Assembly: GCA_937958315.1 (NCBI GenBank)
Contig: CALFGH010000149.1
Span: forward strand, 1 to 48,127
Length of the DNA: 48,127 bases
Direction: 5' to 3'
Source of the DNA: an uncultured Collinsella sp.
GTDB lineage: Bacteria; Actinomycetota; Coriobacteriia; Coriobacteriales; Coriobacteriaceae
In this document: in pieces, positions 1 to 48,127 of the stretch
How positions within the stretch are numbered: the stretch's first letter is position 1
Layout: each line of letters starts with the position of its first letter
Translations under genes and position numbers: made by a program
Notes under the pieces: generated by a model
The model's input: only the letters and a program-made list of their open reading frames with translations
The model's database searches: none
Told to the model about the DNA's origin: nothing

Positions 1-34
1 GAGGTCAGAAGTTCAAATCTTCTAACGCCCACCA
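1..34 (+). tRNA. 3' part of a tRNA gene, truncated by the window start (possibly tRNA-Val; anticodon not visible)
   Basis: T-arm AGAAG-TTCAAAT-CTTCT, acceptor 3' strand AACGCCC, discriminator A and encoded CCA. Confidence 0.85.
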
Positions 35-42
35 AATGTTCG

Positions 43-81
43 CAGCTCAGAGGCTATGTCCTCTGGGCTGTTTTGTTTTTT
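43..81 (+). terminator. Rho-independent terminator after the tRNA
   Basis: CAGCTCAGAGG/CCTCTGGGCTG stem followed by a T-rich tract. Confidence 0.75.
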
Positions 82-396
82 GCCACCAAGCGCGCCGCCA
101 AATAAGTCATCAAATATTGATCCAAGGTCCGTACGCGATGGTCTTTGTATCCCGTAGGGGTGCCGGCAGATTGCATGTGTCCTGGCCCATCATGACCGCA
201 ACATGTTGGTCAAGGACAATCTTTTGGATTCTTTTGGCGCGAGCAGCTTGGTTTTGGTGCTATTTGGCGGCGGCACGGTTGAGGGGGTTTCAAAACTGCT
301 GTGCAGGTAGTTGGGTTGATAACGTTTTAGCAGTCTGCCAAGAGGCCTTCATTTATAATGCGTCTGCAAATTGACCAATTGCTTTGACCTGCTGAA

Positions 397-444
397 ACAC
401 TATATGTTGTGTTTGACCTAAAAAAAGAATACAGGATATAGATG
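397..444 (+). promoter_or_regulatory. Tandem NrdR boxes
   Basis: ACACTATATGTTGTGT (397-412) and ATACAGGATATAGATG (429-444) match acaCwAtATaTwGtgt, 32 bp apart, upstream of nrdD. Confidence 0.8.
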
Positions 445-670
445 CCTCTTTGTCGTATGATAGATGGCGGACAGAGAACGAGAACCTTATTTGCCCCATT
501 ATTTGGATGGATCTTTGAGCCCCTTGATTGGCTGCGAGGATTGTCCGCATGAGGGCCTATGGTTATCGAAAACACAGATTGCGCGACGGCGCCGCAAGAC
601 AGGGTAAGCCCTGCCGGGCATCGTTTGGCTCTGAAGCGCAATGAGGCTACGATACGAAAGAGGCAAGAGG

Positions 671-2893
671 ATGAAGATCATCAAGCGCAGCGGCACCGAG
701 GTTACCTTTGACATCGATAAGATCGTCAATGCGATCCGCGCCGCAAACTTGGAGGTCGAGGAAGGCTCTCGCCTTACCGACCGCCAGGTGATCTATGCGG
801 CACAAAACGTCGCCGAGGCATGTGAGAAGGCCGGCCACACCGTATCGGTCGAGGAGATCCAGGATCTGGTCGAGGACGAGATTATGCGTCTCGACTGCTA
901 CGAGGTCGCTCGCCACTACATCATCTACCGCTATGTTCAGAGCCTGAAGCGCCAAAAGAACACGACCGATGACAAGATTCTGTCGCTGATTGAGTGCAAT
1001 AACGAAGAGGTCAAGCAGGAGAACTCCAACAAGAACCCGACTGTCAACTCCGTTCAGCGCGACTACATGGCCGGCGAGATTTCCAAGGACCTGACGCAGC
1101 GCGTGCTGCTGCCCCAGGAGATCGTGGATGCCCACAACGAGGGCCTGATTCACTTCCACGATTCGGACTACTTCGCCCAGCACATGCATAACTGTGACCT
1201 GGTGAACCTGGAGGATATGCTCCAGAATGGCACCGTTATCTCGGGCACGCTGATCGAGAAGCCGCACAGCTTTTCGACTGCTTGCAATATCGCGACGCAG
1301 ATCATCGCGCAGGTCGCCTCTTCCCAGTATGGCGGTCAGTCGATTTCGCTGACCCACCTGGCTCCGTTTGTCGAGGTGAGCCGTCAGAAGATTCGCGGCG
1401 AGGTTGCCCGCGAGCTCGAGGAGCTTGGCGTCTCTGCGTCTGCCGAGAAGGTCCGTGAGGTCGTTGAGGATCGTCTGCGTGACGAGATCCGTCGCGGCGT
1501 CCAGACGATTCAGTATCAGGTCGTGACCCTTATGACCACGAATGGCCAGGCGCCGTTCGTGACGGTCTTTATGTATCTCAATGAGGCCCGTACGCCCCAG
1601 GAGAAGCACGACCTTGCCATGATTGTGGAGGAGACGCTTCGTCAGCGCTATGAGGGCGTTAAGAACGAGGCTGGCGTGTGGATCACTCCGGCGTTCCCCA
1701 AGCTTATCTATGTGCTCGAGGACGATAACGTTTACGAGGATTCCCCGTACTTCTACCTGACTCAGCTGGCTGCGAAGTGCACCGCCAAGCGCATGGTGCC
1801 CGACTACATCTCCGAGAAAAAGATGCGTGAGCTCAAGCTGTCTAAGGGTGAGACCGCCGGCAATGGCGATTGCTACACCTGCATGGGTTGCCGCAGCTTC
1901 CTGACGCCCGACCGTTCGGGCAACGGCTTTAACAATGTTGCCAACGCGCTGAACTATGACCCGACCAAACCTAAGTACTATGGCCGCTTTAACCAGGGTG
2001 TTGTGACCATCAACCTGCCCGATGTCGCACTGAGCTCGCATCAGGACATGGACAAGTTCTGGAAGATCTTCGACGAGCGCCTTGAGCTGTGCCATCGTGC
2101 CCTGCTGTGCCGTCATGAGCGCCTGATGGGCACGCTTTCGGATGCCGCACCGATTCTGTGGCAGTACGGCGCCCTGGCGCGCCTTAAGAAGGGCGAGACG
2201 ATCGACAAACTGCTCGTGGGCGGCTATTCCACCATCAGCCTGGGGTATGCCGGTCTGTATGAGTGCGTCAAGTACATGACGGGCCACAGCCACACCGAGA
2301 AGGAAGGCACGCCGTTTGCCATGGCCGTCATGCAGCACATGAACGACAAATGCGCCGAGTGGAAGGCCGAAAGCGATATCGACTTCTCGCTGTACGGCAC
2401 CCCGCTTGAGTCGACGACCTACAAGTTCGCCAAGTGCCTGCAGCGTCGTTTTGGCATTATTCCGGGTGTGACGGACAAGGGCTACATTACCAACAGCTAC
2501 CACGTCCATGTGTCCGAGGAGATTGATGCTTTCGATAAGCTCAAGTTTGAGGGCATGTTCCAGCAGCTTTCGCCGGGCGGTGCCATCTCCTACGTCGAGG
2601 TTCCTAACATGCAGGACAACCTTAAGGCTGTCATTCGCGTGATGCAGTACATCTACGACAACATCATGTACGCCGAGCTCAACACCAAGAGCGATTACTG
2701 CCAGGTGTGCGGCTACGATGGCGAGATCAAGATTGTCGAGGATGACGGCAAGCTGGTGTGGGAGTGCCCCAATTGCGGCAACCGCGATCAGGAGAAGATG
2801 AATGTCGCCCGTCGTACGTGCGGCTACATCGGTACTCAATTCTGGAACCAGGGTCGAACCGAGGAGATCCGCGACCGCGTGCTGCATCTCTAA
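671..2893 (+). CDS. nrdD: Anaerobic (class III) ribonucleoside-triphosphate reductase
   Basis: N-terminal ATP cone (KIIKRSG..FD.DKI), HNC and MGCRS motifs, Zn CxxC pairs, C-terminal RRTCGYI glycyl-radical motif; ATG at 671 after AAGAGG. Confidence 0.97.
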   Translation: MKIIKRSGTEVTFDIDKIVNAIRAANLEVEEGSRLTDRQVIYAAQNVAEACEKAGHTVSVEEIQDLVEDEIMRLDCYEVARHYIIYRYVQSLKRQKNTTDDKILSLIECNNEEVKQENSNKNPTVNSVQRDYMAGEISKDLTQRVLLPQEIVDAHNEGLIHFHDSDYFAQHMHNCDLVNLEDMLQNGTVISGTLIEKPHSFSTACNIATQIIAQVASSQYGGQSISLTHLAPFVEVSRQKIRGEVARELEELGVSASAEKVREVVEDRLRDEIRRGVQTIQYQVVTLMTTNGQAPFVTVFMYLNEARTPQEKHDLAMIVEETLRQRYEGVKNEAGVWITPAFPKLIYVLEDDNVYEDSPYFYLTQLAAKCTAKRMVPDYISEKKMRELKLSKGETAGNGDCYTCMGCRSFLTPDRSGNGFNNVANALNYDPTKPKYYGRFNQGVVTINLPDVALSSHQDMDKFWKIFDERLELCHRALLCRHERLMGTLSDAAPILWQYGALARLKKGETIDKLLVGGYSTISLGYAGLYECVKYMTGHSHTEKEGTPFAMAVMQHMNDKCAEWKAESDIDFSLYGTPLESTTYKFAKCLQRRFGIIPGVTDKGYITNSYHVHVSEEIDAFDKLKFEGMFQQLSPGGAISYVEVPNMQDNLKAVIRVMQYIYDNIMYAELNTKSDYCQVCGYDGEIKIVEDDGKLVWECPNCGNRDQEKMNVARRTCGYIGTQFWNQGRTEEIRDRVLHL

Positions 2894-2906
2894 TAACCAT
2901 CCCAAG

Positions 2907-3040
2907 CTGCCCCGTAGCGAGGCCCCGGACCTTTACTCGCTATTTCGGACAGTCCTGGCTCACGACGGAGGCGCCACTGGCGCCTCCTGTTCGTGCGGAA
3001 CTCATATCGAGCAAAGGTCCGGGGCCTCGCTACGGGGCAG
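2907..3040. repeat. Long palindromic element (28-bp perfect arms, nested inner hairpin)
   Basis: 2907-2934 is the exact reverse complement of 3013-3040; inner GGAGGCGCCA/TGGCGCCTCC. Confidence 0.85.
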
Positions 3041-3220
3041 TCAAGTTGACGTAGCTGAGATGCATCATGCGGTCTGCTCACTCCTCGAAGTTCTTAGCGG
3101 AAATAATTCGAGCTGCAGATACGATTTACTTGCGATGGCGGTTGAGCCGCAACCCAGTTTTTATTAGACCTCGAACCCTATACTCGATGTTCGCTTCGTT
3201 CATTGAGTTACCTTTTGCAT

Positions 3221-3304
3221 GAGGCCGGGACATATCGTCCCGCCCGCAGTTTCGCAGGCCGAAGGCCGAGAATGTTTGAGGACGGGACGATATGTCCCGG
3301 CCTC
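3221..3304. repeat. 22-bp inverted repeat directly upstream of the nrdG RBS
   Basis: GAGGCCGGGACATATCGTCCCG ... CGGGACGATATGTCCCGGCCTC. Confidence 0.85.
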
Positions 3305-3319
3305 CCAGGAGAGTTACCT

Positions 3320-3901
3320 ATGAACTACGCGAACATTAAGTATTTCGACATTGCTGATGGGGAAGGTGTTCGTACTTCTCTGTTTGTGAGTGGGTGCCGT
3401 CGTGGGTGCAAGAATTGCTTTAACTCCGTCGCGTGGGACTTTGCCGCGGGTGAACCGTTCGACCGTGCCGTCGAGGACAAGATTATCGAGAGTCTCGACC
3501 ATCCCTTTATCGATGGTCTGACGATTCTGGGCGGGGAGCCCATGGAACCCGAGAACCAGGCAGGGCTCGTTGAGTTTGTCGAGCGTGTTCGTGCGACTTA
3601 TCCCGTGGAGTCGGGGAAGACTATTTGGTGCTTTACCGGCGACGTGCTCGAGGAGCTTATGCCGGGCGGTCGTCACCATACCGAGGTGACGGACCGTATC
3701 CTTGCCTGCCTCGATATGTTGGTGGACGGCCCGTTCGTTCAAGACCTGTACGATATCTCCTTGCGTTTTAGGGGTTCGAGTAATCAGCGGGTGATCGACA
3801 TGAACGCCACGCGCACTCGTGCCGCGCGCGAGGGCGTTTCGCTTTGCGACGCTGTGGAACTTTGGCGGGACGATCCGGTCTATTCGACCCATACTATGTA
3901 G
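3320..3901 (+). CDS. nrdG: Anaerobic RNR activating enzyme (radical SAM)
   Basis: DIADGEGVRTSLFVSGC, CxxxCxxC, GGEP, FRGSSNQR; AGGAGA RBS before ATG 3320. Confidence 0.96.
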   Translation: MNYANIKYFDIADGEGVRTSLFVSGCRRGCKNCFNSVAWDFAAGEPFDRAVEDKIIESLDHPFIDGLTILGGEPMEPENQAGLVEFVERVRATYPVESGKTIWCFTGDVLEELMPGGRHHTEVTDRILACLDMLVDGPFVQDLYDISLRFRGSSNQRVIDMNATRTRAAREGVSLCDAVELWRDDPVYSTHTM

Positions 3902-3967
3902 CTTGTGGCCGATGCCGGAGGGCGTGGTACCATAGCGCGAACGCAAAATCGGAAAAGTGAGGCCCAG

Positions 3968-4525
3968 ATGGTCGATCAGGAAAAAGTTGAGGCCGCCATA
4001 AGGCTGTTGCTTGAGGGCATAGGCGAGGACCCAACTCGTGAGGGCCTGCTGGAAACGCCGGCACGCGTCGCCCGTATGTATGGCGAGATTGCCGGCGGCA
4101 TGGATCAGAGCGCCGAGGAGCACCTGTCCAAAACCTTTGCCGTCGCTTCGAACGATTTGGTTATCGAGCGCGACATTACGTTTTACTCGCTGTGCGAGCA
4201 CCATCTGCTGCCGTTTTATGGCAAGGCTGCGATCGGCTATATCCCTAACGGTCGTGTGGCGGGTTTGTCTAAGCTTGCCCGCACGGTTGAGGTCTATGCC
4301 CGTCGACTGCAGCTGCAGGAGCAGCTGTGTGCACAGGTTGCCGATGCCCTCATGGATTATCTTGCTCCCCAAGGAGCGATCGTACTGATGGAAGCCGAGC
4401 ATATGTGCATGACCATGCGCGGCGTGCAAAAGCCCGGTACCAAGACCGTAACGCTTGCTCGTCGCGGTGTCTTTGAGACCGATCCATCGCTCGAGGAGCG
4501 ATTCTTTAGGATGCTGGGCCGCTAA
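3968..4525 (+). CDS. folE: GTP cyclohydrolase I
   Basis: [36 protein letters not shown] motifs. Confidence 0.96.
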
Positions 4526-4527
4526 CC

Positions 4528-5109
4528 ATGAGAGTCGTCAACGACTTTGCATCGAAGACCGATGAGGGGACGCCGCGTCGCGGCTTTATGGCTTCGGGCC
4601 TGACTCCCTTTGGTGCCATGCCTCGCATTGATTACATCTGTGCCAACGGGTTGTTCCGGCGGCACCTGGGCAACATTGCACAGCTGGAATCGGGGCGCAT
4701 CTTTTGCCGCCACGGTATTGACCATCTGCTGGATGTCGCGCGCATTATGTGGATTAAGAATCTTGAGGAGCAGCTCGGATTTGACCGCGAGGTCATCTAC
4801 GCCACGGCACTTCTTCACGATATCGGCAAAGATGAACAGTATGAATCGGGTATATCCCATGATGTTGCAAGCGAACGCGTCGCTGATGCGATTCTCGGCG
4901 GCATGCCCGATGACGTGGCGTTTGAGCCGGCAGATGCCGCAGCCATTAAGACGGCCATCCTGGGCCATCGAAAGCTGCGCGTGAACAGTCAACCGCTCGA
5001 GCGTCTGCTCTATGCGGCCGACAAGGCCTCGCGAGCCTGCTTTGCATGCCCCGCGCGCAATGCTTGCAACTGGAGCGATGATAAAAAGAACCTGTCGATT
5101 CGCGTGTAG
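4528..5109 (+). CDS. HD-domain phosphohydrolase (start uncertain)
   Basis: H..DH...V, ALLHDIGK, H, ADK pattern of HD domains; lies between folE and folB. Confidence 0.85.
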   Translation: MRVVNDFASKTDEGTPRRGFMASGLTPFGAMPRIDYICANGLFRRHLGNIAQLESGRIFCRHGIDHLLDVARIMWIKNLEEQLGFDREVIYATALLHDIGKDEQYESGISHDVASERVADAILGGMPDDVAFEPADAAAIKTAILGHRKLRVNSQPLERLLYAADKASRACFACPARNACNWSDDKKNLSIRV

Positions 5110-5152
5110 TTAGTTTGCGCGGTCGGGGTTCTAAACGAAGGAGACGATCGCG

Positions 5153-5638
5153 ATGAGCAACAAGAAACTGCCCGAGAATGCAACCAAGACTGAAGGCGCC
5201 GAGCTCGCCCGCCGTGGAAGGGGCGAAATATCCACCGCAACGGCGGTGCCCCACGTGAGCTATGACGATCTGCGCCATGCCGACCGCATTACTATCGACG
5301 GTCTCGAGGTCTTTGCCAATCACGGCGTGTATCCCGAAGAGAACGCGCTGGGCCAGAAGTTCATCGTGTCCTTGGTGCTCTATGCCGACCTGCGCGCAGC
5401 GGGGGAGCACGATAACCTGGACGCCTCGATTGACTACGGCTCGGTGTGCCACGATGTCGATGGCTATCTGCGCGAGCATACGTTTAAACTCATCGAGGCC
5501 GCAGCCGAGGGTGTGGCCCAGATGCTGTTGCGTCGTTATCCCTTGCTGCTTGGTGTGCGCATAAAGCTCGATAAGCCGTGGGCGCCCGTCGGTCTTCCCT
5601 TGACAAGCTGCGGTGTCGAGATCGAGCGCGTGCGCTAA
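5153..5638 (+). CDS. folB: Dihydroneopterin aldolase with N-terminal extension
   Basis: HGVYPEE..LGQKF, SIDYG, LIEA.AE, KPWAP motifs. Confidence 0.92.
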   Translation: MSNKKLPENATKTEGAELARRGRGEISTATAVPHVSYDDLRHADRITIDGLEVFANHGVYPEENALGQKFIVSLVLYADLRAAGEHDNLDASIDYGSVCHDVDGYLREHTFKLIEAAAEGVAQMLLRRYPLLLGVRIKLDKPWAPVGLPLTSCGVEIERVR

Positions 5639-5644
5639 CCGGTT

Positions 5645-6421
5645 CTAATACGTCTCTATGGGTGGCTGCTTGAGCCGCTGCGACAGCGCTCTATTGTTGG
5701 GGCAGTACGTGTCGAGCAGGGCGTGAAACCGCTGATTGTGGCTTGGCTCGAGCAAGTGGACGAGCTCGTGGGCGACAACCATGTCGAGGCATTCGACGGG
5801 GTAGCCGGCAAGTTCTCGTGCGATGCGAATGGCGCCGGATTTGGGCGTGCACGAGCCCCAACGCGTTTTCATGCTGCGTACGGAAACGCGGGAAACGGAG
5901 ACGCCCATTGCGATTTCGTACGCGTGCAAAATATCGCGCAGCGCCGATGTGACCTCGGACGTATAGAGCTGGTCGATGTGGGCTTGGAGCTCGTCGGACG
6001 TTAGACCGTCGAGGATTGCGAGCCGCTTGGCCTGTGGGCCTCCGTTCGATTCGTCGGTACCCATAAAACTTGCGAAGGTGGCCTGTTTGGGTCGCGGTGC
6101 GGGTGACGCAAAGTTGTGATCGAGTGCGTCCTGTACCGTGATGGGCATGCCCCAAAGCGCAATGATGGACGAGGGGCTGAGTGGCTCTCGTGACGTTGCC
6201 TGACGTTGCTCACGCTGGGCAAGTCGGCCGATAATCCAGGCGTTGTTGCGCTTCACAAACGCTTCGATACGCTCGCGGCTGGCGCCGAGCGGTGCGCTGG
6301 CGTGGACCTCACCGCTCGATGTGACGCGCAGGTTGAAGTTCTTGACGCGCTTTTTGGTAACGACGACGGGGATGGGCATCCCATCCGGTCGGGGTAGGAA
6401 AATCGTAAATTGCTGCGTCAA
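5645..6421 (-). CDS. YgjP/DUF45-like M48-type metal-dependent hydrolase
   Basis: MKTRWGSC and HELVH (HExxH), H.Q.F..L. Confidence 0.85.
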   Translation of the reverse strand: MTQQFTIFLPRPDGMPIPVVVTKKRVKNFNLRVTSSGEVHASAPLGASRERIEAFVKRNNAWIIGRLAQREQRQATSREPLSPSSIIALWGMPITVQDALDHNFASPAPRPKQATFASFMGTDESNGGPQAKRLAILDGLTSDELQAHIDQLYTSEVTSALRDILHAYEIAMGVSVSRVSVRSMKTRWGSCTPKSGAIRIARELAGYPVECLDMVVAHELVHLLEPSHNQRFHALLDTYCPNNRALSQRLKQPPIETY

Positions 6422-6495
6422 AAGTTATCCTTCAAATTGGGGACGGGCCGGCATGTCGACCGCTCGGCATGCCGGCCTGCTCAAGGGATGTGAAA

Positions 6496-7509
6496 TTAAT
6501 AACGCTCAAAGAAGGCAAGCGCGTTGTCGCTGCAGAGCTTCTGCATCACGGTCTTGCCAAAGTGCTTGGAGAGCATGTTCTGGAACTCGGGCATCTTGCT
6601 GGCATCGGAGAGGAAGTCGGGTACCTTGGCGCCGTCCCAGTCGCCGCCGAGCGCGATGACATCTTCGCCGCCCAGGTCGAGCCAGTGTTCGATATGGGCT
6701 GCCAGCTGGTCGAAGGTGACATCTGCGGCGGTCTCGTCGGTTGCTTCGTTGGAGAGGAATTCGCTGCAGTAGTTGAGGCCGACGATGCCGCCTATGTCGC
6801 GAATGGTGCGGAACTGGTCGTCGGTGAGGTTGCGCTTGACGCCGCAAACCGCGCGGGAGTTGGAGTGGCTGGCGACGAAGGGGCGCGTGGCGTGGGCGAC
6901 AACCTCGTCAAAGCACTCGTCGTTGAGGTGGGAGACGTCGAGCACCATGCCGACGCGTTCCATCTGCGTAAGCGCCTCGATGCCGGCGGCGGTGAGGCCG
7001 GCGTGGGTGTCGTGGCCGCTCGCGAGCGGTCCCTGCGCGTTCCAGCTGAGCGATGACATGAGAACGCCCAGGCTCTTGAGCACCTCGATCAGCGCGAGGT
7101 CCTCGGCAAAGAACGTGGCGTTTTCGATGGTGTGGATGCAGGCAACCTTGCCGTCCTTGAGTGCAGGGCGAATGTCAGCGGCGCTGCGCACGTTGACCAT
7201 GCGGTCGTGGTTGAGCATGGCCTGGCCGCTCATGTGCGCCATGATCTGCGCTTGGAAGCGCGCGGCGTGGGCGGTGGGAATCTCGTCGGGGACAAACGTG
7301 GCGAAGCACTGTGCCCACGGCGTGTTGCCGATCTTTGCGAGCGAGATGGCGCAGGCGTTGCCCTCGATGAGGTCGAAATCCTGCGGATGCGTTTCGTCGC
7401 CGGGGAAATAACCGTCGGTGCCGGCGGTAAAGCGCAGGTCGAGATCGAGCGTGGCCCAGCCGATGCGGTCGGCGGTGTCGCAGTGCAAGTCAAATACGGG
7501 ATATGCCAT
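6496..7509 (-). CDS. Membrane dipeptidase family (peptidase M19)
   Basis: DLHCD, DVSH, ASHSN, RNLTD, GGDWDG motifs; GGAGG RBS before ATG 7509. Confidence 0.92.
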   Translation of the reverse strand: MAYPVFDLHCDTADRIGWATLDLDLRFTAGTDGYFPGDETHPQDFDLIEGNACAISLAKIGNTPWAQCFATFVPDEIPTAHAARFQAQIMAHMSGQAMLNHDRMVNVRSAADIRPALKDGKVACIHTIENATFFAEDLALIEVLKSLGVLMSSLSWNAQGPLASGHDTHAGLTAAGIEALTQMERVGMVLDVSHLNDECFDEVVAHATRPFVASHSNSRAVCGVKRNLTDDQFRTIRDIGGIVGLNYCSEFLSNEATDETAADVTFDQLAAHIEHWLDLGGEDVIALGGDWDGAKVPDFLSDASKMPEFQNMLSKHFGKTVMQKLCSDNALAFFERY

Positions 7510-7629
7510 GGTTCCTCCGGTTGCAGCGTTTCTTTGCAAACTGTCTTTGAATTGTATGACTAGGGTATAGTTAGCGCCATATGTTCATGGCGGCCCGCGT
7601 TGTGCGCCGCCCTTATTACGGAGGTTACC

Positions 7630-8058
7630 ATGTCCAACAAGGGCAAGAAGGTCAAGACCCATTATCGCGGCACGCTCGACGACGGCACGCAGTTCGATAG
7701 CTCCTACGATCGCGGTGAGCCGCTGGAGTTCACCTGCGGTGCCGGTCAGATGATCAAGGGCTTCGATGCCGCCGTTATCGATATGCAGGTGGGCGAGAAG
7801 AAGTCCGTACACATTCCTGCGGCCGATGCCTACGGTGAGCACAATCCCGAGATGGTTATCACCTTCCCGGCCGAGCAGGTTCCCAACATCGAGCAGATCG
7901 AGAAGGGCATGAAGCTCTTCCTGTCCACGCCGAGCGGCATGCCTGTCCCCGCCGTCGTCATGGACGTGACGCCCGAGGCCGTGACGCTCGACGCCAATCA
8001 CGAGCTCGCCGGCAAGGATCTCAACTTTGATATCGAGCTCGTCGAGGTCGAGGACTAG
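7630..8058 (+). CDS. slyD: FKBP-type peptidyl-prolyl isomerase, SlyD-like, without His-rich tail
   Basis: HYRGTLDDGTQFDSS, AYGE, LDANHELAGKDLNF. Confidence 0.9.
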   Translation: MSNKGKKVKTHYRGTLDDGTQFDSSYDRGEPLEFTCGAGQMIKGFDAAVIDMQVGEKKSVHIPAADAYGEHNPEMVITFPAEQVPNIEQIEKGMKLFLSTPSGMPVPAVVMDVTPEAVTLDANHELAGKDLNFDIELVEVED

Positions 8059-8061
8059 TTG

Positions 8062-8640
8062 ATGTCCGTGGACCTGGTAGCTGCGGAGCGCTTGGGAAAT
8101 CTCAACGACCCGTCCTATGAACTCCTGCTTCGTCGGGAGATGGGTGGCATTTTTGAGGTTGACGAGCTGCTACTCGATTGGGACCAGGCTGATACGCGTT
8201 TGTTTGTGGGCGTGACGGAGCTGGGGCGCACGGTGAATGCCCGGCTGGATGCCACTGATGGCGAGCGTCTTGCCGACGGTGACGTGCTTGCTATTGACCG
8301 CACGGGCGCGGTGCCCGTAGCGGTTGTCGTACGCCTGCGCAGCGCCGAGGTCTATTTGGTCGAAGTCGACCGCATGGATCCGATTGTGCTCGCACATGCG
8401 TGCTGGGAGATCGGCAACATGCATGCGCCGCTCTTCCGGGGTGACTCGGATGATTATACCGTGCGCATGTATACGCCGGTGCAACCGGTTTTGGGTCGCA
8501 TGCTCCGGGGTATTGGGGGCGTTCGACTCTCGGTGGTCACACGCGAGCTCGATGCCAGTCGACGCTTTGCATCGAGCGCGGCGGATGTTGTTGTGAGTAT
8601 GGCTCCAGACTTTACGATCGTAAAGAAGGCGCGCGGTTAA
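8062..8640 (+). CDS. ureE: Urease accessory protein UreE-like
   Basis: L.DGDVL and AHACWEIGNMHAP (GNRH-type motif). Confidence 0.7.
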   Translation: MSVDLVAAERLGNLNDPSYELLLRREMGGIFEVDELLLDWDQADTRLFVGVTELGRTVNARLDATDGERLADGDVLAIDRTGAVPVAVVVRLRSAEVYLVEVDRMDPIVLAHACWEIGNMHAPLFRGDSDDYTVRMYTPVQPVLGRMLRGIGGVRLSVVTRELDASRRFASSAADVVVSMAPDFTIVKKARG

Positions 8641-8653
8641 CGTGCGTATGCGT

Positions 8654-8692
8654 AAGACGGACTTTGAGAGGCAGCTATTCAAAGTCCGTCTT
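8654..8692 (+). terminator. Hairpin, probable terminator
   Basis: AAGACGGACTTTGA/TCAAAGTCCGTCTT inverted repeat after ureE. Confidence 0.55.
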
Positions 8693-8723
8693 GCTGTTGA
8701 TGAAATGCTGTGGGGGAAAGCAT

Positions 8724-9521
8724 ATGGGTCTTGAAGGAATCAGGCTGATTGCATGCGATTTGGACGGCACGTTGCTGCATCCGGGGGAGCGCGAGCCGCG
8801 TTCCGAGGCCTTTGAGCTCATCGATGAGCTGCATCGTCGCGGTATCGTGTTTATGCCGGCGAGCGGCCGTCAATATGCGAGCTTGCGCTACCTGTTTGCC
8901 CCGGTGGCAGACGAGCTTGCCTATGTGTGCGAAAACGGCGCCCTCGTCATGAGCGAGGGGCGTGCCGTCGTCAAGCGCTCTATGGAGCGTGATCTGGCGA
9001 TGGATATCGCGAATGCCGTGGTCGCCTATCCCCATGCCGACGTGACACTTTCGTGCGAGGGGCACCTCTACACCATAAGCGGCAACGATGCGTTTGTTGA
9101 CCACCTGCGCTATGAGGTCCACTGCGATGTGGCGGTGGTCGACCGTCCCGAGGACATTGACGAGGATGTCATTAAGATTGCGTTTCAAACGCCCGAGACA
9201 GAGCAGCCGGCGGCGCTGGAGTATTTCGAGCGCCTCTTTAGCGACCGTGTCGACGTGATGACGTCGGGAACCGAATGGACCGATTTTATCGGCTTTGATT
9301 CGGGCAAAGGGTCCGCGCTTGCCGATTATGGTTACGCGCTGGGGATCTCACCTAACGAAATGATGGCGTTTGGCGATAACGAAAACGATTGCGACATGCT
9401 CAACGTGGTGGGCCATCCCTATCTGATGGAGAGCTGCAATCCCAGCATGCGCGGTGTCAATGACCGTGTCCGCTACGTGCGCACGGTTGAAGAAGAGCTG
9501 CGTCGTCTACTTGCTGAGTAG
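8724..9521 (+). CDS. Cof-type HAD-IIB hydrolase
   Basis: DLDGTL, ASGR, ENGA, FGDNEND motifs. Confidence 0.92.
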   Translation: MGLEGIRLIACDLDGTLLHPGEREPRSEAFELIDELHRRGIVFMPASGRQYASLRYLFAPVADELAYVCENGALVMSEGRAVVKRSMERDLAMDIANAVVAYPHADVTLSCEGHLYTISGNDAFVDHLRYEVHCDVAVVDRPEDIDEDVIKIAFQTPETEQPAALEYFERLFSDRVDVMTSGTEWTDFIGFDSGKGSALADYGYALGISPNEMMAFGDNENDCDMLNVVGHPYLMESCNPSMRGVNDRVRYVRTVEEELRRLLAE

Positions 9522-9535
9522 GCATGTCCCAAAAT

Positions 9536-9916
9536 CTACCTACAGTTGGGGCAGAGGCCCTCGAAGATGGTGTAGTGCGAGGTGACGTTCCAGCCGATTT
9601 GCTCGGACGCCTTGGCGTCGAGCTGGGCATCGAAGGGGAGCGGTACGTCGATGACGCGGCTGCACGAGGTGCAGATGATATGCGCATGCGGCTCGATCGT
9701 GCGATCGAAGCGGCTGCCGCCCGGCGTCTTGATGGAGAGGATCTCGCCGGCGTCGGCTAAGAGATTGAGATTGCGGTAGACCGTACCGCGGCTGATTTTG
9801 TCATCCTGCGCGCGCACGGCGTTGTAGATCTCATCGGCGGTGGGGTGGTTATAGCTTTGGCGCACGGCGTCAAGAACCAGCTTTCGCTGCCTGGTATTCC
9901 TTCTTTGCACCGCCAT
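9536..9916 (-). CDS. Fur/PerR family transcriptional regulator
   Basis: TRQR, HPTADE, SRGTVYRNL, HAHIICTSC, C-terminal CPNC. Confidence 0.93.
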   Translation of the reverse strand: MAVQRRNTRQRKLVLDAVRQSYNHPTADEIYNAVRAQDDKISRGTVYRNLNLLADAGEILSIKTPGGSRFDRTIEPHAHIICTSCSRVIDVPLPFDAQLDAKASEQIGWNVTSHYTIFEGLCPNCR

Positions 9917-9977
9917 GCGCCTCGCCTCTTTTCCATCAACGGTCGTAGGTAAATGATACCGTATTTAGCACACAATA

Positions 9978-10388
9978 CTAATAATGAGGACTGAAACCGT
10001 CTTCATTGGCAAGTGGGGCTCGGACCTGGGCGTCTACGAGGCGAAAACGCGTTCCCATGCGCTCGTAGGAGGCATGAAGCGCCTCGAGATGAGATAGGAT
10101 GCTTGCCGGAGCTCCCTGTATCTCCATCTCGACTGAGCCGTCTTCCATGTTACGCACCCAGCCGGTGAGTGCGCGTGCCTGCGCGAGGTTGGTGTTGGTA
10201 AAGCGAAAACCAACGCCTTGGACTTGCCCCGTCCAGCGCAGGAAATAGCGCTGGGGAGTGTCTTGAGTGGCCTCGTCGCTTGCGAGTACGGTAAGCCTGC
10301 GGCGCAGCTCGAGCTCGACGTTTGATGGTTTTTGAGGCTCTCGACTGCCGCCGGTGACGCTGGAGAAGAACGTATCGAAGAGGCCCAT
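9978..10388 (-). CDS. Acylphosphatase
   Basis: GQVQGVGFR and GWVRN..DGSVE motifs. Confidence 0.9.
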   Translation of the reverse strand: MGLFDTFFSSVTGGSREPQKPSNVELELRRRLTVLASDEATQDTPQRYFLRWTGQVQGVGFRFTNTNLAQARALTGWVRNMEDGSVEMEIQGAPASILSHLEALHASYERMGTRFRLVDAQVRAPLANEDGFSPHY

Positions 10389-10390
10389 CG

Positions 10391-11497
10391 CTATGCCTGC
10401 TTGCCTGCGTCGGCCGGGAAGGTTATGCCGGCCTGCTGACGCACGGCATCCATGATGCGCAGTGAGACGAGCGTGACATCGCGGTAGTGGCCGAGCTCGT
10501 GGCGTCCCGCCGGGGTCTCCCAGATTTCTTCCTTAACGTTATCGATGCCACCGATGGCGGTGATAAAGTCCGTGAGTTCGTATTCCATAGTGTTGCTTGA
10601 TTTGGGCAGGTCGAGCGCGCGGCCGTTGTCGCCCTGTTCGCGCGGTGCCTCGGTCGCCGAGCCGCGTACGACGTCGCCGCGGTAGTCGATGCGTACGTTG
10701 CGGGGCGTGGACAGATGGTCAATCTGGATGGTGCCACGCTCGCCTTCGATCTGCGAGGGCAGCAGGTCATTCGTAATTTTGGAGTGTGCGAGCTCGACGG
10801 AGATACGGCCACCGCCATAGCTGGCGAGAATGGAACCGCACCCGTCGATGGGGCCATGGGTGAGCTCTTGCGTTGAGGGGTCGAGCAGCGTGGTCATGCT
10901 GGTGAGACCAGAGGGCATGCCGAAAATCTCGACCATGGGCTCGACGGCGTAGACGCCAATGTCCATGAGGGAGCCCGATGCCATATTGCAGTCGAAGATA
11001 TTGGTGGAGCGTCCCGCGAGAATCTCGTTGTAGCGCGAGGAATACTTGCCAAAGCGCAATGAGGCACGACGAATGGGCGCAATCTCGCCCAGGGCGTCCT
11101 CGATGGCGTGGAAAGCGGGGTCATGGAGCGGGCGCATGGCCTCGAGAGCCACGACACCTGCTGCCTCGGCAGCGCGGAAGACTTCCAGCGCCTGCGCCTC
11201 GGTGGCGCAGAAGGGCTTCTCGACGATGACGTGCTTGCCACCGGCGATGCAGGCAAGGGCCTGCTCGTAGTGAAGTGCGTTGGGGCTGCCGATATAGACG
11301 GCGTCGACGTCGGCAGCGGACGCAAGCTCGTCAAGTGCGGTGAAGTTACGCTCGCCGCCGTGCTTAGCGGTGAAGGCGGTGCCGCGATCTGCGTCGCGCG
11401 AGAGCGTGCCCACAAACGCGGCTTGGTCGTTGGCGTTGACGACCTGGATAAAGTCGTCGGTAATCATGGATGTGCCGATGGTCGCTATACGCAGCAT
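10391..11497 (-). CDS. Gfo/Idh/MocA family oxidoreductase
   Basis: IGTSMI, VYIGSPNALH, KHVIVEKP, GSLMDIGVY; start after GGGGG RBS at 11497. Confidence 0.92.
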   Translation of the reverse strand: MLRIATIGTSMITDDFIQVVNANDQAAFVGTLSRDADRGTAFTAKHGGERNFTALDELASAADVDAVYIGSPNALHYEQALACIAGGKHVIVEKPFCATEAQALEVFRAAEAAGVVALEAMRPLHDPAFHAIEDALGEIAPIRRASLRFGKYSSRYNEILAGRSTNIFDCNMASGSLMDIGVYAVEPMVEIFGMPSGLTSMTTLLDPSTQELTHGPIDGCGSILASYGGGRISVELAHSKITNDLLPSQIEGERGTIQIDHLSTPRNVRIDYRGDVVRGSATEAPREQGDNGRALDLPKSSNTMEYELTDFITAIGGIDNVKEEIWETPAGRHELGHYRDVTLVSLRIMDAVRQQAGITFPADAGKQA

Positions 11498-11570
11498 GTA
11501 TCCCCCTCGTGCCGTTCGGTTTACAGGATGAGTGTAGCGCGGGAGGACACAAAAGCGTGCGAAAACGCCG

Positions 11571-12056
11571 TTACAGGTCGCTCTCGTTAAAGCCGGTGTC
11601 GATATCGAGGTTGCTGCCGTCGGCCGCCGTGGTGGCAAGCTCGTCGCAGCGCTCGTTGAGCTCATGGCCGGCGTGACCCTTAACCCAGATGAACTCCACC
11701 TTATGCTTGCTCTTTGCGGCAAGCAGACGCTCCCACAGGTCGCGGTTCTTGACAGGCTGCTTGTTGGCGGTCTTCCAGCCGCGTTTTTTCCATCCGTCAA
11801 TCCAGTGCTTGTTGAAGGCGTTGACGACGTACTGCGAATCGGAATGGACTTCGACGTCGCAGGGGCGGTTGAGCGCCTCGAGTGCCACGATGACCGCCAT
11901 GAGCTCCATGCGGTTGTTGGTGGTCTTGGCGTAGCCGCGCGAAAGCTCAGAGGTGAAGGTCTTGCCGGCGGGGTTGGTGTATTTGAGCACGGCGCCGTAG
12001 CCGCCACGTCCCGGATTTGATCGGGCCGAGCCGTCGGTATAGATGATGACCTTCAC
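11571..12056 (-). CDS. rnhA: Ribonuclease HI
   Basis: [31 protein letters not shown] start after GAAAGGA. Confidence 0.97.
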
Positions 12057-12119
12057 ATGGTTCCTTTCGTTGGGTACGTTTCGCGTGAGTGACCATTGTA
12101 GCGCCATGCCCGCCGGGGG

Positions 12120-13067
12120 CTAGCAATCTACGATTTCTACCCCGTCTTCCGACAGTTGGTTGGCATGGATGATGCGGTTGAGCTCGTCGAGGTATTGCTG
12201 CAAGAGGGGAGAGGGTTTGCGGTCGTCATGCATGATGTAGCCCACATGCATCGTCGGGGCGTCTGCCAGGGGGATCGAGGCCATGCCCCACTGCATTTCG
12301 CTGGAGAGTACGCCGGTCGACAGCGCATAGCCGTTCGAGGTGATAAGCAGGTTGGTGAGCGTCCCGCGGTCGGATACGCGGATATTGCGGTTGCAGGGAA
12401 TATAGCTAAACGGTTCCTCGGCGTAATAGAAGGAGTTCGAGGTGCCTTGCTCAAAGCTGTAGCGCGTATAGGGCGTGAGGTCGGCAAGGGACAGCTGCGA
12501 GCGGCGTGCGAGCGGGTGGCGTTTGCTGACGAACACGTGGACCTTCGCATCAAAGAGGGGATGAAAGCTCGCTCGGGCATCGGCGAAGGCCTTCTGCAGA
12601 ACGCGGGCGTTAAAGTCATCCAGATACAGAATGCCGATATCGCTGCGAAACGCACGGACGTCGTCGATGATCTGCGCCGTGGTGGTCTCGCGCATGATGA
12701 ACTCGAACTTGCTGTCGCGGCAGCGCTCGACGACGTTGACAAAGGTCTCGACCGAAAACGCGTAGTGCTGGGCCGAGACGGCAAGGCGCGCCTGGGGTGT
12801 GCCGCCGTCCTCGTAGCGTGCCTCGAGCATGTCGGCCTGCTCTACGACCTGGCGCGCATAGCCCAAAAGCTCGGTGCCGTCGTTGGTGAGCGTGACGCCG
12901 CGGCTGGAGCGCGTAAAGATCTCCAGATGGAGCTCCTGTTCCAGGCTTTTGACGGCGTTTGAGATGTTGGACTGAGCGGTATAGAGGCGCTGGGCTGCAG
13001 CGTTGATTGAGCCGGACTCTGCCACGGCAATCAGAAAACGAAGCTGCTGAAGGGTCATCGACGCCAT
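12120..13067 (-). CDS. LysR family regulator, divergent from metY
   Basis: TLQQLR..IAVAE.GS...AA..LY..Q..IS helix-turn-helix plus substrate-binding domain. Confidence 0.93.
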   Translation of the reverse strand: MASMTLQQLRFLIAVAESGSINAAAQRLYTAQSNISNAVKSLEQELHLEIFTRSSRGVTLTNDGTELLGYARQVVEQADMLEARYEDGGTPQARLAVSAQHYAFSVETFVNVVERCRDSKFEFIMRETTTAQIIDDVRAFRSDIGILYLDDFNARVLQKAFADARASFHPLFDAKVHVFVSKRHPLARRSQLSLADLTPYTRYSFEQGTSNSFYYAEEPFSYIPCNRNIRVSDRGTLTNLLITSNGYALSTGVLSSEMQWGMASIPLADAPTMHVGYIMHDDRKPSPLLQQYLDELNRIIHANQLSEDGVEIVDC

Positions 13068-13079
13068 CCTCTCGATTGC

Positions 13080-13097
13080 TATCTATAAAACAGATAA
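13080..13097. promoter_or_regulatory. Candidate LysR operator dyad
   Basis: TATCT-N8-AGATA in the lysR/metY divergent region. Confidence 0.45.
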
Positions 13098-13215
13098 CAG
13101 ATTAGCGCTTTTAAGTGATTGACCGAGGAAAACAATGCTCGTACTATTCAAAACACACAAAGGCTGTAGGTAATTAAGCCGACCACGGAACCGGGATGCG
13201 AAAGGAGGCCCGCAT

Positions 13216-13269
13216 ATGAATTGCTTACCAAGACGAATGCCGGGCTCCTGTTTGCGCCCGTCGGCGTGA
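13216..13269 (+). CDS. Putative leader peptide MNCLPRRMPGSCLRPSA upstream of metY
   Basis: Strong SD AAAGGAGG 7 nt before ATG; 17 codons including 2 Cys and 2 Met; overlaps a hairpin. Confidence 0.6.
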   Translation: MNCLPRRMPGSCLRPSA

Positions 13270-13330
13270 TCAGGAGACAGCGACTTACTTCTCTTACTCT
13301 TATTACTTTTGTTCGATCAAGGAGATCATC

Positions 13331-14641
13331 ATGAGCCAGTTTATCAACAACCCCGAGCACACCTTTGGTTTCGATACCCTGCAGCTGCACGTTGGCCAGG
13401 AGAGCGCCGATCCTGCATCCGACTCCCGTGCTGTGCCTATCTATCAAACCACGAGCTATGTGTTCCGCAACTCCCAGCACGCCGCCGACCGCTTTGGTCT
13501 TGCCGACGCCGGTAACATCTACGGCCGTCTGACCAACTCCACCCAGGGCGTCTTCGAGGACCGTATCGCCGCGCTCGAGGGTGGCGTGGCCGGTCTTGCC
13601 GTCGCCTCCGGTGCCGCTGCCATCACCTATACCCTGCAGGCACTTGCCCAGGCTGGTGACCACGTGGTCGCCCAGAAGACCATCTACGGCGGTTCCTACA
13701 ACCTGCTGGAGCACACGCTTTCCCAGTTTGGTGTCGAGACCACCTTCGTCGATGCCCATAACCTGGACGAGGTCGAGGGCGCCATCAAGGACAACACCAC
13801 GGTCATCTATCTCGAGACGCTCGGTAACCCCAACTCCGACATCCCCAACATCGACGCCATCTCCGAGATCGCCAAGAAGCATGGTCTGCCGGTTGTCGTC
13901 GACAACACCTTCGGCACCCCGTATCTGTTCCGTCCGCTGGAGCATGGTGCCAACATCGTCGTCCACTCCGCAACCAAGTTTATCGGCGGCCACGGCACCT
14001 CGCTGGGCGGTGTGATCGTCGACGGCGGTAACTTCGATTGGAAGGCGAGTGGCAAGTACGCCCAGATCGCTGAGCCCAACCCCTCCTACCACGGTGTTTC
14101 GTTTGCCGAGGCTGCCGGTCCCGCCGCCTTTGCAACCTATGTCCGCGCTATCCTGCTGCGTGACGAGGGCGCCTGCATCAGCCCGTTCAACGCCTGGGTC
14201 CTGCTCCAGGGCACCGAGACTCTGTCGCTGCGCGTTGACCGTCATGTCGAGAACACCAAGAAGGTCGTTGAGTTCCTGACCGGTGACAGCCACGTTGCCA
14301 AGGTGAACCACCCGAGCCTGCCCGAGCATCCCGACCATGAGCTGTACCAGAAGTACTTCCCCAACGGCGGTGCCTCGATCTTTACCTTTGAGATTAAGGG
14401 TGGCCAGGAGGCAGCTTGGAAGTTCATCGATCATCTGCAGGTGTTCTCGCTGCTCGCCAACGTGGCCGACGTCAAGTCGCTCGTCGTGCACCCGGCTACC
14501 ACCACGCACTCCCAGCTCTCTGCCGAGGAGCTCGCCGAGCAGAACATCACGCCCTCCACGATCCGTCTTTCCATCGGTACCGAGAACGCCGAGGACATCA
14601 TTTGGGATCTGAAGCAGGCCTTTGCCGCACTGGACGAGTAA
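13331..14641 (+). CDS. metY: O-acetylhomoserine/O-acetylserine sulfhydrylase
   Basis: VPIYQTTSY, YGRLTN, DNTF, HSATKFIGGHG (PLP lysine), LANVADVKSL. Confidence 0.95.
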   Translation: MSQFINNPEHTFGFDTLQLHVGQESADPASDSRAVPIYQTTSYVFRNSQHAADRFGLADAGNIYGRLTNSTQGVFEDRIAALEGGVAGLAVASGAAAITYTLQALAQAGDHVVAQKTIYGGSYNLLEHTLSQFGVETTFVDAHNLDEVEGAIKDNTTVIYLETLGNPNSDIPNIDAISEIAKKHGLPVVVDNTFGTPYLFRPLEHGANIVVHSATKFIGGHGTSLGGVIVDGGNFDWKASGKYAQIAEPNPSYHGVSFAEAAGPAAFATYVRAILLRDEGACISPFNAWVLLQGTETLSLRVDRHVENTKKVVEFLTGDSHVAKVNHPSLPEHPDHELYQKYFPNGGASIFTFEIKGGQEAAWKFIDHLQVFSLLANVADVKSLVVHPATTTHSQLSAEELAEQNITPSTIRLSIGTENAEDIIWDLKQAFAALDE

Positions 14642-14701
14642 GGCGACTTGTGCAAGGACCCCTTGCGACTCGATAGGTATAACTGCATAAAATGCCTGCT
14701 C

Positions 14702-14742
14702 AAGGCGCCTGTGCGAACAATGGTCGCACAGGCGCCTTTTTT
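14702..14742 (+). terminator. Terminator after metY
   Basis: AAGGCGCCTGTGCGA/TCGCACAGGCGCCTT followed by T tract. Confidence 0.8.
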
Positions 14743-14953
14743 GCATAGAGAGGGTGCAAAAACAGGGTTTTTGGCACGCTTTATGCAATCGAGATGTGGA
14801 AAACTCCTGTTGAGAGGATGTGAGTTTTACGCAAATGACGTGCGCCTTTTGAGAAAAACCGCAGGTCGCGATTTGCTCGGGGTACTATGCAGCGCGATCG
14901 AATCACACGCAGCTCAAACGCAGCAAAAACGCACTACGGAGGTTTCCAGCTAC

Positions 14954-15730
14954 ATGAGGATTGATTCACGAAAACCGAAAGCCGCCGCCCTTTCCGCCGC
15001 TCTGACCGTGGCACTTTTGACGGGCGCCGGCGCAACTGATGCCCGCGCGGCAACACTATCCGATACGGTCGGATCCACGCCGTCCGAGGCGACGCTGATG
15101 CAGCCCGTCGACTATCGCGGCGACGGCTTTGGCTCCATGCAGGAGTGGAACGCCTCTATGGGGGCCAAGCGCGATTCCCTGGAGGTCCGCGCCCAGATCA
15201 TCATGAACATGTACGGTGACTATGCCACCGATGACGAGCGCGCTGTACTGCAAGGTTGTATCGATGGTGCGGGCAGTCTTTTGACGATGGAAGAGGTCGA
15301 CGCGAAGTCGGCCGAGCTCGACGAGCTTCGCTCCGCGCTCGAGGATGCTAAGCGCGAGGCGCTCGAGGCTGCGGCTGCCGAAGCCGAGGCCGCTGAGGCC
15401 GTTCAGGCTTCGTATTACAACGCCGGCTCCGGCTCGTCTTACGCGTCTGCTGCGTATTACGCGAACGGCTCGGGCCTGACGCGCTCGAGCGGCGTCAATA
15501 ACTATAACGGTCGTCGTGAGACCTATTACAGCAGCAACGTGCTCTACCATCACCGCACGGGCGAGTGGACTCAGGATTCCGAGGGCTTTTGGCGCGATTC
15601 CGATGGTTACTACGTCGTGGCCGCGGGCGATAAGGCTCAGGGCTCCACGTTTACCGGTTCCAAGGGCGAGTGCAAGGTCTATGACTCCGGCTGCGCAGCC
15701 GGAACCACCGACTACTATACCGGTTGGTAA
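14954..15730 (+). CDS. Secreted coiled-coil protein with C-terminal 3D-like domain
   Basis: Signal peptide (KPK-AAALSAALTVALL...ARA), Ala/Glu-rich coil, C-terminal VVAA..GS....VYDSG..G.TD.Y.W. Confidence 0.7.
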   Translation: MRIDSRKPKAAALSAALTVALLTGAGATDARAATLSDTVGSTPSEATLMQPVDYRGDGFGSMQEWNASMGAKRDSLEVRAQIIMNMYGDYATDDERAVLQGCIDGAGSLLTMEEVDAKSAELDELRSALEDAKREALEAAAAEAEAAEAVQASYYNAGSGSSYASAAYYANGSGLTRSSGVNNYNGRRETYYSSNVLYHHRTGEWTQDSEGFWRDSDGYYVVAAGDKAQGSTFTGSKGECKVYDSGCAAGTTDYYTGW

Positions 15731-15917
15731 TCTGCCATAAGCCAATAGGACATGACGGGCGGGCGTCTTTACCGAGCCTTTGGGCAACGTAAGGGCGCCC
15801 GTTTTTTGTGCGTGCTTGAGTTAACAGAGCGCTTACCGTGGCAGTACGCCGTGCATATGGGCGCAAGGCACACTAGTTCATGAGAATTAAGGTCTTTCTC
15901 TTGGAGGAAGTGGTCTT

Positions 15918-16124
15918 GTGAACGCTCGAGATATCGCCGTTGCCGCCGTCGCATTGGTGCTTGGCTGCCTTGGTCCTACGGCCGCGCTCGTTGCGGGCAT
16001 GCAGGGGTCATGCGGGGCTGCTCCAATCGTGGTTGGCGTGCTGATCGCGGCGGCGCTGCTGGGAAGCGCCGGCGTGGTGCTTTGCCGCGATGACGAGGGC
16101 GAGGTTCCGGAATCGCAACGCTAA
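15918..16124 (+). CDS. Small two-TM membrane protein
   Basis: GGAGG RBS, GTG start, two hydrophobic segments, terminator at 16162-16200. Confidence 0.55.
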   Translation: MNARDIAVAAVALVLGCLGPTAALVAGMQGSCGAAPIVVGVLIAAALLGSAGVVLCRDDEGEVPESQR

Positions 16125-16161
16125 CTGTTGTGAGGTTGGCCGCCGGTCATAGACGAAGATG

Positions 16162-16200
16162 AAAGCCGCCGCAGGGGAAAGGTTCCCTTGCGGCGGCTTT
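16162..16200. terminator. Bidirectional terminator
   Basis: AAAGCCGCCGCAGGG/CCCTTGCGGCGGCTTT between convergent genes. Confidence 0.75.
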
Positions 16201-16233
16201 GCTGCTAAGGCTGTTGAATGCGGAGCGTTGGTG

Positions 16234-17148
16234 CTACCAGCTTTTCTCGATATCGCGGATGCGCCGATAGAGCCACTCGTTTTGCGGCACTTGGATATCG
16301 TGTTTGGCTGCGAGGCGGCAAATGGTGCCCGCGAACTCCTCGACTTCGGTTTTGCGCTTTGCGATGCGGTCTTGCGCCATCGAGGGCATACCGGCGGGGT
16401 CGATTCCCTCGATGAGGCGCACCATCTGCGTCAGGTCTGCCTCGGTCAGCTCAACGCCCTCGGCGTTGGCGACCGCAAGCGTTTCGCGCATGGCGGAAAC
16501 AAAGCAGCGACGCTGCTCGGAGCCCGGCTCCGTGGCGCTTCCGTAGGTCCCGCCGTAGGCCATGCACGTCTGGTTGATGCCATCGTTGAGCATGAGTTTG
16601 GCCCACATGCGGTGCGCAATGTCGCTCTCAACGGTATGGGCGATGCCGCAGCGTGTGTAGAGCCCGTCGATGGCGGTGACGGTTGCGGGCTCGGTGCCTG
16701 CTGCCGCGCCAAAGCGAATCTCGCCCGCATTGGAAAAGGTGAGCGCGCCGTCGAGGAACACGGCATCCATGCCCTGGCAAATACCAAGAACGGTATGCTT
16801 CCAGCCAAAGCGCTCGGCAATCTTTTGCTCGCTCGTAATGCCGTTGCACAGCGAGGCGATGAGCGTGTTGGGCCCCACGACGCGTTCCATAGTCTTGAGT
16901 GCTTGGTTGAGTCCCGTCGTCTTGACCGTGAGAATGACCAGATCGGCGGGCGTTGCTTCACTGACGCGCACGGACTTGAGTGCGCAGGGCTCGCCGTTGA
17001 CCGTAAGGGCGTCGCCTGCGTGACGCTCGAAACGGGCGTCGTCCATAATGTATTCGACGGCATCGTTGCCGAGCGTCTTGGCAATCATGCTGCCATAGAG
17101 TAGACCGACGCCACCCTTGCCGATAAAGGCAACCTTGTTGATCTGCAC
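16234..17148 (-). CDS. panE: Ketopantoate reductase family protein
   Basis: GKGGVG nucleotide-binding motif, TVK, NG, W.K...N, PSMAQD...R.TEVE. Confidence 0.88.
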   Translation of the reverse strand: MQINKVAFIGKGGVGLLYGSMIAKTLGNDAVEYIMDDARFERHAGDALTVNGEPCALKSVRVSEATPADLVILTVKTTGLNQALKTMERVVGPNTLIASLCNGITSEQKIAERFGWKHTVLGICQGMDAVFLDGALTFSNAGEIRFGAAAGTEPATVTAIDGLYTRCGIAHTVESDIAHRMWAKLMLNDGINQTCMAYGGTYGSATEPGSEQRRCFVSAMRETLAVANAEGVELTEADLTQMVRLIEGIDPAGMPSMAQDRIAKRKTEVEEFAGTICRLAAKHDIQVPQNEWLYRRIRDIEKSW

Positions 17149-17264
17149 GTGAATCATCTCCTCACAAAAAGGCGCCCGCGTGCGGGGCGCCTGGTGGATT
17201 GTATGCCGCTGGAGCATGTAGCGTGCACCGGAGACGGAATTTAGAAGAACAAACGCATGGGAAC

Positions 17265-17459
17265 TTATGCCGCGGGGTAGATGGCAAAAACGCGTGCGGG
17301 ATATCCAACGCCATCGCGCACCTTGGGGAAGGTGCAGAAGATGACAGCGCCTGTGGCGGGAAGCTCGTCCAGATGGTCCATGACCTCGATCTGGTAACGG
17401 CCGACCGAGAGGATGTATTGTTCGCCGGGGTAGGGGCAGGCATCCTCACGCGTGGTCAC
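17265..17459 (-). pseudogene. C-terminal fragment of a cyclase (kynurenine formamidase) family gene
   Basis: YQIEVM.HLDELPATGA.IF..FPK..DG.GYPARVFAI matches the family C-terminus; no N-terminal HxGTHxD part. Confidence 0.7.
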
Positions 17460-17621
17460 GCTCGCCTTCTTTCATCGGGCTTTTTGCTGATGTTAAAGCG
17501 GTGCCGTGACAGCTCGATTTCTGCTGCGTTACGATACGTTCTCGATTGCGATTCCACGATGTTTCGGCTGCGTGACCATTGTGTTTCGCCTTGCCGAGCG
17601 CTGATGGCGAAGGGAGGGTCC

Positions 17622-18812
17622 GTGCAATACCGCGTTGACCCCAAAAGTGGTAACCGAATATCTGCTCTGGGCCTGGGCTGTATGAGGTTTCCCGGTGCGC
17701 CGGGCCATCCCGATGCGAAGACGGCCGATGCCATCATCTCCCGTGCGGTGGAGCAGGGGATTAATTATCTGGATACCGCGTATCTCTATCCCGGTAACGA
17801 GGTGTGCGTGGGCGCCTCACTTGAGCGCTTGGGGCTGCGTGACCGGGTGTTGCTGGCGACCAAATTGCCGCACGCCTCGTGTGCATGCACAGGGGATTTC
17901 GACCGTTTCTTTGACGAGCAGCTGCGTCGGCTGCGGACCGACCATATCGACTATTACCTTATGCATAACATCACCTCGCCCGCTCAGTGGGAACGTGTGG
18001 TGGCGCTGGGCATCGAGGACTGGATCGCGCGTCAAAAGGCGGCGGGGCGCATTCGCCAGATTGGTTTTTCGTATCACGGCAGCGCGGCGGATTTCCTGAC
18101 GATGCTTGACGCATATGAATGGGATTTTTGCCAGATCCAGTACAACTATGCCGGCGAGCGTTACCAAGCGGGAACGGCGGGACTCATGGCGGCTGCGGAG
18201 CGCGGGCTCGCGGTGTTTGTGATGGAGCCGCTGCTGGGCGGTCGTCTAGCGGGCAAACTACCGCCGCGGGCCCGCGCCGTGCTCGATGGCGCCCGTGACC
18301 CGCATTTGCACACTCCTGCCGCCTGGGGGCTTTCGTGGGTGTGGAATCATCCTCAGGTGACGATGCTGCTTTCGGGTATGACCGATACCGCGCAAGTGGA
18401 TGAGAACGCGGTGTTGGCCGATCGGGCTCTGCCGGATTCGATGACGGCTGCTCAGCTCGATGCCATCGCACGCGTGTTGAGGGAGTTTGAAAAATCGAAT
18501 CGCGTGCCCTGCACGGGATGCGGCTATTGCATGCCGTGTCCTAAAGGCATCAATATCCCTGGGTGTTTTGCCGCCTACAACGCGAGCTATGCGCACAGCT
18601 GGTTTACGGGTCTATCGCAGTACTTTACGGCGAGCGCGGTACGCACAAGCGAGCCCAAGTTGGTGAGCAATTGCGTCAAATGCGGCAAATGCGCGCGGCA
18701 CTGCCCGCAGCACATCGATATCCCCGGGCGCTTGGACGACGTACGCCGCCGTTTTCAGCCTGGTCCCGTGACGGCGGTGCTTAAGGCCTTCGGCAAAGCG
18801 CGCTCCTCATGA
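17622..18812 (+). CDS. Aldo/keto reductase with C-terminal 4Fe-4S dicluster domain
   Basis: LGLGCMRF, DTAYLY, ATKL, IDYYLMH, MEPLLGG, CTGCGYCMPCP and CVKCGKCARHCPQ. Confidence 0.93.
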   Translation: MQYRVDPKSGNRISALGLGCMRFPGAPGHPDAKTADAIISRAVEQGINYLDTAYLYPGNEVCVGASLERLGLRDRVLLATKLPHASCACTGDFDRFFDEQLRRLRTDHIDYYLMHNITSPAQWERVVALGIEDWIARQKAAGRIRQIGFSYHGSAADFLTMLDAYEWDFCQIQYNYAGERYQAGTAGLMAAAERGLAVFVMEPLLGGRLAGKLPPRARAVLDGARDPHLHTPAAWGLSWVWNHPQVTMLLSGMTDTAQVDENAVLADRALPDSMTAAQLDAIARVLREFEKSNRVPCTGCGYCMPCPKGINIPGCFAAYNASYAHSWFTGLSQYFTASAVRTSEPKLVSNCVKCGKCARHCPQHIDIPGRLDDVRRRFQPGPVTAVLKAFGKARSS

Positions 18813-18897
18813 CCCTTTTATAACTTGCGGTGGAATAGTTCCTGTTTGCGGCAGAATAGGGGCCAAGCAGGAACTATTCCACCGCAATTGAAGGGGG
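18813..18897. repeat. Palindromic REP/MITE-like element, copy 1
   Basis: TTGCGGTGGAATAGTTCCTG/CAGGAACTATTCCACCGCAA 20-bp arms; near-identical to 19999-20086. Confidence 0.9.
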
Positions 18898-18902
18898 CTG
18901 TC

Positions 18903-19922
18903 GTGGGCCATCGGGATTCATGTGATGATTTACGTGGGGTTCGTTGGGGCGTTTTGGGCGCTGGGCGCATTTCGCATCGATTTGCATCGTCGCTCAAGGA
19001 GGTGGACGGGGCACGGCTTGTGGCTGCCGCCGGTCGCACTCCTTCGCATGTTGAGGAGTTTTGCAGGGCGTTTTCGATTGTTGCCGCGCACAGTTATGCC
19101 ACCGCTGACGATAGCGGCGATGCGGCTTATGATGCGCTGATTGCCGACCCCGATGTCGACGCAATTTACTTGGCTCTTCCACATGGCATGCATGCGCATT
19201 GGGTCTGTCGGGCACTGCGCGCGGGAAAGGCCGTGCTGTGCGAAAAGCCGGCCGTTTTGAATGAAGAAGAGGCCCATGCGATCGCCTCCGTTTCCCGTGA
19301 GTGCGGTGTGCCGTTTATGGAGGCGATGAAAAATCGGTTTTGCCCGATGCGCACTCGCGTGAAGGACTTGCTTGCGTCGGGCGAGCTCGGCCGTATCGTC
19401 TCGATTGAAAGCGTGCAAAAACTCGATTATGGTGAGCCCCCTTCGAGTTATCTGCTCGACCCGTTGCAGGGTGGTTGTCTATATGACATGGGCTGCTATG
19501 CGGTCGGGTGGTTTGAGGATCTACTTGCGGGTGCGTGCGATGTTTCGTCTCGTGAAGTTCGCTGGCGTGACGTATCGGGCGGCCACGTGGATTGGGCCGA
19601 CGAGATCCGTATGAGCGTCGGCGGCATACCCATTCATATGGTGTGCGACGGCAAAGCAGCATATGAAAGCCGTTTGACGATTGCCTGCGAGCGGGGCTCG
19701 TTGGAAATCGAGCGCCTCCATCGCCCCGAGCTCGCCCATGTGAAGTACTCCGACGGACGAATGCTCGAAATAAATGCTCCGTTTGGGGTCGATGATTTCT
19801 ACGGCGAAATCCAGCATGCGACCCAGCTCATCCGGGCGGGGAAACTCGAGAGTCCCGTCATGCCCCTTGCCGCCACACAGCGCTGCGCGCGTATTATCGA
19901 TGCAATCCGTCTGGCCCTCTAG
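18903..19922 (+). CDS. Gfo/Idh/MocA family oxidoreductase
   Basis: WGVLGAGRI, IYLALPHGMH, VLCEKP, GGCLYDMGCY. Confidence 0.92.
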   Translation: MGHRDSCDDLRGVRWGVLGAGRISHRFASSLKEVDGARLVAAAGRTPSHVEEFCRAFSIVAAHSYATADDSGDAAYDALIADPDVDAIYLALPHGMHAHWVCRALRAGKAVLCEKPAVLNEEEAHAIASVSRECGVPFMEAMKNRFCPMRTRVKDLLASGELGRIVSIESVQKLDYGEPPSSYLLDPLQGGCLYDMGCYAVGWFEDLLAGACDVSSREVRWRDVSGGHVDWADEIRMSVGGIPIHMVCDGKAAYESRLTIACERGSLEIERLHRPELAHVKYSDGRMLEINAPFGVDDFYGEIQHATQLIRAGKLESPVMPLAATQRCARIIDAIRLAL

Positions 19923-19998
19923 GACTTGGCGCTGACGCGTAGGGGATCATGACGCTGGCGCCCGTAACCATAGTGCTTGGTGGCCTGCATCTCTGATG

Positions 19999-20086
19999 CC
20001 CCTTTTATAAGTTGCGGTGGAATAGTTCCTGTTTGCGGCAGAATAGGGGCCAAACAGGAACTATTTCACCGCAACTGATGAGGGGG
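19999..20086. repeat. Palindromic REP/MITE-like element, copy 2
   Basis: Same orientation and near-identical to 18813-18897. Confidence 0.9.
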
Positions 20087-20094
20087 AGCTGGGG

Positions 20095-20961
20095 ATGCTG
20101 ACGATTGGGTGCCATCTTTCGACGACGAAGGGCTATCGGGCGATGGGGGAGACGGCGCTATCCATTGGCGCCAATACCTTTGCATTCTTTACGCGCAACC
20201 CGCGCGGCGGCAAGGCGAAAGACCTTGACATGGATGATGTGGCGGCCCTGCGTGACCTTATGGCGCAAAATGATTTTGGCCCACTCGTGGCGCATGCCCC
20301 GTATACCTATAACCCCTGCTCGGCCAAAGAGCGGGCGCGCGAGTTTGCCTTGGAGGCAATGGCCGAGGACTTGCAGCGTCTGGAAGCACTGCCCGGCAAC
20401 TACTACAACTTCCACCCCGGCGCGCATGTGGGGCAGGGGACCGATGCCGGCATTCAGATGATCGTCGACACCTTGTGCCAGGTGATGTTTGAGGGGCAGC
20501 AGACGACGGTGCTGCTCGAGACCATGGCCGGCAAGGGCACCGAGGTGGGCCGCAGCTTTGAGGAGCTGGCGCTCATCATCGAGGGCGTTGCCGACAAGCG
20601 CCCCGAGCTGTCGGCCAAGTTGGGCGTTTGCCTGGACACCTGCCATGTGAATGACGCCGGCTATGACATCGTCCACGATCTTGACGGTGTGCTTGACGAG
20701 TTCAATCGTGTGGTGGGTATCGAGCGCCTGCGCGCCGTGCATATCAATGACTCCAAGAACCCCTGCGGCGCCCATAAGGATCGCCACGAGTGCATCGGCA
20801 AGGGCTACCTGGGTAGTGAAGAGTTTGGCGGCGGTATGCAGGTTATGCAGAATATTGTATCGAATGGCCGCCTGCGCGCATTGCCATTCATTTTGGAGAC
20901 ACCGAACGAACTTGCAGGTTATGCGTCTGAAATCAAGCTGTTAAGGTCGTTGCAGCAGTAA
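20095..20961 (+). CDS. nfo: Endonuclease IV (AP endonuclease)
   Basis: IGCHLS, HAPY..N, FHPG, ETMAGKG, DTCH, HINDSK, DRHE, ETP. Confidence 0.96.
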
Positions 20962-21108
20962 TGGCTGCCATAAACTGAAGTGCTCCATTCACGTTATGGG
21001 TTTGTTTCAATCAGTTTTCTAATTGCAGATTCTTCCAAGCGGGTGCATAATAACCCTCAGTTTTTGCAGACCTCTGAATCACGTGGGGTCATTGGAAGGA
21101 GACTGATT

Positions 21109-21969
21109 ATGAAGCTGAAGAAGCTTGGCGCATTTGCCGCCACGGGTGCTATGGCGCTCGCCCTCGCTCTGACGGGCTGCGGCTCGTCCAACGCCACCTC
21201 TGGTTCTAATGCCGGTTCCAGCAGCTCTGACGACGCTAAGGTCGAGAAGGTCGACGGCTCCAAGGAGTACGCGCTCGTCAAGGACGGTACGCTGACCGTC
21301 GGCACCTCTGCCGAGTACGCTCCGTTTGAGTACAAGGATGACAACGGCGATTATCAGGGCTTTGACCTTGAGCTCATCAAGGCTATCGGCGACAAGCTGG
21401 GCCTGGATGTCGAGTATGTCAACAATGACTTTGACACGCTGGTTCCGGGCGTCGCTTCGGGTGCCAAATATGACGTCTCCATCGCGGCTATCACCGACAC
21501 GCCCGAGCGTGAGAAGGAAGTCACGTTCTCCGATTCCTACTACATGGACGATCAGGCTATCGTGACCAAGGTCGATAACACCGACATCACGGCCGACAAC
21601 TACAGCGAGAAGCTCAACAACGCCGATGCTACCATCATCGTCCAGTCTGGCTCGACCGCCGAGTCCTTTGCCCAGGAGAACTTCCCCAAGGCCAAGATTG
21701 TCCCCTACAAGGACGCCACCGAGTGCTTCAGCGCCCTGCAGTCCGATAAGGGCGACGCCGTAGTCACCAACCGCTCCGTTGCCAGCCAGCTGACCGCCGA
21801 GCAGTTCAACACCTGCCAGACCATCAAGCAGATTAGCACCGGCGAGGAGTACGCCATTGCCATCAACCAGGGCAACACCAAGCTCAAGGACGACATCAAC
21901 CAGGCCATCAAGGACCTGACCGACGACGGTACCGTTGACGCCCTCATGGCTAAGTACAACATCAAGTAA
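21109..21969 (+). CDS. Polar amino acid ABC transporter substrate-binding lipoprotein
   Basis: Lipobox LTGC; GT...YAPFE, GFDLEL. Confidence 0.93.
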   Translation: MKLKKLGAFAATGAMALALALTGCGSSNATSGSNAGSSSSDDAKVEKVDGSKEYALVKDGTLTVGTSAEYAPFEYKDDNGDYQGFDLELIKAIGDKLGLDVEYVNNDFDTLVPGVASGAKYDVSIAAITDTPEREKEVTFSDSYYMDDQAIVTKVDNTDITADNYSEKLNNADATIIVQSGSTAESFAQENFPKAKIVPYKDATECFSALQSDKGDAVVTNRSVASQLTAEQFNTCQTIKQISTGEEYAIAINQGNTKLKDDINQAIKDLTDDGTVDALMAKYNIK

Positions 21970-22087
21970 AATAGCTACTTGATTGCTCGCGGGCCCTTTC
22001 CGCTTTGGCGGAGAGGGCCTTTGCGCTTCTCTTGACGGAGAGCATTTCCGTCTCGTTTTGCCGGCAACTTCTACGATAGGAGCCACC

Positions 22088-23449
22088 TTGTCTCGACTGA
22101 ACAAAGGGGCCGTGGAGCAGCGTTTTCCACTGCCCGCCTTGCTCCAAAAGCTAGTCTGCGTCATGGCCGTGGCGCTCGCGCTGGTGTGTGTGGGGGCATA
22201 TGCGCCCACGACCGCCCAGGCGCTTGAGACCGCAAAGATTACCGCCCGACCCAACACCGGTTCGGGCAGCGCTGTGGTCGGCGGTACCGAGACGCGCATT
22301 ACCTGGGAGGTCCAGGCCGATGCCGATGAGGAGCTGAGCGGTCTTTCGCTGACGTTTGTCGACGGCACGACGTTTGGTACCGATGACACGCGATTGACGA
22401 TGCTCTCGGGCGAGGACCTCATGGATCGTACGCCCATGAAGCCCACGTGCAAGGCTGACGGCCAGACGCTCAAGATTGACTTTGGCGAGACGGCGCCTGC
22501 CGGCGGCTTTTTCCGTGTCGAGGTTTACGGCGTGACCTTCCCCGTCGAGGGCGGCGATGAGGCCTTTAGCGGCACCTACACTTTGGCCGATGGCTCGACC
22601 AAGAAGATCTCCAAGATTCCGTCGGTGGAGATCAAGGGCGTGACGGCCTTCGATAACTTCCTAGCCGACCTTAAAGAGCAGCCGTGGGTCGAGGCGTGGA
22701 ACTCCAATATGTTCCTGCGCCTGTTCCTGAACCCGGTCATTTTGGTCCAGAGCCTGCCGATCGTCTTCAAGGGCTTCCTCATGTCGCTTTCGATCGTGCT
22801 TGTGGCGTTTCCGCTGGCAATTCCCTTCGGTTTCGCCCTGTCGCTCATGCGCATCTCCAAGTCGCGCATCCTGCGCTGCCTCGCCGGCATCTACGTGAAT
22901 ATCATTCGCGGTACGCCGGCGTTCCTGCAGATCTATATCGCGTTCTTCGGTCTGCCGTTGGCCGGCGTCAAGGTTGATGACTACGTGCTCGGCGTCATCG
23001 TCATGGCCATGAATTCGTCTGCCTATCTGTGTGAGATCTTCCGCGCCGGTATTCAATCGATCCCCAAGGGCCAAAACGAGGCTGCTCGCTCTCTGGGTAT
23101 GAATGCCTTCCAGACGCTGCTCTACGTTATGATTCCGCAGACGTTCCGCAATGTTTTGCCTACGCTGACCAGCGAGTTTATCTTGCTTTACAAGGATACG
23201 TCGCTGCTTGCGGCCGTGGGCGTGGTCGAGATCGTCATGAACGCCCGCACCATCGTGGCCACGACGGGCTCCATTACACCGTACGTGGTTGCCGCCCTGT
23301 TCTATCTGGTCATCACCCTGCCGCTCGCTCGCTTGGTGAGCGGTCTTGAGGCGAGGCTTTTGGGCACGGCCGAGACCAAGAAGAAGCGTCCCACTAAGAG
23401 CGCCGGACAGGTTGTCGCGACGCCTGCCGATCACATCGCCGGTCTGTAA
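22088..23449 (+). CDS. Polar amino acid ABC permease with large N-terminal extracytoplasmic domain (start uncertain)
   Basis: RGTP..LQ, SAY..EI.RAGI, GQ.EAARSLG, KDTSL; AGGAG RBS before TTG 22088. Confidence 0.88.
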   Translation: MSRLNKGAVEQRFPLPALLQKLVCVMAVALALVCVGAYAPTTAQALETAKITARPNTGSGSAVVGGTETRITWEVQADADEELSGLSLTFVDGTTFGTDDTRLTMLSGEDLMDRTPMKPTCKADGQTLKIDFGETAPAGGFFRVEVYGVTFPVEGGDEAFSGTYTLADGSTKKISKIPSVEIKGVTAFDNFLADLKEQPWVEAWNSNMFLRLFLNPVILVQSLPIVFKGFLMSLSIVLVAFPLAIPFGFALSLMRISKSRILRCLAGIYVNIIRGTPAFLQIYIAFFGLPLAGVKVDDYVLGVIVMAMNSSAYLCEIFRAGIQSIPKGQNEAARSLGMNAFQTLLYVMIPQTFRNVLPTLTSEFILLYKDTSLLAAVGVVEIVMNARTIVATTGSITPYVVAALFYLVITLPLARLVSGLEARLLGTAETKKKRPTKSAGQVVATPADHIAGL

Positions 23450-23461
23450 GGAGGTCCTATC

Positions 23462-24214
23462 ATGAGCGAAACCAATAACTCGAACGAAGTCGTCGTCAGC
23501 ATCAAGAACCTCCAGAAGGCCTTTGGCGACAACGTGGTCCTGCGCGATATCGATCTGGATGTGCACAAGGGTGAGGTCGTTGTGGTCTTGGGCCCCTCGG
23601 GCTCGGGCAAGTCGACGATGCTTCGCTGCATCAATCGTCTGGAGCATCCCACGAGCGGCTCGATTATCGTTGAGGGCGTGGATGTGTGCGCCAAGGGCGT
23701 CGACCTTAACAAGGTGCGCACGCATCTGGGTATGGTGTTCCAGCAGTTCAATTTGTTCCCGCACCTCTCAGTCAAAAAGAACGTCATGCTCGCGCAGCAG
23801 AAGGTGCTCAAGCGCAGCAAGGAAGAGGCCGAGAAGATTGCCATCGAGGAGCTGACCAAGGTCGGCCTTGCCGAGCGTATCGACTTTATGCCGAGCCAGC
23901 TCTCGGGCGGCCAGCAGCAGCGCGTTGCCATCGCCCGCGCCCTGTCGATGAACCCGCACGTCATGCTCTTTGACGAGGCCACCTCGGCGCTCGACCCTGA
24001 GCTCGTGCGCGACGTCTTGGGCGTCATGCGCGACCTGGCGCACGACGGTATGACCATGATCGTCGTGACGCACGAGATGGGCTTTGCCCGCGATGTCGCC
24101 GACCGCGTCGTCTTTATGGACGGCGGCGTCATTGTGGAAGAGGGTACGCCGAGCGAGGTCTTCGACCATCCCAAGAGCGAACGCACCAAGGCGTTCTTGG
24201 GCAATATTTCGTAG
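23462..24214 (+). CDS. Amino acid ABC transporter ATPase, GlnQ-like
   Basis: [34 protein letters not shown]. Confidence 0.95.
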
Positions 24215-24237
24215 CCGGTTGATGTAATTGCCGTTAC

Positions 24238-24277
24238 AAAAGAGCGGGGCTGGACTTGAATCCAGCCCCGCTCTTTT
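24238..24277. terminator. Bidirectional terminator
   Basis: AAAAGAGCGGGGCTGGA/TCCAGCCCCGCTCTTTT. Confidence 0.85.
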
Positions 24278-24329
24278 GTAGGGATGAGGATGCGCTTTGA
24301 TGCAGGCTCTCTTGGAGGCCCTGGGTTCG

Positions 24330-24749
24330 TTACGCGAGTTCGGCTCCGAGGGCCTTGCAAGCGGTCTCGCCCTCGTCGTCGGGCGCGTCGTAGCAGATGG
24401 TGGAGTCCACGACGTTGACGCCGGCCTCGTCGGCGTCGGCCTTCCAGTTGTCCATCCACTCGCCCTCGGCCCACGAATAGGAGCCAAAGAGGACGACCTT
24501 CTTGTCGCCGAGAGTCTCCTTGATCTCGTCCCACATCGGCTGGAACTCATCGTACTCGAGTTCCTCGGAGCCCATGGCGGGACAGCCGAAGGCGAAGGCA
24601 TCATATTCGGCGGCCTTGTCGGCAGAGAAGTCGGCGCAGGAGATGACCTCTGCCTCGGCGCCGGCATCGGTTGCACCTTCGGCAACGAAGTTTGCCATGG
24701 CCTCGGTGTTGCCCGTGCCGCTCCAGTAGACGACGGCGATCTTGCTCAT
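24330..24749 (-). CDS. Short-chain flavodoxin
   Basis: YWSGTGNTE, GCPAMG.E, LFGSY.W. Confidence 0.95.
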   Translation of the reverse strand: MSKIAVVYWSGTGNTEAMANFVAEGATDAGAEAEVISCADFSADKAAEYDAFAFGCPAMGSEELEYDEFQPMWDEIKETLGDKKVVLFGSYSWAEGEWMDNWKADADEAGVNVVDSTICYDAPDDEGETACKALGAELA

Positions 24750-24795
24750 GTTGAGTCCTTTCAGTTGTGCGGCAGGTTGCCGCGGCTTCTATGTT

Positions 24796-25500
24796 CTATC
24801 GGGTTGCCTGGGCAAGTTGCGCCAAGCTGCAGCCCTGCTGATAGACAAAGGTGAGGTATTGAGTGCAAGCGCGGTAGGCGTCAAACATTGCAAGCGCTTG
24901 CTCGACATTCGTGTAGACCTTCCAGGCCCCAAAGACCTTGTAGTTCTCGCCGCGCTGGACGATAAACTCGTGTACGTCGTCGTAGGGGTATCCAAGGAAG
25001 TAGCCTATTTCGTGCGGAAACTCGCAGGTGCAGTCGTTGCTGCAGCTAGTTTGCTGGGGTAGTGCGCATCGAGTCTGGTTACAGGCGCATTCCGCGACGT
25101 TATTGCTCGCGAGCGTGATGCGTGATGCCAAATGCACAAGGCATGTCGAAAGGTCTCTCGTGTCGTAGCCTTCCGAGGCGAGCGCCGTTTGGGCGCGAGG
25201 ATCTGCGAAATAGGTGGTGAGGCTTTTGGCTCGGTACATATACACGAGCGCTCCGCAGGGCCGCCAGACCAAAACACTCAGGTGGATGCCGAGCGGGTCA
25301 AGCTCGCGGTTGCACTGGGCGATAACGTTGAGCAGGCGTGCTCGGCGCTCTGCGATGGTTTCGGTTGCGACCGAGCCGTCCCCGTGGGCGTAGGTGCCTG
25401 GATAGGTAAAGAGCGATGCCGGCTTGATGCCCGCGAGCGTGGGAGAGCAGTTGCGCACGACTGCCGCCTGAAACGTTGGGATGTCTATGGTTCGAGTCAC
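24796..25500 (-). CDS. DUF3793 family protein
   Basis: CSPTLAGIKPASLF, FPHEIG.FLGYP..DV, WKVY; upstream of flavodoxin. Confidence 0.85.
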   Translation of the reverse strand: MTRTIDIPTFQAAVVRNCSPTLAGIKPASLFTYPGTYAHGDGSVATETIAERRARLLNVIAQCNRELDPLGIHLSVLVWRPCGALVYMYRAKSLTTYFADPRAQTALASEGYDTRDLSTCLVHLASRITLASNNVAECACNQTRCALPQQTSCSNDCTCEFPHEIGYFLGYPYDDVHEFIVQRGENYKVFGAWKVYTNVEQALAMFDAYRACTQYLTFVYQQGCSLAQLAQATR

Positions 25501-25627
25501 GGCGCTCCTTACGGATCTAAACTGTTAGCCTAGGAAAACTTATACACGAAAGTAAGCCATGGTCAACAAAAAAGTTTGAAGCGGGAAACTAATTGACCGA
25601 ACGGACATGATTTTGGGTTAAGATGGG

Positions 25628-25646
25628 GACACCCCATGGGGGTATC
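25628..25646. promoter_or_regulatory. Candidate CsoR-type copper operator
   Basis: CACCCC-ATG-GGGGTA C/G-tract palindrome upstream of an HMA-domain gene. Confidence 0.5.
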
Positions 25647-25674
25647 TAGATAGTGCTACTTGAAAGGGGAACGC

Positions 25675-26058
25675 ATGAGTGACTTGCTCAACCCTGCGAA
25701 TCTCATCGTGCTGGCTGTCATTGCCGTCGGCATGTTTTTTGGACTGCGTCGCATTGCCGCTTCGACACACGGGAAGAGTTGTTGCAGCGATGGTACGAGC
25801 GGCAAGAAGGCCAAAAAGGTTGTTGTGGTGGATACTGATGCATCGCACTATCCCTATAGCGATGAGCTGCTCATCGGCGGTATGAGCTGTGACGGCTGCG
25901 CTCAGAACGTGGCCAATGCCCTCAATGCGCTGGACGGCGTGTGGGCAACGGTGACGTATGCGGATCACACGGCACGTGTGCGCTCTAAACAGCCGATCGA
26001 TCGCGGTGCTCTCGTGGCCGCCGTGAAAGACGCGGGCTACTACGTCATGACGCTGTAA
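25675..26058 (+). CDS. Membrane-anchored heavy-metal-associated (CopZ-like) protein
   Basis: N-terminal TM, SCC linker, GMSCDGC metal-binding motif. Confidence 0.88.
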   Translation: MSDLLNPANLIVLAVIAVGMFFGLRRIAASTHGKSCCSDGTSGKKAKKVVVVDTDASHYPYSDELLIGGMSCDGCAQNVANALNALDGVWATVTYADHTARVRSKQPIDRGALVAAVKDAGYYVMTL

Positions 26059-26084
26059 GCGCCGCCTTGGATGCATTTCCTTGT

Positions 26085-26510
26085 CTAGGCTCGTCCGCGC
26101 AGTTCGATGTCTTGGATGTCGTCAAAGTCGATGGCGATGTCTCGGAGCTTGAGAAGCTTGAAGGCGGGGAGCGCCTCGTCGAGGATGCCGGTGCGGCTGC
26201 GATAGCCGTATGTATCGTAATAGGTGACACGAACCAAGTCGCCACGTTTGAGACCCTCGAGCTTTTTAGAAAGCACGAGGGCTTTTTCTTCCGTGAGCTC
26301 ACGTTTTGGCTCGACGGTGATTTCCTGCTTGCGCACGAGTTCGTAGTATCCCGTGAGGGCGGCAAAGGGCATAAACTGTGCAGCGCGGTTGGCGCGCACG
26401 GCACCGTTGGCTGTGAGGTTGGGGTTGGCGGCGCGGCGTCTGCCCTCGGGGTCCGCCAGGCGCTCGAAGGCGGTCGGCGGGCGCACGGGCTGTTGTTTGG
26501 GTTTAGGCAC
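26085..26510 (-). CDS. YolD-like protein
   Basis: RAAQFMPFAALTGY motif; GTG start overlapping the polymerase stop region. Confidence 0.85.
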   Translation of the reverse strand: MPKPKQQPVRPPTAFERLADPEGRRRAANPNLTANGAVRANRAAQFMPFAALTGYYELVRKQEITVEPKRELTEEKALVLSKKLEGLKRGDLVRVTYYDTYGYRSRTGILDEALPAFKLLKLRDIAIDFDDIQDIELRGRA

Positions 26511-28008
26511 GGTGTCCTCCAACTTGGTCGTTGCGTTCGCGCGCGGTGGCGCCGGCGGTAAAGCTTAATCCCTTGACGAGCGCGTTCTTGCCGTACTTGC
26601 CTTTCACAGCCAGGACGGCGCGCGCCAGGTCGCGCTCGCGCTCATCGGCCTCGACATCGCTAAACAGATCGATAGTGGCAAATTCCTCGGGCATGAGGTT
26701 GCCAAAGCCCAGGTTGATTCGCTTGACCGGTCGTTTAGGGTCGACCGTTTGCGCCCAAAGGTCATCGAAATAGCCCATGATCTTCTTAAACGAATTGGTG
26801 CGCTCGGGCAGCTTGCGCGAGGCGTTGGAGTGCGCAAAGAGCGCGGCATAGCCACCACGCGGTTTGCCGCCATGCTCTCCCACAAAGATGCCATCGATTG
26901 CCTGCGCTTCGCGCACCAGGCGACGCCTTTCGTCATCGCACTGGTCGGGCTTGGGCGCACGGGGTGCGAGCTCGGGGCCGGCGGTTGCGGTGGGTTCGAT
27001 ACTCGATGTGCTCGAGCGCAGGTGGCCGCATCCGTCCACATATTGCGCTGTACCGCTGGCGCCGAGGCGGCGTATGTCAGCGCGCTCGCTCGCGTAGCCC
27101 ACAAAGAGCGAGATGCTGTCACATACCACGTGCTTATCGACCAAGTCCAGCACGGCACTGTCGACCATCTCGCGCAAGACGGTGTAGGCCTGCTCGTAGG
27201 CATAGCCCTTCGAGAGCACCTGTCCTGTGGTGGTCGAAGTTGCTTGCGGGCGATAGGCTTGGATATCGGCGATGGTTGTCGGCTCGCGTCCGAAGGCGTG
27301 GTCGATGAGATACTCGGCATTGACGCCGAGCTCGTCGTAAAGCAGGTTTTCGTCGAGCGCCGCGACGCCCATCAGATCGTAGACGCCGTATTTTTCGAGT
27401 CGTGCTGCCACGCCGGGGCCGATGCCCCAGATATCGGTGATGGGACGATGGGGCCAGATTTCCTTGCGAAAGGTCTCGTCGTCGAGTATGCCGATGCGGC
27501 TGGGTACGTGCTTGGCGGTGATATCGAGTGCAACCTTGGCCTGGAATAGGTTGGGGCCGATGCCGACCGTCGCCGTGATGCCGGTGCGCGCCAAGACCTC
27601 GTCGCGCAGCGTGCAAGCGAACCCTTCCGCATCGGTGTGATAGAGGTCCAGATAGGGCGTCACGTCGATAAAGCACTCATCGATGGAGTAGACGTGCACG
27701 TCCTGGGGGCTGACGTATTCCAGATAGATGCCGTAGATTTGCGCCGACACCTCCATGTAGTGCTGCATGCGCGGCACTGCTTTGATGTAGTCGATGCCGT
27801 CGGGAATCTCGAACAGACGGCAGCGGTTGTGAATACCTAAGTCCTTCATGCCCTGCGTGATAGCGAGACAGATGGTCGTGCGCCCGCGCGATTCGTCGGC
27901 AACGACCAGGTTGGTGGTGAGCGGATCGAGCCCACGGTCGACGCACTCGACGCTGGCATAAAACGTCTTGAGGTCGATGCAGATATAGGTGTGCTGCTCG
28001 TGCGCCAC
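26503..28008 (-). CDS. Y-family (UmuC/DinB-like) error-prone DNA polymerase
   Basis: IDLKTFYASVE, YSIDE, T.GIG.N...AK.A, D.WGIG, K.GKNA; GGAGG RBS before GTG 28008. Confidence 0.93.
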   Translation of the reverse strand: MAHEQHTYICIDLKTFYASVECVDRGLDPLTTNLVVADESRGRTTICLAITQGMKDLGIHNRCRLFEIPDGIDYIKAVPRMQHYMEVSAQIYGIYLEYVSPQDVHVYSIDECFIDVTPYLDLYHTDAEGFACTLRDEVLARTGITATVGIGPNLFQAKVALDITAKHVPSRIGILDDETFRKEIWPHRPITDIWGIGPGVAARLEKYGVYDLMGVAALDENLLYDELGVNAEYLIDHAFGREPTTIADIQAYRPQATSTTTGQVLSKGYAYEQAYTVLREMVDSAVLDLVDKHVVCDSISLFVGYASERADIRRLGASGTAQYVDGCGHLRSSTSSIEPTATAGPELAPRAPKPDQCDDERRRLVREAQAIDGIFVGEHGGKPRGGYAALFAHSNASRKLPERTNSFKKIMGYFDDLWAQTVDPKRPVKRINLGFGNLMPEEFATIDLFSDVEADERERDLARAVLAVKGKYGKNALVKGLSFTAGATARERNDQVGGHRA

Positions 28009-28019
28009 GCGTCCTCCCA

Positions 28020-28053
28020 TCAAACACATGTTCTTATCGAATACCTGTTCGAT
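28020..28053. promoter_or_regulatory. Two LexA (SOS) boxes
   Basis: TCAAAC-ACAT-GTTCTT and TCGAAT-ACCT-GTTCGA match Gram-positive/actinobacterial CGAAC-N4-GTTCG. Confidence 0.8.
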
Positions 28054-28231
28054 AATACCTGCTCGACCGGACACCGTCAAAACCTGTCCCTTTTTGGCAA
28101 GTATGGTCGCGCGGCTTCATCGGGGTATTTAACGCAGCCCTAAAGAGTGTGAAACAGCTCGGAAAACCTCGCTTCGTAGCATGAGCCTAGCGATTGGTGC
28201 CACCTACATGCACGGAAGGGTTGTGGAAACG

Positions 28232-28756
28232 ATGGTCAATTATGGGTTTGGTATGCCGACACGCCTTGTTGCGGATGGAGACGTGGCTCGCTGGTGTGGA
28301 CGACTGGTCGCTCACTACGGTGGCACCAAGGCGCTGGTGGTGCTAGGCGGTGACAAACATACGCGTGATGAGCTCGTCTCGGCGGCACTCAGCTCGCTTG
28401 ATCGAGCTCTGCTCGAGCGCGTGCTTTTTCGCTGCGGCTCGGTTGAGGGCGACGGGGGAGACGAGCTGATCGACGAAGCCGTGGCCCTGGCGACCGACGA
28501 AGGCGTGGACTTTGTCCTGGCGATCGGCGATGCCGATACTGCCGGCTTTGCGCGCGAACTCGCGCGTCGCATGGCGGCGCTCGATGCCGGCGAAGACGGT
28601 TTTGTCCCTTATGGATGTATTGTCTCGGAGGGCAAGGTGCCTGCCGTCGCGGGAGCCGGCGAGGTTCCCGTTTTTGCCATTATCGCGCCCGAACTGCTGG
28701 AGGGCATCGGGTCTCCTTTGCGTGAGTTGCTCGGTAGCGTCTGCGCCGCGGCCTAA
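28232..28756 (+). CDS. Stand-alone, degenerate N-terminal domain of the iron-containing alcohol dehydrogenase family
   Basis: F.MPTR.., KALVV.GG, GVEG, VDFVLAIG, P.FAII.PEL; lacks GGGS and the C-terminal metal domain. Confidence 0.6.
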   Translation: MVNYGFGMPTRLVADGDVARWCGRLVAHYGGTKALVVLGGDKHTRDELVSAALSSLDRALLERVLFRCGSVEGDGGDELIDEAVALATDEGVDFVLAIGDADTAGFARELARRMAALDAGEDGFVPYGCIVSEGKVPAVAGAGEVPVFAIIAPELLEGIGSPLRELLGSVCAAA

Positions 28757-28766
28757 TATTTGCCAT

Positions 28767-28829
28767 AAAAGGACGGGTTATTTTTGGTTGGTAAAGCGTT
28801 TGACCTGCAAAAATAAGCCTGTCCCTTTT
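28767..28829. repeat. REP-like hairpin
   Basis: AAAAGGACGGGTTATTTTTG/CAAAAATAAGCCTGTCCCTTTT imperfect inverted repeat; related half at 28083-28100. Confidence 0.6.
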
Positions 28830-28955
28830 TAATCGGTTGCCGTTTGGGGGCCGATTGGCAACGCTCGCTGATTGTAGTCTTGACCTGCGCTAGAATAGTG
28901 GCATCTGAATGTCCGGGCGCATGGAGGCGTGCGCCCGTATGCTGAGGAGGACTCT

Positions 28956-30650
28956 ATGGCAACTGTTGCCGCACCTATCGATGCTACGTCGACTGCCGCT
29001 TGGAAGGCACTCGAGGCTCATCAGGAGAAGCTTGAGGCCGATGGTATCGACCTCAAGGCCTGGTTCGCCGCCGATGCCGAGCGCGTGAACAAGCTGAGCT
29101 TTGACGCCGGTGACCTGCACTTCGACCTATCCAAGAACCTGGTGACCGACGAGACCGTCAAGCTGCTGTGCGATCTTGCCCGCGAGGTGAAACTCGAGGA
29201 GCGCCGCGACGCCATGTTCTCCGGCGAGCACATCAACACCACCGAGGACCGCGCCGTCCTGCACACCGCGCTGCGCCGTCCGGCAAGCGAGAAAGGCCAG
29301 CTCATCGTCGACGGCCAGGACGTCGTCGCCGACGTGCACGAGGTCCTCGATCGCATGTATGCCTTCGCCGAGCGCGTGCGCTCCGGTGAGTGGAAGGGCG
29401 TTACCGGCAAGAAGATCGAGCACCTGGTGTCCATCGGCATCGGCGGCTCCGATCTGGGCCCGGTCATGGCCTACGAGGCTCTGCGTCCCTACGCCGACGC
29501 CGGTATCGACTGCCGCTACATCTCCAACATCGACCCCAACGACCAGGCCGAGAAGCTCAAGGGCCTGGATCCCGAGACCACGCTCGTGATTATCGTCTCC
29601 AAGACTTTCACCACGCTCGAGACCCTCACTAACGCTCGCGAGGCCAAGACCTGGATGCTCGAGCAGCTCAAGGCTCAGGGCGCCATCGACGGCTCCGATG
29701 AGCAGAACGCCGAGGCCGTGGCCAAGCACTTCGTCGCTGTTTCCACCGCACTCGAGAAGGTCGAGGCCTTCGGCATCGACCCCGCTAACGCTTTTGGTTT
29801 CTGGAATTGGGTCGGCGGCCGCTACTCCGTCGACTCTGCCGTGGGCCTGTCGCTGATCGTCGTGCTCGGTCCCGAGCGCTTCCAGCAGTTCCTCGAGGGC
29901 TTCCACGCCATCGACGAGTACTTCTGCAACACGCCGCTCGAGAACAATGCCGTCGCGCTGATGGGCCTGCTCAACGTCTGGTACGTCAACTTCTTCGGTT
30001 CCAAGAGCCACGCCGTGCTTCCGTACTGCCAGTATCTGCACCGTTTCCCGGCCTACCTGCAGCAGCTCACCATGGAGTCCAACGGCAAGCATGTCCGCTG
30101 GGACGGCAGCGCTGTGACCTCCGATACCGGTGAGATCTTCTGGGGCGAGCCCGGCACCAACGGTCAGCACGCCTTCTACCAGCTGCTGCACCAGGGCACC
30201 GTGGTGGTCCCGGCCGACTTTATCGCTTTCGCCAATACCGCCAACCCTGCGACCGACAGCGGTCAGGACGTGCACGAGCTGTTCCTGGGCAACTTCCTGG
30301 CCCAGACCAAGGCGCTTGCCTTTGGTAAGACGGCCGATGAGGTGCGCGCCGAGGGTACGCCCGAGCAGATCGTCCCGGCCCGCTGCTTTGAGGGCAACCG
30401 TCCGACGACCTCGATCTTCGGCGACACGCTGACCCCGTTTGCGCTCGGCGAGCTCATCGCCCTGTACGAGCACATCGTATTTGTCGAGGGCACGGTCTGG
30501 GGCATCGACTCCTACGACCAGTGGGGCGTCGAGCTGGGCAAGCAGCTTGCCAAGCAGATTACCCCTGCCTTCCACGACGACGCCGCCAAGGCCGAGCAGG
30601 ACGCTTCGACTCAAGCGCTTATCGAGTTCTATCGCGCGCATCGCAAGTAG
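28956..30650 (+). CDS. pgi: Glucose-6-phosphate isomerase
   Basis: [48 protein letters not shown]. Confidence 0.98.
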
Positions 30651-30683
30651 TCGCTGCTGTTAACGCGTCGCGCCTTATAGTCA

Positions 30684-30721
30684 GGGGCCCGTATCCTATC
30701 GGATGCGGGCCCCTTTGCTTT
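30684..30721 (+). terminator. Terminator after pgi
   Basis: GGGGCCCGTATCC/GGATGCGGGCCCC followed by T-rich tract. Confidence 0.7.
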
Positions 30722-30791
30722 GCCGTGGTCCCGGGGCGCACGGCCTTTGTGGAACATCGCCGGGGCGCCGCGCGCTGCGAGAACCCTGCGC

Positions 30792-32096
30792 CTAGATCTC
30801 GGTCTCCGCATGGCCTCGCTGCGCCTCGGGCAGCTCCCCGTAGAGCGGATGGTCTTCGAGCCTAAAGCGCTCGACCTGTTCGGGAGTGCGACCGCGTACA
30901 AAGAGCCACGAGCGATCGATCGGCGTCGCCATGAGCGTGCTGGGCAGTGCGTCGGCGCGGTCGGAAAACACCCGGGCGTTCTCGGGATCCTGGAACGCCA
31001 GCACCAGATGCGTGTCGCAGTTGCCCATGATGGAGCGTGCGCGTGCCTCGCCATAGAGCGCATCGAGCTGGTTGGTCGACTGCAGCAGCAGCGTTGCCCA
31101 GATGTTGCGGCTTCGGATAATCGAGAGCACGTTGTCGATCTGGGGGATCTGCAGATTTGCGAAGTCATCGAGCATAAAGCGCACGGGCACGGGCAGGCTG
31201 CCGTCGGGCTGCCTATCGGCCTCACGAATGAGGCCCATAAACGCCTGCGAAATAAAGAGGCCGGTCAGGGGATCGAGATTGCGGTCAATATCGCTCACGG
31301 TTACAAACAGGGCGCAGGGGGTGTGTCCCATGGAAGCGAAGTCCACCTGATGGCACTGACGATAGAGCCGTGCCGCACCGTCGAATCCCAGACACATGAC
31401 CTTTTCGGCAAGGATGCCGACGATGCTCGCGTGCATGCGCTCGGCATTTTGCGTAATGGCGTAGCGCCGCCATAGCGAGAGGGCATAGCTTTGGGGGTCG
31501 GTCGTGATCAGGTCGTCAAACAATCGACCCGTGGCACCGTCCTGCAGGTGCTCGATCAGCTTGATGACCGAGCTGATCGTCTGCTCGTCGGCGGGTAGCT
31601 GTTCGGTGACGTAGGCGATAAGACACGACAGCAGGTTTGCCGCCGCATGATCCCAAAAAGGCTGGTTGTTGTCCTCGATGGGGCAGATGGCCTTTGCCAC
31701 CGAGAGGATGTCCTGCTGGTTGGGCCTGCCGTCCGCCTTGCGGCGAATGTGCCTCAGGGGGTTGTAGCCGCAGCGCTCGATGCCGGGCGCAAGGACCGGG
31801 ACGGTGTTGAGGTCGGCGAAGTTGAGACATTGCACGCGGTAACCGTGGGCTGCCAGCACGGGTCCCACTTCGCGACAGAGCGTGCCTTTGGTGTCGAGCA
31901 CGATGTAGCTTGCGTTCATTTGCAGCAGGTTGGGCTTGAGGACGTTTCGGGTCTTGCCGGCTCCCGAGGGGCCGATCACAAGTGCATTGTTGTTGAGTCC
32001 CGTTTGGCGGGTGTCGCAGGAAAGCGTTCGATCCTTGGCGAGGATGGTGGACGATGCGGACTCAGATGCGGCGAGGCGGCTGGCGAGGTTAGACAT
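30792..32096 (-). CDS. VirD4/TraG-like (type IV coupling protein family) ATPase, no N-terminal TM anchor
   Basis: N.N.LVIGPSGAGKTR..LKPNLLQ, D.KG, YNPL, FW..AA..L, FMLDDFAN, RSR, QS..QL..LYG, GNCDT; AAGGAGG RBS, start overlaps clpP stop. Confidence 0.88.
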   Translation of the reverse strand: MSNLASRLAASESASSTILAKDRTLSCDTRQTGLNNNALVIGPSGAGKTRNVLKPNLLQMNASYIVLDTKGTLCREVGPVLAAHGYRVQCLNFADLNTVPVLAPGIERCGYNPLRHIRRKADGRPNQQDILSVAKAICPIEDNNQPFWDHAAANLLSCLIAYVTEQLPADEQTISSVIKLIEHLQDGATGRLFDDLITTDPQSYALSLWRRYAITQNAERMHASIVGILAEKVMCLGFDGAARLYRQCHQVDFASMGHTPCALFVTVSDIDRNLDPLTGLFISQAFMGLIREADRQPDGSLPVPVRFMLDDFANLQIPQIDNVLSIIRSRNIWATLLLQSTNQLDALYGEARARSIMGNCDTHLVLAFQDPENARVFSDRADALPSTLMATPIDRSWLFVRGRTPEQVERFRLEDHPLYGELPEAQRGHAETEI

Positions 32097-32706
32097 GGGC
32101 GACCTCCTTGGTGGTCGAGAGGATTTCGTGGGCAAAGCCGAGCTCGACGGCGCGCTCGGCCGAAAGGTAGGTGTCTTTTGCAGTGAGGGACTGGATGCGC
32201 TTGGGCGTGAGGCCGCTGCGGTCCGAGAGGATTTGCGTGAGGGTCTTGCGGGTCTGCATGAGACGCCGGCTGGTTTCCTGCAGCGCAAGTGCCGAACCGC
32301 CTGCCCCCTGGGGGATCAGTGGGTCGTGAATCATGAGCTCTGCATGGGGCGCCATACGGCGATCGTCGCCGCCCATAAAGATCACGGCGCCCATGGACGC
32401 GGCGAATTCCAGGCAGACGGTGCGGATGGGGCACGATGCGAGGCGCATGGCGTCATAGATCGCAAGACCCGATCGCACGCTTCCGCCGGCGCTGGCGACA
32501 AATATGGTGATGGGACGGCTGGGGTCGGTGGCATCGAGCAGGCGGATCTGCTGGCATAGGTCGTGAGCCATCGGGGTTTCGATGTTTCCCATGACGGAGA
32601 GCTCGCGACGGGCGAGCATCTCATCGTAAACGCTGGTGAGCGTGATACCTCGGGCGGATTCACGCATGGTGAGGGGGCTGATGATGGGGGAATGATTGGT
32701 GTCCAT
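32089..32706 (-). CDS. clpP: ATP-dependent Clp protease proteolytic subunit (accessory paralog)
   Basis: S.GGSV..GLAIYDAM, AASMG (Ser), MIHDP (His), DTYLSAE.AVELG (Asp). Confidence 0.92.
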   Translation of the reverse strand: MDTNHSPIISPLTMRESARGITLTSVYDEMLARRELSVMGNIETPMAHDLCQQIRLLDATDPSRPITIFVASAGGSVRSGLAIYDAMRLASCPIRTVCLEFAASMGAVIFMGGDDRRMAPHAELMIHDPLIPQGAGGSALALQETSRRLMQTRKTLTQILSDRSGLTPKRIQSLTAKDTYLSAERAVELGFAHEILSTTKEVAHV

Positions 32707-32769
32707 GAGGACTCCTTTCTGTTGGTTGTGTTGTGGAATAGGATTGTTGCCCGCGGAGGGGCTGGCGGG

Positions 32770-33660
32770 CTACAGGGTTCGTCCGAGCCTGAGATCGAGC
32801 TCGGTTGTGGGGCAGGCTGCCTGTTCGTGCGGCTCGCAAGCGCCAAGGGCTCCAAAGCGATAGAGCGTTGCGGCGGGCGTGGTGTAGGCGAGCCGCAGCT
32901 GATGCTCGACAGGGGCACATCCGTCATTTTTGTAATGAGCCGCGTAGCACTGCGCGATGCTGGCGTTCATCTCGCTGCCATTGCGATGGCGCTCAAACTG
33001 GCGTCTGCAGGTCTCGATGATCTTTGCTACCGACTTGGGTGCCGTCGCGGGAACAAGGGCGAGATAGCCCTCAAATAGCTCGTTGATGCTCAGGAGGCAC
33101 AGCAGGTCGATCAGCGTCCTTATGGCTGCTCCCTCGGCAGAAAAATGCGCGGTCATGCGGTTATATCGGTTGCGGTCGACTATGGCCGCATGGGGTCTTG
33201 GAGTTTTCTGCCCTGTGGTCCCGGGCTTTTGCCGCGCCTGTGTATTGAGCTCGACGTTGCAGCGCTTGAGGCCGTCCAACGGAAGGAACAGTGCGGTGCG
33301 CAGGGTGTTCCGCTTGCTCTCGAGTTCATGACGCTCGTCGGGCTCCCATTCGAGCTTGAGTTTCGTGTCGAGCGCCGTAAGCATATGGGCTAGGCAGCCT
33401 ACGGTAAGAACGTACGAATCGTTGTCGCGTTTTGGGGCATAGGGGTCTGTCAGCTTGCGAATGTCGGGGTCGCCCATGATCTTTGTGCAGCGCTTCAGCA
33501 GTTGAGGGTGGTCGGCCAAGATCGTCGCGAGCGGTAGCGACGCGTAGTTCTTGATAGTCGCGGCGGCAAAGGCGGCGTCATATTCGTTTGCATATGCTCG
33601 CTCAATGCGGGCATCCAGAATGCTTTTCTTATCGCCGTCTTCAGCGTGGTGGTTTGTCAT
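32770..33660 (-). CDS. Hypothetical protein (296 aa), first gene of the clpP-virD4 module
   Basis: Long ORF with GGAG RBS before ATG 33660, co-oriented and 63 bp upstream of clpP; no motif recognised. Confidence 0.7.
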   Translation of the reverse strand: MTNHHAEDGDKKSILDARIERAYANEYDAAFAAATIKNYASLPLATILADHPQLLKRCTKIMGDPDIRKLTDPYAPKRDNDSYVLTVGCLAHMLTALDTKLKLEWEPDERHELESKRNTLRTALFLPLDGLKRCNVELNTQARQKPGTTGQKTPRPHAAIVDRNRYNRMTAHFSAEGAAIRTLIDLLCLLSINELFEGYLALVPATAPKSVAKIIETCRRQFERHRNGSEMNASIAQCYAAHYKNDGCAPVEHQLRLAYTTPAATLYRFGALGACEPHEQAACPTTELDLRLGRTL

Positions 33661-34150
33661 AGCTTCTCCAATCGGTTGATGTTCGTGCTGTTTGTTGATG
33701 TGTTGGTTGTCGTGAGTGATGTGCTTGCCGTGGGTGATGTGCTGACGTTGGGGTGCTATGCGGTTTTCAATGAGCCCGTGAGGCAGTTGCTGCAGGGGCG
33801 GGGTGGAACGGCCCATGCAAGGCGGAAGGCATCGTGCTCAAAATCGAGACAGCAATGCCCTGGGTGCCTCACATGTGGCAGTTACCTCATTAAGTTGTCA
33901 TTGCGTTTGGGGTTGTACTTTGCCGATCTTCCTTCTCTTACACGCTAAAACTCAAACTTCATATGCTCGATCTACTTAAAACCGCAACGGCGGTCTTTTA
34001 TCAACTTATATGTCGGAACGCGTCTTTGCAAGTACTTTTTTTGCCTTTGTTTCAAATGGGGTGGTTTTGCAACCGTCATACGCGCGCTGTGCGAACGTGC
34101 CCCGGCTCGGATAAGATAGTGCGCGATAAAAACGATGCAAGGAGGCACAT

Positions 34151-34993
34151 ATGGCAATTAAAGCCATCGCAATGGATATCGACGGTACGCTCACCAACGA
34201 CCAGAAAGTGATTAGCCCGCGTACGCGCGAGAAGCTGCTCGCGGCGCAGGAGTCGGGCATTAAGCTCATTTTGGCTTCGGGTCGTCCCGCATGGGGGCTG
34301 CACGCCTTGGCGCAGGAGCTCGACCTCCAAAACCATGACGGTCTGCTAGTCGCTTTCAATGGCGCGCATGTGGTCGACGCTCAGACCGATGAGATCCTTT
34401 TTGACCAGGCCATGCCGGCTGACGAGCTGCACCGTCTGATTGATCATCTGCGCAATTTCGACGTGATCCCCATGATTTCGCTTGGTCGCGATCTGCACGT
34501 CGAGGACTCGTACCATTGCATGATCACGCTGCCTGACGGCTCGCAGAAGAATATTGTCAAGTATGAGCGCGACGCGTGCGATCTTAAGATTCGCGAGGTG
34601 GAGAGCCTGCATGAGGTCGCTGATGCTTATCCCGTGGACAAGTTGCTGACGGCAGGCGACCCGGCATACCTGCAGGCGCATTACGAGGAGATGTATGCGC
34701 CCTTTAAGCAGACGCTTTCGGGTATGTTTACGGCCGACTGGTACTTTGAGTACACGGCGCCCGGTATCGACAAGGCCCGTGCGCTCGAGGGTGCCCTGCC
34801 CAAGCTCGGCATCGATGCCAGCGAGGTCGTATCGTTTGGCGACGGCCAGAACGACAAGTCCATGATTGAGTGGGCCGGCACCGGTGTTGCCATGGGCAAC
34901 GCCGTCGATGAGGTTAAGGCTGTAGCCCAGATGGTGACCGCCAATAACAACGAAGACGGTATTGCGGTGGCATTGGATAAGCTACTGGGCTAG
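34151..34993 (+). CDS. Cof-type HAD-IIB hydrolase
   Basis: DIDGTL, ASGRP, NGA, FGDGQND, AMGNA. Confidence 0.93.
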   Translation: MAIKAIAMDIDGTLTNDQKVISPRTREKLLAAQESGIKLILASGRPAWGLHALAQELDLQNHDGLLVAFNGAHVVDAQTDEILFDQAMPADELHRLIDHLRNFDVIPMISLGRDLHVEDSYHCMITLPDGSQKNIVKYERDACDLKIREVESLHEVADAYPVDKLLTAGDPAYLQAHYEEMYAPFKQTLSGMFTADWYFEYTAPGIDKARALEGALPKLGIDASEVVSFGDGQNDKSMIEWAGTGVAMGNAVDEVKAVAQMVTANNNEDGIAVALDKLLG

Positions 34994-35056
34994 AATCGCC
35001 GATAATGCATGGTTCGGGCGTCCGCTTGCGGGCGCCCTTTTGTTAGGGAGGGTGCC

Positions 35057-35716
35057 GTGTCCGCATTTCCGTTCGACGCCGTTATCTTTGACATGGACGG
35101 CGTCATTGTCGATACCGAGTATTACTACCTGGGCGAGACTGCCGCGTTTGCCAAGGAGCTTGGGTTGAACCTGACTCAAGAGGAATTGAACGGGCAGGTC
35201 GGTACTTCGCATCAGTTCTTCCTGCATATGCTGGTCGATTGGTTTCAGCGCGCCGGTAGGGGGCATTTTACTGGCGAGGAAGCGTTGGCTCGTTGGGACG
35301 AGTGGGCGCATAAGCGTCCGCGCGACTATCAGACTTTGATTAACCCGGGAGCCGTGGATACGATTCGAGAGCTGCCGCGCCGTGGCGTTCGCGTGGCGCT
35401 TGCTAGCTCGTCTCCCATGGATAGCATCGAGGAAGTACTCAATGCGTGCGGGCTGTCGGATGCCTTTGAGTATGTGGTGAGCGGCGAGCAGTTTAAGGAG
35501 AGCAAGCCCGAGCCCGACATCTACCTGCATGCGCTGGATCTGCTGGGGCTGCCCGCGAATCGCTGCTGCTGCGTTGAGGATTCCGTTCCGGGCATTACCG
35601 CGGGTAAGCGAGCCGGCCTGACGGTCATTGCCAAGCGCGAGGAGCGCTTTGGCTTTAGCCAGGATGCCGCGGACAAGATTATCGACCAGCTGCCGGAGCT
35701 GCTCACGCTTTCTTAG
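35057..35716 (+). CDS. HAD-IA family phosphatase
   Basis: FDMDGVIVDTE, ASSS, KPEPDIY, EDS..G. Confidence 0.92.
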   Translation: MSAFPFDAVIFDMDGVIVDTEYYYLGETAAFAKELGLNLTQEELNGQVGTSHQFFLHMLVDWFQRAGRGHFTGEEALARWDEWAHKRPRDYQTLINPGAVDTIRELPRRGVRVALASSSPMDSIEEVLNACGLSDAFEYVVSGEQFKESKPEPDIYLHALDLLGLPANRCCCVEDSVPGITAGKRAGLTVIAKREERFGFSQDAADKIIDQLPELLTLS

Positions 35717-35799
35717 GAGCGCGGTAGTTGCGCGTTTTTCGGGTCAGATGAGTAAATAGCCAACATTTTGGTGCGGCAGCAAGCATACTTTATGCTAAT

Positions 35800-35840
35800 G
35801 CGGGCTCAAGGGCTTGTTGAATGCCCTTGAGCCCGCTTTT
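35800..35840 (+). terminator. Terminator after the HAD genes
   Basis: GCGGGCTCAAGGGC/GCCCTTGAGCCCGC followed by TTTT. Confidence 0.7.
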
Positions 35841-35866
35841 GACTTAATTGTGCTGGGAGAGGGTAT

Positions 35867-36610
35867 ATGCCACCGACTGAAGGGCTAACTGACGGTAAAG
35901 CAGCGATACCGCTGTACCAACAGGTTATCGATATCATCAAAAACGAAATCAACTCCGGCGCCTACAAGGCAGGTGCGCGGATACCCAACGAATTCGAATT
36001 GGCTGAGAGCTATAAAGTTGGCCGCGTTACCGTGCGACGCGCTATTGAGGAGCTCGTCCAGCAGGGCTATCTAACGAAGCGACAGGGGAAAGGCACGTTT
36101 GTCAATGCCCCCAAGCTCAAGCGCAAGATTCGCCAGAAGGATGACGTCCAGAGTTTTTCGGACGCATGCCGCGTTAATGGAATGGAGGCGGGGGCGCGCG
36201 TCATTTCGAGGAAGATACTGCCGGCGGATTCCACCGAAGCACAGTTCTTTGGTGTTCCCGTTGGAACTGACTTGATTTGCGTTGAGCGCGTGCGTACTGC
36301 CGATGGCGTCCCTGTCATGCTCGAGAACAACATATACGTTTACGAGGACAACGCCTATCTATCAACGGCACCTCTATCTAACCAATCCATTTTTGAGTTC
36401 GTGCGCAACCGGACGGGCCGCACGCCCGCGTTTACCGACCCGTGCACGCTCGAGATCGCGTGCGCGTCGCCCGAGGTCGCTCGGCTGTTGGCAGTTCCCG
36501 TTGGCGAACCCTTGTTTTATATGGAAGCCTTCTTTTTCGATGAGCAGCGGCGGCCGTTTATCATCGGTCGTCAGCGAATCGTTGGGTCTCGCTACGTTTT
36601 TGACATCTAG
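35867..36610 (+). CDS. GntR/HutC family regulator with UTRA domain (FrlR-like)
   Basis: PLYQQV, IPNE.ELA..Y.V.R.TVRRA, QGKGTFV. Confidence 0.92.
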   Translation: MPPTEGLTDGKAAIPLYQQVIDIIKNEINSGAYKAGARIPNEFELAESYKVGRVTVRRAIEELVQQGYLTKRQGKGTFVNAPKLKRKIRQKDDVQSFSDACRVNGMEAGARVISRKILPADSTEAQFFGVPVGTDLICVERVRTADGVPVMLENNIYVYEDNAYLSTAPLSNQSIFEFVRNRTGRTPAFTDPCTLEIACASPEVARLLAVPVGEPLFYMEAFFFDEQRRPFIIGRQRIVGSRYVFDI

Positions 36611-36720
36611 GACATTGCGAATGGAAGCGCCCGGTGGATCATCTCACCGGGCGTTTCCATACCGTTCACGGCGCAAACGCAACCGTTCAACCGCGTTGCG
36701 GCAATCAGTTTGAAATTATC

Positions 36721-36763
36721 TTGATGAAGGAAAAAGCTGCTGGTAATCTATGGGACGTCATAG
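36721..36763 (+). promoter_or_regulatory. Sigma-70-type promoter with overlapping palindromic operator
   Basis: TTGATG-17nt-TAATCT with TG extension; CTATG-N6-CATAG dyad at 36748-36763. Confidence 0.55.
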
Positions 36764-36828
36764 AACGTTTGCCTTGTGCAAACGTTGAAGCGAGATGCGA
36801 TGCAGTCTCGAGTTCTTTGGAGGTATCT

Positions 36829-38292
36829 ATGTCAGATACGAAGGCGAAGAAGACAAACAGACGTTTTAAGTTCAAATTACCGCATGTCTATACGATCATG
36901 TTCTTGCTGATCGTTGTCTTTGCGGTCCTGACTTGGATCGTTCCCTCTGGTCAGTATCAGCGCAAGACGATTTCGACAGCGGCGGGCGAGCGTGAAGTCG
37001 CCGTTGCTGGAACCTATGAACAGGTCGATAAGAACTACACCGATTCCGAGACCGGCGAGACCATCAATCTGGGCCAGGATATCTTCGCGGTTCTGCAAGC
37101 GCCCACCAAGGGTATCCAAGAGGCCGCCGACGTCGTTGCGTTCGTCTTATTGATTGGCGGATCGTTCGCAATCATCACCAAGACCAACGCTTTGAATGCC
37201 GGCATGAGCCGTGTGATTAAAAAGCTCAAGAACAAGGACATCCTCATCATCCCCATCACGATGACATTGCTGTCCATTTGCGGCACTACGTTTGGTATGT
37301 CTGAGGAAGCCCTGCCGTTCTATGCCATCTTCATTCCCATCATGATGGGTATCGGTTATGACTCGATGACGGCATTCATCATCTGCTTCCTTGGTCCTAA
37401 CCTGGGATATTGTGCTTCGACCATCGACCCGTTCAATGTTTTGATCGCCCAAGGCATTATCGGCATCGAGGGCAATCCTCAGCTGTGGCTGCGCGCCATC
37501 TCTTGGGTCATCTTTACCGCCGTTGGCATCGCATGGGCCATGCGCTATGCCATGCGCGTCAAGAAAAACCCCGAGTCGTCCATTACGTACGAGGACGACA
37601 AGCTCAAGCGTGTTGAGTTTTCCGTGACCGATGCCTCCATCGAGGAAGAGTTCACTACCCGTCAGAAGCTCGTGCTTATCGATTTTGCCTGCGGTATGGG
37701 CATTATCGTCTGGGGTCTTGTTACCCAGGGCTGGTACATGAATGAGATTTCCGCCGTGTTCCTTGGTATGGGCTTGCTTGCCGGTATCCTGGGCGGCCTT
37801 GACCAGCAGACGATCGCCGAGGAGTTCGTTAAAGGCATTGCCGACTTTGCGTACGCCGCCATCGTTATCGGTATCGCTCGCGGCATTCTGGTCATCGCCG
37901 AGGGCGGCATGATCATCGACACCATCCTCCAGGCGCTCGCTACTGCGCTCGCCGGTGCGCCCGCTGCCGTCTACACCACGTTTATGTATATCGTCCTTGG
38001 CCTGCTCTCTTTGCTGGTTCCCTCGAGTTCTGGACTTGCGGCGCTCACCATGCCCGTCATGGGTCCGCTGACCGAGCTTATGGGCCTCAATCCCGAAGCT
38101 GCCGTTACCGCGCTCCAGTTTGCCAACCAAACCATCAACACCATCAGTCCCGTGGCGGGCATGACGGTCGCCGGTCTTGCCGTGGCTAGGATTTCGTTTG
38201 GCCAATGGTGGAAGACCATTTGGAAGTTCTTCATTTTCATGGTCGTCTTTGGCCTGATCGTAACGGCAATCTCTGGCATGCTTCCGGTGTAG
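36829..38292 (+). CDS. YfcC family (C4-dicarboxylate anaerobic carrier-like) transporter
   Basis: PH.Y, LTWIVP.G.Y.R, GTTFGM.EE, V.IAQGI, PS.SG.A.LTMP...PL; multiple TM segments. Confidence 0.88.
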   Translation: MSDTKAKKTNRRFKFKLPHVYTIMFLLIVVFAVLTWIVPSGQYQRKTISTAAGEREVAVAGTYEQVDKNYTDSETGETINLGQDIFAVLQAPTKGIQEAADVVAFVLLIGGSFAIITKTNALNAGMSRVIKKLKNKDILIIPITMTLLSICGTTFGMSEEALPFYAIFIPIMMGIGYDSMTAFIICFLGPNLGYCASTIDPFNVLIAQGIIGIEGNPQLWLRAISWVIFTAVGIAWAMRYAMRVKKNPESSITYEDDKLKRVEFSVTDASIEEEFTTRQKLVLIDFACGMGIIVWGLVTQGWYMNEISAVFLGMGLLAGILGGLDQQTIAEEFVKGIADFAYAAIVIGIARGILVIAEGGMIIDTILQALATALAGAPAAVYTTFMYIVLGLLSLLVPSSSGLAALTMPVMGPLTELMGLNPEAAVTALQFANQTINTISPVAGMTVAGLAVARISFGQWWKTIWKFFIFMVVFGLIVTAISGMLPV

Positions 38293-38301
38293 GTGGTTGT
38301 G

Positions 38302-39885
38302 ATGTCTGATCGTTTGACGGTCCTGACGTCTAAGAGCGTCTTTACCGGTACGGGGGACCTGCCGTTTGAAGGTTTCGTAGCGGTCCGTGGCAATCGAATT
38401 GAGGCTGTTGGCACCAAGTGTGAGGTAGCTTCGTATTTGACCCAGGCGGACGAGGTAGTTGACCTGGGCGACCGCACCGTCATGCCTGGTCTGATCGATG
38501 TACATACCTTCTATACAGGCTGGGCGCTGCGGACGTTGGGGTCTGATCTGTCCGGCATCGATGATGCCAAAGAGGCCGTGTCGCTCTTGCGTGCATGGAA
38601 AGAAGATCATCCGGATTGCGCGGCGGCTTTTGGCCACAACCTATCCGAAACGTTGGCATCGGATGCCGAGAACGCAAATACGGCAGCTGTGTTTGACGAT
38701 TGTTTTGGCGATATCCCCGTCGTCTGCTTTACACCGGGTGCGGAGACCTGCGTTCTAAATGCTGCCGCCAGTGCGCGATACGGCTTTACGCCCCAGGCGT
38801 GCTATGCCGAGAAGATCTGGCGCATGATGAGCGATTTCCTCGCGCTGCCCGAGGTGCGTGCCGGGTATTCGGACTACATGAACATGCTTAACGAGCGTGG
38901 CGTTACCGCCATCAAGGAAATGGCGTTTGATGACTACTACGGCTTTGCCGACGAAATGGCTCGCCGTGAGGAATCTGGCGAGCTGACGGTTCGCGTCTCT
39001 ATGATGTCGCAGCCGGTGGGTGCCGGTGCAAATCTGGCATATGCCCGCGAGGCGCGAGAGCGCTTCCGGGGACCGTTCGTTCGTTTTTCTGGCTTCAACC
39101 GTATGACCGATCGCGGCGTATGGGTGGGGCTTGCAGAGATGATAGACCCCTATGAGGACACGGCCGATGCGGGCGCTGCCGGCAAGACGGTTGTCGAGGA
39201 GCCAGAGTGGGATCTGATTGAGAACGAGCTGCGTGCAATTGATGCTGACGGCTTCCGATATTCCTTGCATTGCCAGGGCGATGGCGCCGTTCGTCGCACC
39301 GTGGCGCTCTATGCCTCGCTGCCTCGAGACGAGCATGGACGGATGCTTCGCCGCCATGCGATTACCGATCTCGAGAATTCTGACCCGACCGATCTTGTCG
39401 AGTTTGGCAAGTTAGGTGGAATTTGCGAGGTCTATCCGCAGATTCTGACGCTGGACCGGCGCGAGGATTGCCTGTCGATGATGCGTCGACAAATTGGCGA
39501 GACGCGACTTTTGCACAGCTGGAATCGCCGCGGCATGGAAGATTCCGGATGCACGGTGTGCTGTGGAACGGATTTGCCGCTGTTGATTCCGAGCCTGGGC
39601 GAGTCAATCTACAGCGCGTGCGGCGGATTCTTCGCCGACGGACTGCCCGTGAATGAGGTCAACACGCTGACGCTTGTCGAGCTCTTGCGCGCTTGGACTG
39701 CCGGGGGCGCGTACGATCTGATGCGCGAAGATGAGCTGGGTACGCTCGAGGTCGGCAAGCTTGCCGATATCTGCGTGCTCGATCGGGATGTGTTTGACCT
39801 CGATTATCGCGACGCACGCGATCTTGCGGTTGATATGACGATGTCGGACGGACAAATCGTGTTCGATCGAAATAAGGAGGCATAA
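38302..39885 (+). CDS. Amidohydrolase family 3 (YtcJ-like) protein
   Basis: DLG.RTVMPGLID.H, HCQGD.A, GTD, GTLEVGKLAD..VLD. Confidence 0.85.
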   Translation: MSDRLTVLTSKSVFTGTGDLPFEGFVAVRGNRIEAVGTKCEVASYLTQADEVVDLGDRTVMPGLIDVHTFYTGWALRTLGSDLSGIDDAKEAVSLLRAWKEDHPDCAAAFGHNLSETLASDAENANTAAVFDDCFGDIPVVCFTPGAETCVLNAAASARYGFTPQACYAEKIWRMMSDFLALPEVRAGYSDYMNMLNERGVTAIKEMAFDDYYGFADEMARREESGELTVRVSMMSQPVGAGANLAYAREARERFRGPFVRFSGFNRMTDRGVWVGLAEMIDPYEDTADAGAAGKTVVEEPEWDLIENELRAIDADGFRYSLHCQGDGAVRRTVALYASLPRDEHGRMLRRHAITDLENSDPTDLVEFGKLGGICEVYPQILTLDRREDCLSMMRRQIGETRLLHSWNRRGMEDSGCTVCCGTDLPLLIPSLGESIYSACGGFFADGLPVNEVNTLTLVELLRAWTAGGAYDLMREDELGTLEVGKLADICVLDRDVFDLDYRDARDLAVDMTMSDGQIVFDRNKEA

Positions 39886-39886
39886 G

Positions 39887-40738
39887 ATGTCTGAATCCAA
39901 GCCGACGCTGCGCCGCGAACAGATTGCGGGCATGAATATCCACTACATCATGTGGTCGCTCGATTACTTCCTTGATGTGCAGCAGCGTTTGGGCTTTGAG
40001 TCCATTGAGCTGTGGTGCGCAGAGCCGCATGTGACGCTCGACCATACGGGCTACTTTGAGGCTGAGGTCCTGGCGAAAAAGGCTGCAGACCGTGGGCTTA
40101 GGTATCGTACTCTGTGCCCCGAGAATGTTGTCTATCCTTGGCAGTACTGCGCACGCAAGCCGCTGCATGAACAGCGCAGCCTGGCGTACTTTAAGCACGG
40201 CATTGAGCTTGCCGAGGTACTTGGGTGCGACCGTATGTCCATCAACTCGGGCTGGGGTGACTGGGACGAGGACCGCGAGGAAGCCTGGAAGCGCAGCCGC
40301 GAGCACTTGTCCATTCTGGCGGAGTATGCCGGCGAGCACGGTCTGGTGCTTACGATGGAAAGCCTGCGTCCCGAGGAGAGCAACCTTGTGACGACGGTTT
40401 CCGATGCGAAGCGCATGATTGACGAGGTCGCGAGCCCGTACTTACAGCCCATGGTTGATACAACCGCGATGGGCGTTGCAGGCGAGACGCTCGAGGACTG
40501 GTTTGCCGCCTTTGGTGATGGGGCAATTCACGAGATGCACTTTATCGACGGTGACCCGTATGGCCATCTGGTGTGGGGCGATGGCAAGCACGATATGGAC
40601 GCCTTCGTCGCCACACTCAACGCCCATGGTTTTGACGGCATGCTGGGCCAGGAAATCACGGACGGCCGTTACTACGATGACCCGGCGGCGGCTGATGCCA
40701 AGAACATGGCCGCATTCGAGAAATATCTGATTGACTAA
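39887..40738 (+). CDS. frlC: Sugar isomerase/epimerase TIM barrel, fructoselysine 3-epimerase-like
   Basis: GFESIELW, metal ligands E (MESL), D (MVD), H (MHFID), E (QEI), HL.WGDG; adjacent to frlB/frlD. Confidence 0.7.
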   Translation: MSESKPTLRREQIAGMNIHYIMWSLDYFLDVQQRLGFESIELWCAEPHVTLDHTGYFEAEVLAKKAADRGLRYRTLCPENVVYPWQYCARKPLHEQRSLAYFKHGIELAEVLGCDRMSINSGWGDWDEDREEAWKRSREHLSILAEYAGEHGLVLTMESLRPEESNLVTTVSDAKRMIDEVASPYLQPMVDTTAMGVAGETLEDWFAAFGDGAIHEMHFIDGDPYGHLVWGDGKHDMDAFVATLNAHGFDGMLGQEITDGRYYDDPAAADAKNMAAFEKYLID

Positions 40739-40800
40739 AACAACTATCGGCCACGCAACCAACGTCATTGATTGCGGCCCAAACAAGAAAGGAACTGGAT

Positions 40801-41769
40801 ATGAACGCACACGATCTGATCAAAGAGGCAATTGCCGAGAAGGGCAAGTTCGACAGCGTCTACTGGATTGCTTGCGGTGGCTCCATGATCGATTTGATCC
40901 CGGCTCATGAGCTTCTGCAGCGCGAGGCAACCACCTTCACTTCGTATATCTATACCGCACGTGAATTCGACATTATGCGTCCGCGTCGTCTGGGCGAGAA
41001 GTCCCTGGTCATCGCTTGCAGCCACAGTGGCAATACCCCGGAGGTCGTCGAGGGCTGCGAGATTGCCCTTGCCGCCGGCGCTACGGTGATCGCCCAGACC
41101 GACAACGCTGGATCCAAGATCGACTCCGGCAAGTGGACCACGTGGGTCTACCCATGGGGCGAGGGTGTGCCGCAGGCCGAGGTCCCCGCTGGCATTTCGC
41201 TGTCGCTTGCGGCAGAGCTGCTCGATCAGCAGGAGGGCTACGCCGATCTTGCCGATATGTATGCCGGTATCGCCGAGATGGATAAGATTCTTCCCCCGGC
41301 ACGCGAGAAGGTAAATGCCGAGCTGGGCGATCGCTTTGCCAAGCTTTGCCAGGAGCACGAGTTCTTCTATATTCTGGGCAGCGGTCCCAACTTTAGCCAG
41401 ACCTACGGTTTCGCTATCTGCTCTCTTATGGAGATGCAGTGGCAGCACTGCAGCTACATCCACTCTGCCGAGTACTTCCATGGCCCCTTCGAGGCTACTC
41501 AGGATGGCGTTTTTTACTTCCTGCAGATGGGCTCCAGCGAGTGCCGTGCTATGGACGAGCGCGCCCTGGCGTTCCTTAAGACGCATACCGATACGCTGAT
41601 GGTGCTCGATGCCAAGGAGTACGGTATGGAAGCCGTGCCGGCGAGCGTCCGTGCCTATCTGGACCCGGTGCTGTTCTACGCCATGAACTGCGAGCTGCGT
41701 GCTGCACGCGGCAAGGTGTTTGATCACGATCCCGATTTCCGTCGCTATATGGGTGTTGTCGAGTACTAG
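40801..41769 (+). CDS. frlB: SIS-domain fructosamine-6-phosphate deglycase
   Basis: ACGGS, SHSGNTPE, EMQW, EYFHGPFE, RRYMG. Confidence 0.9.
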   Translation: MNAHDLIKEAIAEKGKFDSVYWIACGGSMIDLIPAHELLQREATTFTSYIYTAREFDIMRPRRLGEKSLVIACSHSGNTPEVVEGCEIALAAGATVIAQTDNAGSKIDSGKWTTWVYPWGEGVPQAEVPAGISLSLAAELLDQQEGYADLADMYAGIAEMDKILPPAREKVNAELGDRFAKLCQEHEFFYILGSGPNFSQTYGFAICSLMEMQWQHCSYIHSAEYFHGPFEATQDGVFYFLQMGSSECRAMDERALAFLKTHTDTLMVLDAKEYGMEAVPASVRAYLDPVLFYAMNCELRAARGKVFDHDPDFRRYMGVVEY

Positions 41770-41783
41770 AAGGAGCAAAGGCC

Positions 41784-42647
41784 ATGGCATTTAACGTTAA
41801 CGCGCTCGGATTTGGCGACAACGTCGTCGATCGCTACGAGCATATCCACACCATGTATCCCGGCGGCAATGCGGTGAACTTCGCCGTTTATGCCAAGAAA
41901 TGCGGTGCCGCACGCTCCGCATACATGGGCATTTTTGGCAATGATGCCGCTGCCGAGCATGTCATTGCAAGCCTCGAGGATGAGGGTATCGAGCTTGACA
42001 AGTGCGAGCAGATGATTGGCGAGAACGGAGCGGCTCGCGTGACCGTCGTTGACGGTGACCGTGTCTTCCTCGGCTCCAACGAGGGCGGTATCCGTGGCGA
42101 TGCGCGCTATGTCCTCGATCGCTTTGACCTTTCGTACATGAAGCAGTTCGATGTGGTTCATTCGGGCAACTATTGCTTTACTGAGCGCGAGCTGCCCAAG
42201 TTGAAGGCTGCGGGCGTCACGGTCTCTTTTGACTTTTCGGACGACTCCACCGACGAGTACTACGAGCAGATTGCGCCCTACGTCGATTTTGCTTTCTTTA
42301 GTGCGGCGGATGCCGCGAGCGAGGACGAGATTCGCGAGCGTCTGGCATGGGTGAAGGGCCTGGGTCCGCGTTTTGTGTCGGCTACGGCGGGCGCCGAGGG
42401 CTGCATTGCTTACGACGGCGAGCGTTATTACCGCCAGCTGGCTAAGCCGGTAACGGACATGAAGGACACCATGGGGGCGGGCGACTCGTTCCTCACTTCG
42501 TTTTTGATGTGCTATCTCGATTCCGCCAAGCGTGGTGAGGATGGTGCCGAGGCCATCGAGCGTGCGCTCGACTTTGCTGCCGGGTTTGCCTCGACCGTGT
42601 GCGGCATGGAAGGCTCTTGGGGCCACGGAGCACCAATCGTCGAATAG
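41784..42647 (+). CDS. frlD: PfkB family fructoselysine 6-kinase
   Basis: GDNVVD.Y, YPGGNAVN.AV, GDRVF, FDFS, DTMGAGDSF. Confidence 0.88.
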   Translation: MAFNVNALGFGDNVVDRYEHIHTMYPGGNAVNFAVYAKKCGAARSAYMGIFGNDAAAEHVIASLEDEGIELDKCEQMIGENGAARVTVVDGDRVFLGSNEGGIRGDARYVLDRFDLSYMKQFDVVHSGNYCFTERELPKLKAAGVTVSFDFSDDSTDEYYEQIAPYVDFAFFSAADAASEDEIRERLAWVKGLGPRFVSATAGAEGCIAYDGERYYRQLAKPVTDMKDTMGAGDSFLTSFLMCYLDSAKRGEDGAEAIERALDFAAGFASTVCGMEGSWGHGAPIVE

Positions 42648-42688
42648 CCGAGCGGTCCCGGGGAGGTGCAGGCGCCTCCTCGGGACCC

Positions 42689-42921
42689 GGTGTGCAAAAA
42701 ATGCCAAATATGAGTACTGTGACTAATTTAGTCGCAGCAAAATCAACCCCTTCAGACGTGATTTGAGCGTCTGGAGGGGTTTAAGATTTGCGAAAACGCA
42801 GGATGAATGACTGTAAAAGCTTTAATTAGCGGACAATCGAGGATTATTCTGGCGGTTGGAAAGTTAAAAGAAATGTATCCATTCCGGTAGCAGTACTCAT
42901 ATTTGGCATTTTTTGCACACC
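42689..42921. mobile_element. MITE-like element, 233 bp, with 31-bp perfect terminal inverted repeats
   Basis: GGTGTGCAAAAAATGCCAAATATGAGTACTG at 42689-42719 and its exact reverse complement at 42891-42921; AT-rich interior; no target-site duplication seen. Confidence 0.6.
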
Positions 42922-42926
42922 AGGGG

Positions 42927-43709
42927 TTAGCGAAGGTCAAAAACATAGTGCGCATTTGCTAAAACTGCCGACTCGATGCGCTTTGCGTCACAGTTTTTGA
43001 GTGAGGCAATGCGCATCGAGGTCCTTGTGAGCGATTTGATGAGCGACTGCGCGCTTGTCTCTATGTTTGGTTCGGCTGGCGCATCGGTCTCGAGCAGTTG
43101 ACGGTCGAGTGGAATCTGTCGGGCATATTCGCGACCGCGCTTGGTGGCGAGCATGCGTTCGTTGACGGAAAAATAGCAGCCCGCATTACGCGCGCGGACG
43201 AGTTCGTCCGAAGTGCCGCTAAACCAGTGGAAGATGATAACGGGGGAGTCGGAGTTTGGGATGAGTAGTCCATGCGATTCGAGGACGTCCAGTACGGCTC
43301 CTGCTGAACGAACGGCGTGAATTGATATCACGCGCCCGGCAAGAGGGCACTGCACGAGTGTATCGCAGAGCCGGTCAAATGCCTGTATTTGTAGCGGCTC
43401 ACTTCCGGCAAAACGAGCGGAAAAGTCGAGCCCGACCTCGCCAACAAAACGTTCTTGCGCGGCAATTTGGCAGAGTAGGTCAATTTCTGCGTTGCCGCAT
43501 CGCTCGTCGGCGAGCCACCAGGGATGGAGGCCGATGCCCTTGATGACGGTAGGAGGGCGACGGGTTCGTCCATGTGCGTTAGCGAAGTCGCGTGGATCGA
43601 CGCCGCAATCAAATAGACCCAAGCCCAGCGCCGTTGCCTCATCGGCAACAGCGTCCGGGTGAGCCATTAAATCAAGATGGCAATGTGCATCAAATAATCG
43701 GGGCTCCAT
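42927..43709 (-). CDS. tatD: TatD family nuclease
   Basis: DAHCHLD, GLHPW, GEVGLDF, IH, HWFSG, LETDAP. Confidence 0.92.
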   Translation of the reverse strand: MEPRLFDAHCHLDLMAHPDAVADEATALGLGLFDCGVDPRDFANAHGRTRRPPTVIKGIGLHPWWLADERCGNAEIDLLCQIAAQERFVGEVGLDFSARFAGSEPLQIQAFDRLCDTLVQCPLAGRVISIHAVRSAGAVLDVLESHGLLIPNSDSPVIIFHWFSGTSDELVRARNAGCYFSVNERMLATKRGREYARQIPLDRQLLETDAPAEPNIETSAQSLIKSLTRTSMRIASLKNCDAKRIESAVLANAHYVFDLR

Positions 43710-43723
43710 CTCGGCGCGCTCCG

Positions 43724-44521
43724 CTAGTCCAAGCGCTGGCCATCGGCGCGCACGCGCTCGGTACCGCGGCCACTGATCTGGCGGATAACCTCGCCGGCGA
43801 TCATCTGACCCATGATGGGCGGCATAAAGCTGGCGGTTCCCAGCTCGGTGCGCTCGTGGATGTTGGAAGGATCGCGGGGCTGTGTCTTAACCGATTCCTC
43901 GCAGCTAAACAGTACATGCAGGCTCTTGATTCCGCGCTTCTTGCATTCTTTGCGCATAATGCGGCTCATGGGGTCACGCACCGTATCGAAGATGTCGGCA
44001 AAGCGGAGGCACTCGGGATGGAGCTTGTTGGCCCCGCCCATGGAGCTAACCAAACGAATGCCGTGGTCCTGAGCGTATTTGGCAATGGTGAGCTTGGCCG
44101 AGATGGTGTCGATGGCGTCGACGACGTAGTCGAGCTTGCCGTCCGTCTGCTCCAAAACGCTCGCGAAGAAATCATCGATGTTGTCGCTCAGCAAGTATTC
44201 GGTGCGCTTGATGACGGTGGCGGCGGGATTGATGTCGTGGATCATGGCCTCCATCACGTCAACCTTGCGCTTGCCGACGGTGCTGTGAAAGGCGATGGAC
44301 TGGCGATTGATATTGCTGGGCGCGATGATGTCCTTATCCAGAATGACGAAATGACCAATGCCGCCGCGGGCGAGTGCCTCGCAGCAGTTGGAGCCCACGC
44401 CTCCGCAGCCGAGCACTAGCACCGTAGCATCGGCGAGCTTATCGAGTGCCTCGCGGCCCATGATAATCTCGAGCTTGGTGTCGCGTGTCTCGATGGCGGC
44501 TGCGGCTGTGGTCTCGGTCAT
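43724..44521 (-). CDS. tcdA: tRNA threonylcarbamoyladenosine dehydratase (ThiF family)
   Basis: GCGGVGS, EALARGG, SNINRQ, DAID, SSMGGA, DP..R..RK, FS.E. Confidence 0.9.
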   Translation of the reverse strand: MTETTAAAAIETRDTKLEIIMGREALDKLADATVLVLGCGGVGSNCCEALARGGIGHFVILDKDIIAPSNINRQSIAFHSTVGKRKVDVMEAMIHDINPAATVIKRTEYLLSDNIDDFFASVLEQTDGKLDYVVDAIDTISAKLTIAKYAQDHGIRLVSSMGGANKLHPECLRFADIFDTVRDPMSRIMRKECKKRGIKSLHVLFSCEESVKTQPRDPSNIHERTELGTASFMPPIMGQMIAGEVIRQISGRGTERVRADGQRLD

Positions 44522-44727
44522 AGATATCCTCCGATGGGGAGTCGGTCGTGTTTTAGCTATCGCCATTATAGGTATTATTGCGATTCCATTTGAGCCCTTG
44601 GGCTTGTTGAAATGGGATCGGGATTCGCATAAGATTGAAGCAGATGGCACCCGTTGCAGCGGGTTGGCCAACTCCGAAACACGTTTATGGCGTGAGAAGT
44701 GGCCGTCTTCGCATTACGCGGGGGCGG

Positions 44728-44814
44728 CTATTTCATTCGACCTCCAATGTGGATGCCGAGCTCCACAGCCGCGATTACAAGCAATAACAACGTCAGGACA
44801 TCGTCAATACTCAT
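44728..44814 (-). CDS. 28-aa hydrophobic peptide MSIDDVLTLLLLVIAAVELGIHIGGRMK, putative type I toxin
   Basis: GAAGGAG SD 7 nt upstream; single TM segment with basic C-terminus; own promoter; below the ORF-track length cutoff. Confidence 0.7.
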   Translation of the reverse strand: MSIDDVLTLLLLVIAAVELGIHIGGRMK

Positions 44815-44865
44815 AGTCCATCTCCTTCTCGGGTAGAGGGAGCTGGCCCATCTGCTTCAACTTCC

Positions 44866-44894
44866 ATTGTAGCTAAATACGAACGAATGTTCTA
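44866..44894 (-). promoter_or_regulatory. Promoter of the small peptide gene with LexA box over the -35
   Basis: Minus strand TAGAAC-17nt-TACAAT; CGAAC-GAAT-GTTCT at 44880-44893. Confidence 0.7.
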
Positions 44895-44908
44895 TAGATG
44901 TTCCTGTA

Positions 44909-44946
44909 TTAGATAATTAGACAAACATCTAAATATCGAGTATAGT
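44909..44946 (+). promoter_or_regulatory. sdpRI promoter with ArsR-type operator
   Basis: TAGACA-17nt-TATAGT; dyad TTAGA-N6-TCTAA at 44917-44932. Confidence 0.6.
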
Positions 44947-44980
44947 GTGCGCGTCATGAGAGATGATGAGAGGAGGTCTT

Positions 44981-45259
44981 ATGCCGGGAGAGGGCTTTAA
45001 GGCGCTTGCCGATCCAACGCGACGGCGCATTTTGGAGTTGCTGCGCGAGGGCAATTGCACGGCGGGGGAGCTTGCCGAGCATTTCGATATCAGTAAGCCG
45101 TCGCTGAGCCATCACTTGGCGACGCTCAAAAACGCCGGGTTGGTGACCGACGAACGTCATGGCCAAAACATCGTTTACAGCTTAAACACCACCGTCATGC
45201 AGGACTTGATCGGTTGGTTTATGGGCTTTACAAACACGGAAGGTGATAAGGATGAATAA
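44981..45259 (+). CDS. sdpR: ArsR family repressor, SdpR-like
   Basis: FKALADPTRRRIL, TAGELA..F..SKPS.SHHL..LK, GQ.I.YSLNTTV. Confidence 0.88.
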   Translation: MPGEGFKALADPTRRRILELLREGNCTAGELAEHFDISKPSLSHHLATLKNAGLVTDERHGQNIVYSLNTTVMQDLIGWFMGFTNTEGDKDE

Positions 45260-45956
45260 CGAAAACAAGGGCATTCACGCCACGGGGGTATCGCGGCGTG
45301 TGTGGATTGCGCTGATCGCTCTGTGCGTCGCCAATGTCGTAGCGCACCTCATGGTGATGCCGAGCTTGCCTGGGCAGATTCCCACGCACTGGGGCGCGAA
45401 CGGAGCCGTCGACGGTTGGGGTCCCAGCTGGATGGCCTCCGCGCTCGGCGTGCTGCCTCTGGTGCTTCTCGCAATGTTCTGCGTGGTGCCGCGCATCGAT
45501 CCCAAAGGTGAGGCATATCGAACCTCGGGCAAGTTCTATCAGGGCTTCGTAATCGCCTTCACCTTGTTCATGTGCGCCATAAGCTGGCTGGGAGAGCTTA
45601 CGGTCTGGGGCGTGGTGCCGGCGGTCGGTTCGGTTAACGTGCTGATTTCCGGTGTTGTCGGTTTGCTGTTCATCGGCGTAGGCAACTACTTGCCGCGTGT
45701 GAAGCAGAACTATACGCTCGGTATCAAGACGCCTTGGGCGCTTGCCAATCCCGAGAACTGGCGCCGTACGCAGCGCTTTGGCGGTGCCTGCTTTATGGTG
45801 CTGGGCTTTGGCCTGATTGTGATGGGCGTGGCGGGTAGCGTGCTTTCGAGTGAAGTCGTCGCCGCGGTGATTGCGGTTCTGGCGTTTGGTTCGGTTGGAG
45901 CCGTCTACGTCTACTCGTATCTGCTGTGGCGCAAATCGCAGCGAGCCGCTCGCTAA
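45252..45956 (+). CDS. sdpI: SdpI/YhfL family immunity membrane protein (DUF1648 + SdpI)
   Basis: LP.QIPTHW...G.VDGW, GNYLP...NY.LGI.TPW.L...NW..T.R; overlaps sdpR stop. Confidence 0.87.
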   Translation: MNNENKGIHATGVSRRVWIALIALCVANVVAHLMVMPSLPGQIPTHWGANGAVDGWGPSWMASALGVLPLVLLAMFCVVPRIDPKGEAYRTSGKFYQGFVIAFTLFMCAISWLGELTVWGVVPAVGSVNVLISGVVGLLFIGVGNYLPRVKQNYTLGIKTPWALANPENWRRTQRFGGACFMVLGFGLIVMGVAGSVLSSEVVAAVIAVLAFGSVGAVYVYSYLLWRKSQRAAR

Positions 45957-46141
45957 GGTTGCGGAAAACTAGCGTACGCAGTTCATAGTATGTTCCGGGG
46001 GAACTTTTCCCAGGTAGTATTAGGGGGTATGGGCAACCATGCCCCTATTTCGTTACGTTTCAGAGCTGGTTTTTCCATTTCGTTTCCACTAAAGCGAAAC
46101 AAGAATAGGAAAACAGCAGGTAGAAAGGATAAAACAGGCAT

Positions 46142-47821
46142 ATGGCGGAGTTTATCTACCAGATGTATCAGGCTCGCAAGGCCCATGGCGACAAGGTGAT
46201 CCTTGACGACGTGACCCTGAGCTTCTACCCCGGTGCCAAGATCGGCGTTGTGGGTCCCAACGGCATGGGCAAGTCGACCCTGCTCAAGATCATGGCCGGC
46301 ATCGAGGAGGTCTCCAACGGCGATGCCAGGCTCACCCCCGGCTACACTGTGGGCATCCTGCAGCAGGAGCCGCCGCTCGATGACGACAAGACCGTCATCG
46401 AGAACGTGCGCATGGCGTTTGGTGATATGATCGCCAAGGTCGATCGCTTCAATAAGATCGGCGAGGAGATGTGCGACCCGGATTGCGACATGGACGCCCT
46501 CATGGCCGAGATGGGCAAGCTCCAGGACGAGATCGACGCCGCCGACGGCTGGGATATCGATTCCAAGCTCGGCCAGGCCATGGACGCCCTGCAGCTGCCC
46601 GATTCCGACATGCCGGTCAACGTGCTTTCCGGCGGCGAGCGTCGTCGCGTGGCCCTGTGCAAGCTGCTGCTCGAGGCTCCCGACCTGCTGCTGCTCGACG
46701 AGCCCACGAACCACCTGGACGCCGAGTCGATCCTGTGGCTCGAGCACTTCCTGCACAACTACCAGGGCGCGGTGCTTGCCGTTACGCACGATCGCTACTT
46801 CCTGGATAACGTTGCCGAGTGGATCTGCGAGGTTGACCGCGGTCACCTTTATCCCTACAAGGGCAACTACTCAACGTATCTGGAGACCAAGGCCGCGCGT
46901 ATCGAGGCTCAGGGCAACCGTGACGCCAAGCTCGCCAAGCGGATGGAGGCCGAGCTCGAGTGGGTACGCAGCTCGCCCAAGGCTCGCCAGGCAAAGAACA
47001 AGGCCCGTCTTGCTCGCTACGAGGAGATGGAGGCCGAGGCCCGCGCAAGCCAGAAGCTCGACTGGACCGACATCCGCATCCCTGTGGGCCCGCGTTTGGG
47101 CAACAAGGTGCTCGAGGCCCATCATCTGCACAAGGAGTTCGATGGCCGCGTGCTCATCGATGACCTTTCGTTCACCCTGCCGCGCAACGGCATCGTGGGC
47201 GTGATCGGTCCCAACGGCGTGGGCAAGACCACACTGTTCAAGACGATTGTGGGTCTGGAGCCGCTGACTTCGGGCGAGCTCGAGGTGGGCGAGACCGTCA
47301 AGATCTCTTACGTCGACCAGAACCGTTCCGGCATCGACCCCGACAAGAACCTATGGGAGGTCGTCTCGGACGGCCTGGACCACATGATGGTCGGCGAGAC
47401 CGAGGTTCCGAGCCGCGCTTATGTGGCGAGCTTTGGCTTTAAGGGCCAGGACCAGCAGAAGCGCGCTGGCGTGCTCTCCGGCGGCGAGCGCAACCGTCTG
47501 AACCTGGCGCTCACGCTCAAGCAGGGCGGCAACCTGTTGCTCCTCGACGAGCCCACGAACGACCTCGACGTCGAGACGCTGTCCTCGCTCGAGGCGGCGC
47601 TGCTCGAGTTCCCGGGCTGCTCGGTGGTCATTAGCCACGACCGTATGTTCCTGGACCGCGTCGCCACGCACATTCTGGCGTGGGAGGGCACCGACGAAAA
47701 TCCGGGCAACTGGTATTGGTTCGAGGGCAACTTCGAGGCCTATCAGGCCAACCGCATCGAGCGCCTGGGCGAGGACGCAGCCCAGCCGCATCGTATCCAC
47801 CGCAAGCTCACGCGTGACTAG
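46142..47821 (+). CDS. ettA: Energy-dependent translational throttle ABC-F protein
   Basis: LSFYPGAKIGV.G.NG.GKS, two ABC domains, ELEWVR..PKARQAKNKARL. Confidence 0.95.
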   Translation: MAEFIYQMYQARKAHGDKVILDDVTLSFYPGAKIGVVGPNGMGKSTLLKIMAGIEEVSNGDARLTPGYTVGILQQEPPLDDDKTVIENVRMAFGDMIAKVDRFNKIGEEMCDPDCDMDALMAEMGKLQDEIDAADGWDIDSKLGQAMDALQLPDSDMPVNVLSGGERRRVALCKLLLEAPDLLLLDEPTNHLDAESILWLEHFLHNYQGAVLAVTHDRYFLDNVAEWICEVDRGHLYPYKGNYSTYLETKAARIEAQGNRDAKLAKRMEAELEWVRSSPKARQAKNKARLARYEEMEAEARASQKLDWTDIRIPVGPRLGNKVLEAHHLHKEFDGRVLIDDLSFTLPRNGIVGVIGPNGVGKTTLFKTIVGLEPLTSGELEVGETVKISYVDQNRSGIDPDKNLWEVVSDGLDHMMVGETEVPSRAYVASFGFKGQDQQKRAGVLSGGERNRLNLALTLKQGGNLLLLDEPTNDLDVETLSSLEAALLEFPGCSVVISHDRMFLDRVATHILAWEGTDENPGNWYWFEGNFEAYQANRIERLGEDAAQPHRIHRKLTRD

Positions 47822-47858
47822 GTTTATTGCTGGTTTGGTTACGTAACATCAACAAATA

Positions 47859-47897
47859 AAAACGGCTCAAATCCTGATTTGGATTTGAGCCGCTTTT
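47859..47897. terminator. Bidirectional terminator
   Basis: CGGCTCAAATCC/GGATTTGAGCCG flanked by A and T tracts. Confidence 0.8.
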
Positions 47898-47899
47898 CG

Positions 47900-48127
47900 T
47901 TATTGTTCGGATTCTTCGACTTTATCGATGGTCCAGGCGGCTCCGAGACCGCCGGTGGTGTTGCGGCGGATGCGCACGGTAACCTCGCGGCGCTCGCCGG
48001 CCTGCGTGTAGCGCAGGGGGAAGCTTGCGCGGTTTCGCGCGACCTCGATGGTACCGCGCTCGCGGGCGATCCAGTAGTACTCGCCGACGATGCCGAGGGT
48101 ATCGGCGCCGTAGGGGAGATAGGTCGA
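47900..48127 (-). CDS. 3' end of an unidentified protein, truncated by the window end
   Basis: Open frame STYLPYGAD...WTIDKVEESEQ* with GC-rich third positions, stopping next to the terminator. Confidence 0.7.
   Translation of the reverse strand, partial: STYLPYGADTLGIVGEYYWIARERGTIEVARNRASFPLRYTQAGERREVTVRIRRNTTGGLGAAWTIDKVEESEQ

Follow-up and report, generated by a model that had tools for sequence, protein, structure and literature searches.

An anchorless coupling-protein-like ATPase linked to a ClpP paralogue in a recently spread Collinsella island: a candidate conjugation-independent module

What an extra ClpP and a VirD4-like ATPase are doing side by side among genes of ordinary housekeeping function is the question raised by a stretch of Collinsella DNA of 48,127 nucleotides (the window). 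A minus-strand trio, encoding the small protein P0003, ClpP and the ATPase in a common orientation, is flanked by pgi and a Cof hydrolase gene; on both sides its neighbours within the window are plain housekeeping genes. The features of the locus are as follows.

28929-30650: pgi (PF00342, E = 8.6e-205), convergent with the ATPase gene
30683..30714: GC-rich hairpin with a 14-bp stem in the gap where pgi and the ATPase gene converge, probably terminating transcription in both directions
30716..34123, minus strand: island of about 3.4 kb, from the pgi terminator to the region upstream of cof
30792..32096, minus strand: VirD4/TraG-type ring ATPase of 434 aa without transmembrane (TM) helices (P0001)
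32089..32096, minus strand: 8-nt overlap, ATGTCTAA, in which clpP stops and the ATPase gene starts (ATG at 32096)
32089..32706, minus strand: extra ClpP paralogue of 205 aa with intact catalytic triad (P0002)
32770..33660, minus strand: fast-evolving all-alpha protein of 296 aa (P0003)
33661..33982, minus strand: long leader and promoter region with CA-rich AGCACATCA repeats at about 33701-33760
34151-34993: Cof/HAD hydrolase gene, cof (PF08282, E = 5.9e-58)

The original prediction, made from the DNA alone, had described three co-oriented genes antisense between pgi and a Cof hydrolase, with an 8-nt overlap of clpP and the ATPase gene and a Shine-Dalgarno (SD) sequence inside clpP. This layout was reproduced, the flanks by their Pfam matches. 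The SD sequence, AAGGAGG at 32103-32109, lies ahead of the ATPase start, and the same overlap is present in the diverged second unit of a tandem locus, L017. The best start for P0003 is at 33660, with GGAG at 33666-33669; a longer ORF from 33816 was rejected, as it has no SD sequence and the corresponding frame of the second unit type is closed. The AGCACATCA repeats are common to both diverged unit types. Stranded raw reads place RNA 5' ends near 33976-33982, with depth dropping beyond 33966, and no Rfam match was found in 30000-35000 at E <= 0.1. The three genes are best explained as one operon encoding a module that is independent of conjugation.

At its core the ATPase is built as type IV coupling proteins are. 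Both Walker motifs are kept, A as GPSGAGKT (residues 42-49) and B as FMLDD (residues 307-311), and TM helices are absent, as had been claimed from the sequence; the N-terminus begins 41 residues ahead of Walker A. The score against NF045973, the model for the CD1115 family of coupling proteins, is borderline above the cut-off of 250 bits (256.2 bits, and 254.6 in a six-frame search), and Pfam matches are to PF02534 (9.7e-33) and PF10412, TrwB_AAD_bind (1.8e-16). The CD1115-family profile also finds Helicobacter pylori Cag-beta (8DOL) at 3.7e-9. Like VirD4, TrwB, TraG and Cag-beta, P0001 has the NBD with its Walker motifs and an all-alpha domain inserted in it, seen in the PF10412 match and in the alignment of profile positions 165-374 to Cag-beta 258-467. 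It differs from the canonical CD1115 proteins compared (589-620 aa) in identity, which is only about 30%, and in lacking both their roughly 30-residue C-terminal insert and the N-terminal anchor of about 128 residues, with hydrophobic segments, that three of them display. All 10 other aligned ClpP-linked members likewise begin just before the NBD with no N-terminal anchor. In a tree, 19 TM-less ATPases were split from six canonical CD1115 proteins with support of 100/100. TM-less relatives occur in Oscillospiraceae as well. Three matches on Subdoligranulum 'plasmids' were discarded, all being canonical coupling proteins of 608-621 aa without ClpP.

The protease gene encodes a full-length ClpP. 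P0002 matches PF00574 at 1.5e-44 and aligns end to end with solved ClpPs, the N-terminal axial region included. The Ser-His-Asp triad reported for it is indeed retained, as S104 (in AASMG), H127 (in MIHDP) and D178 (in KDTY); S104 and H127 do not vary among 14 aligned sequences, and D178 hardly does. The protein is nevertheless a diverged paralogue of the ClpP of ClpXP and ClpCP: it scores 121.6 bits against TIGR00493, for which the cut-off is 308.6, falls below the cut-offs of all eight other NCBIfam ClpP models (PRK-type subfamily and equivalog) and has a 2-residue insert following the catalytic His. The housekeeping tig-clpP-clpX operon sits on another contig (C141), in agreement with the earlier statement that neither tig nor clpX is near the module. 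As in ClpXP and ClpCP, the protease has a translationally coupled ring ATPase as neighbour, but the operon partner is not clpX, clpA, clpC or any other AAA+ unfoldase gene; it is a VirD4-like ATPase, of the FtsK/HerA/VirD4 kind. To our knowledge, the ClpP partners described to date are all AAA+ unfoldases. Two apparent 637-aa fusions of the two proteins (P0004 and P0006, with PF00574 and PF02534) proved to be alleles in which a frameshift brings clpP into frame upstream of the ATPase start, so some strains have a broken clpP; no true ClpP-ATPase domain fusion was seen among the relatives.

The linkage of the two genes is strict. In 18 of 18 diverged loci clpP directly adjoins the ATPase gene on the same strand; these comprise all 13 diverged loci from Coriobacteriia, in which the ATPase is 41-60% identical, all three metagenome loci, the single locus from a viral collection and the second unit of L017. 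Among near-identical Collinsella loci clpP is full length in 79 of 80, the eightieth being ended by the contig edge. Canonical CD1115 coupling protein genes adjoin those for PcfB, Maff2, VirB6, PrgI or VirB4, whereas the gene for the TM-less ATPase never does so and always adjoins clpP. No T4SS or relaxase family was found among 79 neighbouring proteins of 13 loci. The window's own assembly, which is 94% complete, has no VirB4, relaxase or second coupling protein (no second PF02534, no PF12846 over the cut-off and no PF03432). The original prediction is thereby borne out in its statement that no relaxase or VirB gene lies nearby, and two conditions that it had named for its own refutation turned out in its favour: the pairing of clpP with a TM-less virD4 gene recurs outside T4SS loci, and, together with the tree, the homologues are not pieces of conjugative elements. 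In other families the pair occupies unrelated chromosomal sites. A conserved protein of 213-243 aa, PD-(D/E)xK-like as judged by eye, is encoded 3' of the module in three loci.

Several of these observations bear on whether the genes are what decay has left, without function, of a conjugative element or of a prophage; in the prophage case ClpP would be a prohead protease and the ATPase a packaging enzyme. Such a reading can point to the ATPase score barely above the CD1115 cut-off, to a match of P0002 with phage head-maturation protease families (phrog_94, 1.8e-36) and to alleles in which clpP is frameshifted or the ATPase gene is interrupted by a stop. However, almost all of 85 Collinsella genomes keep the frames intact, and selection on both enzymes is purifying: dN/dS, taken between the two unit types, is 0.12 for the ATPase and 0.11 for ClpP (0.45 for P0003). 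All three genes are transcribed, at a sense depth of 18-75 against 438-584 for the pgi sense strand (stranded raw reads, one run). Linkage is held down to 41% identity. On the phage side, the ATPase has no match among PHROG families, P0002 scores 95.2 bits against the model for ClpP-related head maturation proteases (NF045542), below its cut-off of 120, and no phage family, capsid or portal was found among the neighbouring genes; 2.9 million contigs of the viral collection yielded one locus, without phage genes. The selection and linkage data thus already largely refute decay, which we regard as very improbable.

A further observation, missed in the original prediction, is that the trio makes up an island of the presence/absence kind, located where pgi ends. 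The ATPase is present in 85 of 144 sampled Collinsella species, and presence of the island differs between species; at empty sites (G003, G005, G013 and G019) pgi is joined to cof, about 157 nt apart. The right end of the island is at 34123, followed in other genomes by a pgi 3'-end fragment, and in tandem arrays each unit has at its far end a copy of the last ~39 nt of pgi and the hairpin. The dS of the island is 0.02-0.04, compared with 0.20 for pgi and 0.35 for cof, that is 5-15 times lower than its flanks, although the 80 Collinsella loci behind most divergence figures were picked by ATPase similarity, which biases island identity upward. ATPase dS was under that of both flanks in 64 of 66 loci. 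The contig scan yielded near-identical Collinsella loci only, the diverged loci coming from a separate genome search. The low dS, the presence/absence pattern and the tandem units show that the 3.4-kb island has spread recently among Collinsella species. Recent spread suits a selfish element as much as a useful one.

In another reading the island would be a small integrative, mobilisable element whose anchorless coupling protein passes island DNA to a helper T4SS, with ClpP and P0003 as accessories. The pgi 3' end is the insertion site both in near-identical loci and in 3 of 4 Collinsella loci of 60% divergence, and this, the tandem units with their pgi-derived ends and the low dS would all be explained. 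TM-less coupling proteins are also known from Gram-positive conjugation, TraJ of pIP501 being one. Yet the 3.4 kb hold no integrase, relaxase or oriT-like feature, the genome itself has no VirB4 or relaxase match, and in other families the chromosomal sites of the pair are unrelated. Nor would it be explained why ClpP is so strictly linked and catalytically intact. We therefore consider mobilisation improbable, if less so than decay.

The first gene of the operon evolves quickly and has few relatives. P0003 had no match in Pfam, NCBIfam, PHROGs or PADLOC, its homologues amount to just 44 representatives among 1.84 billion proteins, and in the ESM Atlas it falls solely in unnamed Actinomycetota clusters. 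Its identity is 16-45% where that of the ATPase is 60-81%, and in other genera unrelated small proteins take its place. An AF2 model from 24 sequences reached a pLDDT of 76.7 (one from 12 sequences, with a pLDDT of 51, was unusable). With this fold, Foldseek gave no match in the PDB at E <= 0.001 (best E 0.6), and the best Z of a wide VIA-align search, 5.9, was under the stated noise level for helical models. A C-terminal P-x-A-x-L-[WYF]-x-x-G-A-L motif of the family was considered as an IGF-like loop and rejected; a predicted helix contains it, and its Phe varies.

Modelling of complexes suggests a partner for P0003. With the ATPase, ipSAE was 0.68, 0.73 and 0.70, compared with 0.00 for the best of three controls; of 157 solved complexes 116 attain the mark used for this score, and of 215 mismatched pairs 2 do. 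The runs had at least 46% of contacts in common, partner pLDDT was at least 70, and swapping out the ATPase abolished the score. In a three-chain model, in which P0003 was the sole chain scored, its confident contacts were all to the ATPase and none to ClpP; on binding of ClpP to the ATPase this model is neutral. According to these models P0003 would dock on the all-alpha domain of the ATPase via a conserved N-terminal helix (L15, R18). In coupling proteins the all-alpha domain is the receiving site for substrates and adaptors; Cag-beta has an all-alpha partner, CagZ, and other coupling proteins also have adaptors. In the same manner, P0003 is a small, all-helical protein encoded beside a coupling-type ATPase and modelled on its all-alpha domain, but it has no fold or sequence match to solved chains and belongs to a ClpP operon, not a secretion system. 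The predicted placement on the ATPase lends support to the proposal that an adaptor, a sensor or a substrate is the product of the first gene.

The LGF at P0001 residues 236-238 was considered as a ClpP-docking loop of the ClpX/ClpC type and rejected: it is invariant in close relatives but varies in the wider alignment, where other ClpP-linked members have LSF, LAT, LTF, FGF, LSH, FVF or LAF and canonical proteins have FGI or FDI. The alignment of ClpP-linked members thus has no conserved IGF/LGF loop in the ATPase, a further difference from ClpXP and ClpCP. Alternatively, the module may act on DNA, with ClpP not stacked on the ring; the ATPase would then be a DNA translocase or sensor of the FtsK/VirD4 type working with nucleic-acid effectors, and the part of ClpP would be secondary: it might process or remove P0003 or the ATPase, or serve as an abortive-infection effector released on triggering. 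Fusions to UvrD-type helicase or to DHH/DHHA1 phosphoesterase domains occur in TM-less relatives with 42-48% identity (the DHH-fused form was absent from the 401-genome class sample and from the plasmids searched), an SF1 helicase gene lies directly downstream of the module in two loci (L104 and L107), and the PD-(D/E)xK-like protein described above would fit as well. So would the lack of a ClpP contact in the three-chain model and the -AA C-terminus of the ATPase in six other loci, an ending that we take to resemble a ClpX degron. Against this, the Collinsella island consists of its three genes only and has no helicase or nuclease, and the constant order of clpP and the ATPase gene, their close or overlapping junction and the way in which the two proteins diverge in step are what is expected for subunits of one machine. 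We judge a module acting on DNA to be somewhat unlikely, though a serious contender.

The neighbourhood of the module in other genomes gives some indication of its role. In 6 of 13 class loci neighbours matched PADLOC models at E <= 1e-10, namely MkoC/MkoA-like helicases (two loci), PDC-M26A, WYL, a PDC-S20/QatA/PifA-like KAP NTPase and PDC-S27, mostly candidate (PDC) families; a seventh locus had a weak DdmE match only (2.9e-6). In PADLOC-DB 2.0, ClpP and P0003 match no family. The ATPase matches mad8 weakly (6.8e-8, by a model that also matches unrelated P-loop proteins at about 1e-4) and PtuA at 0.014, and nothing else. Defence modules that combine an effector with an FtsK/HerA-like or other P-loop ATPase, MAD7-MAD8 of MADS among them, resemble the present one: an ATPase is set beside an effector, an accessory gene varies, presence differs between strains and the neighbours are defence-like. 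PMC13662399 describes MAD7-MAD8 as a module of ATPase and nuclease; it is not a protease. No description of the module was found in titles and abstracts on CD1115, on ClpP with VirD4, TraG, FtsK or HerA, and on defence; ClpP, VirD4 and TraG each have no occurrence in PMC12839542.

Our preferred reading, held tentatively but as a good possibility, is a conjugation-independent module in which an anchorless ATPase ring works with a dedicated ClpP, P0003 is the specificity subunit and the role is one in defence or conflict. The ATPase would have derived from a type IV coupling protein by loss of the membrane anchor and become a soluble ring. This ring may thread P0003-selected targets into its ClpP, or open or activate ClpP on sensing a target. 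P0003 and the unrelated small proteins replacing it in other genera would be a rapidly evolving specificity subunit. Most likely, the targets would be proteins, or complexes of protein and nucleic acid, that belong to invading DNA such as a phage, a plasmid or incoming relaxase-DNA, and the role of the module would accordingly lie in defence or conflict. Fast evolution of P0003, defence-like neighbours, the helicase and DHH fusions, patchy presence and low island dS are signs of such a system. We infer physical coupling of the ATPase and ClpP, and the circumstantial neighbourhood and population-genetic evidence may point to defence.

A bolder version would make the ATPase the first non-AAA+ motor to activate ClpP, a soluble hexamer that would bind targets at its all-alpha domain by way of P0003 and thread them into the protease. 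A coupling-protein fold naturally acts on relaxase-DNA complexes and on other proteins that undergo transfer, and for this reason the module could be an anti-plasmid and anti-phage immune protease that destroys incoming pilot proteins and spreads as a 3.4-kb island between gut Collinsella species. As a whole this version is unlikely, though not far-fetched.

Since the module is expressed and has recently swept between species, its function is under strong current selection, and because Collinsella aerofaciens ATCC 25986 carries it, it is directly testable. Human gut bacteria carry the module very commonly, as seen from the 19,061 member sequences of the ATPase cluster and from the presence of the ATPase in so many of the sampled Collinsella species. 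A RecA-fold, conjugation-derived ATPase strictly tied to ClpP would widen the ways in which a self-compartmentalised protease can be driven or gated, and the module would show how a component of a secretion system is turned to a cytoplasmic job.

Three minus-strand genes are placed between pgi and cof in the window, which is one entire 48,127-base contig of a 2.14 Mb assembly that is 94% complete. The features of this region are the following.

28929-30650, pgi, convergent with the ATPase gene
30683-30714, hairpin with a 14-bp stem, between the convergent pgi and ATPase genes
~30716 to 34123, the island
30792-32096, minus strand, gene for the VirD4/TraG-type ATPase P0001, 434 aa
32089-32706, minus strand, clpP, encoding P0002, 205 aa
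32770-33660, minus strand, gene for the third protein, P0003, 296 aa, with a GGAG Shine-Dalgarno sequence
34151-34993, gene for a Cof-type HAD hydrolase (cof)

The clpP and ATPase genes overlap by 8 nt, ATGTCTAA, with AAGGAGG 7 bases upstream. This overlap, the Shine-Dalgarno sequence, the co-oriented trio between pgi and cof and the ClpP triad had all been claimed in the original prediction, and all were reproduced, as were its other sequence-level claims. Elsewhere in the window, a 191-aa ORF (28181-28756) matches the iron-containing alcohol dehydrogenase family (8.5e-10) over no more than its first ~106 positions and is probably a truncated gene.

P0001 scores 256.2 bits against NCBIfam NF045973, "VirD4-like conjugal transfer protein, CD1115 family" (cut-off 250), and is also matched by PF02534, PF12696 and PF10412. 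Annotated CD1115 proteins from Firmicute plasmids are only ~30% identical to P0001 and are 589-620 aa in length, as against 434 aa, and their genes are flanked by PcfB and Maff2/VirB6/PrgI/VirB4 genes. In an alignment, P0001 and ten other ClpP-linked relatives lacked both the N-terminal ~128 residues of these proteins, which include hydrophobic stretches, and their ~30-residue C-terminal insert. A tree separated 19 TM-less ATPases from 6 canonical CD1115 proteins with support of 100/100.

When 401 Coriobacteriia genomes were searched, 85 of 144 other Collinsella genomes had the ATPase, in most cases with 97-99% identity, and diverged copies (41-61% identity) were present in Collinsella and two other families. 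All 13 diverged loci from this search were fetched, and in every one clpP lies directly upstream of the ATPase gene on the same strand, in one case with an intercalated 295-aa gene. The same arrangement is seen in three metagenome loci (70% G+C) reached via the third gene, in the sole locus found in a viral collection, and in a tandem second unit, 78% identical, at locus L017. The neighbourhood survey suggested in the original prediction finds the clpP-ATPase pair to be recurrent outside T4SS loci. The module is not a piece of a conjugative element. T4SS and relaxase families had no matches among 79 neighbouring proteins. The genome that contains the window lacks a second PF02534 match and a PF03432 relaxase, and nothing in it exceeds the cut-off for a VirB4-type match. 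Across 400 genomes sampled from the phylum, matches to the ATPase at E <= 1e-40 were confined to Collinsella; Oscillospiraceae carry TM-less relatives of 42-48% identity, some of them fused to further domains. In one Collinsella genome (G388, C46:36212-37498) the ATPase gene, 91% identical, is interrupted by an internal TAG stop and appears to be a pseudogene.

P0002 contains a Clp protease domain (1.5e-44), retains the catalytic triad and can be aligned end to end with solved ClpPs, and it scores under all NCBIfam ClpP equivalog cut-offs. The ordinary tig-clpP-clpX operon of the genome is on another contig. The ATPase ring would work with ClpP, either threading substrates into it or gating it. 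Against a stacked ATPase-ClpP machine stand three points: no IGF/LGF loop is conserved in an alignment of ClpP-linked ATPases, and the LGF of P0001 was rejected as a ClpP-docking loop; no true fusion was found among relatives; and no ClpP contact was modelled, in a job that scored P0003 only. The apparent fusions P0004 and P0006 (637 aa, 98% identical to window 30792-32706) were rejected as such: in these alleles a frameshift within clpP makes it read on in the frame that precedes the ATPase start. With 47 member sequences in one cluster of this kind, a broken clpP is either in circulation or a repeated assembly error. In other genera, six ClpP-linked ATPases (L108, L110, L112-L115) have an acidic tail followed by a terminal -AA or -A, endings that resemble ssrA-type ClpX degrons; the Collinsella ATPases have no such ending.

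P0003 had no match in Pfam, NCBIfam, PHROGs or PADLOC, and its family is small, with 44 representatives among 1.84 billion proteins (E <= 0.001). It diverges rapidly: the two Collinsella unit types share 42-45% identity in P0003 against ~80% in the ATPase, and remote members are 14-26% identical. L15 and R18 near the N-terminus and a C-terminal motif, P-x-A-x-L-x-x-x-G-A-L ... L-x-x-x-L, are nearly invariant. The AF2 model (24-sequence alignment) is all-helical, with pLDDT 76.7, and matched no solved chain. When P0003 was scored as partner in a three-chain complex with the ATPase and ClpP, its ipSAE was 0.68, 0.73 and 0.70, versus 0.00 in all three controls; 116 of 157 solved complexes reach this mark, as do 2 of 215 mismatched pairs. 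At least 46% of contacts were common to the runs, with partner pLDDT of at least 70. P0003 residues 13-38, 156-160 and 181-185 are in confident contact with ATPase residues 163-199, which lie in a helical insertion that can be aligned with the equivalent part of Cag-beta. Because the score was lost when the ATPase was replaced, the model supports, without showing, that P0003 docks on the ATPase and not on ClpP. The predicted binding site is the all-alpha domain, to which adaptors such as CagZ bind in coupling proteins. The position of P0003 is filled in other genera by unrelated small proteins of at least two sequence groups, encoded downstream of the ATPase. A protein of 213-243 aa encoded two genes downstream of the ATPase (L108:11108-11749, L112:7325-7972, L113:7258-7989) is strongly conserved among these loci (E 1e-109 to 1e-121), shows by eye a D...FQVK motif of the kind found in PD-(D/E)xK nucleases, and has no Pfam or PADLOC match.

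In four Collinsella genomes the site is empty, with ~157 nt separating pgi and cof. In many others, a diverged duplicate of the final ~39 nt of pgi, with the hairpin, comes after the far end of the island and is itself followed by a deoC-like gene. At L017 each of the two diverged tandem units has this pgi fragment, and of the four 60%-type modules in other Collinsella species, three adjoin pgi; at L106:4928-6325 an IS element transposase (rve/rve_2/HTH_21) lies between pgi and the ATPase of such a module. Median synonymous divergence from the window (74-87 loci per gene) was 0.022 for the ATPase, 0.040 for ClpP and 0.043 for P0003 versus 0.199 for pgi and 0.347 for cof, with loci chosen by ATPase similarity or by whole region, which biases the island figures. 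In 64 of 66 loci the ATPase value was lower than that of either flank, and the Coriobacteriia class sample repeats the near-identity of Collinsella ATPases. The low divergence of the island relative to its flanks indicates that it has moved between species recently, though it has no integrase gene. The deoC-like gene, for a 224-aa aldolase, lies between island and cof in many Collinsella genomes (L020:6988-7662) and is missing from the window. Since island-free loci (L094-L097) keep just a short remnant of its 3' end, the pgi-cof intergenic spot is a hot spot for deletions and insertions.

Comparison of the two unit types gave dN/dS values of 0.12 (ATPase), 0.11 (ClpP) and 0.45 (P0003). In one stranded raw-read RNA run, with library orientation fixed by the strand read from pgi, sense depth was 18-75 over all three island genes versus 438-584 for pgi; three more runs hold the stretch as contigs only, which are unable to show transcription. 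Read ends accumulate near 33976-33982, implying a leader of ~320 nt. Just upstream of the P0003 start, a CA-rich repeat, AGCACATCA(C/A), is present in 4-5 copies 18-21 nt apart (window 33701-33760, in the minus-strand leader; L017:4880-4980 and 8336-8420). These repeats, which had no Rfam match, are common to both unit types despite only 78% identity between units, and could be an operator or leader-RNA element.

ClpP, an anchorless coupling-type ATPase and a variable third protein thus form a conserved, expressed, selected and conjugation-independent module. A search of the non-subscription literature, supplements apart, found no published description of it. The new findings are how the island is built, that it spread recently, the evidence for transcription, the figures on selection and the modelled P0003-ATPase interface, together with the ruling out of the LGF-loop and ClpP-ATPase fusion leads. 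Circumstantial signs suggest that the module may act in conflicts with invading DNA: its fast-evolving specificity subunit, P0003; neighbours that match PADLOC models at E <= 1e-10 in 6 of the 13 loci, with a weak DdmE match in a seventh; relatives fused to helicase or phosphoesterase domains; and its patchy presence and recent spread.
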